Part shown: positions 1 to 64,000 of the stretch, piece by piece
How positions within the stretch are numbered: position 1 is the first letter of the stretch
Layout of the letters: every line of letters starts with the position of its first letter
DNA from: a virus
Lineage: Duplodnaviria; Caudoviricetes
IMG/VR virus record: IMGVR_UViG_3300016665_000195
Coordinates: 2,150 to 66,149 of that record
DNA: 64,000 nt
Direction: 5' to 3' (one strand)
Made by a program: the position numbers and the translations under genes
Notes under the pieces: model-generated
The model's input: the letters and a program-made list of their open reading frames with translations, nothing else
Databases searched by the model: none
What the model was told of the DNA's origin: nothing

Positions 1-879
1 GATCGTGCCCCAGTCGTACTGCGACAGGATGTTCTCGACGCGCTGCTTCACGTCCGCACGGGCGTCCGGGTACTTGCGCAGTTCATCGGCCGAGGTGCCG
101 GCAAGGATGTTCTCCAGTTGGACCCGGGCGCGCTCAAGGGCAGGATCGTTCGTAATGTTGAACGCGGTGAGCAGGGCGCACAGTTCGGTCGGATTGGAGA
201 CCAGCGTGTCGAAGATGCGGTTCTTCTTGCCATCTTCCTTGTCGGTCAGGCGCTCGACCATGTGCGTCAGTGCGGTATGCAGGCGGGTCCATGCATCACG
301 CTGCGCGGCCTCGACCATGCGTTGAGTACGCGCCTCATACTGCTCAATCAGGTCGCGCTGCAACTCGGACTCGGCCTCGATGCGGAAGTCACCAGCAGTG
401 GGCAGCGGGGTGAGCGCGACGTCGAATGCGAACCTGCTGCGGACCTTCTCGCGCGTCGGATACTCGTCGCGGTTGAACAGCGCGCCAAGCTGGAACGCAG
501 CCGCTGCCACCAACGTGTCGTACCGATCGAGGAAGCGACCGACGAGGATATCGAACTCGTCGCGGAACTCGTTCATCCGGGTTTGGTAGTTCTGCAACGC
601 AAGGATCGGCAGCAGGCGCGAGCCGTTATCCGACCACGGCATCGTCATCTTGTAGTGCGTCAGGCGCGCAGCCGACTGGATCTTGGTGATCGCATCAAGC
701 TCCTTGCACTCGGCGAAGAGCGACTTGTACACGCTGGCCGCGCGGCGCGAGGCGGCGCCCTTGGCGTGCTGCACCTCCTCCTGCGTGGAGCGGTCGAGGC
801 GACGGCCGGTGTAGATGCGGATGGACAGGTCGACGAGGACGGACTGACGGGCGACGCCGGTGACGATGGGCTGCGACAT
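1..879 (-). CDS. DUF3150-like phage protein (runs off window start)
   Basis: Manual translation from ATG at 879 (SD AGGAG upstream): MSQPIVTGVARQSVLVDLSIRIYTGRRLDRSTQEEV...YKSLFAECKELDAI...MPWSDNGSRLLP...EYPTREKVRSRFAF..., open to position 1. Absent from the ORF track because no stop is reached. Typical neighbour of the AAA/VWA pair. Confidence 0.7.
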   Translation of the reverse strand, partial: MSQPIVTGVARQSVLVDLSIRIYTGRRLDRSTQEEVQHAKGAASRRAASVYKSLFAECKELDAITKIQSAARLTHYKMTMPWSDNGSRLLPILALQNYQTRMNEFRDEFDILVGRFLDRYDTLVAAAAFQLGALFNRDEYPTREKVRSRFAFDVALTPLPTAGDFRIEAESELQRDLIEQYEARTQRMVEAAQRDAWTRLHTALTHMVERLTDKEDGKKNRIFDTLVSNPTELCALLTAFNITNDPALERARVQLENILAGTSADELRKYPDARADVKQRVENILSQYDWGTI

Positions 880-908
880 GGTGCTACTCCTGTATGGATG
901 TGGGTGGA

Positions 909-1169
909 TCAGGCGGACTTCTGCGACTCGGTGATCAGCTTGAGCGCGTTGTATTCGGACTCGGGCAGGGGGCGAACGGTCAGCGCCTCGCTGACGGGCT
1001 TGTTGGAAAGCAGCTCGATGTACGCCTTGTTGTAGCCGGTCGTGCCGAGGTTGTTGCCGACGTGCTTGTTCTCGATCTGCCGGCTACCGTCGAGGGCTTC
1101 GACGAGGAGGTTAAGCCGCTCGGCAGTGAGGACGTACTTGGTGGTGTTGATCTCGACGATGAAGTACAT
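909..1169 (-). CDS. hypothetical protein (86 aa)
   Basis: MYFIVEINTTKYVLTAERLNLLVEAL..., packed in the minus-strand operon. Confidence 0.65.
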   Translation of the reverse strand: MYFIVEINTTKYVLTAERLNLLVEALDGSRQIENKHVGNNLGTTGYNKAYIELLSNKPVSEALTVRPLPESEYNALKLITESQKSA

Positions 1170-1233
1170 GGCGTGCCCTGTATGGTTGGTTGAGACGGTA
1201 TGTTGACACCGTCGCATGACGGCGTCAAGCAGA

Positions 1234-2415
1234 TTACTGAAGGTGGATCGTCGTGCCATAGGGCGCACGGTTGCGTTTCTTGGTGACGGCCCACAGGGTC
1301 GGCCAGTCGGACTTGCCCCAGTTGCCAACGTCGCCGTCGGTAAGCTGCACGACCGCCACGGGGTTGATCTTCTTCTCCCGCAGGTAATCGAACAGCACCG
1401 CACCGTTGGTGCCGCCACCGCCACGCGGCTGGAGCGAAGCGACCGCGAACTGCCCGTCGGAGAACTCCTGATGCCCGACGACCTGCGTGTCCCAATAGAC
1501 GACGTGGCACTTGGCAGGGCAGGTCTCCTCGATCAGCGTCCGCACCTCGGTCACGAACCGCGTCATCTCAGCCGTGCCGAAACACGACCCCGAGGTATCG
1601 AACCCGATCACGACCTCGCCGATCTGCTCGCCCACCATCGCTGGCATGTACACATCGCTGGCGATGTACCGTCGGTTGAGCTTGCGCCACGACGAGTCGT
1701 CCTGGCCGCTGCACTGGTCGGTGAAGAACTGCCGGAGCGCCTGCTTCCAGTCGACGCTAGGTGCGAGCAACGCACCGAACACCCCCGCCGAGGTACCGCT
1801 GCCCTTGTTCGTACGCTGCCGCACGATCTCACCCTGGCGCACCGCTTGGGCTACCTTCTCCGCACGCTCGGCCTGCTCGGCGGGGGACTGCTGGGCTGCA
1901 CCTTCCCAGTCGTGATCGTCGATACCGGACTGCCCCTCGCCACTGCCACCGCCCTGCGGGGGCGGCGGGTTCTGCTTCATGCGGTCGTAGATCTGCTGCA
2001 CCGACATGTCGGCGTACTGCACGTCGGGCTTGATCCCGATGTCGGGCATCGACACGAAGCCACGGTGCCCATCGGCCTGCACGATGGCGAGGTTGATGAA
2101 CATGTCGGCTGCGACGTTAGTGCCCTGCGCATCGCGCTTCCACAGATCACGCCAGACGTGCAGGTGTTGGAAGGCGATGTGCATGCCCTCATGGATCAGT
2201 ACGAAGCGAAGCTCGGGGAGCGTCAGCTTGTCGGCGAAGTCGGGGTTGATGCGGATGTTCCAGCCATCGGTGCAGGCGGTCGGGATGTCGCGGTCGAGGG
2301 TCAGGTCGCCGCAGGACAGCACCGCGCAGAAGGCGCAGAACACGGGGTCACGCATGATGTCGATGCGCGCTTTGGTCACCCACTCTTGGGTGGTGAACGT
2401 GCCGGGCTTGTTCAT
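1234..2415 (-). CDS. putative metallopeptidase + VWA domain protein (DUF2201-like)
   Basis: N-terminal HExxH (LIHEGMHIAFQH), C-terminal MIDAS DTSGS, GGGGT and LTDG motifs; adjacent to AAA ATPase. Confidence 0.85.
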   Translation of the reverse strand: MNKPGTFTTQEWVTKARIDIMRDPVFCAFCAVLSCGDLTLDRDIPTACTDGWNIRINPDFADKLTLPELRFVLIHEGMHIAFQHLHVWRDLWKRDAQGTNVAADMFINLAIVQADGHRGFVSMPDIGIKPDVQYADMSVQQIYDRMKQNPPPPQGGGSGEGQSGIDDHDWEGAAQQSPAEQAERAEKVAQAVRQGEIVRQRTNKGSGTSAGVFGALLAPSVDWKQALRQFFTDQCSGQDDSSWRKLNRRYIASDVYMPAMVGEQIGEVVIGFDTSGSCFGTAEMTRFVTEVRTLIEETCPAKCHVVYWDTQVVGHQEFSDGQFAVASLQPRGGGGTNGAVLFDYLREKKINPVAVVQLTDGDVGNWGKSDWPTLWAVTKKRNRAPYGTTIHLQ

Positions 2416-2416
2416 G

Positions 2417-2431
2417 GTTTGACCGTCAAAC
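2417..2431. promoter_or_regulatory. 15-bp palindrome GTTTGAC-N-GTCAAAC (copy 1)
   Basis: GTTTGACCGTCAAAC fills the gap between the AAA ATPase stop and the VWA start; same motif at 5828 and 6373. Confidence 0.6.
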
Positions 2432-3490
2432 TCAGAAGAACTTGCCGCACTCGGCAGCGAGGTTGCGGAAGTTGGGGGTCTTGAGCGCCCAGACCACCTT
2501 GTCCTTGTTGCCCGCCACCATGGTGGTGAACAACGTCTTGGCCTCCATGTGCTTCCAGCGCAGCACGTACGTGACGAACGCCTCCATCGTCTTGGGGCTG
2601 GCCTGCGCCGCGCAGCGGATCGCGAGCATGTAGTACCCGCTGATGTCGGCGGGCAGCGGTGCCGTGTCCGGGCTGGAGAGGATCACATCACGACGCGGCA
2701 CCTTGTCCTCGACCGCGATCGACGCCTCCAGCATGCGAGCGGCAGGCTCCCCGATCGTGCCGGCCAACAGGGGCAGCATGGCCGCTCCGAGGGTGTCCCG
2801 TTGCGTCACGATGTGCGAGGCCTTTTCGAGGGAACGACCGGAGACGAACGCACGGGTATTGCCCGTGAGGGGGTTGAAGATGTACGGGTTCTCCTTCTCG
2901 TTGGACAGCGAGTCGTACCGATCGAACACCTGCGGGTTCTCGTACACGAAGAGCAGCACCGACGGGTGAATGTCCTTCGACGCTGCCCACTGGATCCACT
3001 CCTCGGCCGTCGGGTTGCGGTAATCGACGACGGTCATGCGGTTGTATGCATGCGCTTCGATCCGGTCCCCCACGCCGTCGGTTTCGAGGTTGCCGGTCGC
3101 GAACACGATGGAACCTGCGGGCAGCGGCACGTCGCCGAGGCGACGTTCCAAAACCAACGGGAGAAGCATGTTGAACACCGGGCGCGGTGCCTTGGTCAAC
3201 TCGTCCAGCATGATCAGCACCGGGCGGGTCGAGTCGCGGCTGACGTTGAAGCGCGCGTTCGGCGCGTAGTTGGTCACCATGCGTTCGCGATCCACGACGG
3301 GCATCGCGATGTCCCCGAGGTCGAGGTTGGAGCAGTCGATGTACGACGGAATGTAGTCGGGCAGGAGCTTCGCGACGGCAGCGAGGATCGCACTCTTGCC
3401 CATGCCGGGCTGACCCCGCAGCAGGATCGTGTTGTGCGTGCCGATGGTGGCGATGGCGTTGACGGCTTGGGTGAAGTTGACTTGCAGCAT
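2432..3490 (-). CDS. MoxR-type AAA+ ATPase
   Basis: Walker A GQPGMGKS, Walker B IMLDE, ATGN sensor, NRM motif; paired with a VWA gene. Confidence 0.85.
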   Translation of the reverse strand: MLQVNFTQAVNAIATIGTHNTILLRGQPGMGKSAILAAVAKLLPDYIPSYIDCSNLDLGDIAMPVVDRERMVTNYAPNARFNVSRDSTRPVLIMLDELTKAPRPVFNMLLPLVLERRLGDVPLPAGSIVFATGNLETDGVGDRIEAHAYNRMTVVDYRNPTAEEWIQWAASKDIHPSVLLFVYENPQVFDRYDSLSNEKENPYIFNPLTGNTRAFVSGRSLEKASHIVTQRDTLGAAMLPLLAGTIGEPAARMLEASIAVEDKVPRRDVILSSPDTAPLPADISGYYMLAIRCAAQASPKTMEAFVTYVLRWKHMEAKTLFTTMVAGNKDKVVWALKTPNFRNLAAECGKFF

Positions 3491-3535
3491 TGCGGTGCCT
3501 CTAGGGTTTGACGAGGAAGTGACCAGCGAACCGCC

Positions 3536-3564
3536 AGTATTACAGAGTCAATTTACTTTGTCAA
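3536..3564 (-). promoter_or_regulatory. sigma70-type promoter with tandem 13-bp boxes
   Basis: Minus strand TTGACA-N17-AATACT, with TG before the -10; plus strand ATTACAGAGTCAA TTTACTTTGTCAA. Confidence 0.7.
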
Positions 3565-4087
3565 GAGCCTCGGCTTTGGTCAAGACATCTTGCAGGCGAT
3601 CGGCGAGCGACTTATTGCCGAGCCGAGCCAGGATGCGGATCACCTCTTGCAGGTCGGGGATCAGGATGTCGAACAGCGCGGCCTTGTCTTGCGCCGCAGC
3701 GAGTGCGGCCTTGCGTGCCGCCTTGGCAGCGGCGCGTGCTTCTTCCTCCTGCCTGCGGCGCGCGGCCCATGCCTGACGTACGTTCTCCGACTCCTGCATG
3801 CGATCGGCCAGCATGACGAGGGCCAGCGGGGACAACGTGTACTCCCGATCGATCGGATCCTTGCGGTGTGCTTTGTCGGTCGGCGTGATGTCGATGAGCA
3901 GCCCGCTGTTGGCCAGCGTACGCATCGCTTGCGCGGCTTGCGTGTACGTGCCGCTGGGGATGGGGATGGGCCAGTCGGTCCGTCCCCGGTGCGGGATATC
4001 GATCCCTGCCATCGCCTCCACGATGGAGGTCGCGATCTTGCCCAGCGGTCGGCGGGTCGCCGGGTTGATGATAGATGTGTTCGTCAT
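3548..4087 (-). CDS. hypothetical protein with Ala/Lys/Arg coiled-coil C-terminus
   Basis: MTNTSIINPATRRPLG...ARRRQEEEARAAAKAARKAALAAAQDK. Confidence 0.7.
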   Translation of the reverse strand: MTNTSIINPATRRPLGKIATSIVEAMAGIDIPHRGRTDWPIPIPSGTYTQAAQAMRTLANSGLLIDITPTDKAHRKDPIDREYTLSPLALVMLADRMQESENVRQAWAARRRQEEEARAAAKAARKAALAAAQDKAALFDILIPDLQEVIRILARLGNKSLADRLQDVLTKAEALDKVN

Positions 4088-4088
4088 G

Positions 4089-4268
4089 TCACAGGCCGTA
4101 GGCGTCGGTCTCAGGGGCACGCAGGCAGATCACCTCGTCGCCGATGGTGCGGCGAACGTCGGTCTCGTGTGCAGGTACGTACCGGAATTGGTTATCGCGG
4201 TCGAGCAGGTACAGGTTGCGTTCCCGCAGGTAGGCAAGGGCGGCGGCGAGCTTGTCGGTGGGGGTCAT
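4089..4268 (-). CDS. hypothetical protein (59 aa)
   Basis: Manual translation MTPTDKLAAALAYLRERNLYLLDRDNQFRYVPAHETDVRRTIGDEVICLRAPETDAYGL; start overlaps the upstream stop (ATGA). Confidence 0.6.
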   Translation of the reverse strand: MTPTDKLAAALAYLRERNLYLLDRDNQFRYVPAHETDVRRTIGDEVICLRAPETDAYGL

Positions 4269-4696
4269 GGATTCATTCCTTGGTGGATGATGTGATGCAA
4301 GGGGGCGAGCAGAACGGCACGGGGTTCGCCTACTGCGAGGAGGAGGCGGAACGCATCCGGGCTCAGGTCGAGCACGAACTGAGCGTCATCCCATGTGATG
4401 AGTGCGAGGGTGATGTCCCAAGCGGCATCCCAAGCGGCGTCCAGAGCAGCGACCCGAGCAGCATCCCGAGCAGCGACCTGAGCAGCGGCCCGAGCAGCGG
4501 CCCGAGCAGCATCCCGAGCAGCGGCCCGAGCAGCGACCCGAGCAGCGGCCCAAGCGGCGTCCAGAGCAGCATCCCAAGCGGCGACCCACACCTCTGGCCT
4601 GCGGCGCACGTCAGCCAGCACCCAATCGATGAGCGCTGCGTTGGGCAGGTGCGCCCATGCCGTGCCCGGCACCGGGTCGAAGAGTGTGGGGGTCAT
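4265..4696 (-). CDS. AAWDAA/AARxAA-repeat phage protein
   Basis: VAAWDAALDAAWAAARVAARAAARDAA... tetrapeptide repeats, a common phage accessory type. Confidence 0.8.
   Translation of the reverse strand: MTPTLFDPVPGTAWAHLPNAALIDWVLADVRRRPEVWVAAWDAALDAAWAAARVAARAAARDAARAAARAAAQVAARDAARVAALDAAWDAAWDITLALITWDDAQFVLDLSPDAFRLLLAVGEPRAVLLAPLHHIIHQGMNP
4417..4585. repeat. degenerate 12-bp tandem repeat, about 14 units, coding
   Basis: Units such as CCCGAGCAGCGG, CCCGAGCAGCAT and CCCAAGCGGCGT, in frame with the CDS. Confidence 0.9.
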
Positions 4697-4800
4697 GGGT
4701 TCGCTCCTCCAATCAGAACGGGGCGTCCGCTGGCAGCGGATCGGGTTTAGCGGGCCGCACGGGGTGCGGCAGCCGCGTGAAGGGCCACGAGGGGTAGGGG

Positions 4801-5202
4801 TCAGGCTGCGAGTTCATCCGGCACCTCGACGGTGTCGCCGAGGCGCGTTGCTACGTAGCACCGCATGGCTGCGATCAGGGGGGTGGGTCCAAAGCATTCA
4901 ACCTCTTCGTCGCAGGTGATTGCGTTCCACGCTCCACCGTCGGGGTGCCCCCCGTCCGGGAAGTACGCGATCTCAATCCGTTCGCGCTCGATGATCGGCC
5001 CGCCTTTCGACCAGTCGGTTGACGGGGCATATGCCGCGCCGGGGGAGGGCTTGCCGTCATAGCGGGTGCCCGCGACGGTGTAGGGCAGCGTGCATTCGTC
5101 ATGCACGGGACCGACCTTGTAGAGCATCACGGGCGCACCAGCGGCCATCGCCACCGCATAGTCGAGCGCGGAGCCGGTCAGGTCTTGCGTCTTGATCTTC
5201 AT
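4801..5202 (-). CDS. NinX/DUF2591-like phage protein, paralogue A
   Basis: MKIKTQDLTGSALDYAVA...YAPSTDWSKGGPIIERERI...GPTPLIAAMRCYVATRLGDTVEVP. Confidence 0.8.
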   Translation of the reverse strand: MKIKTQDLTGSALDYAVAMAAGAPVMLYKVGPVHDECTLPYTVAGTRYDGKPSPGAAYAPSTDWSKGGPIIERERIEIAYFPDGGHPDGGAWNAITCDEEVECFGPTPLIAAMRCYVATRLGDTVEVPDELAA

Positions 5203-5203
5203 G

Positions 5204-5488
5204 TCAGCAGTCTCCGAGGTTGTCGTCGGCATTGAATGCATCCCGCTTCACGGCGCACACCAGCATCGACGCCTTGATCGGATCGCGCAGCAACACGTAC
5301 ACCGCCACGCGGATGGGAAATCCTTGGTTGCACAAGGCACGGGCTGCGTTGCGGATGCCAGCGACACGGGCGAACCGACGGGCACCGAGGACAAACTCCA
5401 TGGCGAGGTGGCTGCCGTCCACGTAGATCGGACGGCGCACGGACATACCCGCACGGGTGTGGGTGATGGCGAAGTCAGGGGTGGGCAT
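5204..5488 (-). CDS. hypothetical protein
   Basis: MPTPDFAITHTRAG..., SD AGGAG upstream, directly downstream of the promoter at 5515-5543. Confidence 0.65.
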   Translation of the reverse strand: MPTPDFAITHTRAGMSVRRPIYVDGSHLAMEFVLGARRFARVAGIRNAARALCNQGFPIRVAVYVLLRDPIKASMLVCAVKRDAFNADDNLGDC

Positions 5489-5514
5489 TGCGTTCTCCTG
5501 TATGGGGAAGTCGT

Positions 5515-5543
5515 AGTATGACTTAGTCAATGGACTAAGTCAA
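5515..5543 (-). promoter_or_regulatory. sigma70-type promoter with tandem 13-bp palindromic boxes
   Basis: Minus strand TTGACT-N17-CATACT; plus strand ATGACTTAGTCAA TGGACTAAGTCAA. Confidence 0.7.
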
Positions 5544-5547
5544 GGGG

Positions 5548-5781
5548 TCACCATTCCTCCGTTTCGTCGCGGTAGTACATGCGCGCCCGGTCCAGTTCCA
5601 CGTCGAAGCACGTGCCGTTGCGGTCGCACAGGTGCATCAGGTCACACAGGAGGTCGGCGATGGCGTCGCTGTCGTCGGTGCCGGTGTCACGTTGGAAGGC
5701 GTCGAGGGCACGCTGCGCCCACTTCGCACGGGCGTCGTTCTGCTGCTCGGGGTCGGCCGGGAGATTGGTCGGGGTCGTCAT
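5548..5781 (-). CDS. hypothetical phage protein
   Basis: MTTPTNLPADPEQQNDARAKWA...AIADLLCDLMHLCD..., SD GAGG. Confidence 0.75.
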   Translation of the reverse strand: MTTPTNLPADPEQQNDARAKWAQRALDAFQRDTGTDDSDAIADLLCDLMHLCDRNGTCFDVELDRARMYYRDETEEW

Positions 5782-5827
5782 GATGCGGTCCTCTAAGGTT
5801 GGAGTGCGCCCCCGAGGGGGGCGTGGG

Positions 5828-5842
5828 GTTTGACGGTCAAAC
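5828..5842. promoter_or_regulatory. 15-bp palindrome GTTTGAC-N-GTCAAAC (copy 2)
   Basis: GTTTGACGGTCAAAC, overlapping the stop of paralogue B. Confidence 0.6.
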
Positions 5843-6319
5843 GAGGGTGGCGGGGATCTCAACGGTGTCGCCGAGGCGAGACGCTACGTAGCACCGCATG
5901 GCTGCGATCAGGGAGGTGGGTCCACGCCCCGTCGCGTCGCCCCTGCTTGCCCACCACTCGGGCGTGTCCAAGTGAACGGCGGTGTCGGTGACGTGATCGA
6001 ACAGCACGTCGGTCAGGTCCAGCGTGATCTGCTCGCGCTCGATGATCGGCCCCCCGCACGACCAGTCGGTCGAGTAAGGCAGCACGTTCAGCGGCTTGCC
6101 TGCGGCCATCGCTTTCTTCAGCGCCTGTGCAAACCGATCCACCTCGGATGGCGGTCCACAGAAAACGGCGTGAGGTCCATCGCCATCGTGCGACAGGCAG
6201 CGGCACGCCAAATCCAACAGCGCTTCCTCGGTGATGCCGTATGCGTCTCGGTTTTCCAATCGGGTCACCGCATAGTCGAGCGCGGCACCGGTCAGGTCTT
6301 GGGTCGGAATCGTGGTCAT
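5837..6319 (-). CDS. NinX/DUF2591-like phage protein, paralogue B
   Basis: MTTIPTQDLTGAALDYAV...YSTDWSCGGPIIEREQI...GPTSLIAAMRCYVASRLGDTVEIP. Confidence 0.8.
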   Translation of the reverse strand: MTTIPTQDLTGAALDYAVTRLENRDAYGITEEALLDLACRCLSHDGDGPHAVFCGPPSEVDRFAQALKKAMAAGKPLNVLPYSTDWSCGGPIIEREQITLDLTDVLFDHVTDTAVHLDTPEWWASRGDATGRGPTSLIAAMRCYVASRLGDTVEIPATLV

Positions 6320-6372
6320 GATGCGGTCCTCAAAGGATGTTTGGTGGTAGCCCCCTGGGTGGGGGGCGTGGG

Positions 6373-6387
6373 GTTTGACAGTCAAAC
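6373..6387. promoter_or_regulatory. 15-bp palindrome GTTTGAC-N-GTCAAAC (copy 3)
   Basis: GTTTGACAGTCAAAC, just downstream of the promoter at 6426-6454. Confidence 0.6.
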
Positions 6388-6425
6388 TGCGGGGCGGGTG
6401 GGAACGAATTCCCACCACAGACTAC

Positions 6426-6454
6426 ATTATAACATGGTCAATTGATGTTGCCAA
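6426..6454 (-). promoter_or_regulatory. sigma70-type promoter with extended -10
   Basis: Minus strand TTGGCA-N17-TATAAT (TGnTATAAT) with an internal TTGACC; plus strand ATAACATGGTCAA TTGATGTTGCCAA. Confidence 0.75.
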
Positions 6455-7274
6455 GCCCCTCCACCCCGTCGACCCGGTAGACGATCAGGTTCCCGGTGAT
6501 GGGGTGGCGGGCCGTTTTGAATTTCTTCCCGCTGCGCGAACCGTAGACGTGCGCAGCACGCTGCGCGCGGACCGCCATCGATGCGGGGATCTCAGCCCGC
6601 GTGCCCGGTGCCATCTGCGAGAACGGCCAGCGGCGGTTGCCCGTGCCCTCACCAGACAGCACCCCTGCGCGCTTGCGCAGGCGCTGGATATCCTCCTCGG
6701 TCATAGGCTCGATCGTGCCCAGCGCAGGGCGTGCAGGCGGCGTGTCACCATCCCCGGCAGTGCGAGCCCGCTCGACCTGATGATCTGCACGGGCGTCGAC
6801 CGAGCGCCTGTAGGTCTGTTCGTAGGAGGCGAGCAGATCCTTGATCTGCGCAGTCCGCACGATGTGGATGCCAGCATCCGCAAGGGTGGCGATGATCCCC
6901 GGGGCGGCATCGGCCGTCAGGTTCGCAGCACGGATCGCCTCGTCCACGGGCGCGCCTCGCACGTACTGAATGAGGAACGTCAGCGCATCCTCGGGCAGCA
7001 TCAGGACCTCATCAGGGAGGTCGGTCGCGACGGGCAGGGGGTGGCCGGTGTCAAACTCATGGGTTAGTACGTGCGGGACCAGCACCGAGGCGGGGTAGAC
7101 GCGCCATTCGGTGTCATCGTGGACGAGAAACTGGGGCTCGCTGTTGCCGATCGTGAAGGGGCGGAGCGACCGCCAGTCGAAGGTGGGGGTGCGCTGTTGC
7201 AGCACGTAGCCCATCGGCACGCGCTGGTGGCGCAGGTCATCGGTGGTGAGAGACAGGGGTGCGAGAGTGGTCAT
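6438..7274 (-). CDS. hypothetical protein with C-terminal small putative DNA-binding domain
   Basis: C-terminus RRWPFSQMAPG...AAHVYGSRSGKKFKT...LIVYRV resembles the (Y/W)PF..M..G.SF...F..R...RVWR small phage domain also seen at 49629-49868. Confidence 0.7.
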   Translation of the reverse strand: MTTLAPLSLTTDDLRHQRVPMGYVLQQRTPTFDWRSLRPFTIGNSEPQFLVHDDTEWRVYPASVLVPHVLTHEFDTGHPLPVATDLPDEVLMLPEDALTFLIQYVRGAPVDEAIRAANLTADAAPGIIATLADAGIHIVRTAQIKDLLASYEQTYRRSVDARADHQVERARTAGDGDTPPARPALGTIEPMTEEDIQRLRKRAGVLSGEGTGNRRWPFSQMAPGTRAEIPASMAVRAQRAAHVYGSRSGKKFKTARHPITGNLIVYRVDGVEGLGNIN

Positions 7275-7339
7275 GGGGGTAGGGCTGGTGGGTGGGAGAG
7301 ACTGGATGATATAGGTCCAGCCCGGGCGGGTCAAGACTT

Positions 7340-8000
7340 GATGTGGAGGGGTGGAGGGTAAAGCCGCGCCATTGTATGTGATGTTCCGTCACACGGGTCG
7401 GATTGGCTTGGGGCGCGGGTTTCGGGGCGAAAGTAGGGGGGTACGGGCGGTACGTCCGAAGCGCGTGTCAAAAATTGGGGTTATGAGCGGCTTACGAAGA
7501 CGTCCGCCCGTAGTACGTAATTATCTCGTATATAAACCGAAGCGGACGGATTCGCCACAGCCTTCATAGGTCCAGAAGCGTGACACGCGCCTCGGCTTCA
7601 CACACACACATCACATAAATATAATTAGTTAGTAGAGTTTTCTTATCTCAGCCGTGCCGTTTCCCCCTCCCCAGAGGTGCAGGTTTTCGGCTGAATAGTC
7701 GTGCGATACCCGCAATAGGTAGAACCCGTGTCACCTAAACGGTATACGTCATTACAAAAGAAAATTTCCACCGTTGGCCGTAGGCTATTACCCTCTACAA
7801 GTTGGAGCGGTATCTACAACCGTCATTCTGGATCACGCTCTGGCTTACACTCTTGGGCGTGGCTGTTGGCCCCGCCGTGGCGGCGGGTGCAGTTCCCCCG
7901 GTTTCCATGTATACTTGGTGCATGTGGTAGGGTTAGACCCTCCGCAGTGCGGTGCCTCGCTGCCCGGGCTCGCGCGCAGGCTCGCGGTCCGTACACTACT
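7340..8000. other. long non-coding region with inverted repeats and an AT-rich tract (candidate origin or terminus region)
   Basis: No credible ORF; CCGAAGCGCGTGTCA (7456-7470) and TGACACGCGCCTCGG (7581-7595) form a 14/15 inverted repeat; AT-rich 7611-7647. Confidence 0.4.
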
Positions 8001-8008
8001 ATCCGCAA

Positions 8009-8054
8009 AGCCCAGCGCAAGCGCTGGGCTGAGGATCCCCGGCGATCGCCGGGG
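8009..8054 (-). terminator. double hairpin downstream of the Gp88-like gene
   Basis: AGCCCAGCGC-AA-GCGCTGGGCT (8009-8030) and palindrome CCCCGGCGATCGCCGGGG (8037-8054); U-tail is short. Confidence 0.55.
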
Positions 8055-8072
8055 GTGGTAGGGGTGCGGGGA

Positions 8073-8888
8073 TCAGGCGGCCAGCAGGGTCGCGGGAATC
8101 ACGCGCCGCACGGGCGCTGCCTGCGAGTCGACGACGAAGCCCGAGGTGTCGGTTTTGGCCTTGCCCTTCGCGTACAGCGCCACGATCACGCCCTGCGGGT
8201 CGAGGTGGCGGATGTCCGAATCGTCGCCGTCGACGACGGGGAGACCCATGAAGGTCTCGGGGATCGACCGCTTGTTGCGGAATACCACTGCGATGCGCAT
8301 ACCCGCATCGAGCGCCCGCTGCACGTACGGGCGGAACCCCGGGACGCCGGAGTAGCTGTACGTCAGGTCATAATTCGACGGGATGCCGCGCCGGTTCGGG
8401 ATCTTTGTGTAATCGTAGAACTGCACGTCGGGGAACACCTCCATGATGTTGTCGTAGTGGCCCGCAGGCACGCCGACGTAGTCGGCCGTCGCCTCGTCAA
8501 GGTCGACGGGGATCTGTTCCCACCGGATGTCCGTCGTTCCGTTGGGTCGCACAATGGGCGTGTACCCGAGCCGCCGGACCTTGCGGACGAATCGCGCGAT
8601 GTCCCGCACCATTTGCCGCATGAATGCGACGGGGTCGTCGATGAAATACCATGCCTTGTTCAAGCGCCCGCGCGCCTTGGTCTCGGTGTACGCCGGGTTC
8701 CCGGCGGTGTTCAGGCATGGCCCGTCGCACTGCGCGATCTCCGCCATGGGGCACAGGTTCACCCCGGACAGCTTGGCAGGTGCCATGTACAGGACGGCCG
8801 TCATGAACCCGTACTTTTGACCCTTGACGGTTTTCGGATTGGTGTCGAACGAGAACAGGTTCGAGGGAGTGTAGTGGCGAATGGTCAT
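8073..8888 (-). CDS. Gp88-like (radical-SAM-like fold) phage protein
   Basis: NLCPMAEIAQCDGPCLNTAG Cys cluster, VRPNGTTDI, VQFYDYTK, YDLTYSYSG, GDDSDIRHLDP..VIVALYAKGKA; SD TAGAGG. Confidence 0.75.
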   Translation of the reverse strand: MTIRHYTPSNLFSFDTNPKTVKGQKYGFMTAVLYMAPAKLSGVNLCPMAEIAQCDGPCLNTAGNPAYTETKARGRLNKAWYFIDDPVAFMRQMVRDIARFVRKVRRLGYTPIVRPNGTTDIRWEQIPVDLDEATADYVGVPAGHYDNIMEVFPDVQFYDYTKIPNRRGIPSNYDLTYSYSGVPGFRPYVQRALDAGMRIAVVFRNKRSIPETFMGLPVVDGDDSDIRHLDPQGVIVALYAKGKAKTDTSGFVVDSQAAPVRRVIPATLLAA

Positions 8889-8916
8889 GTGAACCTCTAG
8901 GGTGTGGGTTAGGCGG

Positions 8917-9156
8917 TTAAACCGAAGCGTCGGAACCGGAACGGATAATATAGATGCTGGCATTGGGCGCGGCCTTGCCCACGTACTCCGCACTAGTGAC
9001 GCCGAAGGTAGACGCGAGCGCCGCTCGCATGGGGTTATCCGCACCGTAGTCGTACGACACGGTCTTGCGAGCGCCGGTGTCGCCACAAGTGACGGACAGG
9101 CGCGCCCCCTTGGTATCGGTGGCAGGCATGTATCGAACAATGTAGGCGTGGAACAT
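8917..9156 (-). CDS. hypothetical phage protein (first gene of the leftward operon)
   Basis: MFHAYIVRYMPATDTKGARLSVT...VSYDY; SD TAGAGG; follows the promoter at 9211-9239. Confidence 0.7.
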   Translation of the reverse strand: MFHAYIVRYMPATDTKGARLSVTCGDTGARKTVSYDYGADNPMRAALASTFGVTSAEYVGKAAPNASIYIIRSGSDASV

Positions 9157-9210
9157 GATGAACCTCTAGGGTATATGTCGCGCGATCGACGGCTGTCGAC
9201 CACAAGATGG

Positions 9211-9239
9211 ATTCTACGCTCGCACGTTGACTGAGTCAA
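9211..9239 (-). promoter_or_regulatory. strong sigma70-type early promoter overlapped by the perfect palindrome TTGACTGAGTCAA
   Basis: Minus strand TTGACT-N17-TAGAAT; palindrome at 9227-9239. Confidence 0.75.
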
Positions 9240-9537
9240 GCACTCGAGCCCAAACGGTCAAACCCGCCCGGCTCGACCCCACCGTACCCGGACCCCCCGC
9301 GATGGCTTGCGGGACTCGCGCGCTAATACACTGAGTGCACAAAACACACTTGGTCGGCGTTGACTCAGTTAACTAAGTCCACTTCAACCCGTCATAGAAA
9401 TTCACTTAGTCAATTGAAGTTTGTCCCACCCAAAAATTTTTCTAAAAAATTTTAAACCCTACACGACTCAAGTCAAACTTTACTCCGACAAAGCATTCCT
9501 GCACACTATAGCCTTCGCCCGTGGAGCGCCGCTGCAC

Positions 9538-10059
9538 ATGCAGTTTCCGCAAGTCGAGTCCGACATTCCTTTTGCTGAATACCCTCCGACCTTTGAAGAC
9601 CTCAAGGCGCGGACGGATGCGATGTTTCGTTCGATTGCCGAGATTGCCGACGAGGTAGAAGTCTCGGATGCGGACATCGCGCAGGCCCACGGCCTGTTCA
9701 CAGGCTCGGTGCAACCCACCGTGGCGACGTTAACGTCGCCCGGTACCGTGGTGCATCTCAAGGCGCTCCTCGACGAGTACGACAAGGTCGTGATCCAGTC
9801 GGCGGCTCAACTGCGGGTGTACGTCACCAACCGCCTGATCATGGACAGTGCGAACCCCGACCCGAGGGTGCGGCTCAAGTGCTACGAACTGCTCGGCAAG
9901 ATCTCTGACGTTGGGCTGTTCACGGACAAATCGGAAGTGACCCTCCGGCATCGACCGACGGAAGAGCTTGAGCAACTGCTGCGCGAGCGCCTGATGAAGA
10001 CGCTTAATGCGGACGACCCGCTGCTGGTGACCACCACCGCCCCTGACGATGGAGCTTGA
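9538..10059 (+). CDS. terminase small subunit (putative)
   Basis: Directly upstream of and overlapping TerL; RLKCYELLGKISDVGLFTDKSEVT pattern; in-frame upstream start at 9421 also possible. Confidence 0.6.
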   Translation: MQFPQVESDIPFAEYPPTFEDLKARTDAMFRSIAEIADEVEVSDADIAQAHGLFTGSVQPTVATLTSPGTVVHLKALLDEYDKVVIQSAAQLRVYVTNRLIMDSANPDPRVRLKCYELLGKISDVGLFTDKSEVTLRHRPTEELEQLLRERLMKTLNADDPLLVTTTAPDDGA

Positions 10060-11593
10060 CGCCGCCACGCTCCTAGCACGGCTCAAGACCATGTCCCACG
10101 AGGAGATGGCGAACACGCTCGCGCTCCTTGAAGAGCTTGAATCCCGAAAGCGGATCGCACTTGCCCAGTCCGACTTCTTGGCATTCATCGCGTCGATCGA
10201 TGCCACCTACAAGTTCGGCGCACATTTGAAAAGGCTCGGCGGGCTGCTGATGCAGATCGAGCAGGGAAGCAAGGACCGGATCGCCGTGAGCATGGCGCCA
10301 CGGATGGGCAAGTCGCTGATGATCTCCGTGTATTTCCCGGCGTGGTATCTCGGCAAGCATCCCGATCACAAGGTGATCATGGCCTCGCACACCAGCGATC
10401 TCGCGGTGGACATGGCGAGGAAGGTGCGGAACCTGATGCAGACCGAGGAGTACCGGAACATCTTCCCGGGGGTTGCCATTGCAGCCGACGCCAAGGCTGC
10501 GGGCAAGTGGAACACCACCAAGGGTGGTGAGGTGTACGCAACGGGTGTGGGAGGTGCGCTTGCAGGTCGTGGTGCCCACCTAGCGGTGATCGACGATCCG
10601 CTGTCGGAACAGGATATTAAGTCGGGCAACACCGACTCCCTCGACGTTGTCTACGAGTGGTACCGTGCCGGCCTGCGAACCCGTCTGATGCCCGGGGGAA
10701 AAATTGCCGTATTGCATACAAGGTGGCACCAACGTGACTTGATTGGTCGCCTGATCAAGGACGCGTCCATGAACCCGGACGCGGACCAGTTCGAAGTCTT
10801 CGAATTCCCGGCGATCCTCACCACGCCCAACCCCGCCTACGATCCGGACGACCCCGACAGCCCGTCGGAGGTGCAAAAGTCCCTGTGGCCGGAACAATGG
10901 CCGCTGGAGACCCTCCTGCGTACGAAAGCCTCCATGCCGGCGTGGCAGTGGAACGCGCAGTACATGCAGTCCCCGACGGCGCAGGAAGCTGCGCTGATCA
11001 AGAAGGACGATATCCGGTGGTGGCCGAAGGATCATCCTCCCGCGTGCGATTTCATCGTGCAGGCATGGGATACGGCGATGACCACCAAGGAGCGCAGCGA
11101 CTACTCCGTGTGTCAGACGTGGGGAGTGTGGCAGACCGAGGACGGCGTGGATAACGTAATCCTCTTGAACTGCGTCCGTAGGAAAGTTGAGTTCCCAGAA
11201 CTCAAGCGGATCGCGTTGGAACAAGTGCAGGAGTGGGAGCCCGACGCCCTTATCGTGGAGGCCAAAGCCTCGGGGCAACCCCTTATCGATGAACTGCGAC
11301 GTTCCGGCATCTACGTGCAAGAGTTCTCCCCGGGCAAGGGGCAGGACAAGATCGCCCGCGTGAACGCCATCACTGATATGTTCGCTTCCGGTCAGGTGTG
11401 GTTCCCCGAGACCCGGTGGGCTACGGAGGTGGTGGATGAAATCTGCGCCTTTCCGAATTCGGAACACGACGATATGACCGATGCGATGACCCTCGCCCTG
11501 CGCCGGGTTCGGCAAGGTGGCCTCATGCGCCTGACCTCTGACCATGAAGACAAGGATCCGCTGCCGATTCGGCGGCGCGCCGCTTACTATTGA
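10049..11593 (+). CDS. terL: terminase large subunit
   Basis: ATPase MAPRMGKS, Walker B AVIDDP, LHTRWH; RNase H-like QAWDTA, VEAKASG, FPNSEHDDMTDA. Confidence 0.95.
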   Translation: MELDAATLLARLKTMSHEEMANTLALLEELESRKRIALAQSDFLAFIASIDATYKFGAHLKRLGGLLMQIEQGSKDRIAVSMAPRMGKSLMISVYFPAWYLGKHPDHKVIMASHTSDLAVDMARKVRNLMQTEEYRNIFPGVAIAADAKAAGKWNTTKGGEVYATGVGGALAGRGAHLAVIDDPLSEQDIKSGNTDSLDVVYEWYRAGLRTRLMPGGKIAVLHTRWHQRDLIGRLIKDASMNPDADQFEVFEFPAILTTPNPAYDPDDPDSPSEVQKSLWPEQWPLETLLRTKASMPAWQWNAQYMQSPTAQEAALIKKDDIRWWPKDHPPACDFIVQAWDTAMTTKERSDYSVCQTWGVWQTEDGVDNVILLNCVRRKVEFPELKRIALEQVQEWEPDALIVEAKASGQPLIDELRRSGIYVQEFSPGKGQDKIARVNAITDMFASGQVWFPETRWATEVVDEICAFPNSEHDDMTDAMTLALRRVRQGGLMRLTSDHEDKDPLPIRRRAAYY

Positions 11594-11601
11594 GGGCTGA
11601 T

Positions 11602-11862
11602 ATGTCGGTCACCGTATTTCTTGGTCGGAACTGCCTTATCGATCGGCTTGCCGCGCAGGTCGGGGATCGGGATCTGGCGATATCGATTCTGCGGGACAGG
11701 GGGCACGTCGATGCCAACGGAAACCTCACCGATGCCGGGCGGGTGCGGGATGCCATGACCGCCGAGGAGCGGGCCAAGGACCGCGCTGCAAAGCGCACTG
11801 GCAAGCCCGTCTACACGTTCACCTACGACCCAAAAACCAATCGGGTCAAGGTAAGGAAATAA
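11602..11862 (+). CDS. hypothetical protein between terminase and portal
   Basis: MSVTVFLGRNCLIDRLAAQVG...FTYDPKTNRVKVRK; tight packing. Confidence 0.7.
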   Translation: MSVTVFLGRNCLIDRLAAQVGDRDLAISILRDRGHVDANGNLTDAGRVRDAMTAEERAKDRAAKRTGKPVYTFTYDPKTNRVKVRK

Positions 11863-11863
11863 C

Positions 11864-14323
11864 ATGATTGAGAAGAGTCCGTTCGGTGCCCCGCTGGGCG
11901 TTGCCACTGCGGCCGAAGACGAAGAGCCGATCGAGATCGAAATCGTCGATCCGGAGGAGGTGACCATCCACGCCGGAGGCGCCGAAATTACGATCGACCC
12001 GGATGCGGAAGACGAGGACGATTTCTCGGCTAACCTCGCTGAGACCCTTTCCGCAGGCGTGCTGTCGTCCCTCTCCTCGGACTTGCTCCACGACATCGAG
12101 AATGATCTCGGATCCCGCAAGGATTGGGAGAAGACGTATACGGAAGGGCTGCGCCTGCTCGGTCTCAACTACGAGATGCGGATGGAGCCGTGGGAGGGTG
12201 CGTGCGGCGTGTACCACCCGATGATCACGGAGGCCGTGGTTCGCTTCCAGTCCGAGACGATTACCGAGACGTTCCCGGCGCAAGGCCCGGTGCGAACGAA
12301 GATTATCGGTAAGGAAACTCCGCAGAAGAAGGAAGCCGCCGCCCGGGTCGAGGCGGACATGAATTACCAGTTGACCGAGAAGATGGTCGAGTTCCGCTCC
12401 GAGCACGAGCGGATGCTCTGGAGCCTGCCGGCCACCGGCAGTGCCTTCAAGAAGGTCTACTACGACCCGTCGCTTGCTCGTCAGATCTCGGTCTTCATCC
12501 CTGCCGAGGATGTGATCCTGCCCTACGGAGCCTCGGACGTGCAGTCGGCGCATCGCGTCACGCACCGCATGAGGAAGACCAAGAACGAGATCCTGAAGCT
12601 GCAGGCTGCGGGCTTCTACCGGGACGTTGACCTGCCGGACCCGAGCAAGCGGGTAGACGACATCCAGAAGGCCAAGGACACCGAGACTGGGTTCACCGAT
12701 ATCGGTGACGACCGCTACATGGTGTACGAGGTGCATGCCGACGTGGTGGTGCCGGAAGGTGATGAGCCGGCCGAAGAGAACGAGATCGCGCTGCCCTACG
12801 TGGTCACCCTGCTCGACGACGGCACCATCCTGTCGGTGCGGCGCAATTGGGATCCGGACGACGAACTGCGCCTGAAGCGGCAACACTTCGTGCAGTACAA
12901 CTACATCCCCGGCTTTGGGGCGTACGGCTTCGGACTCTTCCACCTGATCGGTGGCTACGCGCAGTCGGCCACCTCCTTGATCCGTCAACTCGTCGATGCC
13001 GGCACGCTGAGCAACCTGCCCGGCGGTCTGAAGTCCCGTGGTCTGCGGATCAAGGGCGACGACACTCCGATCAGCCCGGGTGAGTTCCGCGACGTGGACG
13101 TTGGGTCCGGCACCATCAGGGATAACATCCTGCCCCTGCCGTACAAGGAACCCTCGGCCACCCTCGCGGGGCTGCTCGGCACCATCGTGGAAGAGGGCCG
13201 GCGCTTCGCTGCAACGGCGGATATGAAGGTCTCCGACATGAGCGCCCAAGCGCCCGTCGGGACGACTCTTGCCCTCCTCGAACGCCAACTAAAGGTGATG
13301 ACGGCGGTGCAGGCGCGCGTGCACTACGCACTCAAGCAGGAACTGAAGCTGCTCGCCGGAATCATCCGGGACTACGCGGACGAGGACTACGCCTACGAGC
13401 CGGATACGGGCACCCCGCGCGCCCGCCGCGAGGACTTCAGCCACGTCGACATCATCCCGGTCTCGGATCCCAACGCGGCGACCCTGTCCCAACGGGTCGT
13501 GCAGTACCAAGCGGTGATCCAGCTTGCGCAGTCCGCGCCGCAGATCTACGACCTGCCGCAACTCCACCGCGGGATGTTGGAGACCCTTGGGATCAAGCAC
13601 GCGGACAAGCTGGTGCCGCTGCCCGACGACCAGAAACCGACGGATCCGGTCACGGAGAACATGAACGTGCTGAAGGGCAAACCCCTCAAGGCGTTCTCCT
13701 ATCAGGACCACGAGGCGCACATTCAGGTGCACATGGCGGCTACGCAGGACCCGGTGATCATGCAGTTGATCGGTCAGAACCCGCAGGCGCAGGCGATCAT
13801 GGGCGCGATGATGGCGCACATTGCCGAGCACGTCGGTTACGCGTACCGCAGGAAGATCGAGCAGCAACTGGGCATGCCGCTGCCGCCTGAAGACGAGAAA
13901 CTGCCGCCGCAGGTGGAGTTGGCCCTGTCCGGGATGATGGCCCAAGCCGCCAATCAGGTGCTGCAGCAGAACCAGCAAGCCGCCGCCCAGCAACAAGCGC
14001 AACAGCAGGCTCAGGATCCGGTGATCCAGATGCAAATGCAGGAGTTGCAATTGAAGGCGCAGGAGCTTGAACTGAAGAAACAGCAGCTTGCGATGGACGC
14101 TGCCGCCCGCGCCGACGAGTTGGACATCAAGGAGACGCAAGTCTCCGGCAATCTGCAGCTTGAGGCGATGAAATTGTCGACCCAACTGCGTGAAAACGCC
14201 GAAAAACAGGCCGCGAACGAGCTTCGCGAGGGCCTGAAACTGGGTGTTCAGGTCGGAAAAGACCGTGCGGACATGATGATCCGTGCAAAACAGGCCGAAA
14301 AACCCGCCGGAGGCGCTGAATGA
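11864..14323 (+). CDS. portal protein (P22-like, with Gln-rich C-terminal barrel)
   Basis: 819 aa after TerL; PWEGACGVYHP, GSAFKKVYYD, YGFGLFHLIGG, APVGTTLALLE motifs; Q-rich helical tail. Confidence 0.9.
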   Translation: MIEKSPFGAPLGVATAAEDEEPIEIEIVDPEEVTIHAGGAEITIDPDAEDEDDFSANLAETLSAGVLSSLSSDLLHDIENDLGSRKDWEKTYTEGLRLLGLNYEMRMEPWEGACGVYHPMITEAVVRFQSETITETFPAQGPVRTKIIGKETPQKKEAAARVEADMNYQLTEKMVEFRSEHERMLWSLPATGSAFKKVYYDPSLARQISVFIPAEDVILPYGASDVQSAHRVTHRMRKTKNEILKLQAAGFYRDVDLPDPSKRVDDIQKAKDTETGFTDIGDDRYMVYEVHADVVVPEGDEPAEENEIALPYVVTLLDDGTILSVRRNWDPDDELRLKRQHFVQYNYIPGFGAYGFGLFHLIGGYAQSATSLIRQLVDAGTLSNLPGGLKSRGLRIKGDDTPISPGEFRDVDVGSGTIRDNILPLPYKEPSATLAGLLGTIVEEGRRFAATADMKVSDMSAQAPVGTTLALLERQLKVMTAVQARVHYALKQELKLLAGIIRDYADEDYAYEPDTGTPRARREDFSHVDIIPVSDPNAATLSQRVVQYQAVIQLAQSAPQIYDLPQLHRGMLETLGIKHADKLVPLPDDQKPTDPVTENMNVLKGKPLKAFSYQDHEAHIQVHMAATQDPVIMQLIGQNPQAQAIMGAMMAHIAEHVGYAYRRKIEQQLGMPLPPEDEKLPPQVELALSGMMAQAANQVLQQNQQAAAQQQAQQQAQDPVIQMQMQELQLKAQELELKKQQLAMDAAARADELDIKETQVSGNLQLEAMKLSTQLRENAEKQAANELREGLKLGVQVGKDRADMMIRAKQAEKPAGGAE

Positions 14324-14511
14324 TCGAGGAATTCACCCGCGTTCTGCGGGAAAAGCTGCGCGATGAGGCGGAAATCGAGCGAAATTCGATTTCCCGAGGC
14401 GCTGCTGCCGATTTTGCGGAGTATCGCTACGCCTGCGGCGTGATTCGCGGGCTGGCACTGGCCGAACAACTGCTTATCGACCTGCGGAACGCCGCCGAAT
14501 CGGCGGATTGA
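14320..14511 (+). CDS. small conserved head-module protein
   Basis: ADFAEYRYACGVIRGLALAEQLL pattern typical of the gene after the portal. Confidence 0.75.
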   Translation: MIEEFTRVLREKLRDEAEIERNSISRGAAADFAEYRYACGVIRGLALAEQLLIDLRNAAESAD

Positions 14512-14562
14512 GTCCTCGCGTCCCGTTCGCGGCACGGTTTGCCGCGCTTTTGAGGTGTTTTC

Positions 14563-14997
14563 ATGACCGATCTGATCCTGCCCCCGGGTATTTCGCTTCC
14601 TCCGGCCATTCAACCGGCCGATTCGCCTGATCCGAACGCCGAACCGGAGATCAAGGCCAAGCAACTGCCTGACCCGACCGGGTGGAAAATCCTGTGCGTG
14701 GTCCCCGACGTGGCCGACACGTTCGAAGGTTCGTCCATCGTCAAGGCCGATACCTTCATGAAGCAGGAAGAGCACGCAACGACCGTTCTGTTCGTGCTGA
14801 AAGTCGGCCCCGACGCGTACAAGGACACGAGCAAGTTCCCGTCCGGCCCGTGGTGCAAGGAAGGCGACTTCGTCCTCGTTCGGACCTATTCCGGTACCCG
14901 GTTCAAGATCTATGGGAAGGAATTCAGGTTGCTGAACGACGACATGGTGGATGCCGTCGTTGACGATCCCCGGGGCATTACCCGCGCTGCGGTTTAA
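14563..14997 (+). CDS. groES: phage co-chaperonin GroES (Cpn10)
   Basis: PDPTGWKILCV...VLKVGPDAY...WCKEGDFVLVRTYSGTRFKIYGKEFRLLNDDMVDAVV. Confidence 0.9.
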   Translation: MTDLILPPGISLPPAIQPADSPDPNAEPEIKAKQLPDPTGWKILCVVPDVADTFEGSSIVKADTFMKQEEHATTVLFVLKVGPDAYKDTSKFPSGPWCKEGDFVLVRTYSGTRFKIYGKEFRLLNDDMVDAVVDDPRGITRAAV

Positions 14998-15006
14998 GGA
15001 GTGGCC

Positions 15007-15975
15007 ATGGAAGAGAAGTTCGAATTTCCGGATGAGAAGTCCTCGCCCGAGGCGACCATCGAGGTCGAGATCAAGAGCGACAGCGACATCGAGATCGAGG
15101 TCGTTGACGACACGCCCGAGCAGGACCGGGGCCGCAAACCGCTGGAGAAGCCCGTCTCGGAGCCAACCGACGATGAGCTTGAGGCGTACTCGGACAAGGT
15201 CAAGAACCGCATCAAGGAGCTAACGCACGCCCGCCACGACGAGCGTCGTGCCAAGGAAGCCCTGTTGCGCGAGCAGGAAGAGCTTCGCCGCGTCGCCCAG
15301 CGCCTGATCGACGAGAACAAGAAGCTCAAGGAATACGTAAACGTAGGCGAGAAACAGTTCGCCGAAACTGCGAAGTCCGCTGCCGATACCTCGCTCGATC
15401 TGGCCAAGCGTCGGTACAAGGAGGCGTACGAATCCGGTGACGCGGATGCGTTGATCGCCGCGCAGGAAGCGCTTACCGAAGCGAAGATGCGTTCGGAGGC
15501 TGCGAAAAACTTCAAGCCACTCGCTTTACAAGATGACGCGAGTGATGTACAACTTCCGCAATCGCAGTCCCAGCCCCAACCTTCTCAGATTGATGAGAAA
15601 ACCCTGCGCTGGCAGGCAAAGAACCAGTGGTTCGGTGCGCCGGGATACGAGGAAATTACCAGCTTCTCGCTAGGGCTGCATCAAAAGCTAGTGAACTCGG
15701 GGATCGATCCCCGCTCTGATGAATATTTCGAGCGAATCGACGCTCGCCTGCGTGCCGTGTTCCCCGAAGTTGTCGGTGCGGACTCGGATGCAAAACCCGC
15801 GAAAGCGGCCGAAGGCTCTCGTAAGCCGTCCACCGTCGTCGCTCCTGCTACGCGATCGACCGGTGCTAAAAAGGTTCAGTTGACCGCCTCGCAGGTGGCG
15901 CTGGCAAAACGTCTGAATCTTACTCCGCAACAATACGTTGCAGAACTGCTGCGGCTGGAGAAGTCCAATGGCTGA
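15007..15975 (+). CDS. capsid scaffolding protein (putative)
   Basis: Acidic N-terminus, long coiled coil, C-terminal LTASQVALAKRLNLTPQQY; located upstream of the capsid genes. Confidence 0.75.
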   Translation: MEEKFEFPDEKSSPEATIEVEIKSDSDIEIEVVDDTPEQDRGRKPLEKPVSEPTDDELEAYSDKVKNRIKELTHARHDERRAKEALLREQEELRRVAQRLIDENKKLKEYVNVGEKQFAETAKSAADTSLDLAKRRYKEAYESGDADALIAAQEALTEAKMRSEAAKNFKPLALQDDASDVQLPQSQSQPQPSQIDEKTLRWQAKNQWFGAPGYEEITSFSLGLHQKLVNSGIDPRSDEYFERIDARLRAVFPEVVGADSDAKPAKAAEGSRKPSTVVAPATRSTGAKKVQLTASQVALAKRLNLTPQQYVAELLRLEKSNG

Positions 15976-16417
15976 AAATCGCACCCCCCGTGAACTGGTA
16001 ACCCGGGAAAAGGAAGCCCGAGCGGTCTACGTGCCGCCGAGTACGCTGCCCGATCCTACCCCCGAGCCGGGCTATGTCTACCGCTGGATTGCTACACACG
16101 TCCTCGGTCAGGCCGATGCTCCGAACGTGTCCAAAAAGATGCGCGAGGGTTGGGAACCAGTGAAGGCGGAAGACCACCCCGAACTGATGCTCGCTGGCAA
16201 TGCCAAGACGGGCAACGTCGAGGTGGGTGGACTGATGCTGTGCAAGATGCCGGTCGAGCGTGCGCGTGCGCGCGACGCGTACTTCCACCAGCAGGCTCAG
16301 TCCCAAATGGAGTCGGTGGACAACCACTACCTCAGAAACAACGACCCCCGTATGCCGCTGTTCTCCGACCGTAAGTCGTCGGTTAGCCGTGGTAGCGGGT
16401 TTGGTTCTGGCACTTAA
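15968..16417 (+). CDS. head-module protein
   Basis: PDPTPEPGYVYRWI...REGWEPV...VGGLMLCKMP...RDAYF. Confidence 0.75.
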   Translation: MAENRTPRELVTREKEARAVYVPPSTLPDPTPEPGYVYRWIATHVLGQADAPNVSKKMREGWEPVKAEDHPELMLAGNAKTGNVEVGGLMLCKMPVERARARDAYFHQQAQSQMESVDNHYLRNNDPRMPLFSDRKSSVSRGSGFGSGT

Positions 16418-16429
16418 CCGGAGTTCCAA

Positions 16430-17107
16430 ATGGCATCTGTTGCCTCCCCCTACGGGCTTAAGCCGATCAATCTGATCGGTGGTCACCCGTTCCCCGGCGG
16501 CGCGGCGCGAGAGTACCTCGTTGCTGCGGATACGACCGCCTTCTACGTCGGCGACCTGATTTACCTGACCAACGCTGGCCTGCCGCGCCGTCGCCTCTCG
16601 ACGGATAGCCCGGCTTCGCCCGTCGCGGTGAAGATCCCGGCGACCTCGGCTGATGCGACCGCCGGCCTCATGGGCGTGTGCGTTGGCGTTCGCTACGTCA
16701 ACCCGGCCACCAAGCAGTCGCTGTGGGGTCAGTACCTGCCCGCCAACGCGACCACCGCTGGCTACACCGACATCTACGTGCTGGTGAACGACGACCCGAA
16801 CCAGATCTACCAGATCCAAGGTTCGGCGGCTCTTGGCACGTTCAACTCGGGCACCAACGGCTCGGGCTGGCCCGGCGCCATCGGCAAGAACGCGGCAATT
16901 AGCTGGGGCGGCTCGCCCAACGCCACGACCGGTCTGTCGGATGTGCGGCTTGAAGTCGGCTCCAACGGTGGCTCGCTTGCGGCGACCTCCACGCTGGCGC
17001 TGCGGATCATCGATACCGTTCGCGGTACCGAGTCCGATGCGTTCCCCGAGTTCCTCGTCAAGTTCAACGTCGGTGTGCACTCGTACACCAACTCGCTTGG
17101 CATCTAA
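16430..17107 (+). CDS. capsid decoration/stabilising protein (putative)
   Basis: MASVASPYGLKPINLIGG; Gly/Ala/Thr-rich; immediately before the MCP. Confidence 0.65.
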   Translation: MASVASPYGLKPINLIGGHPFPGGAAREYLVAADTTAFYVGDLIYLTNAGLPRRRLSTDSPASPVAVKIPATSADATAGLMGVCVGVRYVNPATKQSLWGQYLPANATTAGYTDIYVLVNDDPNQIYQIQGSAALGTFNSGTNGSGWPGAIGKNAAISWGGSPNATTGLSDVRLEVGSNGGSLAATSTLALRIIDTVRGTESDAFPEFLVKFNVGVHSYTNSLGI

Positions 17108-17122
17108 GAGGAGTAATTAGTC

Positions 17123-18049
17123 ATGGCAATTAGTCGTTCCCAACTCCTCAAGGAACTGCTTCCCGGCCTGAACGCCCTGTTCGGTCTGGAGTACAAGCGG
17201 TACGGCGAGGAACACAAAGAAATCTACGAAGTCGAGAATTCGGAGCGTTCGTTCGAAGAGGAAACCAAGCTTTCGGGCTTCGGTTCCGCCCCGGTGAAGA
17301 CCGAGGGTGCGGCGATGCGCTACGACACCGCGCAGGAAGCGTTCACCGCGCGGTACACCCACGAGACCATCGCGCTGGGCTTCGCGATCACCGAAGAAGC
17401 GATCGAAGATAACCTCTACGATTCGCTGTCGGCTCGCTACACCAAGGCGCTGGCCCGTGCGATGGCGTACACCAAGCAGGTCAAGGCTGCCTCCATCCTG
17501 AACAACGCCTTCAACGCGTCGTTCCCGGGTGGTGACGGTGCTGCGCTGTGCGCTGGTACCAGTTCCTCGACCGGTCACCCGCTGGTCGGCGGCGGCTTCA
17601 ACCAGAACCGTCCGTTCACGGGCGTGGATCTGAACGAGACCTCGCTGGAAGCTGCGGTGATCCAGATCGCTGCGTGGACCGACGAGCGTGGCCTGCTGAT
17701 CGCTGCCAAACCGCGCAAGCTGGTGATCCCGCCGGCCCTGATGTTCGTCGCCAAGCGTCTGCTGGAGACCGAACTGCGTGTTGGCACGACCGACAACGAT
17801 ATTAACGCGCTAAAATCGATGGGCGCCATTCCTGAGGGCTTTGTGGTCAACCACTTCCTGACGGACAGCAATGCCTTCTTCCTGCTGACGGACGTTCCTA
17901 ACGGCCTCAAGCACTTCGTGCGTGCGCCGATGGCTACCGGAATGGACGGGGACTTCGATACCGGAAACACCCGTTATCGTGCCCGCGAGCGCTACAGCTT
18001 TGGCTGGAGTGACCCGCTGGGTGTCTGGGGTTCGCCCGGCTCGGCGTAA
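17123..18049 (+). CDS. major capsid protein (Mu gpT-like, HK97 fold)
   Basis: MAISRSQLLKELLPGLNALFG...SERSFEEE...ARYTHETIALGFAITEEA...PRKLVIPPAL...RERYSFGWSDP; followed by a terminator. Confidence 0.9.
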   Translation: MAISRSQLLKELLPGLNALFGLEYKRYGEEHKEIYEVENSERSFEEETKLSGFGSAPVKTEGAAMRYDTAQEAFTARYTHETIALGFAITEEAIEDNLYDSLSARYTKALARAMAYTKQVKAASILNNAFNASFPGGDGAALCAGTSSSTGHPLVGGGFNQNRPFTGVDLNETSLEAAVIQIAAWTDERGLLIAAKPRKLVIPPALMFVAKRLLETELRVGTTDNDINALKSMGAIPEGFVVNHFLTDSNAFFLLTDVPNGLKHFVRAPMATGMDGDFDTGNTRYRARERYSFGWSDPLGVWGSPGSA

Positions 18050-18073
18050 ATCCTTGTAAATCAAGGACTTACG

Positions 18074-18104
18074 GAAAGGGGGCTTCGGCCCCCTTTCTTG
18101 TTTC
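18074..18104 (+). terminator. rho-independent terminator after the MCP
   Basis: GAAAGGGGGC-TTCG-GCCCCCTTTC followed by TTGTTT. Confidence 0.9.
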
Positions 18105-18174
18105 TGACGAACTGACTTGCACTGCAAGAGCCCGCCAAAGACCGCGAGCGGATCGACGCGCAGCCGCGCTTCGC

Positions 18175-18204
18175 TTGACACCCCCAAACTACTCGTTGTA
18201 CTGT
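18175..18204 (+). promoter_or_regulatory. candidate promoter of the inserted endonuclease gene
   Basis: TTGACA-N18-TACTGT, then GGAG SD before ATG 18231. Confidence 0.45.
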
Positions 18205-18230
18205 ACGGACTCTCTCGGTCGGAGTCCTAA

Positions 18231-20012
18231 ATGGCAAATCACAACTCGTGGGCGGCGTCTGCGGCATCTCGCCGGCAGACCGCGATAGACAAATTCTGGA
18301 AAACTGTTGAGTCCTTATGGCCGAACGAGTACGACTACTCCAAGTTCGAGTACTTGGGAGCTACGACAAAAACCGTCGTCACGTGCAAGCGGCACGGAGA
18401 TTTTGTTACGCGCCCGACCTATTTGGTTAACGGGAACGGGTGCCCCTCGTGCGGGCGCGATAAAGTTATAGCTGCGGCAACTCGCAAACTTCTTGGGCTA
18501 GATGCATTCATCGAAAAAGCCCGAGAGGTGCACGCCGGCCGCTACACCTACCCCGAGCAGCCGTACACGAGCACCAAAACTAAGCTCCGGATAGAGTGCC
18601 CGACCCACGGGCCGTTTTTCCAGAAGCCTAACCATCATTTACGCGGGCAAGGCTGCCCCGAGTGCGCTAACGACGCCAAGCGTGCGCATAACGCGACGAT
18701 TGGTGTGCTGGCCAAGGAAGGGCTCCTAGCCCGACTTCGAGGTGTAAACCCTCGTTGGACGTACGATATTTCGTCGTTCAAAGGTATGGCGAAGCCTTTA
18801 CAGTGTGTCTGTGCAGCTCACGGTGCGTTTTCTGCAACCCCGAACAACCTGTTGGCCAACTCTGGTTGCGTGGGTTGCGGTAAAGAAAAGCACACCGCCG
18901 CACAGCAAGCACGCCGGTTGACGCTAGCGGAAGTAGCCGAACGCGGGCGGAAGGTGCATGGAGACCGCTTTACGTACTTGCGAGTGGAGCACACCCCTGC
19001 GGGGGCTATGGTTGTAGGCTTGTGCGTAAAGCACGCTCTTGAATGGCGGCAGGCCGCCGCTGACTACGCCACCTACAACCCCTGCACGCGGTGCAACCAC
19101 ATGAAGTCCTCCGGGGAGGATGCAGTTTTCCGGTACGTGAGCATGTTTACCGGTGCCGTAGCGCGCGACCGCACGCTGATCGCACCTAAAGAACTGGACA
19201 TCTACCTGCCGGATCGGGCGTTGGCGATCGAGTACTGCGGCGAGTATTGGCATAGCTACGGCGATGCCGACGCCGAGCGTCGTGGCAAGCGCAAGCACTT
19301 TGAGAAGTATCAGGCGGCGCGCTCCAAGGGCGTACGGCTGCTGACGATCTACGAATCCGAGTGGCTGTCTCGACCGAAGGCAATCCGTCGGCTGCTGCGA
19401 AATGCGCTTGGCAAGGGGCGCGGGAAGCTGATGGCTCGCAAGTGCACGCTCGGCAGGCCCTCGCTGGAAGAGGCACGCGCCTTTTACGAGCGCTACCACC
19501 CGCAGGGAGGTGCCGGGTCCGGGGAGCACTTCGGGCTGTACTGGCGCGGAAAACTGGTGGCCTGCATGCGGTTCACGTTCGGGGCGAACGACCGGGGTAT
19601 GGGCGCGGTTCAGCGCGTCTGGACGCTCACGCGGTTCGCAACTCGGGTTACGGTAGCCGGCGGCGCCTCGCGGCTCTTCAAGGCTTTCGTGGCCGAGTTC
19701 AAACCGGCACGGGTCAAATCGTTCTCCGATAACCGATACTTCGACGGCGGAATGTACGCGCAACTGGGGTTCGTGCTGGAAGCAGAATCCCCGCCGGACT
19801 ACCAAGTCTGGAGTCAGAAGCTTGGCCTGCGCCCGAAGGCGCACTACCAGCGCCGTGCGATCCCACAGCGGCTGCTTGATCACGGTATGCAGGAGCCGTT
19901 CGATCCTGATGCGGATCCGCGTTCGGAAGCTGATATGACCTATTTGATGGGCGCGCGTCGGATCTTCGACTGCGGTAAGCGGCGGTGGCTCTGGACTGCC
20001 CTTGACGCTTAG
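18231..20012 (+). CDS. Hef-like free-standing endonuclease: Zn-ribbon repeats + Vsr/PD-(D/E)XK-like nuclease + GNAT-like C-terminus
   Basis: Repeated CxxHG.F...GCPxC units; ELDIYLPDRALAIEYCGEYWHS; C-terminal YERYHPQG...GLYWRGKLVACMRF...LTRFAT...GGASRLFK...SFSDNRYFDGGMYAQLGF. Confidence 0.75.
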   Translation: MANHNSWAASAASRRQTAIDKFWKTVESLWPNEYDYSKFEYLGATTKTVVTCKRHGDFVTRPTYLVNGNGCPSCGRDKVIAAATRKLLGLDAFIEKAREVHAGRYTYPEQPYTSTKTKLRIECPTHGPFFQKPNHHLRGQGCPECANDAKRAHNATIGVLAKEGLLARLRGVNPRWTYDISSFKGMAKPLQCVCAAHGAFSATPNNLLANSGCVGCGKEKHTAAQQARRLTLAEVAERGRKVHGDRFTYLRVEHTPAGAMVVGLCVKHALEWRQAAADYATYNPCTRCNHMKSSGEDAVFRYVSMFTGAVARDRTLIAPKELDIYLPDRALAIEYCGEYWHSYGDADAERRGKRKHFEKYQAARSKGVRLLTIYESEWLSRPKAIRRLLRNALGKGRGKLMARKCTLGRPSLEEARAFYERYHPQGGAGSGEHFGLYWRGKLVACMRFTFGANDRGMGAVQRVWTLTRFATRVTVAGGASRLFKAFVAEFKPARVKSFSDNRYFDGGMYAQLGFVLEAESPPDYQVWSQKLGLRPKAHYQRRAIPQRLLDHGMQEPFDPDADPRSEADMTYLMGARRIFDCGKRRWLWTALDA

Positions 20013-20030
20013 GCGTTGCTCAGTTATAAC
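20002..20030 (+). promoter_or_regulatory. sigma70-type promoter at the end of the endonuclease gene
   Basis: TTGACG-N17-TATAAC. Confidence 0.65.
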
Positions 20031-20050
20031 GGGTAACCGAGATAACCCCC

Positions 20051-20106
20051 CACCCGCCGACTGACTCGGCAGACCGCTCCTCACGGACTGCGGGTGTAGA
20101 CTGAGG
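20051..20106 (+). ncRNA. structured cis-RNA with pseudoknot (candidate Mu-gpT-DE-like motif)
   Basis: P1 CACCCGC(20051-57)/GCGGGTG(20090-96); inner hairpin GCCGA-CTGAC-TCGGC; CCTCA(20079-83) can pair with TGAGG(20102-06), the SD of the next gene. The family name is from recall of a motif found downstream of gpT capsid genes and is not verified. Confidence 0.5.
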
Positions 20107-20114
20107 TAACAGTT

Positions 20115-20585
20115 ATGTTTGCGACTTTCTCCGGCCCAGTTCGCTCCGGTACCATCCGTGAGGGTGCTGCCCGCAATACTGGCCTTGTGGTGCTTTCGCA
20201 GTCGTACGACACGGGCACCGTGGTCGCGGCGCAGGGCAACGTGGACGTGCAAGCGTTCAACATCCCGCAGGGCTCGCAGATCCTCGACATCACCGTCGAT
20301 CAGGTCGTGGTGCCTAACGGTTCGTCGACCTCCACCGTGTCGGTAGGTACGGCTTCGGGCGGTGCGCAGCTTATGGCTGCGGTGGTTACGACCGCTGGTG
20401 GCCGGTTCCGGGGCACTCCGACGGCTGCGACGCAGCTTGCGTGGCAGACCTCCACCACGGCGGACACGTCGGTGTTCGTGCGCTACGCGATCGGTACGGC
20501 GGATGCGACGGCGGGCCGTGCGATCGTCACGGTGACCTACGTGCAGCGTGCTCCGAACGGTGCGCAGAACCCGGTTTCGGCCTGA
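20115..20585 (+). CDS. virion structural protein (head-associated)
   Basis: MFATFSGPVRSG N-terminus typical of the gene following gpT-type MCPs. Confidence 0.75.
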   Translation: MFATFSGPVRSGTIREGAARNTGLVVLSQSYDTGTVVAAQGNVDVQAFNIPQGSQILDITVDQVVVPNGSSTSTVSVGTASGGAQLMAAVVTTAGGRFRGTPTAATQLAWQTSTTADTSVFVRYAIGTADATAGRAIVTVTYVQRAPNGAQNPVSA

Positions 20586-20592
20586 TCGTTGA

Positions 20593-20614
20593 GCCTCACC
20601 CGGTTGGGTGAGGC
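20593..20614 (+). other. intergenic hairpin
   Basis: GCCTCACCC-GGTT-GGGTGAGGC, no U-tail. Confidence 0.5.
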
Positions 20615-20625
20615 GGGAGTTCTGC

Positions 20626-20880
20626 ATGGCTAAGACGAACTACTCGCCGACCTTCCCGATGTTCCCGGGCGGCGCGGTGGCGGTCACGCCCAGTGATACC
20701 GTCAACCTTGCCAACCCGAGCGTGATCTACGTGGGGGTCAGCGGCAATGTGAAGGTCACGACTGCGCAGGGGGACGAGGTTACGTTCACGGCGGTGCCGG
20801 CTGGTGCCGTGATCCCGGTGCAGGTGCTGCGCGTGTGGGCGAACGGTACGACCGCGACCACGATGGTCGCCATCTACTGA
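20626..20880 (+). CDS. head spike base protein (RcGTA Rcc01079-like)
   Basis: GAVAVTPSDTVNL...IYVGVSGNVKVTT...VTFTAVPAGAVIPVQVLRVWANGTTAT. Confidence 0.75.
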   Translation: MAKTNYSPTFPMFPGGAVAVTPSDTVNLANPSVIYVGVSGNVKVTTAQGDEVTFTAVPAGAVIPVQVLRVWANGTTATTMVAIY

Positions 20881-20881
20881 G

Positions 20882-23134
20882 ATGACTCTCGGCTTCGGGT
20901 TCGGCCTTCCCCGCAGGCGGTTCGCAGGCGGCTGGTCGCCGTCTGCCCTGTTCACGTTCGGCGAGCAGGGTGCGTGGTACGACCCAAGTGACTTAACCAC
21001 GCTCTTCCAAGACGCCGCAGGCACTACGCCCGTGACAGCCGTCGAGCAGCCGGTGGGGTTGATGCTGGATAAGTCGCGGGGGCTGGTGCTTGGGCCGGAG
21101 CTTGTCACGAATGGAGATTTCGCGACTGATACGTGGTGGACAAAAGGATCGGGTTGCACAATTGCCGGGGGTCTTGGCGTCGCTACCGCTGCGCCAAACG
21201 GTAGTGGCTGGTATCGCCTAAACTTTTTAACAATTGGGCGGTATTACGAAACGACGTTCACCGTGGTTTCCTGCTCGGCTGGTGGGTTTCGGATTAGATA
21301 TTTCGGAACCAATACTTCGGCTACGTACTCAATCCCCGGAACGTATACGGCAAGGATTCTTGCCGATACTACAGGTTTTGTAATTGAGACGGTCGGCACC
21401 ACGACCGGCACGATAGATAATGTGTCGGTCAAGGAAGTTACCGGCAACCACGCCAGCCAAACCACCGCCGGATCGCGCCCCTTGCTGTCGGCAAGGTATA
21501 ACCTGCTCACGCAGACCGAAAACTTCTCAAACGCGGCGTGGACTGGGCTGTATCTTACGATCACAGAAAATGCGGGTGCGGCTCCGAATGGAACCAATAC
21601 CGCAGATTTGCTTACGTGCAATGCGGAAAATTCACCTTATCGAACGCAAACCTTTTCCGCACTAGCAAACACGAAGTACACTTTTTCCTTGCGGGTAAAG
21701 GCCTCGAACCATAATTTCGTTGCCTTGAATATATCTGATGGCGCGACATTTAATTATTATGTGTCGTGGAATCTGAGTACGCAGGCACTGCTTCGCAAGG
21801 ACACGCAGCTTACTGACGAGGCCATTTCAAGTTTAGGTGACGGCTGGTACTCGTTGAAATGTTCGTACACGTTTGCGACCGCGGCAGCTAATGCAAACGT
21901 CGGCGTGTTCCTTGTCGCGTCGAATGGCCTGAAACAAGCCATCTCGGTAAACCAAGCGATCTTCGTCTGGGGTGCCGACCTCCGGGTCGCCAACGAACCC
22001 GCCGCGCTCCCCGCGTACCAGCGGGTCACCACGTCCACCGACTACGATACCGTCAACTTCCCGCCGTATCTGCGGTTCGACGGTTCGGATGATTCCCTCG
22101 CGACGGCGAGTATCGACTTCAGTGCAGGGCCGACGAACCCTCCGGTTGGTCCGCAGTTGGTCACGAACGGGGACTTTGCTGTTGACTTGTCCGGGTGGCC
22201 GACCAATGTTGGCGCAACATGGGCGACAGATGGTGCTTTGCTGACGGCAGCTACGGCATCTGCCCAACTGGCGCAGGGTTTTAGTACCGTGGCCGGGCGT
22301 CTTTATAAACTGGATTACCAGTTTGTATCCGGTAATACCGGCAACAGTATTTTGCGAGTAGGTACTTCTGCTAACGATGCCAGCATCCTTAACCTTGGGA
22401 TGAGTGCTGGCGCCGGATCGTTTTCGCGGTACTTCTTTGCCACTGGGGCGACAACGTGGGTGACGCTGTTCGTTAATTACCCCGGCGTAAGCATCACTGG
22501 AAAATGGGACGGCATCTCCGTCCGCGAAGTCGACGCCGCCTACGCGCCGGACAAAATGACGGTGTTTGGCGGGTATCGTCGGCTGACGGACGCTGGGCCG
22601 CTTATCTTGGTAGAACTCTCGGCAAGCGCGGTGACGAACGCCGGTTCGTTTGCGTGGGTCGTGCCTGATTCGGCAGTCGCTCGCGGGTCTTACAACCTCA
22701 ACGGCACGCTGCTGACTGCGCAGACAGATTCGCTGACCGCGTCGGCCCCTTCTACGTTGGTTGCCACTACGCAGTACGACATTGCGCAGTCCACCAGTGC
22801 GCAAGAGATCGTTGTTCGGCTCAACGGTACTGCGGCAGCTACGGCGACGGCGGGCAACGGGAACGCAGGCACCGGAACCTTCGGCAATTACCCGCTGTTC
22901 ATTGGTCGCCGCAACAACGCGACGCTCCCGTTCTCGGGTAGGTTGTTTAGTCTCATCGTCCGAGGTGCCGCCACCTCCGCTGCGGACATCAACAGCGCCG
23001 AGGGCTACGTCGAGACCAAAACGTTCGGCAAGGATATGTCGATCCAATACTTTGAAGAAGTCCAGACCGCGACGGGCGATGCCGTGACGACTGCGACGGG
23101 CGATTCGGTGTTCGTGTACCAACAATACGTGTAA
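20882..23134 (+). CDS. head spike/fibre with two CBM-like inserts and a LamG-like domain
   Basis: MTLGFGFGL...WYDPSDLTTLFQDAAGTTPVTA; duplicated ELVTNGDF/QLVTNGDF modules; C-terminal LFIGRRNN..LPFSGRLFSLIV. Confidence 0.7.
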   Translation: MTLGFGFGLPRRRFAGGWSPSALFTFGEQGAWYDPSDLTTLFQDAAGTTPVTAVEQPVGLMLDKSRGLVLGPELVTNGDFATDTWWTKGSGCTIAGGLGVATAAPNGSGWYRLNFLTIGRYYETTFTVVSCSAGGFRIRYFGTNTSATYSIPGTYTARILADTTGFVIETVGTTTGTIDNVSVKEVTGNHASQTTAGSRPLLSARYNLLTQTENFSNAAWTGLYLTITENAGAAPNGTNTADLLTCNAENSPYRTQTFSALANTKYTFSLRVKASNHNFVALNISDGATFNYYVSWNLSTQALLRKDTQLTDEAISSLGDGWYSLKCSYTFATAAANANVGVFLVASNGLKQAISVNQAIFVWGADLRVANEPAALPAYQRVTTSTDYDTVNFPPYLRFDGSDDSLATASIDFSAGPTNPPVGPQLVTNGDFAVDLSGWPTNVGATWATDGALLTAATASAQLAQGFSTVAGRLYKLDYQFVSGNTGNSILRVGTSANDASILNLGMSAGAGSFSRYFFATGATTWVTLFVNYPGVSITGKWDGISVREVDAAYAPDKMTVFGGYRRLTDAGPLILVELSASAVTNAGSFAWVVPDSAVARGSYNLNGTLLTAQTDSLTASAPSTLVATTQYDIAQSTSAQEIVVRLNGTAAATATAGNGNAGTGTFGNYPLFIGRRNNATLPFSGRLFSLIVRGAATSAADINSAEGYVETKTFGKDMSIQYFEEVQTATGDAVTTATGDSVFVYQQYV

Positions 23135-23143
23135 AGGCAGACC

Positions 23144-24157
23144 ATGCCGCAAAGTTTGGATAACCTCTCGGTAACGTGGAACAGCGCCGGAACCACGTTC
23201 ACCGCCCTGAAGTTCTCGGTAACCGACACCGCCTCGGCCGCCGGCTCGCTCCTCATGGACCTCCGCGCAGGTGCGGCGGGGACGACGAGCCTTTTTCGAG
23301 TTACGAAGCAAGGTGATGTTGCGGTTCAGACCACGGTTCGTACCCCGACAAACGATGATTTCGGCATCACCAATACGGCATCGGGCTACCACCTTAGCGC
23401 GGGCTCAACCACGGCTCCGTTTATTCAGGTCGGCGGGGTCGGAACCCATTCGATTCGGATTCGGTCAGACGGGGCGTTCCAGTGGTCGAACGGAACTAAC
23501 GCTTCCGGGACTGCGGACGTTGCTCTGTTCCGCGACGCCGCCCAAACCCTCGCCCAGCGCAACGGCACGAACGCCCAGACCTTCCGCGTCTACAACACGT
23601 TCACCGACGCGTCGAATTACGAGCGCGGGAAGATCGAGTGGGCGAGCAACGTCCTGCGGATCGGCACGGAAAAGGCCGGCACCGGCACGGCGCGTGCGCT
23701 GGAGTTGCAGACGGATGGGACTACGCGGGTCACGATCGCGGCAAATGGCGCGGTAACAGTCGCCGGAGATTTCACAGCAAATAGCGTCGGTGGAGGCGCT
23801 GGAGTGGCAGTCAACTCTGGCGGCTACTTTGCGTTTAGCTCACGCGGCGGAGTTGATTCGTCGGCGGACGGCGTATTTAGGTTACGAAACAACGCAAGCA
23901 GTGACTTTGGTCGACTCCAGTTTGGCGGCACGACCTCCTCGTTCCCGTCGATCAAGCGCAACGGCACCACGCTGCAGGCCCGGCTGGCAGACGACACCGA
24001 CTTCGCGACCTTCGACGGCATCCTGAGCATGGAGGGCACCGCGCCTGCCACCACAGGAGCGACCGGCACCGCTGGCGAACTGCGCTACGACGCCAACTAC
24101 CTGTACGTCTGCACCGCTGCCAATACGTGGAAGCGGGTTGCGATCGCCACTTGGTAA
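23144..24157 (+). CDS. fibre protein
   Basis: Beta-rich Gly/Thr/Ala sequence; C-terminal GTAGELRYDANYLYVCTAANTWKRVAIATW. Confidence 0.7.
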   Translation: MPQSLDNLSVTWNSAGTTFTALKFSVTDTASAAGSLLMDLRAGAAGTTSLFRVTKQGDVAVQTTVRTPTNDDFGITNTASGYHLSAGSTTAPFIQVGGVGTHSIRIRSDGAFQWSNGTNASGTADVALFRDAAQTLAQRNGTNAQTFRVYNTFTDASNYERGKIEWASNVLRIGTEKAGTGTARALELQTDGTTRVTIAANGAVTVAGDFTANSVGGGAGVAVNSGGYFAFSSRGGVDSSADGVFRLRNNASSDFGRLQFGGTTSSFPSIKRNGTTLQARLADDTDFATFDGILSMEGTAPATTGATGTAGELRYDANYLYVCTAANTWKRVAIATW

Positions 24158-24169
24158 CCGGAGCCCCAC

Positions 24170-24649
24170 ATGATTACCGTCATCATCGACAACGACCTGC
24201 GCGAATCGGGCGTCACCGCCGCAGCCAACGCCTACAACGCCGGCCTGCCGGAAGGCAGCACGCCGCTCACCCCCGAGCAGTACGCGCAGATGGTCATGGA
24301 CAACGCAGCCGACTCCTATGTTCGGCAGTTCAAGGTCGGAGTCGTGTCCTCCGGCGACTTCGTCCTGCGGTTCACCCCCGAGGAGTACGGCGCGATCAGC
24401 GCGGCCTCCACCACCGATCCGATCATCGCAGGGTTCCTTGCGCGCGTGCGCGAGTCGCAAGAGGTTGTCCTGTACTCGGTAGAGGTTAAGAGCGGCATGG
24501 AATACCTCGTCGCGCAAAACCTGCTGACGCAGGAGCGTGCGGATGAAATCCTCGAATTTACCGTGACGCCCACGCCGGTCCCGCAGCCGCCTGCGCCGCC
24601 CACCCCCGAGCCCACCCCCGAGCCCACCCCCGAGCCGACCCCGGAATGA
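24170..24649 (+). CDS. fibre-associated protein with (PEPT)n tail
   Basis: LRFTPEEYGAI...VKSGMEYLVAQNLLTQERADEIL, chaperone-like; Pro-rich tail. Confidence 0.65.
   Translation: MITVIIDNDLRESGVTAAANAYNAGLPEGSTPLTPEQYAQMVMDNAADSYVRQFKVGVVSSGDFVLRFTPEEYGAISAASTTDPIIAGFLARVRESQEVVLYSVEVKSGMEYLVAQNLLTQERADEILEFTVTPTPVPQPPAPPTPEPTPEPTPEPTPE
24599..24646 (+). repeat. 12-bp tandem repeat (CCCACCCCCGAG)x3 plus one degenerate copy
   Basis: Read directly; encodes PTPE repeats. Confidence 0.9.
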
Positions 24650-24804
24650 AGATCGAACTTACCCAAGACGAAGCCCGCGCCCTGATCGGGCTGCTCGACG
24701 TTGCCGTCAAAGCCGCTGGCCTGCAGGCCGCGCAGGCTGCGCTGCCGATCGCGATCAAGGTGCAGACCGCACTGGACGAAAAGCAAGATCCCACCTCGGA
24801 GTGA
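24646..24804 (+). CDS. small helical protein (52 aa)
   Basis: Manual translation MKIELTQDEARALIGLLDVAVKAAGLQAAQAALPIAIKVQTALDEKQDPTSE; ATGA overlap. Confidence 0.7.
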   Translation: MKIELTQDEARALIGLLDVAVKAAGLQAAQAALPIAIKVQTALDEKQDPTSE

Positions 24805-24806
24805 TC

Positions 24807-25061
24807 ATGGCGAAGACGCCGGCTTGGCAACGGGCTGAAGGGAAAAACCCTGCTGGCGGTCTCAACGCCAAGGGCCGTGCGTCCTACAAGGCGCAAACCG
24901 GAGGCACACTGAAACCTCCTGCGCCGAATCCGAAGACCGAGGCGGATGCGAAGCGGCGCAAGTCGTTCTGCGCGAGAATGTCCGGAATGCCCGGGCCGAT
25001 GAAGGACGAGAAGGGCAAGCCCACTCGCAAGGCGCTTTCGCTGAAAGCATGGAAATGTTGA
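24807..25061 (+). CDS. small basic conserved phage protein (DUF6321-like)
   Basis: MAKTPAWQRAEGKNPAGGLNAKGRASY...RRKSFCARMSG...RKALSLKAWKC. Confidence 0.8.
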   Translation: MAKTPAWQRAEGKNPAGGLNAKGRASYKAQTGGTLKPPAPNPKTEADAKRRKSFCARMSGMPGPMKDEKGKPTRKALSLKAWKC

Positions 25062-25438
25062 CCTGCACCCGGTGCAAGGAGCAGAAACCGGCCACCGCCG
25101 AGTTCTTTCCGTTGCACAACAAAAAACGGAACGGGCTGGATAGCTGGTGCCGTGGGTGCCGTGCGACGTACCGCAGCGAAATCAATCGCGGGAAGTTTCG
25201 GTCGGTGATGTCGGACGAACTGCTTAAAGAAATTAAGCGCGACATCACGCAATGCGTCATTTGCGGGGACGACGGCCCGCTGGTGGTAGACCACTGCCAC
25301 AAGACTGGCAAGGTGCGCGGCATGCTGTGCAACCACTGCAATCGCGGGTTGGGGCATTTTCGGGATGATCCCGAGCTTCTTGAGTTTGCGGCAGAATACC
25401 TGCGCGAGATGAGCGCGGTGTTGGACGAGAACTGCTAG
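25049..25438 (+). CDS. recombination endonuclease VII-family (His-Me finger) endonuclease
   Basis: CVICG...LVVDHCHKTGKVRGMLCNHCNRGLGHFRDDPELLEFAAEYL; N-terminal CxxC...CxxC. Confidence 0.9.
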   Translation: MEMLTCTRCKEQKPATAEFFPLHNKKRNGLDSWCRGCRATYRSEINRGKFRSVMSDELLKEIKRDITQCVICGDDGPLVVDHCHKTGKVRGMLCNHCNRGLGHFRDDPELLEFAAEYLREMSAVLDENC

Positions 25439-25449
25439 ACCGGTGATCT

Positions 25450-25689
25450 ATGGAGATGATGCTGTGGAATGCAGTCCTCACCGTCCTGTTTGGCGTGCTG
25501 GCCTACTTGATGCGTGACAAGTTCGAAGAACTGAACCGTCTCGGGATCCTGCTGAACCGGACCCGGGAAGAAGTTGCGCGCGAGCACATCACGCGTACGG
25601 AGTTTCGGGCCGACATGCAGCAACTGATCGACCGGTTCGATCGGATCGAGCGTAAACTTGACCGACTGAACGAGAGCGGCAAGGACTGA
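25450..25689 (+). CDS. membrane-anchored coiled-coil protein
   Basis: N-terminal TM helix followed by ITRTEFRADMQQLIDRFDRIERKLD. Confidence 0.7.
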   Translation: MEMMLWNAVLTVLFGVLAYLMRDKFEELNRLGILLNRTREEVAREHITRTEFRADMQQLIDRFDRIERKLDRLNESGKD

Positions 25690-25697
25690 TCACCGGT

Positions 25698-28600
25698 ATG
25701 GTCGCGCGCAAAATTTCCGAGATGCCCCTGCTCTCCGAGCAGGACCTAGCCTCGTCGACGGCCTACATCCCGATCGTCGACCCGAATGCGCCGACTCTTA
25801 CGGACCGCAACAAGCGGATCCTCGTCTCCTCGTTGGTCGGTGGTGCCATCTCGCAGGCGTCCGTCGTAGCGGATGCGACGAACCTCGTGGCCTCGGTGAC
25901 TGGCACGACCGTCTCCGTGCAGTGGACCCCTCCGGCAGGTGCGACTTCGTTCACCGTGGATCGCCGTGAGGTTGTGGGCACGCTGACCCCGACCAATCCG
26001 TTCTCCAACGCGGCGGTCATCTCCGGCAGCAATACGACGATCACGGGCCTGACGGCCTCCCAGCGCTACGAGATCCGTGTGCGGGCGTCGTTCCCCAACG
26101 GGCAGACCTCGGCTGGGGTGTCCATCACGGTGACCCTTCCCGAAGCGGTCGTGTCCCTGATTGCTCCGGCGTCCTTCCGCGTCACCGACAGCACGACCAC
26201 GACGCTTACCGTAGCGTGGAACCCCGTCACGGGGGCTGCTGGGTACCGGGTCTGGGTGCGCCCGACCTCGGGTGCGTACAACATCCTGCCGAATGCGACG
26301 CCTTCCGGGACGACCTACACGTTCGTCGGGCTCTCCAGCACCACGGCCTACACGCTGAAGGTCGCCGCCGTATCCGGCGCGTCCGAAGGCCCCTCGTCCG
26401 AGATCTCGTTCACGACGCCCGCTGGCGCGCTGGGCGAACCGGGTAGCCTCACGGTGGCATCCTTCACCGATTCGACGGCAACCCTCTCGTGGACGGCGGG
26501 CGATGGTGCGACGGCCTACCTGATCGACTACCGCCTGACCGGCGGCACGTACAGCATTCCAGTGGAAGTGACGGCGCTCGGCTACACGGTGCTGAATCTG
26601 ACGCCCGGTGCGGAGTATCAGTTCCGGGTGCGGTCCAAATCGGGCGCGACGATCTCCACGGGCGTGACTGTGACTCAGCGACTGCTGGGAGCTTCCGCCG
26701 ACGGTGGTGGCGGCACGGGTGTCGTGCCGACGCAGTTGATCACCGGTACGTTCTCCGGGAACACGTCGTTCAGCGTGACCAAGCCCGCGTCCTCCTCGGG
26801 CGAGACGTACTACATTTTCGTGGCCTACAAGGACGGCGACCTCTATACGCTGACCACTCCGACGGGCTACACCCTCGTTGCGGATGTGAACGGCACGGGC
26901 AACACCGGCCGGTGCGTGCTGTACGAGAAGGTCTCTGCGGGCGAGTCGGCGGGTACGGTGTCGATTACCGTCTCCGGCACGGTGAACGTGGCGTGGGCGA
27001 TGCTGCGCACCAAGGGTGCTCGCCGCGCGTTCGCGACGACCGATGCAGCGTTCAACAACCCGTTCGTGGCGCCCAGCGTCACGGCGACCACCGTCAACGC
27101 TCCGGTATTCAATTTCGTGGCGGCGGCGCAGTGGCCCCGGACGTTCACCGGCCCGAGCAACGTAACGGTGCTGGGTCAGAGCTACAACCTGAGCGGCCCG
27201 TCGCTTTGCGTGGGCTTCTTTACAGTCGAGGCTACGGCGTCTGGTACCCAGTCGTATACGGCAACCGACCCTGACACGAACGTCGCGACGGGCGACGACT
27301 ACATCACGATCTCGCTGGTGCTGGATGGGGCTCCGGTGGCGTCGGTGCTCTCCGGTACGGTAAACGGCTCCTCGGTCACGGCCAACATCCCGGCGGCGAA
27401 CGCTGGGGATTCCCTGTATCTGGCGCTGAACTACCAAGACAGCAGCGCGTACACGATCGCGACGCCTTCCGGCTGGACGCTTGTCGACCAATCCGATTCG
27501 GCGGTGGGCGGTGCAGGGAACACGCGCGGCAAACTGATCGTCTTCCGCAAGGATCTTGCGTCTTCGGTTGCCCAGTCCACGCAGGCCGTTACGTTCAGTG
27601 GCGTGGTGACCGGTGCGTACACTGCCTCCCGGCACCGGGGCGCGTTCCGTGCGGTGGCTAAAACGTCCGGGGCGTCCTCGACTTCGTTCGTCACGCCGAG
27701 CGTGACCGCGACCACTACCGGGTCGACATGGATCTCGTGGGTCGGGCCGGGGCACTTCCTGCGCACGCACACGCCCCCGGCGGGCTTCACCGAGCTTGCT
27801 GACCAGAGTGGTGGCGGGGCGGCGGGGCCGTCGATGGCGCTTGGTACGAAGACCGTGAACGCAGGTGCGACCGGCACGGCGACGTGGACGGCGGACAGCA
27901 GCGACGACTACAACGCGATCAGCGTGGTGATCGACGGCACGGGTGGCGATACGGGTGGCGGTGGTACGGGCGGTGGCGGCGGTGGCAACACCACCACTTC
28001 GTTCTACGTAGGCTCGCACGTACACGGCTACAACACGGCAGACCGCTACGCATCGGGCACGTACCCGGGGACGAACGGCCCGGCTGGTGACAACACCATG
28101 TACCCGGCGAAGTTCGGTCCGTACCGTACGTGGGACAGCGAGACGGGGCTGGGCAGGCTGGCGTACTGGACCGGGCGCACGGGTGGCATCAACGCCGCAG
28201 GCGACGGACTGAACCAGTACGACTGGACGAACACCGACATCTGGCTGGATAAGATCGTTGGGCGCGGCCACAGCCCGCTGCTGTTGACGTTCGGCGCGAC
28301 GCCTTCGTGGTCCGCCCGGAATCAGGATCCGTCGTCGTACGGCAACGGAGCCACGTCGCTTCCCACCAACCTGACCGCATGGGCACAGGCGTGCCGCGAT
28401 CTCGTGCTGCACTGCCGCGCGCGATATGGAACCAGCGTGGTCAAGTGGGTGGAGATCGGCAACGAGTGGATCGGCAACGACACGGGGTCGTCCGAGGTCG
28501 GGCAGTTCCTGAACGCCCGTGGCTGGCCGGCGGGAAGCTCGACGCCTCTGGCTACGCTGTACGCTGACGCGGTGGCCGCGGTTGTCCCGATGATCCGTTC

Positions 28601-29099
28601 GATCGATGCGACGATCACGGTCGTGGGTGGCGCGCATACCTACACCGACAGCTACTGGACGAACATGCTGTTGAACGCCCGGACGCAAACCGGCGTGCGG
28701 CTGCTCTCGTTCCTCGACGCTTTCAGCGTCCACCTGTACGGCTTCTCGGTTCGCAACCCGTACAAGAATCTGGCGTCCAAGACGGCGGAACTGCGGCAGT
28801 GGCTGACGGCAGCCGGGTACGGCTCGCTTCCGCTCATCGATACCGAGTGGGGCTTCTACTACCCGTGGGGCGGGGCGGCGGAACTTGCGTGGTACTCCGG
28901 GCTGACGACTCAGCAGCAAGCTGACTACGTTTACGAAGCCATCAGCGAATACAAGCGGCTGGGGTATAAAGCGGTATTTTGGTACTCGGTCGACGCGTCT
29001 CCGGCCCCCGGTAACCTGAGCTTCTTCTTCGAACCGGAACGCAACGCGACCATGCGTGCTGCGCTCAACCAAGCGTACGATACGTTCAATACTCCGTAG
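25698..29099 (+). CDS. spike/depolymerase: docking N-terminus, FN3 repeats, tandem duplicated beta domain, clan GH-A glycoside hydrolase
   Basis: Three FN3-like repeats (W..P.GA..Y.V..R...GL...Y..RV.A); catalytic WVEIGNEW (acid/base), FSVHLYG and LIDTEWG (nucleophile). Confidence 0.8.
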   Translation: MVARKISEMPLLSEQDLASSTAYIPIVDPNAPTLTDRNKRILVSSLVGGAISQASVVADATNLVASVTGTTVSVQWTPPAGATSFTVDRREVVGTLTPTNPFSNAAVISGSNTTITGLTASQRYEIRVRASFPNGQTSAGVSITVTLPEAVVSLIAPASFRVTDSTTTTLTVAWNPVTGAAGYRVWVRPTSGAYNILPNATPSGTTYTFVGLSSTTAYTLKVAAVSGASEGPSSEISFTTPAGALGEPGSLTVASFTDSTATLSWTAGDGATAYLIDYRLTGGTYSIPVEVTALGYTVLNLTPGAEYQFRVRSKSGATISTGVTVTQRLLGASADGGGGTGVVPTQLITGTFSGNTSFSVTKPASSSGETYYIFVAYKDGDLYTLTTPTGYTLVADVNGTGNTGRCVLYEKVSAGESAGTVSITVSGTVNVAWAMLRTKGARRAFATTDAAFNNPFVAPSVTATTVNAPVFNFVAAAQWPRTFTGPSNVTVLGQSYNLSGPSLCVGFFTVEATASGTQSYTATDPDTNVATGDDYITISLVLDGAPVASVLSGTVNGSSVTANIPAANAGDSLYLALNYQDSSAYTIATPSGWTLVDQSDSAVGGAGNTRGKLIVFRKDLASSVAQSTQAVTFSGVVTGAYTASRHRGAFRAVAKTSGASSTSFVTPSVTATTTGSTWISWVGPGHFLRTHTPPAGFTELADQSGGGAAGPSMALGTKTVNAGATGTATWTADSSDDYNAISVVIDGTGGDTGGGGTGGGGGGNTTTSFYVGSHVHGYNTADRYASGTYPGTNGPAGDNTMYPAKFGPYRTWDSETGLGRLAYWTGRTGGINAAGDGLNQYDWTNTDIWLDKIVGRGHSPLLLTFGATPSWSARNQDPSSYGNGATSLPTNLTAWAQACRDLVLHCRARYGTSVVKWVEIGNEWIGNDTGSSEVGQFLNARGWPAGSSTPLATLYADAVAAVVPMIRSIDATITVVGGAHTYTDSYWTNMLLNARTQTGVRLLSFLDAFSVHLYGFSVRNPYKNLASKTAELRQWLTAAGYGSLPLIDTEWGFYYPWGGAAELAWYSGLTTQQQADYVYEAISEYKRLGYKAVFWYSVDASPAPGNLSFFFEPERNATMRAALNQAYDTFNTP

Positions 29100-29116
29100 G
29101 ATTGAGCTAACCCATC

Positions 29117-30541
29117 ATGGCTGAACGCAAGATCTCGGAGATGCCCCTGCTGGCGCAGGGTACGCTGGTCGGATCCACCGACTACGTGCCTATTGTCGAT
29201 CCGAGCGAAGCGTCCACCGCCAACCGCAACAAGCGGATTCTTGCCAACTCGTTGGTGCAGGGGTCGCAGTTCACGCAATCCGGCACGGGTGCGGTTGCCC
29301 GGACCGTGGAGAGCAAACTGCGTGATGCCGTGTCCGTGAAGGACTTCGGTGCGGTGGGCAACGGATCGAACGACGACACCTCTGCGGTCCAAGCCGCTAT
29401 CAATACTGGCGCGCCCGTGTTCTTCCCGCCGGGCAGCTACCGCACGACTTCCGGTCTCACCGTCACGTCGAACTACCAAGCGCTGTTCGGGCCGGGGGTG
29501 CTGGTCCCCGTTGGTACCTTCGATGCGGTGACGATTACGGGCGCAGCGCTCGGATGCAGCATCGACCTCACGATGGACTGCACGGGCCAGACGGGCTACG
29601 CGGTCAGCATCGACAACGCCAACCGCACGGTGGTCAAGCGGCTGCTCCAGATCAACGGTTCGTCCGGGATCTACGTTCGGAAGGCTAACTGGACGGTTAT
29701 CGAGCAGTGGTACGCAAGTGGCCTGCGCGGTGGCTACGGCATCCGCTGGTTCGGGGATGCGGCCAACCGGTCGGACATTCTGGTCGTCGAGGCGGCGACC
29801 TGTTCGTTCGTGGCGGGCAACTACGGCACGGGACTCGACTGGGACGGGAACTGCAACTCGCTCACGATCTTCTACTTTGGCGTCGTGACGCCGGGCTACG
29901 GTCTTCGGGTCCGGGATACCTCCGGGGGTGGCCTGCCGCTGATCGCGCGCATCCATGACCTTGAGGTCGACTACCCACAGTACGACGCGGTGCGGATCGA
30001 GACCGGCTACGACATCGACATCCTGAGCCTGTACGCGCTTGGGAGTGCTACCGGTAGCGGCGTGTACGTCGGAGCGGCGGTGCCTGCGGACCTCGTGCGC
30101 CTCGGTGGTGGCAAGAGTACCGGCAACGCCCGGTATGGCGTCGAGAACGTCAACCGCATCCGGATGGGCAACGTGGACCTTACCAGCGGTGCAAACACGC
30201 TGGGCGAGATCAGTGGGGCCTCGGCGTTCGTGGCCAAACGGTTCGAACTTAATACCAACCGCTATCTCGGAATGGACGGCGGCGGTAATATGCTGCTTGT
30301 CGGCAACGCCAATTCCTATGCCGCCTGCACTTATGCGACCGGTGAGTGGATCCTGTACACGGGTGGCGCGGCGAACTTCCGGGTCACGCATGTGACCGGC
30401 ACGCCGTATATGGGCTTCTACGGCGCGACTCCTGTTGCGAAGCCTGCGGTAACTGGGTCTCGGGGCGGCAACGCCGCGCTTGCATCGCTGCTGACGCAGC
30501 TTGCCTCGCTCGGCTTGATCACCGACAGTACGAGCGCTTAA
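29117..30541 (+). CDS. tailspike with pectate-lyase-like beta-helix
   Basis: VARTVESKLRDAVSVKDFGAVGNGSNDDTSAVQAAIN...VFFPPGSYR. Confidence 0.85.
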   Translation: MAERKISEMPLLAQGTLVGSTDYVPIVDPSEASTANRNKRILANSLVQGSQFTQSGTGAVARTVESKLRDAVSVKDFGAVGNGSNDDTSAVQAAINTGAPVFFPPGSYRTTSGLTVTSNYQALFGPGVLVPVGTFDAVTITGAALGCSIDLTMDCTGQTGYAVSIDNANRTVVKRLLQINGSSGIYVRKANWTVIEQWYASGLRGGYGIRWFGDAANRSDILVVEAATCSFVAGNYGTGLDWDGNCNSLTIFYFGVVTPGYGLRVRDTSGGGLPLIARIHDLEVDYPQYDAVRIETGYDIDILSLYALGSATGSGVYVGAAVPADLVRLGGGKSTGNARYGVENVNRIRMGNVDLTSGANTLGEISGASAFVAKRFELNTNRYLGMDGGGNMLLVGNANSYAACTYATGEWILYTGGAANFRVTHVTGTPYMGFYGATPVAKPAVTGSRGGNAALASLLTQLASLGLITDSTSA

Positions 30542-30558
30542 CGCAAGGAGCGGCTGAA

Positions 30559-30762
30559 ATGCCTTCCGTATCCAAAAAGCAGCACAACTTCATGGCAGCA
30601 ATTGCCAAGAACCCGGCGTTTGCCAAGAAGGCGGGCGTCCCGCAGAAGGTCGGTGCGGATTTCCTCGCCGCCGACAAGCGCACGGGGGTGAAGACCAAGC
30701 CCTCCCTGCAGAAGGTCAATCGGCCGAAGACTCGGCACGGCGCTTCCACGAAGCTCTTTTGA
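30559..30762 (+). CDS. small basic conserved phage protein
   Basis: MPSVSKKQHNFMAAIAKNPAFAKKAGVPQKVGADF; SD AAGGAG. Confidence 0.8.
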   Translation: MPSVSKKQHNFMAAIAKNPAFAKKAGVPQKVGADFLAADKRTGVKTKPSLQKVNRPKTRHGASTKLF

Positions 30763-30769
30763 GATAGCC

Positions 30770-31426
30770 ATGAAGAAACCCATCAAGAAGATGGTCAAGC
30801 GCCGGTACGCCGAGGGCGGTATCACCGAGCGTACGTTCGGTGAAGATGAGCCGGTACAGAGTCGGTTCGGCGAGGACATGCTGGAGAAGGCGCGTGCCTA
30901 TACTTCGCTGGCCCGCGAGCCGATGCCGGGTGGTGGGTCGAAGTCGGCTGCTCGTGCAAAAGCCGAAGCGCCTGTGAAAACGAAGGCTGCGACGCCGAAG
31001 GCCGCAGCGAGGGCCACCACTGCGGCTGATGAAGGCGAACGTACGCCTCCGGTGCAGAGCAAGCCAAAAACCGGCATGGCCGCTTTTGCTGAAAAAAGTG
31101 AAAAAGCCGGCAATATTTACGCGCGGACTCGGGGGCAGAGCGCACTTCCCCCTCCGATCGATACGACTCCTAAGATCGACACTCCCGATGTGCGACGCCA
31201 AGCCCGACTTAGGGAAGAGGCGACGGCGCGGGCTGCGGCTCGCCCGAAATCTGTCGTGAGTAATGCTGCTGATACGGCGGATGAGGATTGGGCCAAGATG
31301 AGTCCTGCGCAGCGATCGGCGGCTCGTGGCGCTGCGCTTAAACGATTCCTTGGGTTCAAGGAAGGTGGATCTGTTCGTGGTTGTGGTATTGCCCGTAAGG
31401 GCCTGACTAAGGGGAAAATGCGATGA
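30770..31426 (+). CDS. basic low-complexity protein
   Basis: YAEGG near the N-terminus; C-terminal FKEGGSVRGCGIARKGLTKGKMR. Confidence 0.75.
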   Translation: MKKPIKKMVKRRYAEGGITERTFGEDEPVQSRFGEDMLEKARAYTSLAREPMPGGGSKSAARAKAEAPVKTKAATPKAAARATTAADEGERTPPVQSKPKTGMAAFAEKSEKAGNIYARTRGQSALPPPIDTTPKIDTPDVRRQARLREEATARAAARPKSVVSNAADTADEDWAKMSPAQRSAARGAALKRFLGFKEGGSVRGCGIARKGLTKGKMR

Positions 31427-31596
31427 AAGAGTCGAAGCAGATGATGGCCAAGGAAGTCGCCTTCATGAAAAAGAAGGGCGCTCCGAAGTCGATGATCAAG
31501 CACGAAGAGGCCGAGGCCGGCATGAAGGGCGCGAAGAAATACGCGCGCGGCGGCGGCATCGAGCGCAAGGGCAAGACGCGCGGCAAGATGTGCTGA
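31423..31596 (+). CDS. small basic protein (57 aa)
   Basis: Manual translation MKESKQMMAKEVAFMKKKGAPKSMIKHEEAEAGMKGAKKYARGGGIERKGKTRGKMC. Confidence 0.75.
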   Translation: MKESKQMMAKEVAFMKKKGAPKSMIKHEEAEAGMKGAKKYARGGGIERKGKTRGKMC

Positions 31597-31610
31597 GACG
31601 GGAGGTATAG

Positions 31611-32348
31611 ATGCCCACCACGGCGGTGCCGATCACGTCAGGGACCAGCGCGTTCGCGCTGCCTCTGGCCGACATCCTTGAGGAAGCCTACGAGCGCATC
31701 GGCGTGGAGATGCGCTCGGGTTACGAGTTTCGCACCGCTCGGCGCAGCCTCAACCTGCTGACCATCGAGTGGGCATCTCGCGGGATCAATCTGTGGACGG
31801 TGGAGCAGGGGTCCATCCCTCTGGTCGCCGGGACGGCGACGTACACCCTGCCTGCAGATACCATCGACCTGATCGAGCACACGATCCGGCAGAATCCCGG
31901 CAGCACTTCGACGCAGACGGACATCAACATCAACCGGATTTCGGTGTCCACATATGCGACGATCCCGAACAAGCTGGCGCAGGGCCGACCGATTCAGATC
32001 TACATCAACCGGCAAAGTGGGGCGCCCAACCCCGCCCCGACGGGGGTGCAGTATCCGACGGTCACGGTCTGGCCAGTGCCGCAGGACAATTCTTACACGC
32101 TGGTTTACTGGCGGCTGCGGCGGATTCAGGATACTGGGGTCGGATCTAACGTGCAGGATATCCCGTTCCGGTTCCTGCCCTGCCTCGTTGCGGGGCTGGC
32201 GTACTACCTCGCGATGAAGCGTCCGGAAACACAGGCCATGATTCCGATGCTGCAGGCCGAGTACGAGCGGCAGTGGCAGCTTGCGTCTGAGGAAGATCGG
32301 GAAAAAGCGTCCGTGCGGTTCGTGCCGCGTGGATCCTTCTACCGGTAA
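31611..32348 (+). CDS. head-tail adaptor protein
   Basis: ARRSLNLLTIEWASRGINLW...IPNKLAQGRP...VWPVP...PFRFLPCLVAGLAYYLA. Confidence 0.75.
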   Translation: MPTTAVPITSGTSAFALPLADILEEAYERIGVEMRSGYEFRTARRSLNLLTIEWASRGINLWTVEQGSIPLVAGTATYTLPADTIDLIEHTIRQNPGSTSTQTDININRISVSTYATIPNKLAQGRPIQIYINRQSGAPNPAPTGVQYPTVTVWPVPQDNSYTLVYWRLRRIQDTGVGSNVQDIPFRFLPCLVAGLAYYLAMKRPETQAMIPMLQAEYERQWQLASEEDREKASVRFVPRGSFYR

Positions 32349-32353
32349 CAGCG

Positions 32354-32746
32354 ATGCCGAACAAGTTCGCATTAGGGACCTACGCGATCGCCCAGTGCGA
32401 TCGTTGCTACAAGCGTGTTCGCCTAAAGGAACTTCGGCCGCTCATCATCAAGACCAAGCAGGTCAATATCAAGGTCTGCCGGGAATGCTGGGATCCCGAC
32501 CACCCGCAACTGCGGTTGGGGATGTTCCCGGTCAACGACCCGCAAGCGGTTCGTGACCCACGGCCCGATATCTCGTATCCTCAGAGTCGGGCGCTGATCT
32601 ACCAGATCGTGGTAGGTGCAGGTTTGGGGGTCGCCTGCGGGCAGCCCGAAGCACCTGACGCGGTTGCTGTGGCTGAGGAATCCGGTTTCGTCATCGTAAC
32701 CGAAGACGATATCCCAATCGGTACGGAATTTACTAGGAGTCCGTGA
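32354..32746 (+). CDS. Zn-binding neck protein with acidic C-terminal tag
   Basis: CDRC...VCRECWDPDHPQ...QAVRDPRPD; ends EESGFVIVTEDDIPIGTEF. Confidence 0.75.
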   Translation: MPNKFALGTYAIAQCDRCYKRVRLKELRPLIIKTKQVNIKVCRECWDPDHPQLRLGMFPVNDPQAVRDPRPDISYPQSRALIYQIVVGAGLGVACGQPEAPDAVAVAEESGFVIVTEDDIPIGTEFTRSP

Positions 32747-32916
32747 TGAAAATGTCGACCAAGGACGCGCTCAAGGCGCATATGGCCAAGGGCGCTGGTG
32801 CGCACCCGGATTCGAACGCCAAGAAGCTCGCCAAGGGCGGCGTGACCTCGGCTATGGCCAAGAAGTACGGGCGCAACATGGCGCGCGTGATGAACCAGCG
32901 GAGCCCGACGAAATGA
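32746..32916 (+). CDS. small basic protein (56 aa)
   Basis: Manual translation MKMSTKDALKAHMAKGAGAHPDSNAKKLAKGGVTSAMAKKYGRNMARVMNQRSPTK; start/stop overlaps on both sides. Confidence 0.7.
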   Translation: MKMSTKDALKAHMAKGAGAHPDSNAKKLAKGGVTSAMAKKYGRNMARVMNQRSPTK

Positions 32917-33095
32917 AGACCGGCGGCATCAAGAAGGTGCCCGTGCCGAATACGGGCGGTTACCCGCAGACCGGTATCGGTCTGGACGACGTGCTGGTCA
33001 AGGGCAAGGTCTTCCCGGGTACCAGCCAGAAAAGCTACGGCACCATGCGGGGCGCGGGTGCTGCGGTGCGTGGCAAGAAGTTCCTGAACAAGTAA
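32913..33095 (+). CDS. small basic protein
   Basis: MKTGGIKK...TMRGAGAAVRGKKFLNK. Confidence 0.7.
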   Translation: MKTGGIKKVPVPNTGGYPQTGIGLDDVLVKGKVFPGTSQKSYGTMRGAGAAVRGKKFLNK

Positions 33096-33101
33096 GCCAT
33101 C

Positions 33102-33740
33102 GTGGACTACGCTGCTCTCACTGCTTCGATCCAGTCGTATACGGAGAACGAGTTCTCCACGACTGACCTGAACACGTTCATCCAGCAGGCCGAGCAGCGC
33201 ATCAACAACTCGGTGCAGCTTCCGGCAGCCCGCAAGAACGCTTCGATCACGACCTCGCCGAACAACAGTGCGGTGACGGTTCCGACGGATTATCTTGCGA
33301 CCTACTCGCTGGCGGTGGTGAACCCGTCCACGGGTGATCTGGACTACCTGCTGAACAAGGATCCGAACTTCGTTCAAGAGGCGTTCCCCATCGGTACCTA
33401 CGTCGGCAAGCCGACGCACTACGCGCAGATCTCGCCCTCCGAGTTCATCCTCGGGCCGGTGCCAGATCTGGCGTACGCACTGCGGCTGGTGTACTTCGGG
33501 TATCCGGAGTCGATCACTACGTCGGCAACTGGCCGTTCGTGGCTCGGGGATAACTTCGACTCGGTCCTGCTTTACGGTTCCCTCGTGGAGGCGTATACCT
33601 TCATGAAGGGTGAGCAGGACATGATGGCCGTCTACGACGCCAAGTTCAAGGAAGCGCTGGCGATGCTCAAGCAACTGGTGGACGCGAAGGTCCGGCAGGA
33701 TGCTTACCGCGCTGGCCAGATTCGGTACCCGGTGACCTGA
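33102..33740 (+). CDS. neck/adaptor protein
   Basis: MDYAALTASIQSYTEN...FIQQAEQRI...GKPTHYA...GPVPD...LLYGSLVEAYTFMKGE. Confidence 0.75.
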   Translation: MDYAALTASIQSYTENEFSTTDLNTFIQQAEQRINNSVQLPAARKNASITTSPNNSAVTVPTDYLATYSLAVVNPSTGDLDYLLNKDPNFVQEAFPIGTYVGKPTHYAQISPSEFILGPVPDLAYALRLVYFGYPESITTSATGRSWLGDNFDSVLLYGSLVEAYTFMKGEQDMMAVYDAKFKEALAMLKQLVDAKVRQDAYRAGQIRYPVT

Positions 33741-33741
33741 C

Positions 33742-34161
33742 GTGACAGCCGCCTGCAATTCCTTCAAGGTCGAACTGCTCCAAGCGGTGCATAACTTCAC
33801 CGCCTCGACGGGCGACACCTTCAAGATGGCGCTGTACAGCCCGTCTGCGTCACTGTCAGTCGACACCACCGCGTACTCGACGACCAACGAGGCCTCCGGC
33901 CCCGGCTACAGTGCAGGTGGCGTGACGCTCACCAATGTGACTCCGGTACTGGACGACGGGGTTGCGGTTGCCGACTTCTCGGACGCTGTATTTTCCGCCG
34001 TGACCATCACGCTGCGGTTCGCGCTGATCTACAACGCGAGCAAGGCCAACCGTGCGGTGGCGGTGATCGACCTTGGGCAGACCTACACGGTGAGCGGTGG
34101 AGACCTCCTGATTGCGATGCCGCCTGCAACCTCCACGAACGCCATCATCCGAGTGACGTGA
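33742..34161 (+). CDS. tail structural protein
   Basis: CNSFKVELLQAVHNFT...FKMALYS...TTAYSTTNE...GYSAGGVTL...ALIYN. Confidence 0.7.
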   Translation: MTAACNSFKVELLQAVHNFTASTGDTFKMALYSPSASLSVDTTAYSTTNEASGPGYSAGGVTLTNVTPVLDDGVAVADFSDAVFSAVTITLRFALIYNASKANRAVAVIDLGQTYTVSGGDLLIAMPPATSTNAIIRVT

Positions 34162-34162
34162 C

Positions 34163-35575
34163 ATGCCGAGTACCTACTCCCCCAATCTTCGCTTCGAACT
34201 TATCGCCACGGGCGAGCAGGCCGGTACGTGGGGTGGCACGACCAACACCAACATCGGCACGCTGATCGAGCAGGCGATTGCCGGTGCGGTGACCGTCACG
34301 ATGACGGATGCCGACCTTACGCTCACGACGAATTCCGGCGCGTCCGATCAGGCGCGCAACATGCACGTCATCCTGACCTCGGGGGTCTCGCTGACCACGA
34401 CCCGAACGGTCACCTGCCCAGCGGTGTCGAAGTTCTACGTGGTGCGTAACGCCACGGCGGGTGGGCAGTCGGTGCTGTTCACGGCGGGAGGCACCGGGGT
34501 TACGATTCTCAACGGCAACACCGTGGCGTTGGTTTGCGACGGTACCAACGTACGCCTTGCACACGATGCGGTAACCCTCACCGCCAACGGTGTGGAGCAA
34601 CTGCGAGCCACCACGCTCGGCGTCACGCTGCCCGGTGGGTACCTGTCCGCGCAGCCGTCGTTCCGGAACAAGATCATCAACGGGGCGTTCGATTTCTGGC
34701 AGCGAGGTACCAGCCAGACCTCCAACGGCTATGGTTCGGACGACCGATGGGAAAACAGTAACGTCGGGTCGTCGAAGACTGCTTCGCGTCAGAGCTTTAC
34801 GCTTGGGCAGACGGACGTTCCGGGCGATCCGACCTACTTTTCGCGCACGGTGGTAGCGAGCGTTGCGGGTGCGTCGAATTACGTCTTCAAGCGGCAAGCT
34901 ATCGAGAACGTGCGGACGTTCGCGGGCAGGTCGATTCGGGTATCGTTCTACGCAAAAGCCGATGCAAGTCGGCCTATTGCAATTGAGTTAGCGCAAAGCT
35001 TTGGTACTGGCGGGTCGCCTTCGGCAGCAGTAACCGGTATCGGCGCGCAGAAGTTTACGTTGACCACTTCGTGGGTGCGGTACGAAGCGACCATTTCCGT
35101 CCCGTCGCTTTCCGGCAAAACGCTGGGCAGCAACAACGATGATTACCTCGGCCTCTATATTTGGTTCGATGCAGGCTCATCGTTCAACGCGCGCACCGCA
35201 TCTCTTGGTCAGCAGTCTGGTACGTTCGATATTGCGATGGTGCAGGTTGAAGAAGGTACCGCCGCGACTCCGTTTGAACGCCGGCCGTTCGCGGTGGAGT
35301 TGGCGCAGTGCCAGCGGTACTTCGTTTCGATCGCGAGTCTGATCGTCAGCGGATACGCAGGTGGAGCCGACGAAGCGCTTTACGGCGACTTCATCCATCC
35401 GGTTTCGATGCGAGCTACGCCGACGGTGACTTATACCAACGTCAACTCCGGCAACGCCAAAACCAACCCAGCTACGAACTACGGGGATAACGTCCACACG
35501 CGAGTAGCGTTCACTACGAATGCCGCAGGTGCCGCGTTCTTCGTGTTCAACGCCACGTTCTCCGCTGAACTCTGA
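34163..35575 (+). CDS. tail fibre with C-terminal CBM-like domain
   Basis: MPSTYSPNLRFELIATGEQAGTWG; FRNKIINGAFDFWQRGTS...ATPFERRPFAVELAQCQRYF. Confidence 0.8.
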   Translation: MPSTYSPNLRFELIATGEQAGTWGGTTNTNIGTLIEQAIAGAVTVTMTDADLTLTTNSGASDQARNMHVILTSGVSLTTTRTVTCPAVSKFYVVRNATAGGQSVLFTAGGTGVTILNGNTVALVCDGTNVRLAHDAVTLTANGVEQLRATTLGVTLPGGYLSAQPSFRNKIINGAFDFWQRGTSQTSNGYGSDDRWENSNVGSSKTASRQSFTLGQTDVPGDPTYFSRTVVASVAGASNYVFKRQAIENVRTFAGRSIRVSFYAKADASRPIAIELAQSFGTGGSPSAAVTGIGAQKFTLTTSWVRYEATISVPSLSGKTLGSNNDDYLGLYIWFDAGSSFNARTASLGQQSGTFDIAMVQVEEGTAATPFERRPFAVELAQCQRYFVSIASLIVSGYAGGADEALYGDFIHPVSMRATPTVTYTNVNSGNAKTNPATNYGDNVHTRVAFTTNAAGAAFFVFNATFSAEL

Positions 35576-35577
35576 TC

Positions 35578-35751
35578 ATGGCCAGCCCGAAGCCCAGCAA
35601 CCCGACGCTTTGGAGTCGCGTGAAGACCGACGCCAAGAAGAAATTCGACGTGTACCCCAGCGCCTACGCCAACGCGTGGGCGTCCAAGGAATACAAGAAG
35701 CGCGGTGGTAGCTGGTCCGGTGCGGATAATCGGGTGAAAAAACGTGGCTAA
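35578..35751 (+). CDS. small basic conserved phage protein (57 aa)
   Basis: Manual translation MASPKPSNPTLWSRVKTDAKKKFDVYPSAYANAWASKEYKKRGGSWSGADNRVKKRG. Confidence 0.8.
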   Translation: MASPKPSNPTLWSRVKTDAKKKFDVYPSAYANAWASKEYKKRGGSWSGADNRVKKRG

Positions 35752-35980
35752 AGGCGGTCTTGGCAAGTGGTTTGGTGAACAGTGGGTCGACGTGAAGACC
35801 GGCAAGGAGTGTGGCCGGTCCGGCGGCGAGAAGAACTCGCGCGCCTACCCCGCCTGCCGCCCCAAGGCTGCTGCGAAGAAGCTGACGACGACCGAACGCT
35901 CTGCGATGGCTTCCAAGAAGACCAGTTCGGCCCGACAATCATGGCCGGTTACGCCTTCGGGTAAGCGGAAAAAATCATGA
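35744..35980 (+). CDS. small basic conserved phage protein
   Basis: MAKGGLGKWFGEQWVDVKTGKECGRS...YPACRPK. Confidence 0.8.
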   Translation: MAKGGLGKWFGEQWVDVKTGKECGRSGGEKNSRAYPACRPKAAAKKLTTTERSAMASKKTSSARQSWPVTPSGKRKKS

Positions 35981-36465
35981 GCGATTTCGACCGTGCCTTT
36001 GAGATCATCCTCAAGGAGGAAGGTGGGCTGTCCACCGACCCCCGGGATCCCGGCGGCGTTACGAAGTACGGCATCGCGCAGAAGTTCTACCCGGCGCTGG
36101 ACATTCCGAACCTGACGAAGGAAGACGCCAAGGCGATCTACTTCACGGATTACTGGATGCCGGTGCGAGCCAACGAGTTGCCGTGGCCGCTCTGTCTGTA
36201 CGTGTTCGACTGCGCGGTGAACCAAGGGGTGCCGACCGCCGTCCGCCTGCTGCAGGAATCGCTCGGTGTACGCATCGACGGCAAGTTCGGCCCGGTTACG
36301 CTGCAGGCAGCCCGTGCTGTCTCGGCGCGGGGCATGGCTAGGTTCATGGCGATCCGCGCGCGGCGCTATGCGGTGACGACCAACTTCAATATCTACGGCA
36401 CCGGGTGGTTTACTCGGCTTTTCACGGTCACCCACGCGGGTGCTACTTCGGAGTCCTCGACATGA
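35977..36465 (+). CDS. endolysin, glycoside hydrolase family 108
   Basis: EEGGLSTDPRDPGGVTKYGI...YFTDYW...FDCAVNQG...LLQ...DGKFGPVTL...GTGWFTR. Confidence 0.92.
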   Translation: MSDFDRAFEIILKEEGGLSTDPRDPGGVTKYGIAQKFYPALDIPNLTKEDAKAIYFTDYWMPVRANELPWPLCLYVFDCAVNQGVPTAVRLLQESLGVRIDGKFGPVTLQAARAVSARGMARFMAIRARRYAVTTNFNIYGTGWFTRLFTVTHAGATSESST

Positions 36466-36638
36466 AAGATTACCTTCTCGCCCGAATTCGTGAAGCGTCT
36501 ACGTGGCGCGGCGTCGTCATGCTGCTGACCGCTGCTGGCGTTGCTCTTAGCGCTGCGCAAACGGAAGCCCTCGTGGCTCTTGGCATGGCGGTTGCCGGCG
36601 TCATCGGCGTGTTCGTTCCGGACGCCAAGAAGGCGTGA
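36462..36638 (+). CDS. holin (putative)
   Basis: MKDYLLARIREASTWRG followed by two hydrophobic helices; follows the endolysin. Confidence 0.75.
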   Translation: MKDYLLARIREASTWRGVVMLLTAAGVALSAAQTEALVALGMAVAGVIGVFVPDAKKA

Positions 36639-36763
36639 ACCGGTTCTGGCGGTGGTTTCGCTGGCACGTTTGGGTGGAGCCCGTTGAGCTTCCGCCCGGC
36701 TACGAACCACCGCCTCTTCGTGATCGATTGAAGTTCTTCATTGGAATCCGCGGACGTTTCTAG
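36635..36763 (+). CDS. small Trp/Arg-rich peptide (42 aa)
   Basis: Manual translation MNRFWRWFRWHVWVEPVELPPGYEPPPLRDRLKFFIGIRGRF; GTGA overlap with the holin stop; fills the gap to the next gene. Confidence 0.5.
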   Translation: MNRFWRWFRWHVWVEPVELPPGYEPPPLRDRLKFFIGIRGRF

Positions 36764-36765
36764 GC

Positions 36766-38925
36766 ATGCCGCTTACCACGCTTCGGTTCAAGCCCGGCGT
36801 CAGTCGGGAGTCGACGACGCTCGCCAACGAGGGTGGTTGGTTTGAGTGCGACAAGATTCGCTTTCGTTCCGGCCAGCCCGAGAAGATCGGCGGGTGGGTG
36901 CGGGATACCGGCATGCAGTCCGGGGGCCTGCCGCCCACGACGGGCGCGTACTGGGGCGTTGCGCGCAACCTGCGCAACTGGGTGACCCTCGCCGGCTACA
37001 ACCTGCTCGGGATTGGTACGGAACTGAAGTACTACATCCAGAACACCGTTGACGGCCTGATCTACGATGTCACGCCGATTCGTCTGACGACGGCGGCAGG
37101 TGCGATCACGTTCACTGCCACCAACGGCTCGACGCTGGTCACCGTCAACCACACTGCGCACGGCGCGCTGATCGGGGATTTCGTTACCTTCAGCGGTGCG
37201 GTGTCGCTGGGTGGCACGGTCACGGCCACGGTGCTGAATGCCGAGCATCGCGTCTACGCGGTGCTGAACGGGAACTCGTACCAGATCAAGGTGGCGCTCT
37301 CGGCCACGGCATCCGACAGTGGCAACGGCGGCGCGTCGGTCGTCGGTAACTACCAGTTATCCACTGGCCTGTCGATTTCCGGTGCCACCTCGGGCTGGGG
37401 TGCGGGTGGCTGGGGTGGCGTGACGCCCGGGGTGTCGAATTCTGGTTGGGGTCAAGCGGCGACCGCTGCGCTCGTCACCGCACCGCTGCGGCTCTGGAGC
37501 AGCGCGAACTTCGGCGAGAACCTAATCATCAACCCGCGTGGCGGCGCGCTCTACTACTGGCGTACCAACGCGAACCCGAACGTCTTCAACCGGGCCACGC
37601 GGCTGACGTACCAGACGTTCACGGTCAACATCTCGACCCCTGCGGCGGCTGCATTCACGTTTTCCGAAGCCCTGCCGAACGGCACGGCAGTTACGCTGAG
37701 TACGACTGGAGCATTGCCTACGGGCCTGACGGCCGGCTCGACGTACTACGTCGTCAATAGCACCAACTTGTCGGCGACGTTCAACGGCACGCCGATCGTC
37801 ACCTCGGGTACGCAGTCCGGCACCCACTCCCTGCTCGTCACGGACTGCCCGACGGTCGCCAACTACGTCCTCGTCTCCGATAACTCCCGGTTCGTGATCG
37901 CGTTTGGCGTGAACGACTACGGCTCCACGGTGCAGGATCCGCTGCTGATTCGCTGGTCGGATCAGGAAAGCTACAACTCGTGGTACCCGCAGGCGACGAA
38001 CCAAGCGGGCAGCTACCGGCTGAGTATCGGCTCGGAGATCGTGACTGCCCAGCAGACGAAGCAGGAGATCCTCGTCTGGACGAACGCGGCGCTGTACTCG
38101 ATGCAGTACCTCGGACCGCCATACGTGTGGGGCATCCAGCCGCTCGGCACCAACATCACGATCATCAGCCCGCGCGCGGCTTCGACGGCCAACAACATCA
38201 CCTACTGGATGGGTGATGACAAGTTCTACATGTACTCCGGGCAGGTGCAGACTCTGCAGTGCACGTTGCGCCAGTATGTGTTCGGGGACATCAACCTGAG
38301 CCAGAAGGCGCAGTTCTTCTCCGGTACGAACGAAGGGTTCAACGAGGTCTGGTGGTTCTACTGTTCCGCCAACTCCACGACCATCGACAAGTACGTGGTC
38401 TACAACCATCTGGAAAACATCTGGTACTACGGATCGCTGGCGCGTACCGCGTGGCTCGACTCGACGCTGCGCGTCTACCCGATTGCGGCTGGATACAACG
38501 GCCAGATCCTGTACCACGAAAACGGTGTGGACGACGGCAGCACGACGCCGCCTTCGGCGATCTCCTCGTACATCCAGACCGCAGACTTCGATATCGGCGA
38601 CGGGCATAATTACGGATTCGTGTGGCGGATCATCCCCGACGTGACGTTCGATGGGTCCACCTCTGGAACGCCGCAGGTCAACTTCTCCGTGCGGCCTCGG
38701 CGCAATCCGGGCGCAGCCTACGGTGCTGCAGCCGACCCGAACGTGGTGAGCGTGAACAACTACTCCGGGCAGCGCAACTACACCGTCCAGCGGTTCACGG
38801 AGATCGTGTACACGCGCATTCGTGGGCGGCAGATGGCGCTGAAGATCAGTTCCGATCAGGTAGGTACCCACTGGCAGTTCGGCGCTCCGCGACTCGACGT
38901 GCGTCCTGACGGCCGAGCAAGCTAG
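36766..38925 (+). CDS. tail nozzle/stabilisation protein (P22 gp10-like beta-propeller)
   Basis: MPLTTLRFKPGV...W..CDKIRFR.GQPEKIGGW...LIRWSDQE..W.P.ATNQAG..RL..GSEIV. Confidence 0.8.
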   Translation: MPLTTLRFKPGVSRESTTLANEGGWFECDKIRFRSGQPEKIGGWVRDTGMQSGGLPPTTGAYWGVARNLRNWVTLAGYNLLGIGTELKYYIQNTVDGLIYDVTPIRLTTAAGAITFTATNGSTLVTVNHTAHGALIGDFVTFSGAVSLGGTVTATVLNAEHRVYAVLNGNSYQIKVALSATASDSGNGGASVVGNYQLSTGLSISGATSGWGAGGWGGVTPGVSNSGWGQAATAALVTAPLRLWSSANFGENLIINPRGGALYYWRTNANPNVFNRATRLTYQTFTVNISTPAAAAFTFSEALPNGTAVTLSTTGALPTGLTAGSTYYVVNSTNLSATFNGTPIVTSGTQSGTHSLLVTDCPTVANYVLVSDNSRFVIAFGVNDYGSTVQDPLLIRWSDQESYNSWYPQATNQAGSYRLSIGSEIVTAQQTKQEILVWTNAALYSMQYLGPPYVWGIQPLGTNITIISPRAASTANNITYWMGDDKFYMYSGQVQTLQCTLRQYVFGDINLSQKAQFFSGTNEGFNEVWWFYCSANSTTIDKYVVYNHLENIWYYGSLARTAWLDSTLRVYPIAAGYNGQILYHENGVDDGSTTPPSAISSYIQTADFDIGDGHNYGFVWRIIPDVTFDGSTSGTPQVNFSVRPRRNPGAAYGAAADPNVVSVNNYSGQRNYTVQRFTEIVYTRIRGRQMALKISSDQVGTHWQFGAPRLDVRPDGRAS

Positions 38926-38927
38926 AC

Positions 38928-39542
38928 ATGCCGCAGATCCTCCCGCCCTCCGACCCGATGCTACCTGCGGCGCCTGCGCAATACGTGCAGAGCCAGCACG
39001 ATCAGGTCTACCGTGCGCTGCGGCTGTACTTCAATCAGGTGAATTCCGCGTTCCAGCAGGTGCTGGTCGGGTTCAACCACTACGCGACGTTTCTCGATAC
39101 GACGACGCAGGCTCCTGCGCTGGCGAACACTGCCTACCCGGTTACGTTCAACAGCGTGGCCGAGGGGTTCGGAATTACACGCGACTCGGCGGACACCTCC
39201 CGTATTACGGTCGAACGGGCCGGCGTCTACAACTTCCAGTTCTCGGCGCAGCTTGACCACGTAGGTGGCGGTGCGGTGGCGTTCTACTTCTGGTTCCGGC
39301 AGAACGGGGTGGATATCCCGAACTCCGCTACCAAGGTGGTGGTGTCCGGTCCGAACGCCGAGACCTGTGCTGCGTGGAACTACCTGATCACGATGGCCAG
39401 TGGCGACTACTTCCAACTGGTCTGGAGTTCGGACTCCACGGATGCCCGGCTGCTCGCAGCCCCCGCCGCTGCTCCAGTTCCCGCTATCCCGTCCGTCATC
39501 ATGACGGTAACATACGTTTATCCCAATGCAGCAGAGCGCTAG
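38928..39542 (+). CDS. tail tip protein with C1q/TNF-like domain
   Basis: N-terminal LPAAPAQY...LRLYFNQ; SRITVERAGVYNFQFSAQL...FWFRQNGVDIPNSA. Confidence 0.7.
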   Translation: MPQILPPSDPMLPAAPAQYVQSQHDQVYRALRLYFNQVNSAFQQVLVGFNHYATFLDTTTQAPALANTAYPVTFNSVAEGFGITRDSADTSRITVERAGVYNFQFSAQLDHVGGGAVAFYFWFRQNGVDIPNSATKVVVSGPNAETCAAWNYLITMASGDYFQLVWSSDSTDARLLAAPAAAPVPAIPSVIMTVTYVYPNAAER

Positions 39543-39557
39543 CCTGCTGGAGCGCAT

Positions 39558-40892
39558 ATGAGTCTTCACGATATCGCCCAAACTTTGGCGGCGCGGGGGC
39601 GCGAAGGCGACTCCATGCTCGTTCACATGACGCCCGGCGAGGTCAACGGCCTCCAAGCACTGGCGATGGCGCACGGGGGATCGCTCTCGGTCAACCCCGA
39701 CACCGGCCTGCCGGAGGCGAACTTCCTCAAGTCCATTCTTCCGATGATCGCGGGAGGCGCGCTTGCCATGACCGGTATCGGCGCCGTGCCTGCGGCGCTA
39801 CTCGTCGGTGGCGGTACTGCACTTGCTTCCAAGGATCTCGGCAAGGGCTTCATGGCGGGCCTGAGCGCGTTCGGCGGTGCGGGTCTAGCGGGTGGCATCT
39901 CGGCGCTGGGAGCCAAGGCGGCGGGCGATGCTGCGGTGCAAGGTCTGGCCAACAGTGCGGCCAGCACGGGCGACGTTCTGGCGGCGGCAAACCAAGCTGC
40001 CGATGCCGCGACGGGTCTTGGAGCAGCGGGCGCAGGTGCCGGTGCAGCCGGTGCCGCCCCTAGCGCAGCTACCGGGATGTCCAACTTCCAGACCGGTCTG
40101 GGCGCTGCCGTGCGCAATCCGTCCGCGCTGGTCTCTCAGCTTGGCGGCAACAAGGCGGCACTGCAGACCTTCGGTATGGCGGGTGCTCCTGCGATCATGG
40201 AGGGTATGACCCCGCCCCCTGTTGAGCAGCAACAGCAGCCTGTTACGCGGCATCCGATGATTGCCCCGACTCGGTACCAGTACGCCGACGGCGGTCTGGC
40301 CGGGCTGTCCAACAACCCGTACTACACGATGTCGGGCGAGTCGGGCGACATGTACCAGTACCTGATGGGTAACCGCCCGTACAGCGTGGCGACGGAAGCT
40401 GCGCGTGCCCGTCCGCCCGGCCCGACGAAGGTCATCGGTGCCCAGTACGAAGGGCTGCCGCAGTATAGCTACGATACGCGCAAGGGTCAGATCGATTTGG
40501 TTACGCCGGAAAAACCGGCCGCTACGGCGGATGCCACTGGAGCGTCTGGCCCGCAACAAGATTGGTTCCGCACCACGTCGCAGGGTGGTGAAGGCGGCTA
40601 CGCAACTGGTGGCCTGATGGGTCTTGCCGGTGGCGGTCGCCTGCTGACCGGTCCGGGTGATGGTGTGAGCGACAGCATCCCGGCGCACATCGACGGCAAG
40701 ACCCCGGCGCGCCTTGCGACCGGTGAATTCGTATTCGATGCCCGCACCGTCTCCGAGATTGGTAATGGCGACACCCGTGCCGGTGCCAAGAAGCTCTACG
40801 CTGTGATGAACGCGATCCATCGGGAGCGGGCGAACGCCAAGCGCGGTGAACCCTCCGGTGCTGATCGGCAACTGAACAAGCTGCTTGGATGA
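39558..40892 (+). CDS. internal virion/ejection protein
   Basis: GREGDSMLVHMTPGEV...NPDTGLPEA; hydrophobic Gly/Ala segments; GPGDGVSDSIPA...LATGEFVF. Confidence 0.75.
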   Translation: MSLHDIAQTLAARGREGDSMLVHMTPGEVNGLQALAMAHGGSLSVNPDTGLPEANFLKSILPMIAGGALAMTGIGAVPAALLVGGGTALASKDLGKGFMAGLSAFGGAGLAGGISALGAKAAGDAAVQGLANSAASTGDVLAAANQAADAATGLGAAGAGAGAAGAAPSAATGMSNFQTGLGAAVRNPSALVSQLGGNKAALQTFGMAGAPAIMEGMTPPPVEQQQQPVTRHPMIAPTRYQYADGGLAGLSNNPYYTMSGESGDMYQYLMGNRPYSVATEAARARPPGPTKVIGAQYEGLPQYSYDTRKGQIDLVTPEKPAATADATGASGPQQDWFRTTSQGGEGGYATGGLMGLAGGGRLLTGPGDGVSDSIPAHIDGKTPARLATGEFVFDARTVSEIGNGDTRAGAKKLYAVMNAIHRERANAKRGEPSGADRQLNKLLG

Positions 40893-41293
40893 AGGTAGAG
40901 CTTGTTCCGCTGGAGTGGGTGAACCGGTTGTGGCCTGCGGTCGAGTCGTACATCGACGCCGCACTGGACTGGGCAAACGGCGACTACACGGTGGAACATG
41001 CTCGGGTGTTGGTGACGACCGGCCAGTGGCTGCTGGTGGTGGTAACTGACGGCGCAACGATACATGGTGCGGTGACAATCAGCATGTTCAACCGACCCAC
41101 GGATCGGGTTGCGTTTATCACTGCGATGGGCGGCTCCGGGATTTCCTCGCCTGAGACGTTTGACCAGTTGAAGGCTATCGTCGCTGCGCAGGGGGCTACC
41201 GTGCTGGAAGGTGCCGTACGTGAATCGGTAGAACGGTTTTGCCGGCGCTACGGGTTCGATGAGAAGTACAGAATTGTCGGAGTGAAGCTATGA
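40889..41293 (+). CDS. GNAT-like protein of the ejection module
   Basis: LWPAVESYIDAAL...GQWLLVVV...VAFITAMGG...RFCRRYGF. Confidence 0.6.
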   Translation: MKVELVPLEWVNRLWPAVESYIDAALDWANGDYTVEHARVLVTTGQWLLVVVTDGATIHGAVTISMFNRPTDRVAFITAMGGSGISSPETFDQLKAIVAAQGATVLEGAVRESVERFCRRYGFDEKYRIVGVKL

Positions 41294-42276
41294 GCAACTG
41301 GAGCCGTGCGGCGGCTAATCTCGGAGAGCCGGATCTTCCCGTCGATGCGTTCCAGCATGTCGGTGACGGTCGGATCAAACTGCACGCGGGCGGCGGTGGT
41401 GGACCGTCGCAGACGCAAACCACGCAGACGACGATCCCCGACTACGCCAAACCCTATGTGCAGTCTGCGTTGGGTAAGGCCGACGCCCTGACCAGCGCTC
41501 CGTTCCAAGCCTATACCGGTGAGCGGACGGCGCAGTTCACGCCGCTTCAGCAGCAGGCGTTCGCGGGAGCGCAGGGGCTTGGCCCGTCGGAGTACATCGC
41601 GCAGTCTGCCCGCATGGCGCAGCAGCCCGGGCAGTTTGGTACCGAGCAAGCGCAGCAGTACATGTCGCCGTACATGCAGAATGTCGTCGACATCGAGAAG
41701 CGGGAAGCGGCGCGGCAAGCGGGGATTGCGGGCCTGCAACAGCATGCGCAGGCGGTTGGGCAAGGTGCGTTCGGCGGTGGGCGTGATGCGATCATGCGTG
41801 CCGAAGCGGGGCGGAATCTTGCCACCCAGATGGGTGACATCCAGTCGCGCGGGCTGCAGTCTGCGTACACGGCGGCGCAAAACCAGTTTAACGAGGACAT
41901 GCGGCGCAACCTGATGGCATCGCAGCAGTTGGGTAACCTCGGTGGCGAGCAGTTCCGGCAGCAGGTTGGTGCGTTGGGGCTCCAGAGCCAACTTGGCGGG
42001 CAGCAGCAGGCGCAGGTGCAGCGCGGGCTGGATACTCGGTATCAGGACTTCCAAGCACAGCTTCAGCATCCGTATCAACAGATTGGCTTCATGTCCGATC
42101 TGTTCCGGGGCATGCCGATGTCGAACACCACGCAGCAGATCTACGCTGCCCCGCCGTCTCCGATCTCGCAGCTTGGGGGCCTTGCACTAGCGGGCTACGG
42201 TCTGACGCGGGCGGGCGGCGGGGAGATCCCTTCGGGTGCAGGACTTGCGGATCTTGCGGTTCAACGGATGCGGTAA
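41290..42276 (+). CDS. ejection protein (P22 gp7-like)
   Basis: Leader followed by GGGGGPSQTQTTQTTIPDYAKPY; Gln/Gly/Ala-rich; GAFGGGR. Confidence 0.75.
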   Translation: MSNWSRAAANLGEPDLPVDAFQHVGDGRIKLHAGGGGGPSQTQTTQTTIPDYAKPYVQSALGKADALTSAPFQAYTGERTAQFTPLQQQAFAGAQGLGPSEYIAQSARMAQQPGQFGTEQAQQYMSPYMQNVVDIEKREAARQAGIAGLQQHAQAVGQGAFGGGRDAIMRAEAGRNLATQMGDIQSRGLQSAYTAAQNQFNEDMRRNLMASQQLGNLGGEQFRQQVGALGLQSQLGGQQQAQVQRGLDTRYQDFQAQLQHPYQQIGFMSDLFRGMPMSNTTQQIYAAPPSPISQLGGLALAGYGLTRAGGGEIPSGAGLADLAVQRMR

Positions 42277-42285
42277 GGAACGGCC

Positions 42286-44004
42286 ATGATTAACGTCAAC
42301 CAGATCACCGCCATCCTTGAAAGGCTGCCCGACGCGCAGCTTCAGCAGTACGCGGCGATGCACAAGCAGGATCCGTATACGCTCGCACTCGCCGTTGAGG
42401 AGTCGAACCGCCGCAAGCGCATGCGCGCCGCACCGCAGGGCCAGCCTCAGCAGCAAGGCGAAGCCCCGCCGATCAACGAGCAGGCAGTGCAGGCAATGGC
42501 TCCCGAAGATATCGGGATTGCGCAACTTCCGACCGGCGACATGGAGTTTGCCGACGGTGGGATCATCGCGTTCGCGGGCGGTGCCGGCGAAGGGGGAGTC
42601 CAGCAACCGGCCACTCCTGCTGGTCGCTGGTTCAGTGGTCTTAGGGATGCGTACAGTAGGAACGCTGAAATCGCGAGCCTGCAGCGTGCGCTAAAAGCGC
42701 AGTACGGTCCAGCTTCGGCGGTACCCGGCCTTTTCATGACGCAGTCGGATGAGGAGCGTCAACGGGCCAAAGACATCATGAGTCGGCTGGATCAGATGAG
42801 CCCTGCTGAAATGCGGTTCATCCTTGAAAACGGTCCGGGTGCGATGGCCCCCGCCCAACCGGCAGCCCCGGCAAAAGGTGCTGCACCGGCAACCGCCGCC
42901 GGCGCCCCGACGCCTGAGAAGAAAGAAGACGCTCCGAAACTAAACGTGGATGGCGTAGGCGGTCCGCCTCGCGAGCAACCCGAGGGCCGTGCCGGCCTGC
43001 CTGCTGTTGCTATGCCTACTGTTTCCGCGTTCCCGGTGCGCAAGCCGTTCCAAGAGCAATACGCAGCCGCTCGGGCTACCCTTTCGGACGAGATGCCGGA
43101 AAACATCCGTCGCGAAATGGACGCAGCGTCCAAAGCTGAAGTCGAACGTACGGAAGAGGCGCTCAGGAGATACGAAGCGGAGCGTCCGCAGGGGCTGGCC
43201 CGTGAAGGGCTGCAGAAACGGCTGGAGAAGGAAGAAGCTGAAGTTCCGCAGAAGAAGGAAGAAAACTTCCGGATGGCACTTGTCAACGCCGGTCTTGCGA
43301 TGATGGCCAGTACCAGTCCGCATGCGTTCGTTGGCATCGGTACAGGTGCACAGCAAGGCATGAAGTCGTATCAGGAAGGTCTGAAAGATCTTGAGAAAGC
43401 CGCTGAGAAGCGGCGCGAGCTTATGGATGCGGTCGAGCAAACCCGCCGTGCGGAAGCCGAAGGTCGGGCCAAGGATGCATTGGCTGGGCGCAACAGGATC
43501 AACGAGATCCACTCGCAGTGGACGAAAACTCGCGTTGACTTCCTCGTCCAGCGGACCGGTACGAACGACGCGGAAGCCCGTGCGATGGTTAGGCACGAAG
43601 ACGCCATCAACGAGAGCCGTGCGAAGGCTACGTTGGAAGCCACCACTCGTCTCCAGACCGCGCAGATAGCCGCAAATGCTTCGCTGGCCGCAGCAAGTAG
43701 AGCGCAGACCGCGCAGGAGCGGGCCCTTGCCGCTACCCAGATCCGCGAGCGCGCTGCTAATCTCCGTAAGGAACTGGAGCTTGCGGCCAAGCTCATCAAC
43801 ACGCCAAATCCGCTAATGCAAGGCGCGGATAAGCAACTCGCATTGAAGCAGTACGAAGACGCAAGTGCTGAGCTTCAAAGGATGAATGAAGAATTGGCGC
43901 GGCTGTCCGGGATGCCAACAAGGGCTTCTACTGCGGGTACTGCCTCTACTGGCGCACCTGCACAGGGCAATCGCGTACCGAAAGAAGCTTTCTGGAAGCA
44001 ATAA
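42286..44004 (+). CDS. ejection protein (gp20-like)
   Basis: Helical Ala/Glu/Gln-rich; ALVNAGLAMMAS...IGTGAQQGMKSY. Confidence 0.7.
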   Translation: MINVNQITAILERLPDAQLQQYAAMHKQDPYTLALAVEESNRRKRMRAAPQGQPQQQGEAPPINEQAVQAMAPEDIGIAQLPTGDMEFADGGIIAFAGGAGEGGVQQPATPAGRWFSGLRDAYSRNAEIASLQRALKAQYGPASAVPGLFMTQSDEERQRAKDIMSRLDQMSPAEMRFILENGPGAMAPAQPAAPAKGAAPATAAGAPTPEKKEDAPKLNVDGVGGPPREQPEGRAGLPAVAMPTVSAFPVRKPFQEQYAAARATLSDEMPENIRREMDAASKAEVERTEEALRRYEAERPQGLAREGLQKRLEKEEAEVPQKKEENFRMALVNAGLAMMASTSPHAFVGIGTGAQQGMKSYQEGLKDLEKAAEKRRELMDAVEQTRRAEAEGRAKDALAGRNRINEIHSQWTKTRVDFLVQRTGTNDAEARAMVRHEDAINESRAKATLEATTRLQTAQIAANASLAAASRAQTAQERALAATQIRERAANLRKELELAAKLINTPNPLMQGADKQLALKQYEDASAELQRMNEELARLSGMPTRASTAGTASTGAPAQGNRVPKEAFWKQ

Positions 44005-44007
44005 CCC

Positions 44008-47000
44008 ATGCCGTACGACGTTCAAGGTGCACGCAAGGCGGGCTATTCCGAAGCAGAAATTGCGGAATATCTTGGCGAAAAGCTTCGGTTCGATGTCAAC
44101 GGAGCCCGCAAGGCTGGGTATTCGGACGCTGAACTCGTACAGTTCCTTTCCACAGCGCAACGCCCGGGTTCGGGCGGTATCGGCACCCTTGGCCAGTTGC
44201 TCCGAGGCATTCCGGCTGGTGGCGTAAACCTGCTGGAATCCGCTGCGGTAGGTGCGTCGTCGGTTCTGCCCGACGAGTGGGAGCCCGCTGCCCGGCGTGG
44301 TATCAAGTCGGTAGCCGAGACCCTGAGAGCGCCGTTCGCGGAGCGACCGGGCAGGGAAGATACGGTCCTGCGTCGGATTGGCGAGGGAGTGGGTTCCGTC
44401 GGTGCGATGGTTCCGATGGCCTTGGCGGGTCCGCTGGGTATTGCTGGCGCTGCAGGCGTAGGTATTGCCGCCGGAGCCGGTGAAGCGCGCGTGCGCGCGG
44501 AGCAGGGAGGTGCGACCGAAGGGGAGCGCGCGGCTGCGACTGGCGCAGGTGCGCTGGTGGGCGCATCCGAATTGCTCCCCGTCACCCGATTGCTTGGACG
44601 CCTTGGAAACGCGGGGCCGGGCGTGGTCGGCATGCTCAAGCGGGCGCTGGTCACGGGTGGCGAGGAAGGCGTGCAGGAAGCTGCGGCCAATATCGCCCAG
44701 AACCTGATCGAGCGCGGCATCTACAACCCCGAGAAGGGTGTCTTCACCGATACCGGTGAGGCTCTTGGCTATGGTGCGGGTACGGGCGCTCTGGTCAGCG
44801 CGGTGGCCGACATCGTGTTGGGTGGGCGCAGGCGCGGTGCGGTACCGCCTCCGGCTCAACCTGCCGCCTCGGCAGCGCCCGAAGCGCCGGGTACGTCCGA
44901 CCTGTTCGTCACCGAAGGCCGTCCGCTTGCTGACCTGTCGCTCGCGGAACTGTATCTGGAAGAAGCGCGACTTTCCGCTGCCCTCGACGAGAACCGCCGC
45001 CAGCCCGAAATTGTCGAACGGATCAAAGAAGTTCGTGCGCTTAAAAAGCAGCGCAATATTTCCGATGTCGAAGCCCGAAAGCTTGAGCTAAACGCCAAGA
45101 AAGCGGTTGCTGATCGCGAAGCGGAACTGGCCGCACAATCCGTTTTTAGCGAAGAGACTCTACCGGAAGTAACGCCGCGCGAAGGTTTTGCACCCCCGGA
45201 AATCATCACCAGAGAGATGCTGGTCGAAGCCGGCATGCCGGCGGATCCAAAAAACAAGCTGGATAAGGAAGCCGTCCGGTGGCTGGAGCAAAATGTACTT
45301 GGCAAGTCGAAGGACGAACTGCAGGCGCTGGTCGAGGCGCGCCCTGCCCTGCTGAAGACCCCCGGCAAGAAAACGCCCGTCCTCAAGAACCTCTTGCTTC
45401 CAACCCCGCCCGCGTTCGTAGAAGGAGTGCAACGTGAGCCTGTTTCTGGACCCGAAATATCCGAACCTAGCGGACCTGTCGTTGGAGCAGGTGAGCCGGG
45501 CGTGGAGCTTCCTCAAGCAGGCGTCGGAGAGCAAGTACGACCTGCCGCCGCCCCCGGAGTTGGAGCACCTGCTGGAGTCGGAGTGGGTGCTGCTGGGGAA
45601 CCTGTTGCTGGAGAACCTGCGGCAGAAGGCGCACGCGTCGCTGCACTAGAGGAACCGGCTGCACAGGCTCCGACCGAACCGCTCGCAACCCTCCCCGAAC
45701 AACCGACTGCGCAGGGCGAGCCCGTCACCGTAGACCTGTACCGTGGCGTGCCGGCAGGGCGTGATCCCGCCTCGACCGAAGGCACGGTGGGCGAAGCCCG
45801 ATTCATGTCGCCCGACCAGACGGTGGCGCAGGTCTACGCAGGTCCGGGCGGCCAAGTCGCCAAAGAAAGCGTGACGTTCAAGAATCTGCTGTCGGCTCCG
45901 AGTTGGATGGCCGCAAAAGATCAGCTTGGCCTTCCGCGCTCGGCCACGATGGATGATCTGGTGCGAGCGGCGCGTGCCGGCGGGTATGACGGGGTTTCGT
46001 TCACGACTTCAAACGGCACCGAATACATCCAGATTCCGGAAGTTGGTGCCGATCAGGAGGCTGCGCAGCAAGCACCGGTTTCCGAAATTCCAGCAGTTAG
46101 CGAACCTCGCGTTGCCGAGCAGTTGTCTGCGGAGGAAAAGGCGCAGCTTGCCGAGTACGGGCTGGATCGCCGACCGACCGTCACCGAAGTGCCGGGTGGA
46201 CGTAAGGTACGTGGCACTCGATACCAGCAGGCTGCCGGTACGGAAACGCCCCTGTCGGCGGATGCAATTGCCGAACTTGAGCAGAACAACCTTGTCTCGG
46301 CACTGAGCGAACTTGAAGCCACCACGCAGGATCCGGCGTACAGGGCACTGGCGGCTCGGCTCAAGCTACTGCTCGGCAACACCGACGTTGTCATCCGCGA
46401 CGACCTCAAGCAACCGGACGGCACGCCCGCTGCCGGTGCTGCATCCTCCAACGGCAACACGATCTGGCTGGATCGCAACCGTGGGCTGAACGAGGAGACG
46501 CTGCTGCACGAAGCGGTGCACGCTGCCACCGAGCGCGTCATCGTAACGGAGCCTGCCAAACGTACGGCGCAGCAGAACGTCGCGATCAAGGAACTGAACG
46601 ACCTGTGGGCGTCGGCGAAGGCCGATCCCGGCATCACGCTGTCGGTGGACGCGCAGGACAGCCTGTCCGAGTTCGTGACGGAAGCGATCACGAATCCGAA
46701 GCTGATCGAGCAACTGAAGAACACGCCGTGGAAGAAGCAGACCGCGTGGGATCAGTTCAAGCAGATCGTGCTGAAGGCACTGGGCGTCAAGTTTCCGTCC
46801 AACATGTACGAAGCCGCGATGGCTTCGATGGACACGATCTTCAGCAAGCCCGCTGCGCGGGTGGCCCCTCCGGCACCGACGCCTACGGCAGGTGCAGTTC
46901 CTCGTCGCGCTCAACAACCCCCGACCCCGCAGTCTCCGACCGTCCAGCAGATGCTGGCGTCGGTGGCGAACCAATCCGCCAAAAAAGCTGCGTTCAAGTC

Positions 47001-49632
47001 GATGGTCAACGGTGCGTTCGGCGGACCGGGTAAAGGCCCGACCGGTGCCAACAACCAGTACGTCATCGATAGCGTAACGAAGATCCGCACCAAGCTTGCC
47101 GACAAGGCAGCTACCGTTTTCGACGTGCTGAACCGAGCCGTGGATGACGGGATGATCTCGGCGGTGTCGGCGAAGGCCATGCAGGTGGGCTTCAAGCAAG
47201 CCGAAGCTGCCGACCAAATGCTGCCGGAGTACTACCGCCGAGGTGCCCTCGCGCCCGACCCGATCGCTGGGTGGACGGTCGTCGATAGCAAGCGCCCGCC
47301 CGCCTCGGTCTTCCCCATCATCGAGAAGTGGGGCAAGGCGAAGGGCATGACGATGGATCAGGCGTGGGATGTTGCGGCGATGATGATTCAGGCGCCGCGC
47401 GAATACAAGTTCCGCGACTACAACCGCACCGCCAAGGCAGGAGATCCGAAGCTGCCGCAGTCGATGAGCAACGCCGACATCGACCTGTTCTACCAAGCGT
47501 TCAAGGCTGATAAAGACATTCAAGAGGTCAAGTCGATCCTCGACGAGGCGCGCATCGCCCTCATCGACCACATGGTGCGAGTGGGCCGGATCAGTAAAGA
47601 TCTTGCCAAGGAGTGGACTTCGGCTGCGGAGTACGTTCCGCTCGACCGTCTCACCGATAAAGAAATCGGAATCCTTGAGACGCACTTCCGGCAGCGGCGC
47701 ACTACCGGCAAGGGGCTTTCTTCGCTGGGCGGGCTCCCGGTGCTGGTCAACGCGAATTGGGTTGATCGCCCGACCGGCAACGTCATCGAGAACTACTTCT
47801 CCCTGCTCGGCTGGATGGTGCAGCAGGTGGTCCGCACTGATGCGCTGAACAAGACGGTGCAGCAGCTTGAGGCCATCGGGCAGGCCCGCCGGGTGGGCAC
47901 CACCCGCCCGGGCACGGAAACGGCGGTGATGACGTACAAGAACGGCGTGCGGATCTACTACGAGACGCCGACCGTCTACCATGCGATGGCGTTCAACGCG
48001 AGGGTGGCGCCCACTCTCGGGTTCATGAAGGTGATGTCCAACATCTCCAACGTGCTGCGAACCTCCATCACGGCACTGCCAACCTTTACGGCCGGGCAGC
48101 TTCCGCAGGATACCCAGCGGGCCATCTTCTACTCCGGAGTAAAGGATATTGCGGCGCTGACTTCGCGGATCGCAACTAATTTTGCGGCCCTGAGCAAGCA
48201 CGCAATTAAAGGCACGCTTTCGACTGCGCCGGAGACGATCGCCCTTCGCGAACGCGGGGTGGCTGGCGACGTGGACTTCCGGCTTGAGAACCCGGCGCAA
48301 TCGCTGCTGGAAGAGTTTGGGTACAAGTCGTACACCCAACTGAAGTCGAAGACGTTCGGCACGCTGCTGCATCGGATGAACGAAATCTCGCGAGCCTCCG
48401 ACCTCGCGGTTCGGCAAGGCATCTACGACCAGACGCTGCTGGAGACGGGCGACCGGCTGCTGGCGCTGCAGCGTGCGCGTGAGATCATCAACTTCCGTAC
48501 CTCCGGTGCCGGTGACCGGTTCCACATCCTGCATTCGATGCTGCAGACGATTCCGTTCTTCGGATCGTATGTCCAAGGTATGGACATCGTGTACCGTGGG
48601 ATGACGGGTAAAAATGCGGTGAGCGGGCTGCCCGCAAAGCAGGCCCAGAAAAAGTTCTTCGCGATGGCCGGTTCGCTCATGGCGGCGAGCATCCTCTACT
48701 CGCTGGCGATGGCGGGCGAGGACGAGTACGAATCTATGTCGCTTGAGGAGCGCGACAAGACGTGGGTGTTGGGTGGCGGGTTCGGGATCCCCGTGCCGTC
48801 CGAGATCGGCATGCTGTTCAAAGCCATCCCGGAGCGCGTAACGGAATACTTCCTGAAGCAGGGCACGCCGGACGAGGCGGCGGGCATGATCGCGGTCTCG
48901 TCGTGGTTCAAGTCGGCGTTCAAGGAATACTTCGGCCGTATCACTCCCATCCCGTCGGCGGCTCGACCACTGCTGGAAACGTGGATGGATTACTCGATCC
49001 GCACCGGGCGTGAACTGGAAGGTGCGTACCAAGAAGGACTGGAGATTCCGGAGCGGGTCACGTCCACCACATCCGAGTTTGCCCGGGAGGTTGCCCGGTT
49101 CGCAGCGGCTACAGGTATTACAAAGACGCTAAAGGACACGCTGAACGTAGAACTTTCGCCGATCAAGATCGATAACCTTCTCAACGGGTACTTCGGCACG
49201 ACGGCAGCACTTGGTCTCGCTACGATGGACGCTCTCGTCAGCGACCGTGCGGACCGCCCGTTGAGCCGCATGATCGGTCTGACCCCGTTCACCTACGAGC
49301 CTGTTGGCACGCGGTACAAGGACGAGTTCTACGAACTGCGCGAGCGCGTAGCGCAGGCGCAGCAGACGATCAACCTGCTCATGAGGCGCGATGTCGACGC
49401 AGCCTACAAATATGCGCAGGACCGCAAGGAAGAGTTGATGCTGTACCGCGCGGTCAACGCCACGCTGAATCATCTGAAGGCGACGCGCGACCGCAAGAAC
49501 TGGCTCGATACTCCTGCTGCTGCGGAACAGATGTCGGGGGCGGAACGGCTCCAGCAAAAACGAGAGATGGAGGCCCGTGAGCAGGAACTGACCAAGTGGA
49601 CCCGGGAGGCGCGCCGCGCGCTGGGCCTTTAA
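44008..49632 (+). CDS. large polyvalent ejection protein (ART-like, zincin metallopeptidase, LPD38-like domains)
   Basis: 1874 aa; DLYRG...FMSPD...GYDGV...GTEY (R-S-E ART-like, about 45727-46038); ETLLHEAVHA (HExxH, 46507); C-terminal IPVPSEIGMLFK..PER...YQEGL..PER. Confidence 0.8.
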   Translation: MPYDVQGARKAGYSEAEIAEYLGEKLRFDVNGARKAGYSDAELVQFLSTAQRPGSGGIGTLGQLLRGIPAGGVNLLESAAVGASSVLPDEWEPAARRGIKSVAETLRAPFAERPGREDTVLRRIGEGVGSVGAMVPMALAGPLGIAGAAGVGIAAGAGEARVRAEQGGATEGERAAATGAGALVGASELLPVTRLLGRLGNAGPGVVGMLKRALVTGGEEGVQEAAANIAQNLIERGIYNPEKGVFTDTGEALGYGAGTGALVSAVADIVLGGRRRGAVPPPAQPAASAAPEAPGTSDLFVTEGRPLADLSLAELYLEEARLSAALDENRRQPEIVERIKEVRALKKQRNISDVEARKLELNAKKAVADREAELAAQSVFSEETLPEVTPREGFAPPEIITREMLVEAGMPADPKNKLDKEAVRWLEQNVLGKSKDELQALVEARPALLKTPGKKTPVLKNLLLPTPPAFVEGVQREPVSGPEISEPSGPVVGAGEPGVELPQAGVGEQVRPAAAPGVGAPAGVGVGAAGEPVAGEPAAEGARVAALEEPAAQAPTEPLATLPEQPTAQGEPVTVDLYRGVPAGRDPASTEGTVGEARFMSPDQTVAQVYAGPGGQVAKESVTFKNLLSAPSWMAAKDQLGLPRSATMDDLVRAARAGGYDGVSFTTSNGTEYIQIPEVGADQEAAQQAPVSEIPAVSEPRVAEQLSAEEKAQLAEYGLDRRPTVTEVPGGRKVRGTRYQQAAGTETPLSADAIAELEQNNLVSALSELEATTQDPAYRALAARLKLLLGNTDVVIRDDLKQPDGTPAAGAASSNGNTIWLDRNRGLNEETLLHEAVHAATERVIVTEPAKRTAQQNVAIKELNDLWASAKADPGITLSVDAQDSLSEFVTEAITNPKLIEQLKNTPWKKQTAWDQFKQIVLKALGVKFPSNMYEAAMASMDTIFSKPAARVAPPAPTPTAGAVPRRAQQPPTPQSPTVQQMLASVANQSAKKAAFKSMVNGAFGGPGKGPTGANNQYVIDSVTKIRTKLADKAATVFDVLNRAVDDGMISAVSAKAMQVGFKQAEAADQMLPEYYRRGALAPDPIAGWTVVDSKRPPASVFPIIEKWGKAKGMTMDQAWDVAAMMIQAPREYKFRDYNRTAKAGDPKLPQSMSNADIDLFYQAFKADKDIQEVKSILDEARIALIDHMVRVGRISKDLAKEWTSAAEYVPLDRLTDKEIGILETHFRQRRTTGKGLSSLGGLPVLVNANWVDRPTGNVIENYFSLLGWMVQQVVRTDALNKTVQQLEAIGQARRVGTTRPGTETAVMTYKNGVRIYYETPTVYHAMAFNARVAPTLGFMKVMSNISNVLRTSITALPTFTAGQLPQDTQRAIFYSGVKDIAALTSRIATNFAALSKHAIKGTLSTAPETIALRERGVAGDVDFRLENPAQSLLEEFGYKSYTQLKSKTFGTLLHRMNEISRASDLAVRQGIYDQTLLETGDRLLALQRAREIINFRTSGAGDRFHILHSMLQTIPFFGSYVQGMDIVYRGMTGKNAVSGLPAKQAQKKFFAMAGSLMAASILYSLAMAGEDEYESMSLEERDKTWVLGGGFGIPVPSEIGMLFKAIPERVTEYFLKQGTPDEAAGMIAVSSWFKSAFKEYFGRITPIPSAARPLLETWMDYSIRTGRELEGAYQEGLEIPERVTSTTSEFAREVARFAAATGITKTLKDTLNVELSPIKIDNLLNGYFGTTAALGLATMDALVSDRADRPLSRMIGLTPFTYEPVGTRYKDEFYELRERVAQAQQTINLLMRRDVDAAYKYAQDRKEELMLYRAVNATLNHLKATRDRKNWLDTPAAAEQMSGAERLQQKREMEAREQELTKWTREARRALGL
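45434..45649 (+). CDS. candidate overprinted gene (+1 frame) inside the polyvalent protein
   Basis: AAGGAG at 45422-27, 6 nt before GTG; 71-aa amphipathic product; host frame is low-complexity E/P/G/A/V over the same interval. Confidence 0.6.
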   Translation: MSLFLDPKYPNLADLSLEQVSRAWSFLKQASESKYDLPPPPELEHLLESEWVLLGNLLLENLRQKAHASLH

Positions 49633-49868
49633 GCCAACCGCCAGACCCGAAAGCCGTAATACCCGAACTCCACACGGGCTGCGGCTTTCAGGGTCATGTT
49701 CAGGAACCGGCTGACCCGGGTTAGCTCCTTCTGCACCATCCGTGGCGTAGCGGTGGTCTTCAGGAAGAAAGAGCAGCCCGGGTGCAGTTCCTCCCAAGCG
49801 ATGTGGTACTGAACCCCGTACAGGTTAAGGTATCGGTACCGATCAGGCACCAGCGTCGGAGGTGCCAT
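49629..49868 (-). CDS. small putative DNA-binding protein
   Basis: IAWEELHPGCSFFL...LKAAARVEFGYYGFRVWRLA. Confidence 0.75.
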   Translation of the reverse strand: MAPPTLVPDRYRYLNLYGVQYHIAWEELHPGCSFFLKTTATPRMVQKELTRVSRFLNMTLKAAARVEFGYYGFRVWRLA

Positions 49869-52728
49869 CTGTCTTGGCCTGCGGTACGCAGAACGCGGCA
49901 ACGTCCACCCCGAGCTTGTCGGCGTCGAAGCAGTAGCTTCGCAGGCTGGAAGACTCCAGCCCGACCAGCGCGCCCGAGCCAATCCGCTTGGACACCGGGT
50001 TGCCGCCGTGCTTCAGCACGCCGAGCGAGGTCATCTCCCGCAGCGCGTACTTGAAGTCCACCTGCCGCTCGACGAAGTAGTCCCGCAGGGGTGCGGCCGG
50101 GATCCAGATCTCCTTGGTGTCCGGTTCGAACCGGATCCGCAGCGCACCGCGCGGCACTTGGAACGCAGGGCTGGGCATGCCGTTGGTGCGGTTGCCGTTG
50201 ATCACCAGCGAGTTGTTGATGTTCTCGTTCATGTACTCGGCAAGCGTCTCGGTGGCGGTGTTCTGCGTGTTAGTGACCGGTGCGATGACCTCGGTCTTGA
50301 TGCCCCGCAGTACGGATACCGCCGTCGCGTAGACCGGCTCGACCGGGATGTGATGCAGCCCGATGCTCGCGGCTATCGACCCTCCAGCCAGCGCCAGCGT
50401 GAGCGCCCGTGCATGGAACCGGTCGGACTGGTCGAGGTTCAGGTCGGTGTCGAACCGTGCAGCAAACTGCTTGGCTATTTCGTCGACCTGCGGCATGTGC
50501 GTCATCACATGCTGGATGTACTTGGGTCCGGCTACCCCGTAGTTGAACGCCAGATTGCGGAACACCGCATCGGATTCAGTCTTGCCGATGTCGAGCGGGC
50601 GCGTGATCCGCAGTTCGATCAGCCGGCGCAGTTCGCCGTCGGCCGTACTCTTGTGCCGCAGCAACTTGTCGTACATGGACGAATTGCTTGAGGAGATCGC
50701 AAAGTTCTGCCACGACGTGGTGTTCACCCGCATCTTGTTCGACTGGGCTTCCATCCGGTGCCGACCCCGTCCCTGCGGGATGTCGTACACCAGCGCCGAC
50801 AACTCCTCGTCCGTCAGGTTGGTCACCTCGTCCATCGTCACCGGCAGGTGGTTCATCAGGCCCATCCACTGCATCCGGGCGTTGATGGTGTCGTCCTTCT
50901 TCAGAAGAAGTTCGGACGGATGGCCGAAGATGGAGTTGATCACCGTCTGCACCGTGGTTTTGCCGGTGCCGGACTTGTTCGACATCAGGTTGATCAGCGC
51001 ACCTCGCACCTCGATGCCGCCGTACAGGCGCAGCAGCGGCGAGCCGAAGCCGAAGAAGAACGCAAGCGCGTGCATCTCCATGTTCGGCCGTGCGTAGAAG
51101 TCGGCGACCCCCGTCCACTCGGTCAGGTTGCCCTTGGCGATTAGCAGCGGTGCAAGGTTCCGGGTAGCGGACGCTGCGGGCGCGAGCCGCACGCCCTGTG
51201 GCATGTACTCAAGCTCTCCGATCACGAAGCCCGACAGGTCCGGTGCCCAGCCCATCTGGTTGCGGGTGCGGTCTGCTGCGTACAGCTTCTGCAGATTGCG
51301 GATCGACGATGCGAGGTAAGCCATGATCTCGTCCAGTTCCTTGTTGATCGCGACCACACCGTGCTTGAGCAGCAGGTCGCGCATCTTCTCCTTCACCAAC
51401 AGGTGCGCCACAGGTGCGGTGAACCGCCGGATGCCGTCGTTCGGAGTGTGCAGGTGCACGCATACGATCTCGCCTTCACCGTCGCCCTCCTGCGAAGAGT
51501 CGTATTGCCGACCCGTCACGTACAGGTCGTACCGGTAGATCTCCTTCTCATCCGGGTTGCCGTCCTTATCCTTCTCGCGCTTGTACACGCCGCCGTTCAG
51601 CCCCCGGAAGTACGGGAACGGATACGTCGGGATCGTGACGCTGACGACGTTGGCAGCGCCCGTAGGATCCGCGCTGGCTGGCTTGTGCTGTACCACGTAG
51701 CCGTCGCCCACGACCTCGGCCTTCTGCACCTTGCGGCCCAGCGAGATCGGACTGGTGACGGTCTGCGTGCAGCCTTCGCAGATGGAACCGTAGTTGTCGC
51801 GGTACCACCGGCACGTCGTTGGTCCCTTGGTCGTATGCGCCTTGGCGATGGTCTTCTCGGGCGAGTACTCCGGGTGCGCGGACGACAGCTTGTGGATCGC
51901 GGTCTCGGCATCGGTGCAGCGCCACGCAATCGACAGTGCCGCCCGCCACAGGGGTTCTTCCAGCGTCTCGGCATTGGTGATCGCGTGCGCGATCTGAGCG
52001 CAGCCTGCCCCGGTCATGCTCTTGCGAACGAGGCGCGTGAACTCGCACGCGGGATAATCGCCCTGCGCCAACGACAGCGTCATCGCGTCCATGCCCGCAG
52101 CCTTCGCTGCGGTCAGGTCGACCTGTCCTTCGGGCAGCAGCTTCTCCAGTTCCTCGACGGGAGTGGCCGGCCCGGCGAACATCATATGCACAGGCAGCGG
52201 TGGGTCGGTCTTGAAGTTGTCCGTGCCCGGCGAGCGCAGGATGCGAGCAGCATCGGCCGGCACCACCGGGTCGAACCCGAGCTTATGTTCGGCGCACAAC
52301 TTCTTGAACCGACGCGCCAGCGAACGCCAGCGGTCCGCAGAGATCGCTTCGGTGAACGGCCAGTATGCATGCAGCCCGCGCCCTGAATTAACGATGGTCG
52401 GCTTGGGCAGTTTGGTCGTATCGACGAACTTACGCAGTGCCAACGCAGCCGCCGACTGGTCTCCATACGGCTTGTCGGGACCTACATCCAGATCGAGGAA
52501 GAAGCTGCGGAGTTCCTTCGCGTTGTCGCTCTTGCGCCCGATCCCGATGTCGTTGAACGTCGCGAGCGCGAAGTATGCGTTGATGCCTTGCCGTGCTAGC
52601 TCATCCCCTTTGGCTTCCAGTTCGTCTAGCGTCGCGTGGAATGTTGTTATGACTCTGCTGCCATGGATACCCACCGCACAGTAGGTTCCAGTTGGGGGCA
52701 GCACAGCCTCGTAGAAAGTTGTACTCAC
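49843..52728 (-). CDS. primase-helicase (AEP/RepB-like primase + DUF927 + SF3-like helicase)
   Basis: YFALATF, FFLDLDVG, VNSGRGLHAYW, ARILRSPGTDN; C-terminal KSGTGKTT, VTMDEVTN, SSSN. Confidence 0.85.
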   Translation of the reverse strand: MSTTFYEAVLPPTGTYCAVGIHGSRVITTFHATLDELEAKGDELARQGINAYFALATFNDIGIGRKSDNAKELRSFFLDLDVGPDKPYGDQSAAALALRKFVDTTKLPKPTIVNSGRGLHAYWPFTEAISADRWRSLARRFKKLCAEHKLGFDPVVPADAARILRSPGTDNFKTDPPLPVHMMFAGPATPVEELEKLLPEGQVDLTAAKAAGMDAMTLSLAQGDYPACEFTRLVRKSMTGAGCAQIAHAITNAETLEEPLWRAALSIAWRCTDAETAIHKLSSAHPEYSPEKTIAKAHTTKGPTTCRWYRDNYGSICEGCTQTVTSPISLGRKVQKAEVVGDGYVVQHKPASADPTGAANVVSVTIPTYPFPYFRGLNGGVYKREKDKDGNPDEKEIYRYDLYVTGRQYDSSQEGDGEGEIVCVHLHTPNDGIRRFTAPVAHLLVKEKMRDLLLKHGVVAINKELDEIMAYLASSIRNLQKLYAADRTRNQMGWAPDLSGFVIGELEYMPQGVRLAPAASATRNLAPLLIAKGNLTEWTGVADFYARPNMEMHALAFFFGFGSPLLRLYGGIEVRGALINLMSNKSGTGKTTVQTVINSIFGHPSELLLKKDDTINARMQWMGLMNHLPVTMDEVTNLTDEELSALVYDIPQGRGRHRMEAQSNKMRVNTTSWQNFAISSSNSSMYDKLLRHKSTADGELRRLIELRITRPLDIGKTESDAVFRNLAFNYGVAGPKYIQHVMTHMPQVDEIAKQFAARFDTDLNLDQSDRFHARALTLALAGGSIAASIGLHHIPVEPVYATAVSVLRGIKTEVIAPVTNTQNTATETLAEYMNENINNSLVINGNRTNGMPSPAFQVPRGALRIRFEPDTKEIWIPAAPLRDYFVERQVDFKYALREMTSLGVLKHGGNPVSKRIGSGALVGLESSSLRSYCFDADKLGVDVAAFCVPQAKTDGTSDAGA

Positions 52729-52843
52729 GAAGCCCCACGGTGCGAAGCACGGGAAAAAGGTGGGGCAGCGGCCCGTGGTCCGCTTTTGTCAGGAGGGGAT
52801 CAACCTCCCCTAGCCCCGGGGGAACCGACTATACCGCAAGCGG

Positions 52844-53098
52844 CTAGGCGTGCTTCTCCAGCCACGCTTCCACTTTCGGCGTCAGCGCAGCATTCGGCGA
52901 GAACCTACCGACGAACCAAGCGTAGATCGCCTGCTTGGACACGCCCAGATCCTGCGCAACCTGCCGCACTGGAATCTCCTTGGCGATGCAGAACTTCGCG
53001 AGCCGCACGCCCAGCAGTGCCGGGTCGGCGGCATCGACCTGCCGCATCATCCACAGGGAATACCCGCGTGCCTGAGACTTCGTTTTATTCGTCGTCAT
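52844..53098 (-). CDS. XRE/Cro-like HTH regulator
   Basis: IPVRQVAQDLGVSKQAIYAWFVGRFSP. Confidence 0.8.
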   Translation of the reverse strand: MTTNKTKSQARGYSLWMMRQVDAADPALLGVRLAKFCIAKEIPVRQVAQDLGVSKQAIYAWFVGRFSPNAALTPKVEAWLEKHA

Positions 53099-53966
53099 CG
53101 CTGGCCCATTGTCCCATGATGTCTTCTACGCTCTTCGGAGCGGGCGTATCCGCCTTCTTGGACGCGCGCTTGGTCGGCGCGGGCTCCTCGGGATCGGCGG
53201 CGGGTGCCGCAGCCGGGGCATCCTTGAACGCCGGAGGCAGAGCCGGAACCTGCTGCGAGGGCGGCGCGAACTTCATCTCGATCGCCTGCTTGGCATCGTC
53301 CGACGCACCCTGCGCACGGGCCGCGCTCAGTTCCTCCTTGGTCAGCGGACGCACTGCACGGAACTTCAAAACCGGAACGGGCGCATCCGTATCAAACCGC
53401 GCCTCGGTCACGATGCCGGACATCGGCACACCGTGACCCGCCAGAAACTTCGCGTAGGCGTTGAGTGGCATGCGCTCGCCCTTCGGCTCGCCGAAGATGC
53501 TGGTGGCCGGCAGTTGCAGGCGGTAGACGTTGCCGCTGATGTCACCTTCCAGCACGACGGCCAGCCGACGGCTGAACCGGCAGGCGCGCGACTCGCCCTG
53601 ACCGGAGCCCTTGATGTTCTGCGGGCAGGTGGCGCAGGCCGAGGACTGACGGTTCGGTGCGGTGGGATCCGGGGTCTTGCCATCGGCCGACCAGCACACG
53701 GGGCTGACAACCTGACCTTCTTCGTATGCACCTGCGTAGTAGGTGCGGCCCACGTTCGGCGCAGCGTTGACGACGACGAGGTTCATCGCCCGGTCTTCGT
53801 TCTTCGCGATCTCCTCGCCGCCCACGATCATGCGGAAGACGCCACCCTTGATGGAGATCGTCTTGCCGCCCGAGGTGCCGGCCAGCGACTTGGTGAAGTC
53901 GTCAGCAGCTTCGCGCAGGTAATCGGGGAGGGCGGCACCGGACTTGAACAGGGTGAGTTCAGACAT
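53085..53966 (-). CDS. ssDNA-binding protein-like
   Basis: ISIKGGVFR...RTYY...PVCWSADG...CATCPQNIKGSG...ACRFSRRLAV; acidic C-terminal tail WASDDDE. Confidence 0.7.
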   Translation of the reverse strand: MSELTLFKSGAALPDYLREAADDFTKSLAGTSGGKTISIKGGVFRMIVGGEEIAKNEDRAMNLVVVNAAPNVGRTYYAGAYEEGQVVSPVCWSADGKTPDPTAPNRQSSACATCPQNIKGSGQGESRACRFSRRLAVVLEGDISGNVYRLQLPATSIFGEPKGERMPLNAYAKFLAGHGVPMSGIVTEARFDTDAPVPVLKFRAVRPLTKEELSAARAQGASDDAKQAIEMKFAPPSQQVPALPPAFKDAPAAAPAADPEEPAPTKRASKKADTPAPKSVEDIMGQWASDDDE

Positions 53967-53989
53967 CTTTGTTCCTTGAATTAGACGGA

Positions 53990-54385
53990 CTACTTGGAAG
54001 CGCGACGCACGGTGATTGCGTAGCGTGATTCGACGTTCAGCCCTTCGGGCATCACGCCGGGGTTCTCGGTGAGGAACTGCTTCATGTTGGTCTGGTGGAC
54101 ACGCTGCTCCATCAGTTCCAACGCATCGTGTTCCCGGATGAAACGGTGCATGGCCGACCAGTCGTTGGTCCAGTAGCGGGTCTTCACGGTACGCGTGAAC
54201 GTGCCGTGCCGAGTCTTGCCACCGTCCTGACCGTTTGCCTTGCACAGATCCAGCAGCGCCTGCTCGATGGTATCCATCTGCTGCTTCAGACCAGCGATCT
54301 TTTCTTCATACTCGTGGGTGAGGCGGTCCTTCTCGTCGCGCATCTTGATGTAGACGGCGACCATCTGATCTGCATCGAAGGGCAT
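53990..54385 (-). CDS. conserved replication-module protein
   Basis: VAVYIKMRD coiled coil...KTRHGTFTRTVKTRYWTNDW...LMEQRV; SD AGGAG. Confidence 0.75.
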   Translation of the reverse strand: MPFDADQMVAVYIKMRDEKDRLTHEYEEKIAGLKQQMDTIEQALLDLCKANGQDGGKTRHGTFTRTVKTRYWTNDWSAMHRFIREHDALELMEQRVHQTNMKQFLTENPGVMPEGLNVESRYAITVRRASK

Positions 54386-54410
54386 GTAGGTCTCCTTTTC
54401 GGGTGCGGTT

Positions 54411-54439
54411 ACTTTGACAGAGTCATGCGACGCTGTCAA
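54411..54439 (-). promoter_or_regulatory. sigma70-type promoter with tandem 13-bp boxes
   Basis: Minus strand TTGACA-N17-CAAAGT; plus strand TTGACAGAGTCAT GCGACGCTGTCAA. Confidence 0.6.
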
Positions 54440-55986
54440 GCGATTTCTTGTCGGTACAGTTCCACCAGCGCGTCATGCATGTCGACCTTGCCGTCCAGCA
54501 GTGCGTAGATGCGGCGCTCGACCGGGCTGCCTTGGAGTCGCACCACGGTGACGGGGTTGCGCTGGCCGTTGCGATGCGCGCGGGAGTTGCCCTGCAGGTA
54601 CAGTTCGGCCGACGGCACCGGCCCCCACCACACCACCGTGTCGGCGCGCGTGAGCGTCACGCCATGCGCCGCAGCCTGCGGGATCAGCAGGATCACCTTC
54701 GGGTCGTCCTCGGTCTGGAACTGCTTGATGTAGGTCGCCCGCTGCCCGGCCGGGGTGCCACCGTGGATCGCCACCACGCTGACGTTCGCCTTGATCAACT
54801 CGTCCTGCACCTTCTCAAGGACGTGCCGGTACGGTACGAAGACGATGACCTTGTGTCGGGTCTGAGCGATGACATCCAGCAGTTCCTGCACCCGGTTGGA
54901 GACATCGAACTCCACCACCTCCCGCTCGGTCGAGTAGGCCGCGCCCTGCGCTACCTGCAAGAGCTTGTTGAGAAGACCCGCCGCGTTCACGGCATTGATC
55001 TCCGCACCTGCTGCGGTGGCGACCATCTCGTTCTTGATGAGGTCGTAGAACGTCTGCTGCTGCTTGGTGAGCGGTACGTGGCGCGTCGTGTACAGCAGGT
55101 CGGGGAGATCTAGGCACTCCTCCTTGGTGAACCGGATCGCAGGCTGCAGCACCCGGTGCACGATCTCCTGCGCCTCGGCGCGCGGTATCCACCGATACTG
55201 GGTGACCTTGACCATCACCATGTCCTTGAAGACACCCGGGAACCGGGGCACCGAGGCGGGCGAGATCAGCTTGGCCAGCCCGTAGGCATCAGCCGGCGAC
55301 TGCGACGCGGGGGTTCCCGTCATCAGCCACAAACGCGTTGTCGGTTGCAGCAGGCTGGCGACGGCTTTCCAGCGATCGGTCTGCACGCTCTTCAGAGCCG
55401 ACGCTTCGTCGCAGATGATCAGGTCGAAGCCGCCATTGGCCAGCGCCTCGTGCACCACCTTCACGCCGTCGTAGTTGGTGATCACGAACTCGTAGTCACC
55501 CTCGATCACGCGCAGCCTGCGCTTGCGATCCCCCGAGGCGATGCCCACGGTGCGGTGCATCACGGTACGGAAGAGGTCCGCACGCCACGCGGTGTCCATG
55601 ATCGACACCGGGCAGATCACCAGCACGCGCGTCACATACCCGCGCGTCATCAGGTAGTCCGCAGCCCACGCTGCAGCACTGGTCTTGCCGGTGCCGGGGT
55701 CGTTCAGCACTAGGCACCGGGGGTGGGTGGCTAGGAACGCTGCGGTCGTGCGCTGGTGTTCGAACGGTGTGTAGACGCCCGGCCACTTGTACTTGCCGAG
55801 GATCGGATGCGGGACGTTCTTGATGCGCAGGTTGCGCAGGATGCGCGCCTCGTCCTCACCCCAGTTGACCAGCACTTGCGCGTGGTCGCCGTTGCGATCG
55901 AGGATCTTGCTCTTCGGGATCAGTGCGGCAATCTGTTCTGCTTTCTTGGTTACGAATAGAAGTGCACGGTTGTCAATTACTTGCAT
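54436..55986 (-). CDS. SNF2-family (SF2) helicase
   Basis: NDPGTGKT, IICDEAS, LMTGTP, HGVTLT, QGNSRAHRNGQ. Confidence 0.9.
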   Translation of the reverse strand: MQVIDNRALLFVTKKAEQIAALIPKSKILDRNGDHAQVLVNWGEDEARILRNLRIKNVPHPILGKYKWPGVYTPFEHQRTTAAFLATHPRCLVLNDPGTGKTSAAAWAADYLMTRGYVTRVLVICPVSIMDTAWRADLFRTVMHRTVGIASGDRKRRLRVIEGDYEFVITNYDGVKVVHEALANGGFDLIICDEASALKSVQTDRWKAVASLLQPTTRLWLMTGTPASQSPADAYGLAKLISPASVPRFPGVFKDMVMVKVTQYRWIPRAEAQEIVHRVLQPAIRFTKEECLDLPDLLYTTRHVPLTKQQQTFYDLIKNEMVATAAGAEINAVNAAGLLNKLLQVAQGAAYSTEREVVEFDVSNRVQELLDVIAQTRHKVIVFVPYRHVLEKVQDELIKANVSVVAIHGGTPAGQRATYIKQFQTEDDPKVILLIPQAAAHGVTLTRADTVVWWGPVPSAELYLQGNSRAHRNGQRNPVTVVRLQGSPVERRIYALLDGKVDMHDALVELYRQEIA

Positions 55987-56013
55987 TAGAGGGCCTTCGG
56001 TAAAGCCAAAAGA

Positions 56014-56038
56014 GCGAGGTAGGAAAGTCCTACCTCGC
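56014..56038. other. 10-bp-stem hairpin upstream of the helicase
   Basis: GCGAGGTAGG-AAAGT-CCTACCTCGC; one arm is repeated at 56369-56378. Confidence 0.7.
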
Positions 56039-56094
56039 AACCTACATCCCGGATTGGAGACACACCCGGCTTGCGCCGGGCCAAACCAGTATAA

Positions 56095-56365
56095 CTACGC
56101 TTTGCGCGACTTCATAGCACCCGTGGAGGTGCGTGCGAACGATCGATTCTTGGACTTCGGCACGACCCGCAGGTTGCTCGGCGTCGTGGTACCACCCTTG
56201 CTGATCGGCTTGACGTGATCCACGTCCATGCCATCACCCTTATGCACCTTGCCTTCACGTTCAAGCATGCGGCGAGCCTTGGTGCGCTGCGCTCGATTCT
56301 TGATCTGTTCGGGCTTGCCGTGATACGCCTGATACTCGCTATTTATAGTCACGCGGTTTCGCCAT
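56095..56365 (-). pseudogene. HNH endonuclease with an apparent +1 frameshift after codon 8
   Basis: SD GAGGT + ATG 56365 reads MAKPRDYK-TAG; the +1 frame continues SEYQAYHGKPEQIKNR...DVDHVKPISKGG...NLRVVPKSKNRS. Confidence 0.6.
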
Positions 56366-56423
56366 GACCCTACCTCGCTTTCCCACGGACTTCACCCGTG
56401 GCTAGGTGCGGGCGTCGCCCGCG

Positions 56424-57083
56424 TCACCGATGCTCGCACGCGTCCTTCGATACTGGGCAGAACTTGCACAGACCACTCGGGGACGCATTCCAGACGCCAT
56501 TCTCCAGCGCAACGGCGATCCGGTCTACCTCTCCAGCCCACTTCGACCAGATCTCGGGAAGCTGGTCCCGGTGGTAGTCCGCCGATACCGTCGTGCCTGC
56601 GACCACGAAGATCAGCATGCCCTTGACGCGCTGCACCGTCGGGTAGTGCGACATCACCATCGCAGCCATCAGTTCAAGCTGCGAGGTATCGGCGAACCGT
56701 GCCGACTTCCCCGTCTTCCAATCACCCACCCACGCTCTGGTTCGCGCGCCGTTCAGCATCAGCAGGTCCGGGATCCCCCGGAACCATACGTCCTCGTCGA
56801 AGAACCCGCACGGGCTGAAGTCCTTCCGGACTCCAATCTTTGCCTCGCACAGGATCTCCCGCCCGGTGTCCTTCAGCTTGTCGAGCGCAGGCTGGTGCCG
56901 CAGCAGGTCGTCCGGCAGTGGCTCCCCGTTCGTCAGGTACAGTTCGAATGCCTTGTGCACCCGTTCGCCGTACATCGTCGCTTCGGTGGGCGACGACTTG
57001 AAGTTCTTCAGGATGCGGACCTGATGGTACCGACGGGCGCATCCAGCAAAGTCTTTTACGGAAGAGAACGAGTGCTTGAGCAT
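56424..57083 (-). CDS. Cas4/RecB-like PD-(D/E)XK exonuclease
   Basis: HSFSS...F..C.R.Y...GERVH...E...FRGIPDL...DWKTGK...QLELMA...C.FCP....C (Fe-S Cys pattern). Confidence 0.85.
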   Translation of the reverse strand: MLKHSFSSVKDFAGCARRYHQVRILKNFKSSPTEATMYGERVHKAFELYLTNGEPLPDDLLRHQPALDKLKDTGREILCEAKIGVRKDFSPCGFFDEDVWFRGIPDLLMLNGARTRAWVGDWKTGKSARFADTSQLELMAAMVMSHYPTVQRVKGMLIFVVAGTTVSADYHRDQLPEIWSKWAGEVDRIAVALENGVWNASPSGLCKFCPVSKDACEHR

Positions 57084-57115
57084 GGGACGGTTTTCACGTT
57101 CGTGACCGTCCGACT

Positions 57116-59887
57116 TTAGCATGCTCCATACGATTCGCCGACGCCCGACTCGCAGGAAAGTGGCAGTCCTTTTGCCCATGACGGGTTGCTCCGCATGCAC
57201 TCTTCGACGAACGCCTGTGCGGCGTCGGCCTCCTCCTTCGGTGCTACGCACACAACAGAGTCATGCACGGTCAGCACCACCGGATACCGCTTGGAGATCA
57301 TCAGCATCTGCTCCCCAATAATGCAGCGCGCCACGCCCTGTGTAATATTTTCGACGCACTTGGCTCCGTATATATACGTAGTCTCTCCGCGAGATGTATA
57401 CACCCACTGCGCCTTACCGGACTCGGATGCTACTTGCCTTAGCTCCGGATACTGGACGTGAAGCCTGTTGGGAAGCGATACCCCTCTACGCGGCACTACC
57501 AGAGCGATGCCGCGCTCGTCTATGCGATACGTCATGCCGGCGGCAAGGTACGTCAACGCCGTGTCGGCCCGCTTCCAGAAGTCCACGATGCGGTGATTCG
57601 CATGCCGGTAAGTATCGACCAGCCGCTTGGCCTCGGCCTCGTCCACCTCAACCCCTGCTTGCACCTTGAGGAACGCACGCAGTTTCTTGTGCCCCACGCC
57701 GTAGCCGCATCCGAGTACTAAGGTTTTCCCTACCTGACGTTGGTACTTACTAACTTGATCGGTGGGTATCCCGTACACCTTACTGGCCATCAGCTTGTAT
57801 ACGTCCTCCTTGTTGGCGAACGCCTCGACGAGGTCGTCCTGACCGGCCAGCCACGCGAGCGTGCGGCAGTTGGAGATAATCACGCCATTCGCGGTGAACC
57901 GATGCCGCGGACCAGCGTTAGTTATGTCGAAAACCGGGATAACACGTCTTGAACCGACGCCCTTCGATCGACTAGCCAAGCCCGAGTCGTAGTTACATGA
58001 CAGCGAAGCCCCGATTCCCGATGAAATTTTTGAATGCTCATTAGTTTGCCGCGAAACTCCACCAATGTATTGCACTCCCGGTTCTGCGCGTTTTCCTCCC
58101 GCGTCTCTAACCGCAAATTGCCCGGTTCGTAGTGCCCCGTATTGTCGATCCGGCCGATCTCTACCCCCCGGTACGTGGGATGCGGCAAATTCTCCCATAC
58201 GTACCGTACGAACGCCTCGCACGACGCGAATCGGTTTTGCGTACCTCGCTCCCGGTATGCTCGGTAGGCCGGATTGGTGCACGACGGGTTGGTACACGAC
58301 GTAATCCGGTTGTATCTCGCCCGGAGCGTACGGGATACTTGCGGGGGTAGCGTCGAGTAGTACGGGTGCGCTGCGGCACCTTGCTTGCACTGTGTAGATT
58401 TTCCGCTGCGCAAATCCGATAACCGCACTAGATACTTTCGAGAGCAGTGCGCGCACTGCGCCCACACTCGTTGTACTCCGCCCAGCGGAATCGGGTCGGG
58501 TAGTATCCGCCACGAACCGTACTGCTTTCCCACCTCGCTCTCCAACAGCGAGCGACGCGCCCTCACTCGCCGCCACAGAGAGCTGTAGTCTTCGGCCGTC
58601 GGCGGTGTAAACGATGTGGTCAGGGGTTCCTGTGATTCCGGCATATGTGATCACCTCCCGATACCCCTTAAACACGACTCCGGTATGCGATACCCACTCG
58701 ACGCCATCCCAGAGAAGGTCAGTTTTGAGTATGTCGACAATCCTAACGTACCCACGATCCCGGGTCAACACTTCGGTGTCACCGGAAACGCATTCAATTT
58801 GGGCCGAGTCAGACTCAATTAAGACATGATCTTTTGGCGGGAGGATCGCGCGCTTCAACTTGCCAGCCTGTGGCCCGCGAGAAGGTAGGTTTTGAAGGTT
58901 CACGGAATCCTGCCCGGCCCAACGACCTACGTGTCCGCCGTAGTACCGCAGGGGGACCGGGAAGTCCCCCCGCCCTGACATCTCGATGAACCGCTCGGTG
59001 CGGGTCTCCTCCAGCGTGGACTTGTTCCCGAGGCGCGCAGCGACCAGTGCCTGCACGCACTCGTCCGAGTGGTCTTGCAGCGCGATGAACTCCTCGTCCG
59101 TCTTGGCGAACGCATACACCTCCTTGCCGGTCGTGATGCTGACCTTCACGGGAGGCTCGACGCCGCAGTCGCGCAGCATCTGCGCGAACTTCTCGTTCGA
59201 CATCAACTGCCGCTTCAGTTCCTCGTCGTTCGTTATGCCCAGCTTGTCGGAGACTGCGTCCAGAAGATCCTGCTTGCGGTGCTTCACATCCCGCAGGTGC
59301 TCGATCAGCAGGTCGGCATCCAGTCGCAGGCGCGGCTGCGTGAACATTCGGACCGTCAGGTCGATCAGCTTCAACTCGACCTGCGGGAATCCCATCGTCA
59401 GATACTGCTGGAAGAGCTTGTACGTAAGCTCCACGTCGTTCTTGCAGTACTCGCCGTAGCGCGCGAGGTCGGCCGGTGCGAAGTCCTTGAACCGCTTGCC
59501 AAGCGCGTACACCACCTCGTCGCCCTTCGTACCGATCTCTGCACGGAACGCCTGCGAGGCGAGGCTGTGGCTCTTCTCGTGCGGGAACAGCGCCCGCGAC
59601 ATCGCGAGCGTATCGAAGTACCCCTTGGGCACGATCCCGTAGCGCCACGCGAGGATGGCACCGTCGAACATCGTGTTCTGGCAGAGCAGGAACGCCTGCG
59701 ACCAGTCGATGGCACGCAGTGCCGCCTCCACCTCCGGCTGCGGGTACCACCGGGTCGGGCCGTCGTCGATCTTGATGGCCACCCCGATCGTCTCGTACTC
59801 CGGCGAACGAATGTATGCCTCGGTGGTTAAACGGCTCAAACTGTAAGTGGTGCTGTAATGAGTTTCAAAATCTGCTGCGATCAGCAC
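57116..59887 (-). CDS. polA: family A DNA polymerase, intein-interrupted
   Basis: 3'-5' exo DFET, QNTMFDG, YCKNDV; polymerase DSAQIE|CR, RQVGKTLVLGCGYG, ENITQGVAR, TVHDS. Confidence 0.92.
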   Translation of the reverse strand: MLIAADFETHYSTTYSLSRLTTEAYIRSPEYETIGVAIKIDDGPTRWYPQPEVEAALRAIDWSQAFLLCQNTMFDGAILAWRYGIVPKGYFDTLAMSRALFPHEKSHSLASQAFRAEIGTKGDEVVYALGKRFKDFAPADLARYGEYCKNDVELTYKLFQQYLTMGFPQVELKLIDLTVRMFTQPRLRLDADLLIEHLRDVKHRKQDLLDAVSDKLGITNDEELKRQLMSNEKFAQMLRDCGVEPPVKVSITTGKEVYAFAKTDEEFIALQDHSDECVQALVAARLGNKSTLEETRTERFIEMSGRGDFPVPLRYYGGHVGRWAGQDSVNLQNLPSRGPQAGKLKRAILPPKDHVLIESDSAQIECVSGDTEVLTRDRGYVRIVDILKTDLLWDGVEWVSHTGVVFKGYREVITYAGITGTPDHIVYTADGRRLQLSVAASEGASLAVGERGGKAVRFVADTTRPDSAGRSTTSVGAVRALLSKVSSAVIGFAQRKIYTVQARCRSAPVLLDATPASIPYAPGEIQPDYVVYQPVVHQSGLPSIPGARYAKPIRVVRGVRTVRMGEFAASHVPGGRDRPDRQYGALRTGQFAVRDAGGKRAEPGVQYIGGVSRQTNEHSKISSGIGASLSCNYDSGLASRSKGVGSRRVIPVFDITNAGPRHRFTANGVIISNCRTLAWLAGQDDLVEAFANKEDVYKLMASKVYGIPTDQVSKYQRQVGKTLVLGCGYGVGHKKLRAFLKVQAGVEVDEAEAKRLVDTYRHANHRIVDFWKRADTALTYLAAGMTYRIDERGIALVVPRRGVSLPNRLHVQYPELRQVASESGKAQWVYTSRGETTYIYGAKCVENITQGVARCIIGEQMLMISKRYPVVLTVHDSVVCVAPKEEADAAQAFVEECMRSNPSWAKGLPLSCESGVGESYGAC
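57869..58792 (-). mobile_element. intein (308 aa) in polymerase motif A
   Basis: Starts CVSGDTEVLT (Cys1 at 58792), block B GITGTPDHIVYT, block F VIPVFDITNAGPRHRF, ends VIISN before extein Cys+1; removal restores DSAQIECRTLAWLAG. Confidence 0.92.
57922..58644 (-). CDS. HNH homing endonuclease nested in the +1 frame within the intein
   Basis: SD GGAGGTG 7 nt before the ATG; AQCAHC...LRSGKSTQC; CTNP...YRAYRERG; EIGRIDNTGHYEPGNLRLETREENAQNR. Confidence 0.85.
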   Translation of the reverse strand: MPESQEPLTTSFTPPTAEDYSSLWRRVRARRSLLESEVGKQYGSWRILPDPIPLGGVQRVWAQCAHCSRKYLVRLSDLRSGKSTQCKQGAAAHPYYSTLPPQVSRTLRARYNRITSCTNPSCTNPAYRAYRERGTQNRFASCEAFVRYVWENLPHPTYRGVEIGRIDNTGHYEPGNLRLETREENAQNRECNTLVEFRGKLMSIQKFHRESGLRCHVTTTRAWLVDRRASVQDVLSRFST

Positions 59888-60033
59888 GGCTTATCCTTCG
59901 TAGGTTCTTTTACCCGAACCACCCGCTTGCGCAGGCGTTCTCGTAGCTTCTTCTTTTCCTGCGGCTCTACCGGCAGTACGGCATGCTCACGCAGTATGCG
60001 TTCAAGCTGCTCTTTGGTTGGATCGCAGACCAT
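59881..60033 (-). CDS. small basic hypothetical protein (50 aa)
   Basis: Manual translation MVCDPTKEQLERILREH...KDKPC; stop overlaps the polymerase GTG. Confidence 0.4.
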   Translation of the reverse strand: MVCDPTKEQLERILREHAVLPVEPQEKKKLRERLRKRVVRVKEPTKDKPC

Positions 60034-60313
60034 CGATCACCTTCGACAGGTCGGATAGGTTGTCCTCGTTGATCACCAGCGCCACGCCGCCGGCCTTCAA
60101 GATCGCGTCGATCTCCATCACTTGCAGCGCAGTGGGTTTGTTCTTGCCTGCCTTGCACTCGACCGCGAGGAAGAACCCGTCCACGCATGCGATGAAGTCG
60201 GGGATGCCGACCCGCCCGTAGCCGTTGGCGGCGGGCATGAAGTAGTAGATCTTGTTGAGTTGCAGGATCTTCTTGACCTTGGCCTTGACGGCTGCTTCCG
60301 GGGTCATCGCCAT
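60002..60313 (-). CDS. VRR-NUC domain nuclease (Holliday-junction resolvase-like)
   Basis: TPEAAVK...GIPDFIAC...FLAVECKAGKNKPTALQ. Confidence 0.88.
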   Translation of the reverse strand: MAMTPEAAVKAKVKKILQLNKIYYFMPAANGYGRVGIPDFIACVDGFFLAVECKAGKNKPTALQVMEIDAILKAGGVALVINEDNLSDLSKVIDGLRSNQRAA

Positions 60314-60314
60314 C

Positions 60315-60539
60315 TCAGTACCCCCGCACTTCGCGAAGCTTCTGCATGTAGTGCCGTGCCTTGTCGGCATCGTCATCGGCACCGGGCTTACGCCCGGCAC
60401 GCAGCGCGTACTTGATCGAATTGCCCTTGAGGAAACCGACGAATTCCTCGGGCGTCAGTACCGCTTCCATCAACGTCCACGGCTCCACGGGCATCTTCTT
60501 GTAATGGTCGCCTCCGACCTCGATTTCGTCTGCGTTCAC
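60315..60539 (-). CDS. DUF3310 (SaV-like) protein
   Basis: VGGDHY...GFLKGNSIKYALRAGRK...DKARHY; SD AGGAGG. Confidence 0.85.
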   Translation of the reverse strand: MNADEIEVGGDHYKKMPVEPWTLMEAVLTPEEFVGFLKGNSIKYALRAGRKPGADDDADKARHYMQKLREVRGY

Positions 60540-60567
60540 TTTGCGCCTCCTATCGGTCCTGTTTTCG

Positions 60568-61443
60568 TTACGGGGCTGGTACAGGGGTCGGTCCACTATG
60601 TGTTGCGTCCAGCGTAATTTTGAACCCGTCCATGACTATTTCTTTCACCCCCCGCCAATGCTCGGAAACCGGAGTTATTGCGGTTTTCTTTCGGCGAACA
60701 TGTCTACTTACCCAATGAAGAATAGCTTTGCGGCGGCCCGATGGGGTAAGCGGCGCATCCCGCAATGAGAACAATTCTTTATGCGCCCCAAGTGGTACAG
60801 GAAAACACAGTGTTGCGTGTTCTTGAACTGTAGCCAAAATTGCGTTGGGGCGATGTGCATCTTCGATAATCGATGCAGCGAGCACAGCGGACTGAGAGTC
60901 AGTCCGCGATGCGGCACCCTTTGACCCTACAAAACACACAGGCAATGGCACCCCTTTCGCGCTGATAGCGGCGACACGCTGAAAGTATTCTTCTTGCCCC
61001 GTAGAAGTAATACTCCGGCCATGAACTTCGTATAGCGACGGCCGCCCCGTTCCGGCAATGTATACCCCCTTCGGAGTCCGGCGAAGTTTTCGGTACCCGA
61101 TCCACTCTACGCAATCGGCTTTGAGAACCGCTACCTCGGCGCTTTCAGCCAAGATGTCCTGTATGGGGGTTGCGAGCAGGTCGGTATCTAGGGCGTATAT
61201 TCGTTCTGAGTCTACGACATCGACGGTATAGACCCGCTTCGGCTTCATAGGCGAAAACTTGAGTAGGCAATTGCCCGCGTCACGTGCCGCAAGGTACGGA
61301 GCCGCCGAGGCGCTACCGCTCATTACACATTCCATCGGAGGAGCCACCACCGATTCCGCGCAAACCAAATGCGCAAGAAGCGTCTCAATCCAATCGTCTG
61401 ACAAAGGTTGTTCAGCAACTTTCGGGTCTAACTCATCTTTCAT
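60568..61443 (-). CDS. hypothetical protein, visibly more AT-rich
   Basis: 291 aa; C-terminal RRKAILHWVSRHVR...VSEHWRG. Confidence 0.7.
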   Translation of the reverse strand: MKDELDPKVAEQPLSDDWIETLLAHLVCAESVVAPPMECVMSGSASAAPYLAARDAGNCLLKFSPMKPKRVYTVDVVDSERIYALDTDLLATPIQDILAESAEVAVLKADCVEWIGYRKLRRTPKGVYIAGTGRPSLYEVHGRSITSTGQEEYFQRVAAISAKGVPLPVCFVGSKGAASRTDSQSAVLAASIIEDAHRPNAILATVQEHATLCFPVPLGAHKELFSLRDAPLTPSGRRKAILHWVSRHVRRKKTAITPVSEHWRGVKEIVMDGFKITLDATHSGPTPVPAP

Positions 61444-61834
61444 GGCTTTGCTCCTGTTTGGTGTAAGCAATCATCAACGACTTCACATCCAGCTTGCCGA
61501 GGATCCGCAGGCATTCCTGCGCGCCGTGCTGTACTGCATTCAACTCCAAATCCGTCAGGCTCCACACACCCGTATGGGCGAACCGTTCGCAAACTGTTTT
61601 GAGGTGCAGCGCACCGGACTGGATGGCGACGATCGCCGGCCGATCGATCTTCTTCAACGCGGCCGCACCCCCCACCGTGTTGAACAGCGTAAGTGCAGAG
61701 TCGATCAGGTGCGCGTTGGGTTGGATCCGCAGTCCGATCTCCACCGACTCGGCGCATTCCTTGAACGATGTGTACAGCCCGTGGGTGACGGGTGCGTTGA
61801 TGATCCGTGGCCGGTACTTGGCCCGCTTCCTCAT
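61433..61834 (-). CDS. hypothetical phage protein
   Basis: MRKRAKYRPRIINAPV...; ATGA overlap with the thyX stop. Confidence 0.7.
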   Translation of the reverse strand: MRKRAKYRPRIINAPVTHGLYTSFKECAESVEIGLRIQPNAHLIDSALTLFNTVGGAAALKKIDRPAIVAIQSGALHLKTVCERFAHTGVWSLTDLELNAVQHGAQECLRILGKLDVKSLMIAYTKQEQSHER

Positions 61835-62487
61835 GACGGCAGCGGTGACTGGGTTTCGCGCAGCGCCTCCGCTACGCTCGGATACTGCTTGTCCAGAAGT
61901 GCATAGCACCGCTCGGCGATCTCCTGCGTCTCGCGCTGCGTGCCGTTGCCCATGCGAAGCTGGCAGAAGTGGATCCAACTGCGCAGGCTGCCCTTCATGT
62001 ACATCCGGGTAGCCGTCAGCCCCTCGGGGAGCACGGCACGGGCCACCTCCTTGGCAAGTCCACGCGCAAGCGCACGCTCGTAGACCTGATGCGTGACCGA
62101 CTCCACCCCACGCTGCATCTCCTCCCACCACTTGTGCGTGTAGCGGTCGTCGGTCGGGATGCTGTTCTGCCGGTTGTTCGGATCCTGCATGCGCGCAGGC
62201 CGGTACTCGGCGGAAGGCAACAGTGTCACGTCGGCATACCGCTGGCTGAACTCCTGAAAGAAGAACGACCGATGCCGCAGAAGCTGCCGTCCGATGTCCC
62301 GCGTCGTGCTGATCTCCACGCACATGTCCACCATCTCGAAAGGCGACCAGTGCTGATGCTTGATCAGGTAGCGGATCAGCCGTGAGGCAGGATCGTTCGG
62401 CTTCGCGTCCGGGTTGGATACCCGTGCCATGTAGCCAAGAAGATCTTCCCCTTTCGGAGTGGCCCACACCAGTTTGACCTTGCTCAT
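61831..62487 (-). CDS. thyX: FAD-dependent thymidylate synthase
   Basis: HWSPFEM, ThyX motif RHRSFFFQEFSQRY, VARAVLP, SLRSWIHF..LR. Confidence 0.95.
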   Translation of the reverse strand: MSKVKLVWATPKGEDLLGYMARVSNPDAKPNDPASRLIRYLIKHQHWSPFEMVDMCVEISTTRDIGRQLLRHRSFFFQEFSQRYADVTLLPSAEYRPARMQDPNNRQNSIPTDDRYTHKWWEEMQRGVESVTHQVYERALARGLAKEVARAVLPEGLTATRMYMKGSLRSWIHFCQLRMGNGTQRETQEIAERCYALLDKQYPSVAEALRETQSPLPS

Positions 62488-62499
62488 CCAGACCTCCGG

Positions 62500-62682
62500 C
62501 TATCGGCGCGAATCATCGTCAGGCTCATCCCGTGAGCCACGGTCGTGGTGGGGCTTGGTGGGGGTGGGCTTCTGCACCACGGGTACAGGTTCCGCGGGGG
62601 GCGGAAGGTTGTACGTCGTCGACTCGTCGCCGCACGCGGCAAGGATCAGGACGACGGGAGCCAAGTATCGGATGGTGTTCAT
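62500..62682 (-). CDS. small Pro-rich lipoprotein
   Basis: MNTIRYLAPVVLILAA|C lipobox; mature part is short and rich in Pro and charged residues. Confidence 0.75.
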   Translation of the reverse strand: MNTIRYLAPVVLILAACGDESTTYNLPPPAEPVPVVQKPTPTKPHHDRGSRDEPDDDSRR

Positions 62683-62687
62683 GTCGC

Positions 62688-62873
62688 TCAGTTCGGTTTT
62701 TTGGGGAGGGGTGCCCACGCGACCAGATTGCTGTCGTCTCGCCAGTCGCCGAGAACGGCCACGCCCCCGGAGGTTAGCAGCAAGAGCTTCACACCACGGG
62801 GCGGCGGGTCAGCGATCGGATCCCGGTAGGTAGCGTCGCCCGTCGCAGCGGGCATGATGCGGTTCTCGCTCAT
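62688..62873 (-). CDS. small phage protein (DUF551-like)
   Basis: PPPRGVKLLLL...GDW...VAWAPLPK. Confidence 0.75.
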   Translation of the reverse strand: MSENRIMPAATGDATYRDPIADPPPRGVKLLLLTSGGVAVLGDWRDDSNLVAWAPLPKKPN

Positions 62874-63040
62874 CGCCGGTCCGGAGGGTCCGAAGTGAAG
62901 TAAATGTTGACGATTAGCCCGCACTCCTTGGCGATCTTGGCAAGCTGTTCGATGGTGGTGTTGCGCTGATCCTCAACCGCATCAGCTAGCCTGCGAAGCG
63001 CCGCGGCATAAGGGTCGATGTGTTTCCCGTCGATCTTCAT
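62870..63040 (-). CDS. hypothetical protein
   Basis: MKIDGKHIDPY...; ATGA overlaps. Confidence 0.6.
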   Translation of the reverse strand: MKIDGKHIDPYAAALRRLADAVEDQRNTTIEQLAKIAKECGLIVNIYFTSDPPDRR

Positions 63041-63297
63041 CGCTGCTTCCATCCATACTCAGGGTTGGTTTCCGCCAGCCACAGGCGGGCTTCCCGTGCG
63101 GTGCAGCCGCGCTCCTTCTGCACCTGCTCGACCAGCTTGGCACGCTGGCGCTTGCGTTCGTACGCTTGTGCCTTGTTCCGCTCGATGGCAGCGATGGCGT
63201 ACGCACGAATCTGGCTCTCTATGAACAGTGGTCCGGTGTAGTCGGCCGGAAGTTCGTGCGGTTCGTACCCTTGTGGCAGCGGTGGCAGGTCGTCCAT
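63037..63297 (-). CDS. hypothetical protein (DLPPLP...YAIAAIER module)
   Basis: MDDLPPLPQGY...RAYAIAAIERNKA. Confidence 0.7.
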   Translation of the reverse strand: MDDLPPLPQGYEPHELPADYTGPLFIESQIRAYAIAAIERNKAQAYERKRQRAKLVEQVQKERGCTAREARLWLAETNPEYGWKQR

Positions 63298-63530
63298 CAC
63301 TTCCCCTCCAGTGCTGCGCGCAGTGCGTCCCGAGCCTGCTGCGTCTCGGCCCATGTGCGCGTGAACGATAGCGCCTCCAGCGCCATCCTCGCCGCCTCGC
63401 GCAGCCTGTCGTCGGGCGTTCGCGCCTTATACCGCTCGATGGCAGCGATGGCGTACTTGCGCATATCTTCCGCGGTGTAGTCGTTGCCCGGCATCTGCGG
63501 GTACGGCAGGGGTGGGAGGTCGTAAATCAT
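63297..63530 (-). CDS. hypothetical protein (DLPPLP + LREAA...ALEGK modules)
   Basis: MIYDLPPLPYP...KYAIAAIERYKA...LREAARMALEAL...ARDALRAALEGK. Confidence 0.7.
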   Translation of the reverse strand: MIYDLPPLPYPQMPGNDYTAEDMRKYAIAAIERYKARTPDDRLREAARMALEALSFTRTWAETQQARDALRAALEGK

Positions 63531-63934
63531 TTGCCTTCCAGTGCAGTGCGCAGCGCGTCGCGGGCGGCGTCGACCTTATTCGCATACTCATGCCACGACG
63601 CCTCGGCCTCGGCGTCCGCGATCAATGTCAGCGCTTTTTCTGCCGCCTCGCGCAGCGCATCGGGTGCGGGCTGCGGGGCAATGTAAAGCGGCTCTAATGC
63701 TACGGCGTATGGCGGCGGATTGCTGTGCGTCAGCATCCAATTGCTGATGCGGCCGTCATCGAGCCGAGCCTTCCATCGCCACGCCACCGGCTCCTGCTCT
63801 GCTGGCTGCTCTGCCAGCGCGGCGCGGAGGGCGGCGCGTGCTGCCTTCCTCGTGCGAACCCAGTCGGCATAGTCTGCTGGCTCTTTCTCCAGCGCCTCCA
63901 GCGCCTGCTGCGCCGCGTCTCTGAGTTTGCTCAT
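63527..63934 (-). CDS. hypothetical protein (EPVAW module)
   Basis: LRDAAQQALEAL...QEPVAW...PLYIAPQP...LREAAEKAL...ARDALRTALEGK. Confidence 0.75.
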   Translation of the reverse strand: MSKLRDAAQQALEALEKEPADYADWVRTRKAARAALRAALAEQPAEQEPVAWRWKARLDDGRISNWMLTHSNPPPYAVALEPLYIAPQPAPDALREAAEKALTLIADAEAEASWHEYANKVDAARDALRTALEGK

Positions 63935-64000
63935 GCCATCACCCTCCCCACATAAAAACCAAGCCCGATCAGCATGGCGGCCAGCACGATCACGGTGATC
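63931..64000 (-). CDS. 3' end of a membrane protein (partial)
   Basis: ...ITVIVLAAMLIGLGFLCGRVMA*; ATGA overlap with the next gene. Confidence 0.5.
   Translation of the reverse strand, partial: ITVIVLAAMLIGLGFYVGRVMA

Follow-up and report, generated by a model that had tools for sequence, protein, structure and literature searches.

A DNA polymerase gene in a tailed-phage contig carries an intein whose nuclease is a separate gene, nested out of frame within the intein's own coding sequence. In our judgement the pair probably constitutes a selfish element of two genes on one stretch of DNA, i.e. a spliced intein plus a free nuclease that spreads it by homing. The window (the whole 64,000-nt stretch analysed) makes up most of a 66-kb contig; the phage is tailed, with genes for terminase, portal, primase, exonuclease and helicase present. 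A public contig sequenced to a depth of 81, possibly from the source sample itself, is identical over the whole stretch, with zero differences or gaps. Matches in other sequencing runs were small pieces, with no joint across the intein.

The polA reading frame extends on the minus strand from 59887 to 57116, 923 codons without a stop, insert included, and encodes a phage family A DNA polymerase precursor (57116..59887; PF00476, phrog_17) composed of a 365-aa N-extein, a 308-aa intein and a 250-aa C-extein. PolA profile matches break off at the 924-nt insert and restart beyond it. As the first-pass annotation had proposed, the insert splits PolA motif A, running from C1 (58792) to S307-N308 (57869) with Cys following, at the site DSAQIE/CR (slash, insertion point), a placement borne out by empty homologues (below). 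On sequence and fold model we assign the insert (57869..58792, minus strand) to the class 1 inteins, within the LWDGVEWV family, and predict that it splices: C1, T56 and H59 (block B, TxxH), D289 and N308 are invariant in 59 aligned family members, among which the +1 residue varies. The penultimate residue is Ser, not His; a penultimate His is not strictly required in inteins. Both ends were modelled confidently (residues 1–95 and 281–308; pLDDT 96–98 for residues 1–90), and the top Foldseek matches of the intein model were all inteins (DnaE, DnaB, RecA; probability 1.0 for DnaE and DnaB). TIGR01445 scored the intein at 18.2 bits, under its cut-off of 24.5; with Pfam and NCBIfam profiles the intein was barely recognised and the nuclease unrecognised, and PHROGs and folding were needed.

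The N-terminal splicing region (approximately residues 1–95; 58508..58792, minus strand) forms the beta half of the Hint domain with a confident fold, its residues 50–95 overlapping the nuclease gene, and the C-terminal splicing region (57869..57952, minus strand), with blocks F and G, is marked out by the fold model and by third-position substitutions. Between the two lies a linker (approximately residues 96–280; 57953..58507, minus strand) that is open, without protein conservation and modelled with low confidence (mostly pLDDT <50 between residues 95 and 281); it is a by-product of the +1-frame gene. The earlier impression that only the intein ends resemble splicing domains was thus sound (pLDDT 97–98 at the ends, mostly <50 in the middle). 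A nuclease domain in the intein frame is absent here and in all 158 complete relatives, and the window intein does not have the in-frame endonuclease (blocks B–F) that defines a canonical bifunctional intein.

Searched separately, the two frames gave a Hint fold in the intein ends and, in the +1 frame, a match to PHROG 374 and 3377, both HNH families (E 4e-14). The nested +1-frame gene (57922..58644, minus strand), identified by this match, its fold model and dN/dS, encodes 240 aa. Its model is confident (pLDDT 88.8) and comprises a short unstructured leader, a beta/Cys N-domain, a His-Me finger and a C-terminal helical domain. The initiation signals are written into intein codons, as first noted: a Shine-Dalgarno (SD) sequence, GGAGGTGA (58658–58651, minus strand; duplex energy -11.6 kcal/mol), occupies the codons for Arg-Glu-Val-Ile and ends 6 nt ahead of an ATG (58642..58644, minus strand) formed by Tyr49 (TAT) and Ala50 (GCC). 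The last three bases of this SD read TGA in the +1 frame, three codons upstream of the ATG. At the other end, the TAA stop straddles intein codons I290/T291, directly past Asp289 of block F, in agreement with the stop previously placed there. A hairpin hiding the SD, as is found in T4 homing endonuclease genes, was unsupported at the nuclease start (z-scores -0.2 to 0.7), and a sigma-70-like site at 58768–58740 was a single match, the same as in shuffles, and speaks neither for nor against an internal promoter. The nuclease gene also contains a 15-nt imperfect duplication near 58300–58270. The fourth Cys of the nuclease N-domain is absent in the window copy. Decay of the gene, considered on account of the duplication and the lost Cys, was rejected because both features also occur in L101, a relative with an intein of the same length at the same site (76% nucleotide identity).

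Comparison with L101 further allowed us to separate the selection acting on the two frames. Over intein codons 1–48, 20 of 26 substitutions fall at frame-0 third positions, and in the C-terminal splicing region 12 of 13 fall at third positions; in the middle stretch, third positions of the +1 frame account for 93 of 172. There, dN/dS is 0.12 for the nuclease frame versus 2.1 for the intein frame. Frame-0 dN/dS is 0.07 in codons 1–48 and 0.22 in codons 50–95, where the nuclease frame reaches 1.4; because the intein frame dominates codons 50–95, it is the nuclease leader that has been overprinted in this segment. This frame dependence of dN/dS had the same direction in all 10 other informative pairs, covering both frame types. 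Furthermore, synonymous recoding of the nuclease introduced a mean of 5.0 stops into the intein frame and left it stop-free in 0.4% of trials; among 108 members, approximately 2.6 would be expected to be stop-free in frame 0 by chance. The third, unused frame contains 8 stops over the same stretch. These sequence patterns indicate that purifying selection acts on the +1 ORF as a genuine gene and that frame 0 is selected to stay open, the latter as the first-pass annotation had suggested.

The same annotation described the product as an intact HNH nuclease, of which the open frame and the His-Me match stand. From sequence and model we assign the nuclease to the His-Me finger (HNH-type) group; its family numbers about 178,000 clusters, with stand-alone phage genes among them, and its modelled beta-beta-alpha core consists of strands 161–165 and 177–181 and helix 182–187, with N176 and N185. 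The part of the description that fails is the active site. The catalytic His that follows the first metal ligand in canonical HNH enzymes (I-HmuI type) is absent, its site being occupied by Arg in all nested members and in nearly all of 155 other homologues, and the window copy has Gly164 where the metal-binding Asp would stand. Invariant in nested members are R165, Y172 and N176, the Tyr standing seven residues past the Arg. In PacI, a Tyr stands in for the His, and Asp and Asn bind the metal (PMC4081073); R.PacI represents His-Me finger group 20 (PMC5714182). PacI is also the best structural match of the nuclease model, at a middling Z of 6.2 (rmsd 3.0 Å over 84 residues). With the same model Foldseek returned nothing below E 0.001 (PacI at E 1.4), and a PDB sequence search with the nuclease returned I-HmuI alone, at E 0.5, and did not match PacI. 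The modelled likeness to R.PacI, a His-Me fold without catalytic His and with a Tyr in the omega loop, is a lead, not proof. As a restriction enzyme PacI is a homodimer, its finger surrounded by Zn-Cys motifs, whereas the window nuclease carries additional domains at both termini and a Gly in the Asp position. The spacing of Y172 from R165 may correspond to that of a PacI-type Tyr, an equivalence drawn from the Z 6.2 match and the literature, and by this analogy Tyr172 would most likely take the place of the usual His.

The predicted DNA cleavage by the Gly164 copy is the weakest link in the proposed element. One competing account, which we hold to be improbable, accepts the same layout and supposes that the window nuclease no longer cuts and either is retained because it binds DNA or serves some other purpose, or shows selection that predates the loss. 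Its case is the substitution itself: Asp occupies this position, a metal ligand in PacI (PMC4081073), in 87 of 91 family members of start-site groups A and B (defined below), Asp or Glu occupies it in 148 of 153 other homologues, and the nearest Asp-bearing relatives are 52–60% identical to the window copy. However, Gly164 is common to three sequences 62–73% identical (the window, L101 and P0002, with Asp in P0003 and P0004), two of them separated by a dN/dS of 0.12; Gly recurs in other branches (L004, L018, L090) and in two unlinked homologues; and L101 keeps both the ATG and GAGGT. Purifying selection thus persisted past the Asp-to-Gly change, and loss of function is not evident.

Start signals across the family sort its members into three groups. 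In group A (+1 frame), which includes the window, the ATG arises from a Tyr and a G-initial codon in the strand EVITY, and the SD derives from Glu-Val. In codon tests that treat related rows as independent (rows dereplicated at 90%, third positions largely saturated), the Glu codon was GAG in 22 of 23 group A members with the ATG at this Tyr (13 expected from extein usage), compared to 3 of 9 without it, and the Tyr codon was TAT in 22 of 29 (11 expected). Where the Tyr codon is TAC, several members have, by inspection, an ATG a few codons off, at Asp-Val or Asp-Gly. Group B (+2 frame) starts at the Glu-Trp of DGVEW, where GAA-TGG yields ATG. By the same tests, this spelling is used by 36 of 45 +2 members (18.5 expected) and shows no excess in +1 members (25 of 58, 21.7 expected); the +2 frame is open from the Glu-Trp codon in 42 of 47 +2 members versus 7 of 61 +1 members. 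Members of the two frame types, +1 and +2, have SDs of much the same strength at the +2 start (p 0.04), since the motif itself dictates the SD. The group C start (+1 frame) sits downstream of block B. These counts indicate that the SD and ATG are supplied by synonymous choices in splicing-domain codons and that the choices track the frame used. From this codon-level selection across relatives we infer translation from ATG 58644, in keeping with the separate initiation originally claimed for that codon.

The start signals also bear on a second account, in which the nuclease would be made by a programmed +1 frameshift or bypass from the PolA-intein frame, as a fusion to the N-extein. Frameshifting is common in phages and the overlap is long and on the same strand, yet we regard this route as very unlikely. 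The in-frame TGA three codons ahead of the window's ATG has counterparts one or two codons ahead of the ATG in many group A members, which argues against entry by frameshift; the ATG and SD codons are under selection, no significant RNA structure was found at the site, and one nuclease family is read in +1 in some clades and in +2 in another.

To place the window within its family, viral, metagenome and genome collections were searched for inteins bearing the motif WDGxxW, of which 158 were complete and distinct; the searches return only elements that keep WDGVEW, and the sample is therefore biased to that motif. The 118 long contiguous members all have an out-of-frame nuclease (67 in +1, 51 in +2, 0 in frame), so that the dual-frame conservation sought in relatives was found in 118 of 118 full-length cis members. 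The remainder are 33 short inteins and 7 broken or split ones, among them L009 and L049, split inteins with the nuclease sited between the halves. Insertion sites include several in PolA and others in SNF2 helicases. About 185 GenBank phage records match the family, 143 of them from Salmonella phages, and a shifted ORF was present in all five checked (APSE-1, SO-1, Ent1, GB2A and Javan113).

A further account takes the insert for a group I intron removed at the RNA level, with the nuclease as its ORF. RefSeq annotates gp38/gp39 of Sodalis phage SO-1 in this way, and phage polA introns often carry HNH genes (PMC3428280), but no Rfam intron match at E<=1 was found in 56000–61000, the ends evolve as protein (third-position substitutions) and fold as Hint, frame 0 lacks stops in the 118 long members, and minis retain the Hint ends alone; we consider an intron next to impossible here. 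In-frame HNH inteins exist, but an ordinary one disrupted by a pair of compensating frameshifts, whether through decay or misassembly, is refuted by 0 of 158 complete family inteins in frame, cultured phages included, and by the frame-specific dN/dS, as well as by the gap-free match to the deep contig and by an overlap across the folded, selected residues 50–95 that a simple double shift could not create.

Alignment with intein-less PolA genes confirmed the insertion point: the 80 nearest PolA loci in IMG/VR included 79 scorable ones, all of them empty and reading QIE/AR. The +1 position (codon 57866..57868, minus strand) is thus Ala in 79 of 79 empty alleles and Cys in every intein-bearing allele, suggesting that the element carries or co-converts its +1 nucleophile, an idea mentioned in PMC11855218; the +1 Cys would then travel with the element. 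In quick trees judged by their support values, that of the nuclease built on HMM-cut cores, group A forms one clade by splicing domain (support 99) and by nuclease (support 97), and intein and nuclease therefore appear to travel together. The nuclease tree joins A and B (support 99) apart from C, whose nucleases fall among homologues of unchecked genomic context. At least two nuclease captures are likely, and A and B are separated either by a frame switch or by two related invasions, as judged from these trees. The minis do not cluster: each tends to pair with a full allele, in some cases with identical ends (L013/L011, L113/L159), which suggests that most current mini-inteins arose from full ones by deletion. 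The initial hypothesis that a free-standing HNH gene invaded a mini-intein consequently survives in part: stand-alone relatives of the nuclease exist, but the capture is old and shared by the whole family rather than specific to the window's lineage, and, with present minis mostly deletion products, the invaded mini ancestor is deduced rather than seen.

Taken together, the frames, the selection, the start-codon bias and the empty, full and mini alleles, all read from sequence, lead us to the following model of splicing, translation, cleavage, target and homing for the two-gene element. Ribosomes translating polA would stay in frame 0 across the 924-nt insert; the intein ends would form a Hint domain, splice out and join Glu365 to the Cys supplied by the element, with the ~185 middle residues as a disordered passenger loop that need only lack stops. 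Other ribosomes would start inside the insert, at the SD and ATG, and produce a free 240-aa His-Me nuclease. In co-infecting phages whose polA lacks the intein, this nuclease would nick or cut the gene near motif A, and repair would copy the whole insert, together with the +1 Cys codon, into the cut allele. Homing would thus be decoupled from splicing, as first proposed, in that the proteins are separate; the two remain one DNA unit in transmission.

The first-pass annotation had cautioned that an out-of-frame layout might not be wholly unprecedented, and preprints of 2025–26 describe it for other nuclease families. Gosselin, Arsenault and Gogarten (bioRxiv 10.1101/2025.01.02.630785) report inteins of actinobacteriophages in which an endonuclease VII-like HEN occupies frame 3, as well as antisense LAGLIDADG and VSR-like HENs, a layout that they call rare and in which they typically place the second ORF beyond the splicing domain. 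Phillips, DeSimone and Gogarten (bioRxiv 10.64898/2026.09.14.751524) describe a cyanobacterial dnaX intein with a +2 LAGLIDADG ORF. The window intein works like these. It shares with the former a contiguous intein, an unstructured in-frame middle, a nuclease in another frame and a proposed invasion by a free-standing HEN, and with the latter a same-strand overlapping nuclease ORF, a putative SD, frame-dependent dN/dS and full, mini and empty alleles. It accordingly has what marks an out-of-frame-HEN intein, namely a second-frame nuclease under purifying selection and patchy empty, full and mini alleles. The points of difference are the nuclease type (a His-less, PacI-like His-Me finger, as opposed to endonuclease VII-like, LAGLIDADG or VSR-like enzymes), the host genes (PolA and SNF2 helicase, where those of Gosselin et al. 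include Pol III alpha), the scale, the use of both +1 and +2 with out-of-frame as the sole full-length form, and a start inside the splicing domain. Whereas the dnaX intein occupies one chromosomal site, this phage family occupies many, in two frames, and its start signals, unlike those of dnaX, were tested at the codon level.

The same intein family with a nested nuclease occurs in APSE-1 (P45/P46), SO-1 (gp38/gp39) and the PolA of Salmonella Jerseyvirus Ent1, at insertion sites and with starts that differ from the window's (+1 with a late start in APSE-1; +2 in SO-1 and Ent1). RefSeq lists P46 and gp39 as HNH endonucleases within the polymerase gene and reads the SO-1 insert as a group I intron, while the annotation of Ent1 gives an intein alone; our literature search found no paper on dual coding in this intein family, APSE-1, SO-1 and Ent1 included. 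The system of PMC11855218 (2025) likewise has an out-of-frame HNH beneath an open host frame, but lacks a splicing domain, whereas the window has a full Hint domain predicted to remove the insert. Fractured genes (Dassa et al. 2009, PMC2677866) consist of split inteins around a free-standing endonuclease, as do L009 and L049; the window intein is contiguous, and the nucleases of Dassa et al. are GIY-YIG and Vsr-like.

More broadly, and with slightly less than even confidence, we suggest that these inteins form a large, stable class of mobile element with permanent dual coding, a start platform built from codons, at least two captures of Tyr-type nucleases, one change of frame and its own +1 nucleophile. 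If so, dual coding would not be a transient step toward an in-frame intein, the conserved splicing-domain codons would themselves provide the platform from which translation of either shifted frame starts, and carriage of the +1 nucleophile would widen the element's target range. Its nuclease would also carry out homing with an active site built on Tyr; to our knowledge, no characterised homing enzyme has one. Out-of-frame intein nucleases were regarded as rare in the 2025–26 preprints, which left their translation and persistence open; here the layout is the rule across more than 100 divergent elements. This rule-like layout, a concrete and mutable start signal, and contiguous, split and mini forms render models of intein nuclease gain and loss testable, and family members are present in cultured lytic phages that grow on laboratory hosts (Caulobacter GB2A, Jerseyviruses). 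It also follows that an intact gene lies hidden in many inteins whose annotation is nuclease-free or decayed, and the arrangement provides more than 700 nt of natural dual coding in which one frame needs only to stay open.

At the QIE|CR site of PolA (the bar marks the point of insertion), every intein-bearing allele carries Cys at the +1 residue, encoded in the window by codon 57866-57868, whereas Ala occupies this position in all 79 of the 79 empty alleles scored among the closest PolA loci (L257-L336). At the GKL|CEN site, the corresponding residue of empty alleles is Thr, Val, Leu, Phe or Ser, and Cys is absent.

Family members also reside in host genes other than PolA and SNF2 (loci L085, L087, L090, L092, L096, L152 and L052), with flanks such as LIDH|SGNY, PDIL|CGIA and QPIE|CYNA. 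Single genes host two family inteins at separate sites in L001, L011/L013, L070, L098, L104 and L152, and the pairs in L070 and L104 are of mixed type, combining one +1 and one +2 intein. Two members, L009 (3001-3963) and L049 (3001-4007), take a split, fractured-gene form in which a stop closes the N-half, the nuclease lies next in the +1 frame, and its stop is the point at which a short C-half begins anew. In-frame deletions in the shortened inteins of L011 (3001-3552), L015, L019, L045, L074 and L028 have removed the nuclease core, but neither frame is interrupted and the start signal is retained. The group A nucleases of L036 and L051 (3001-4215) are long, at ~355 aa, and carry repeated C-terminal helical units, beneath an intein frame that remains open.

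Elsewhere in the window, a free-standing, 593-aa homing-endonuclease-like gene (18231-20012, plus strand; phrog_559, phrog_3339) lies within the structural gene block, and a conventional His-type HNH gene of 85 aa (56095-56352, minus strand) is flanked by exonuclease and helicase genes. An 1874-aa protein (44008-49632, plus strand) weakly matches phrog_2206, a family of virion RNA polymerases (E 5e-10).

On short contigs (L337, L338, L339), gene callers pick up the nested nuclease but not the intein frame; in full genomes the outcome is reversed, with the intein frame called and the nuclease missed. A gene annotated as a dUTPase (L347, 702-1310; PP758848.1) matches the window's nuclease family, and its label is probably a misannotation.
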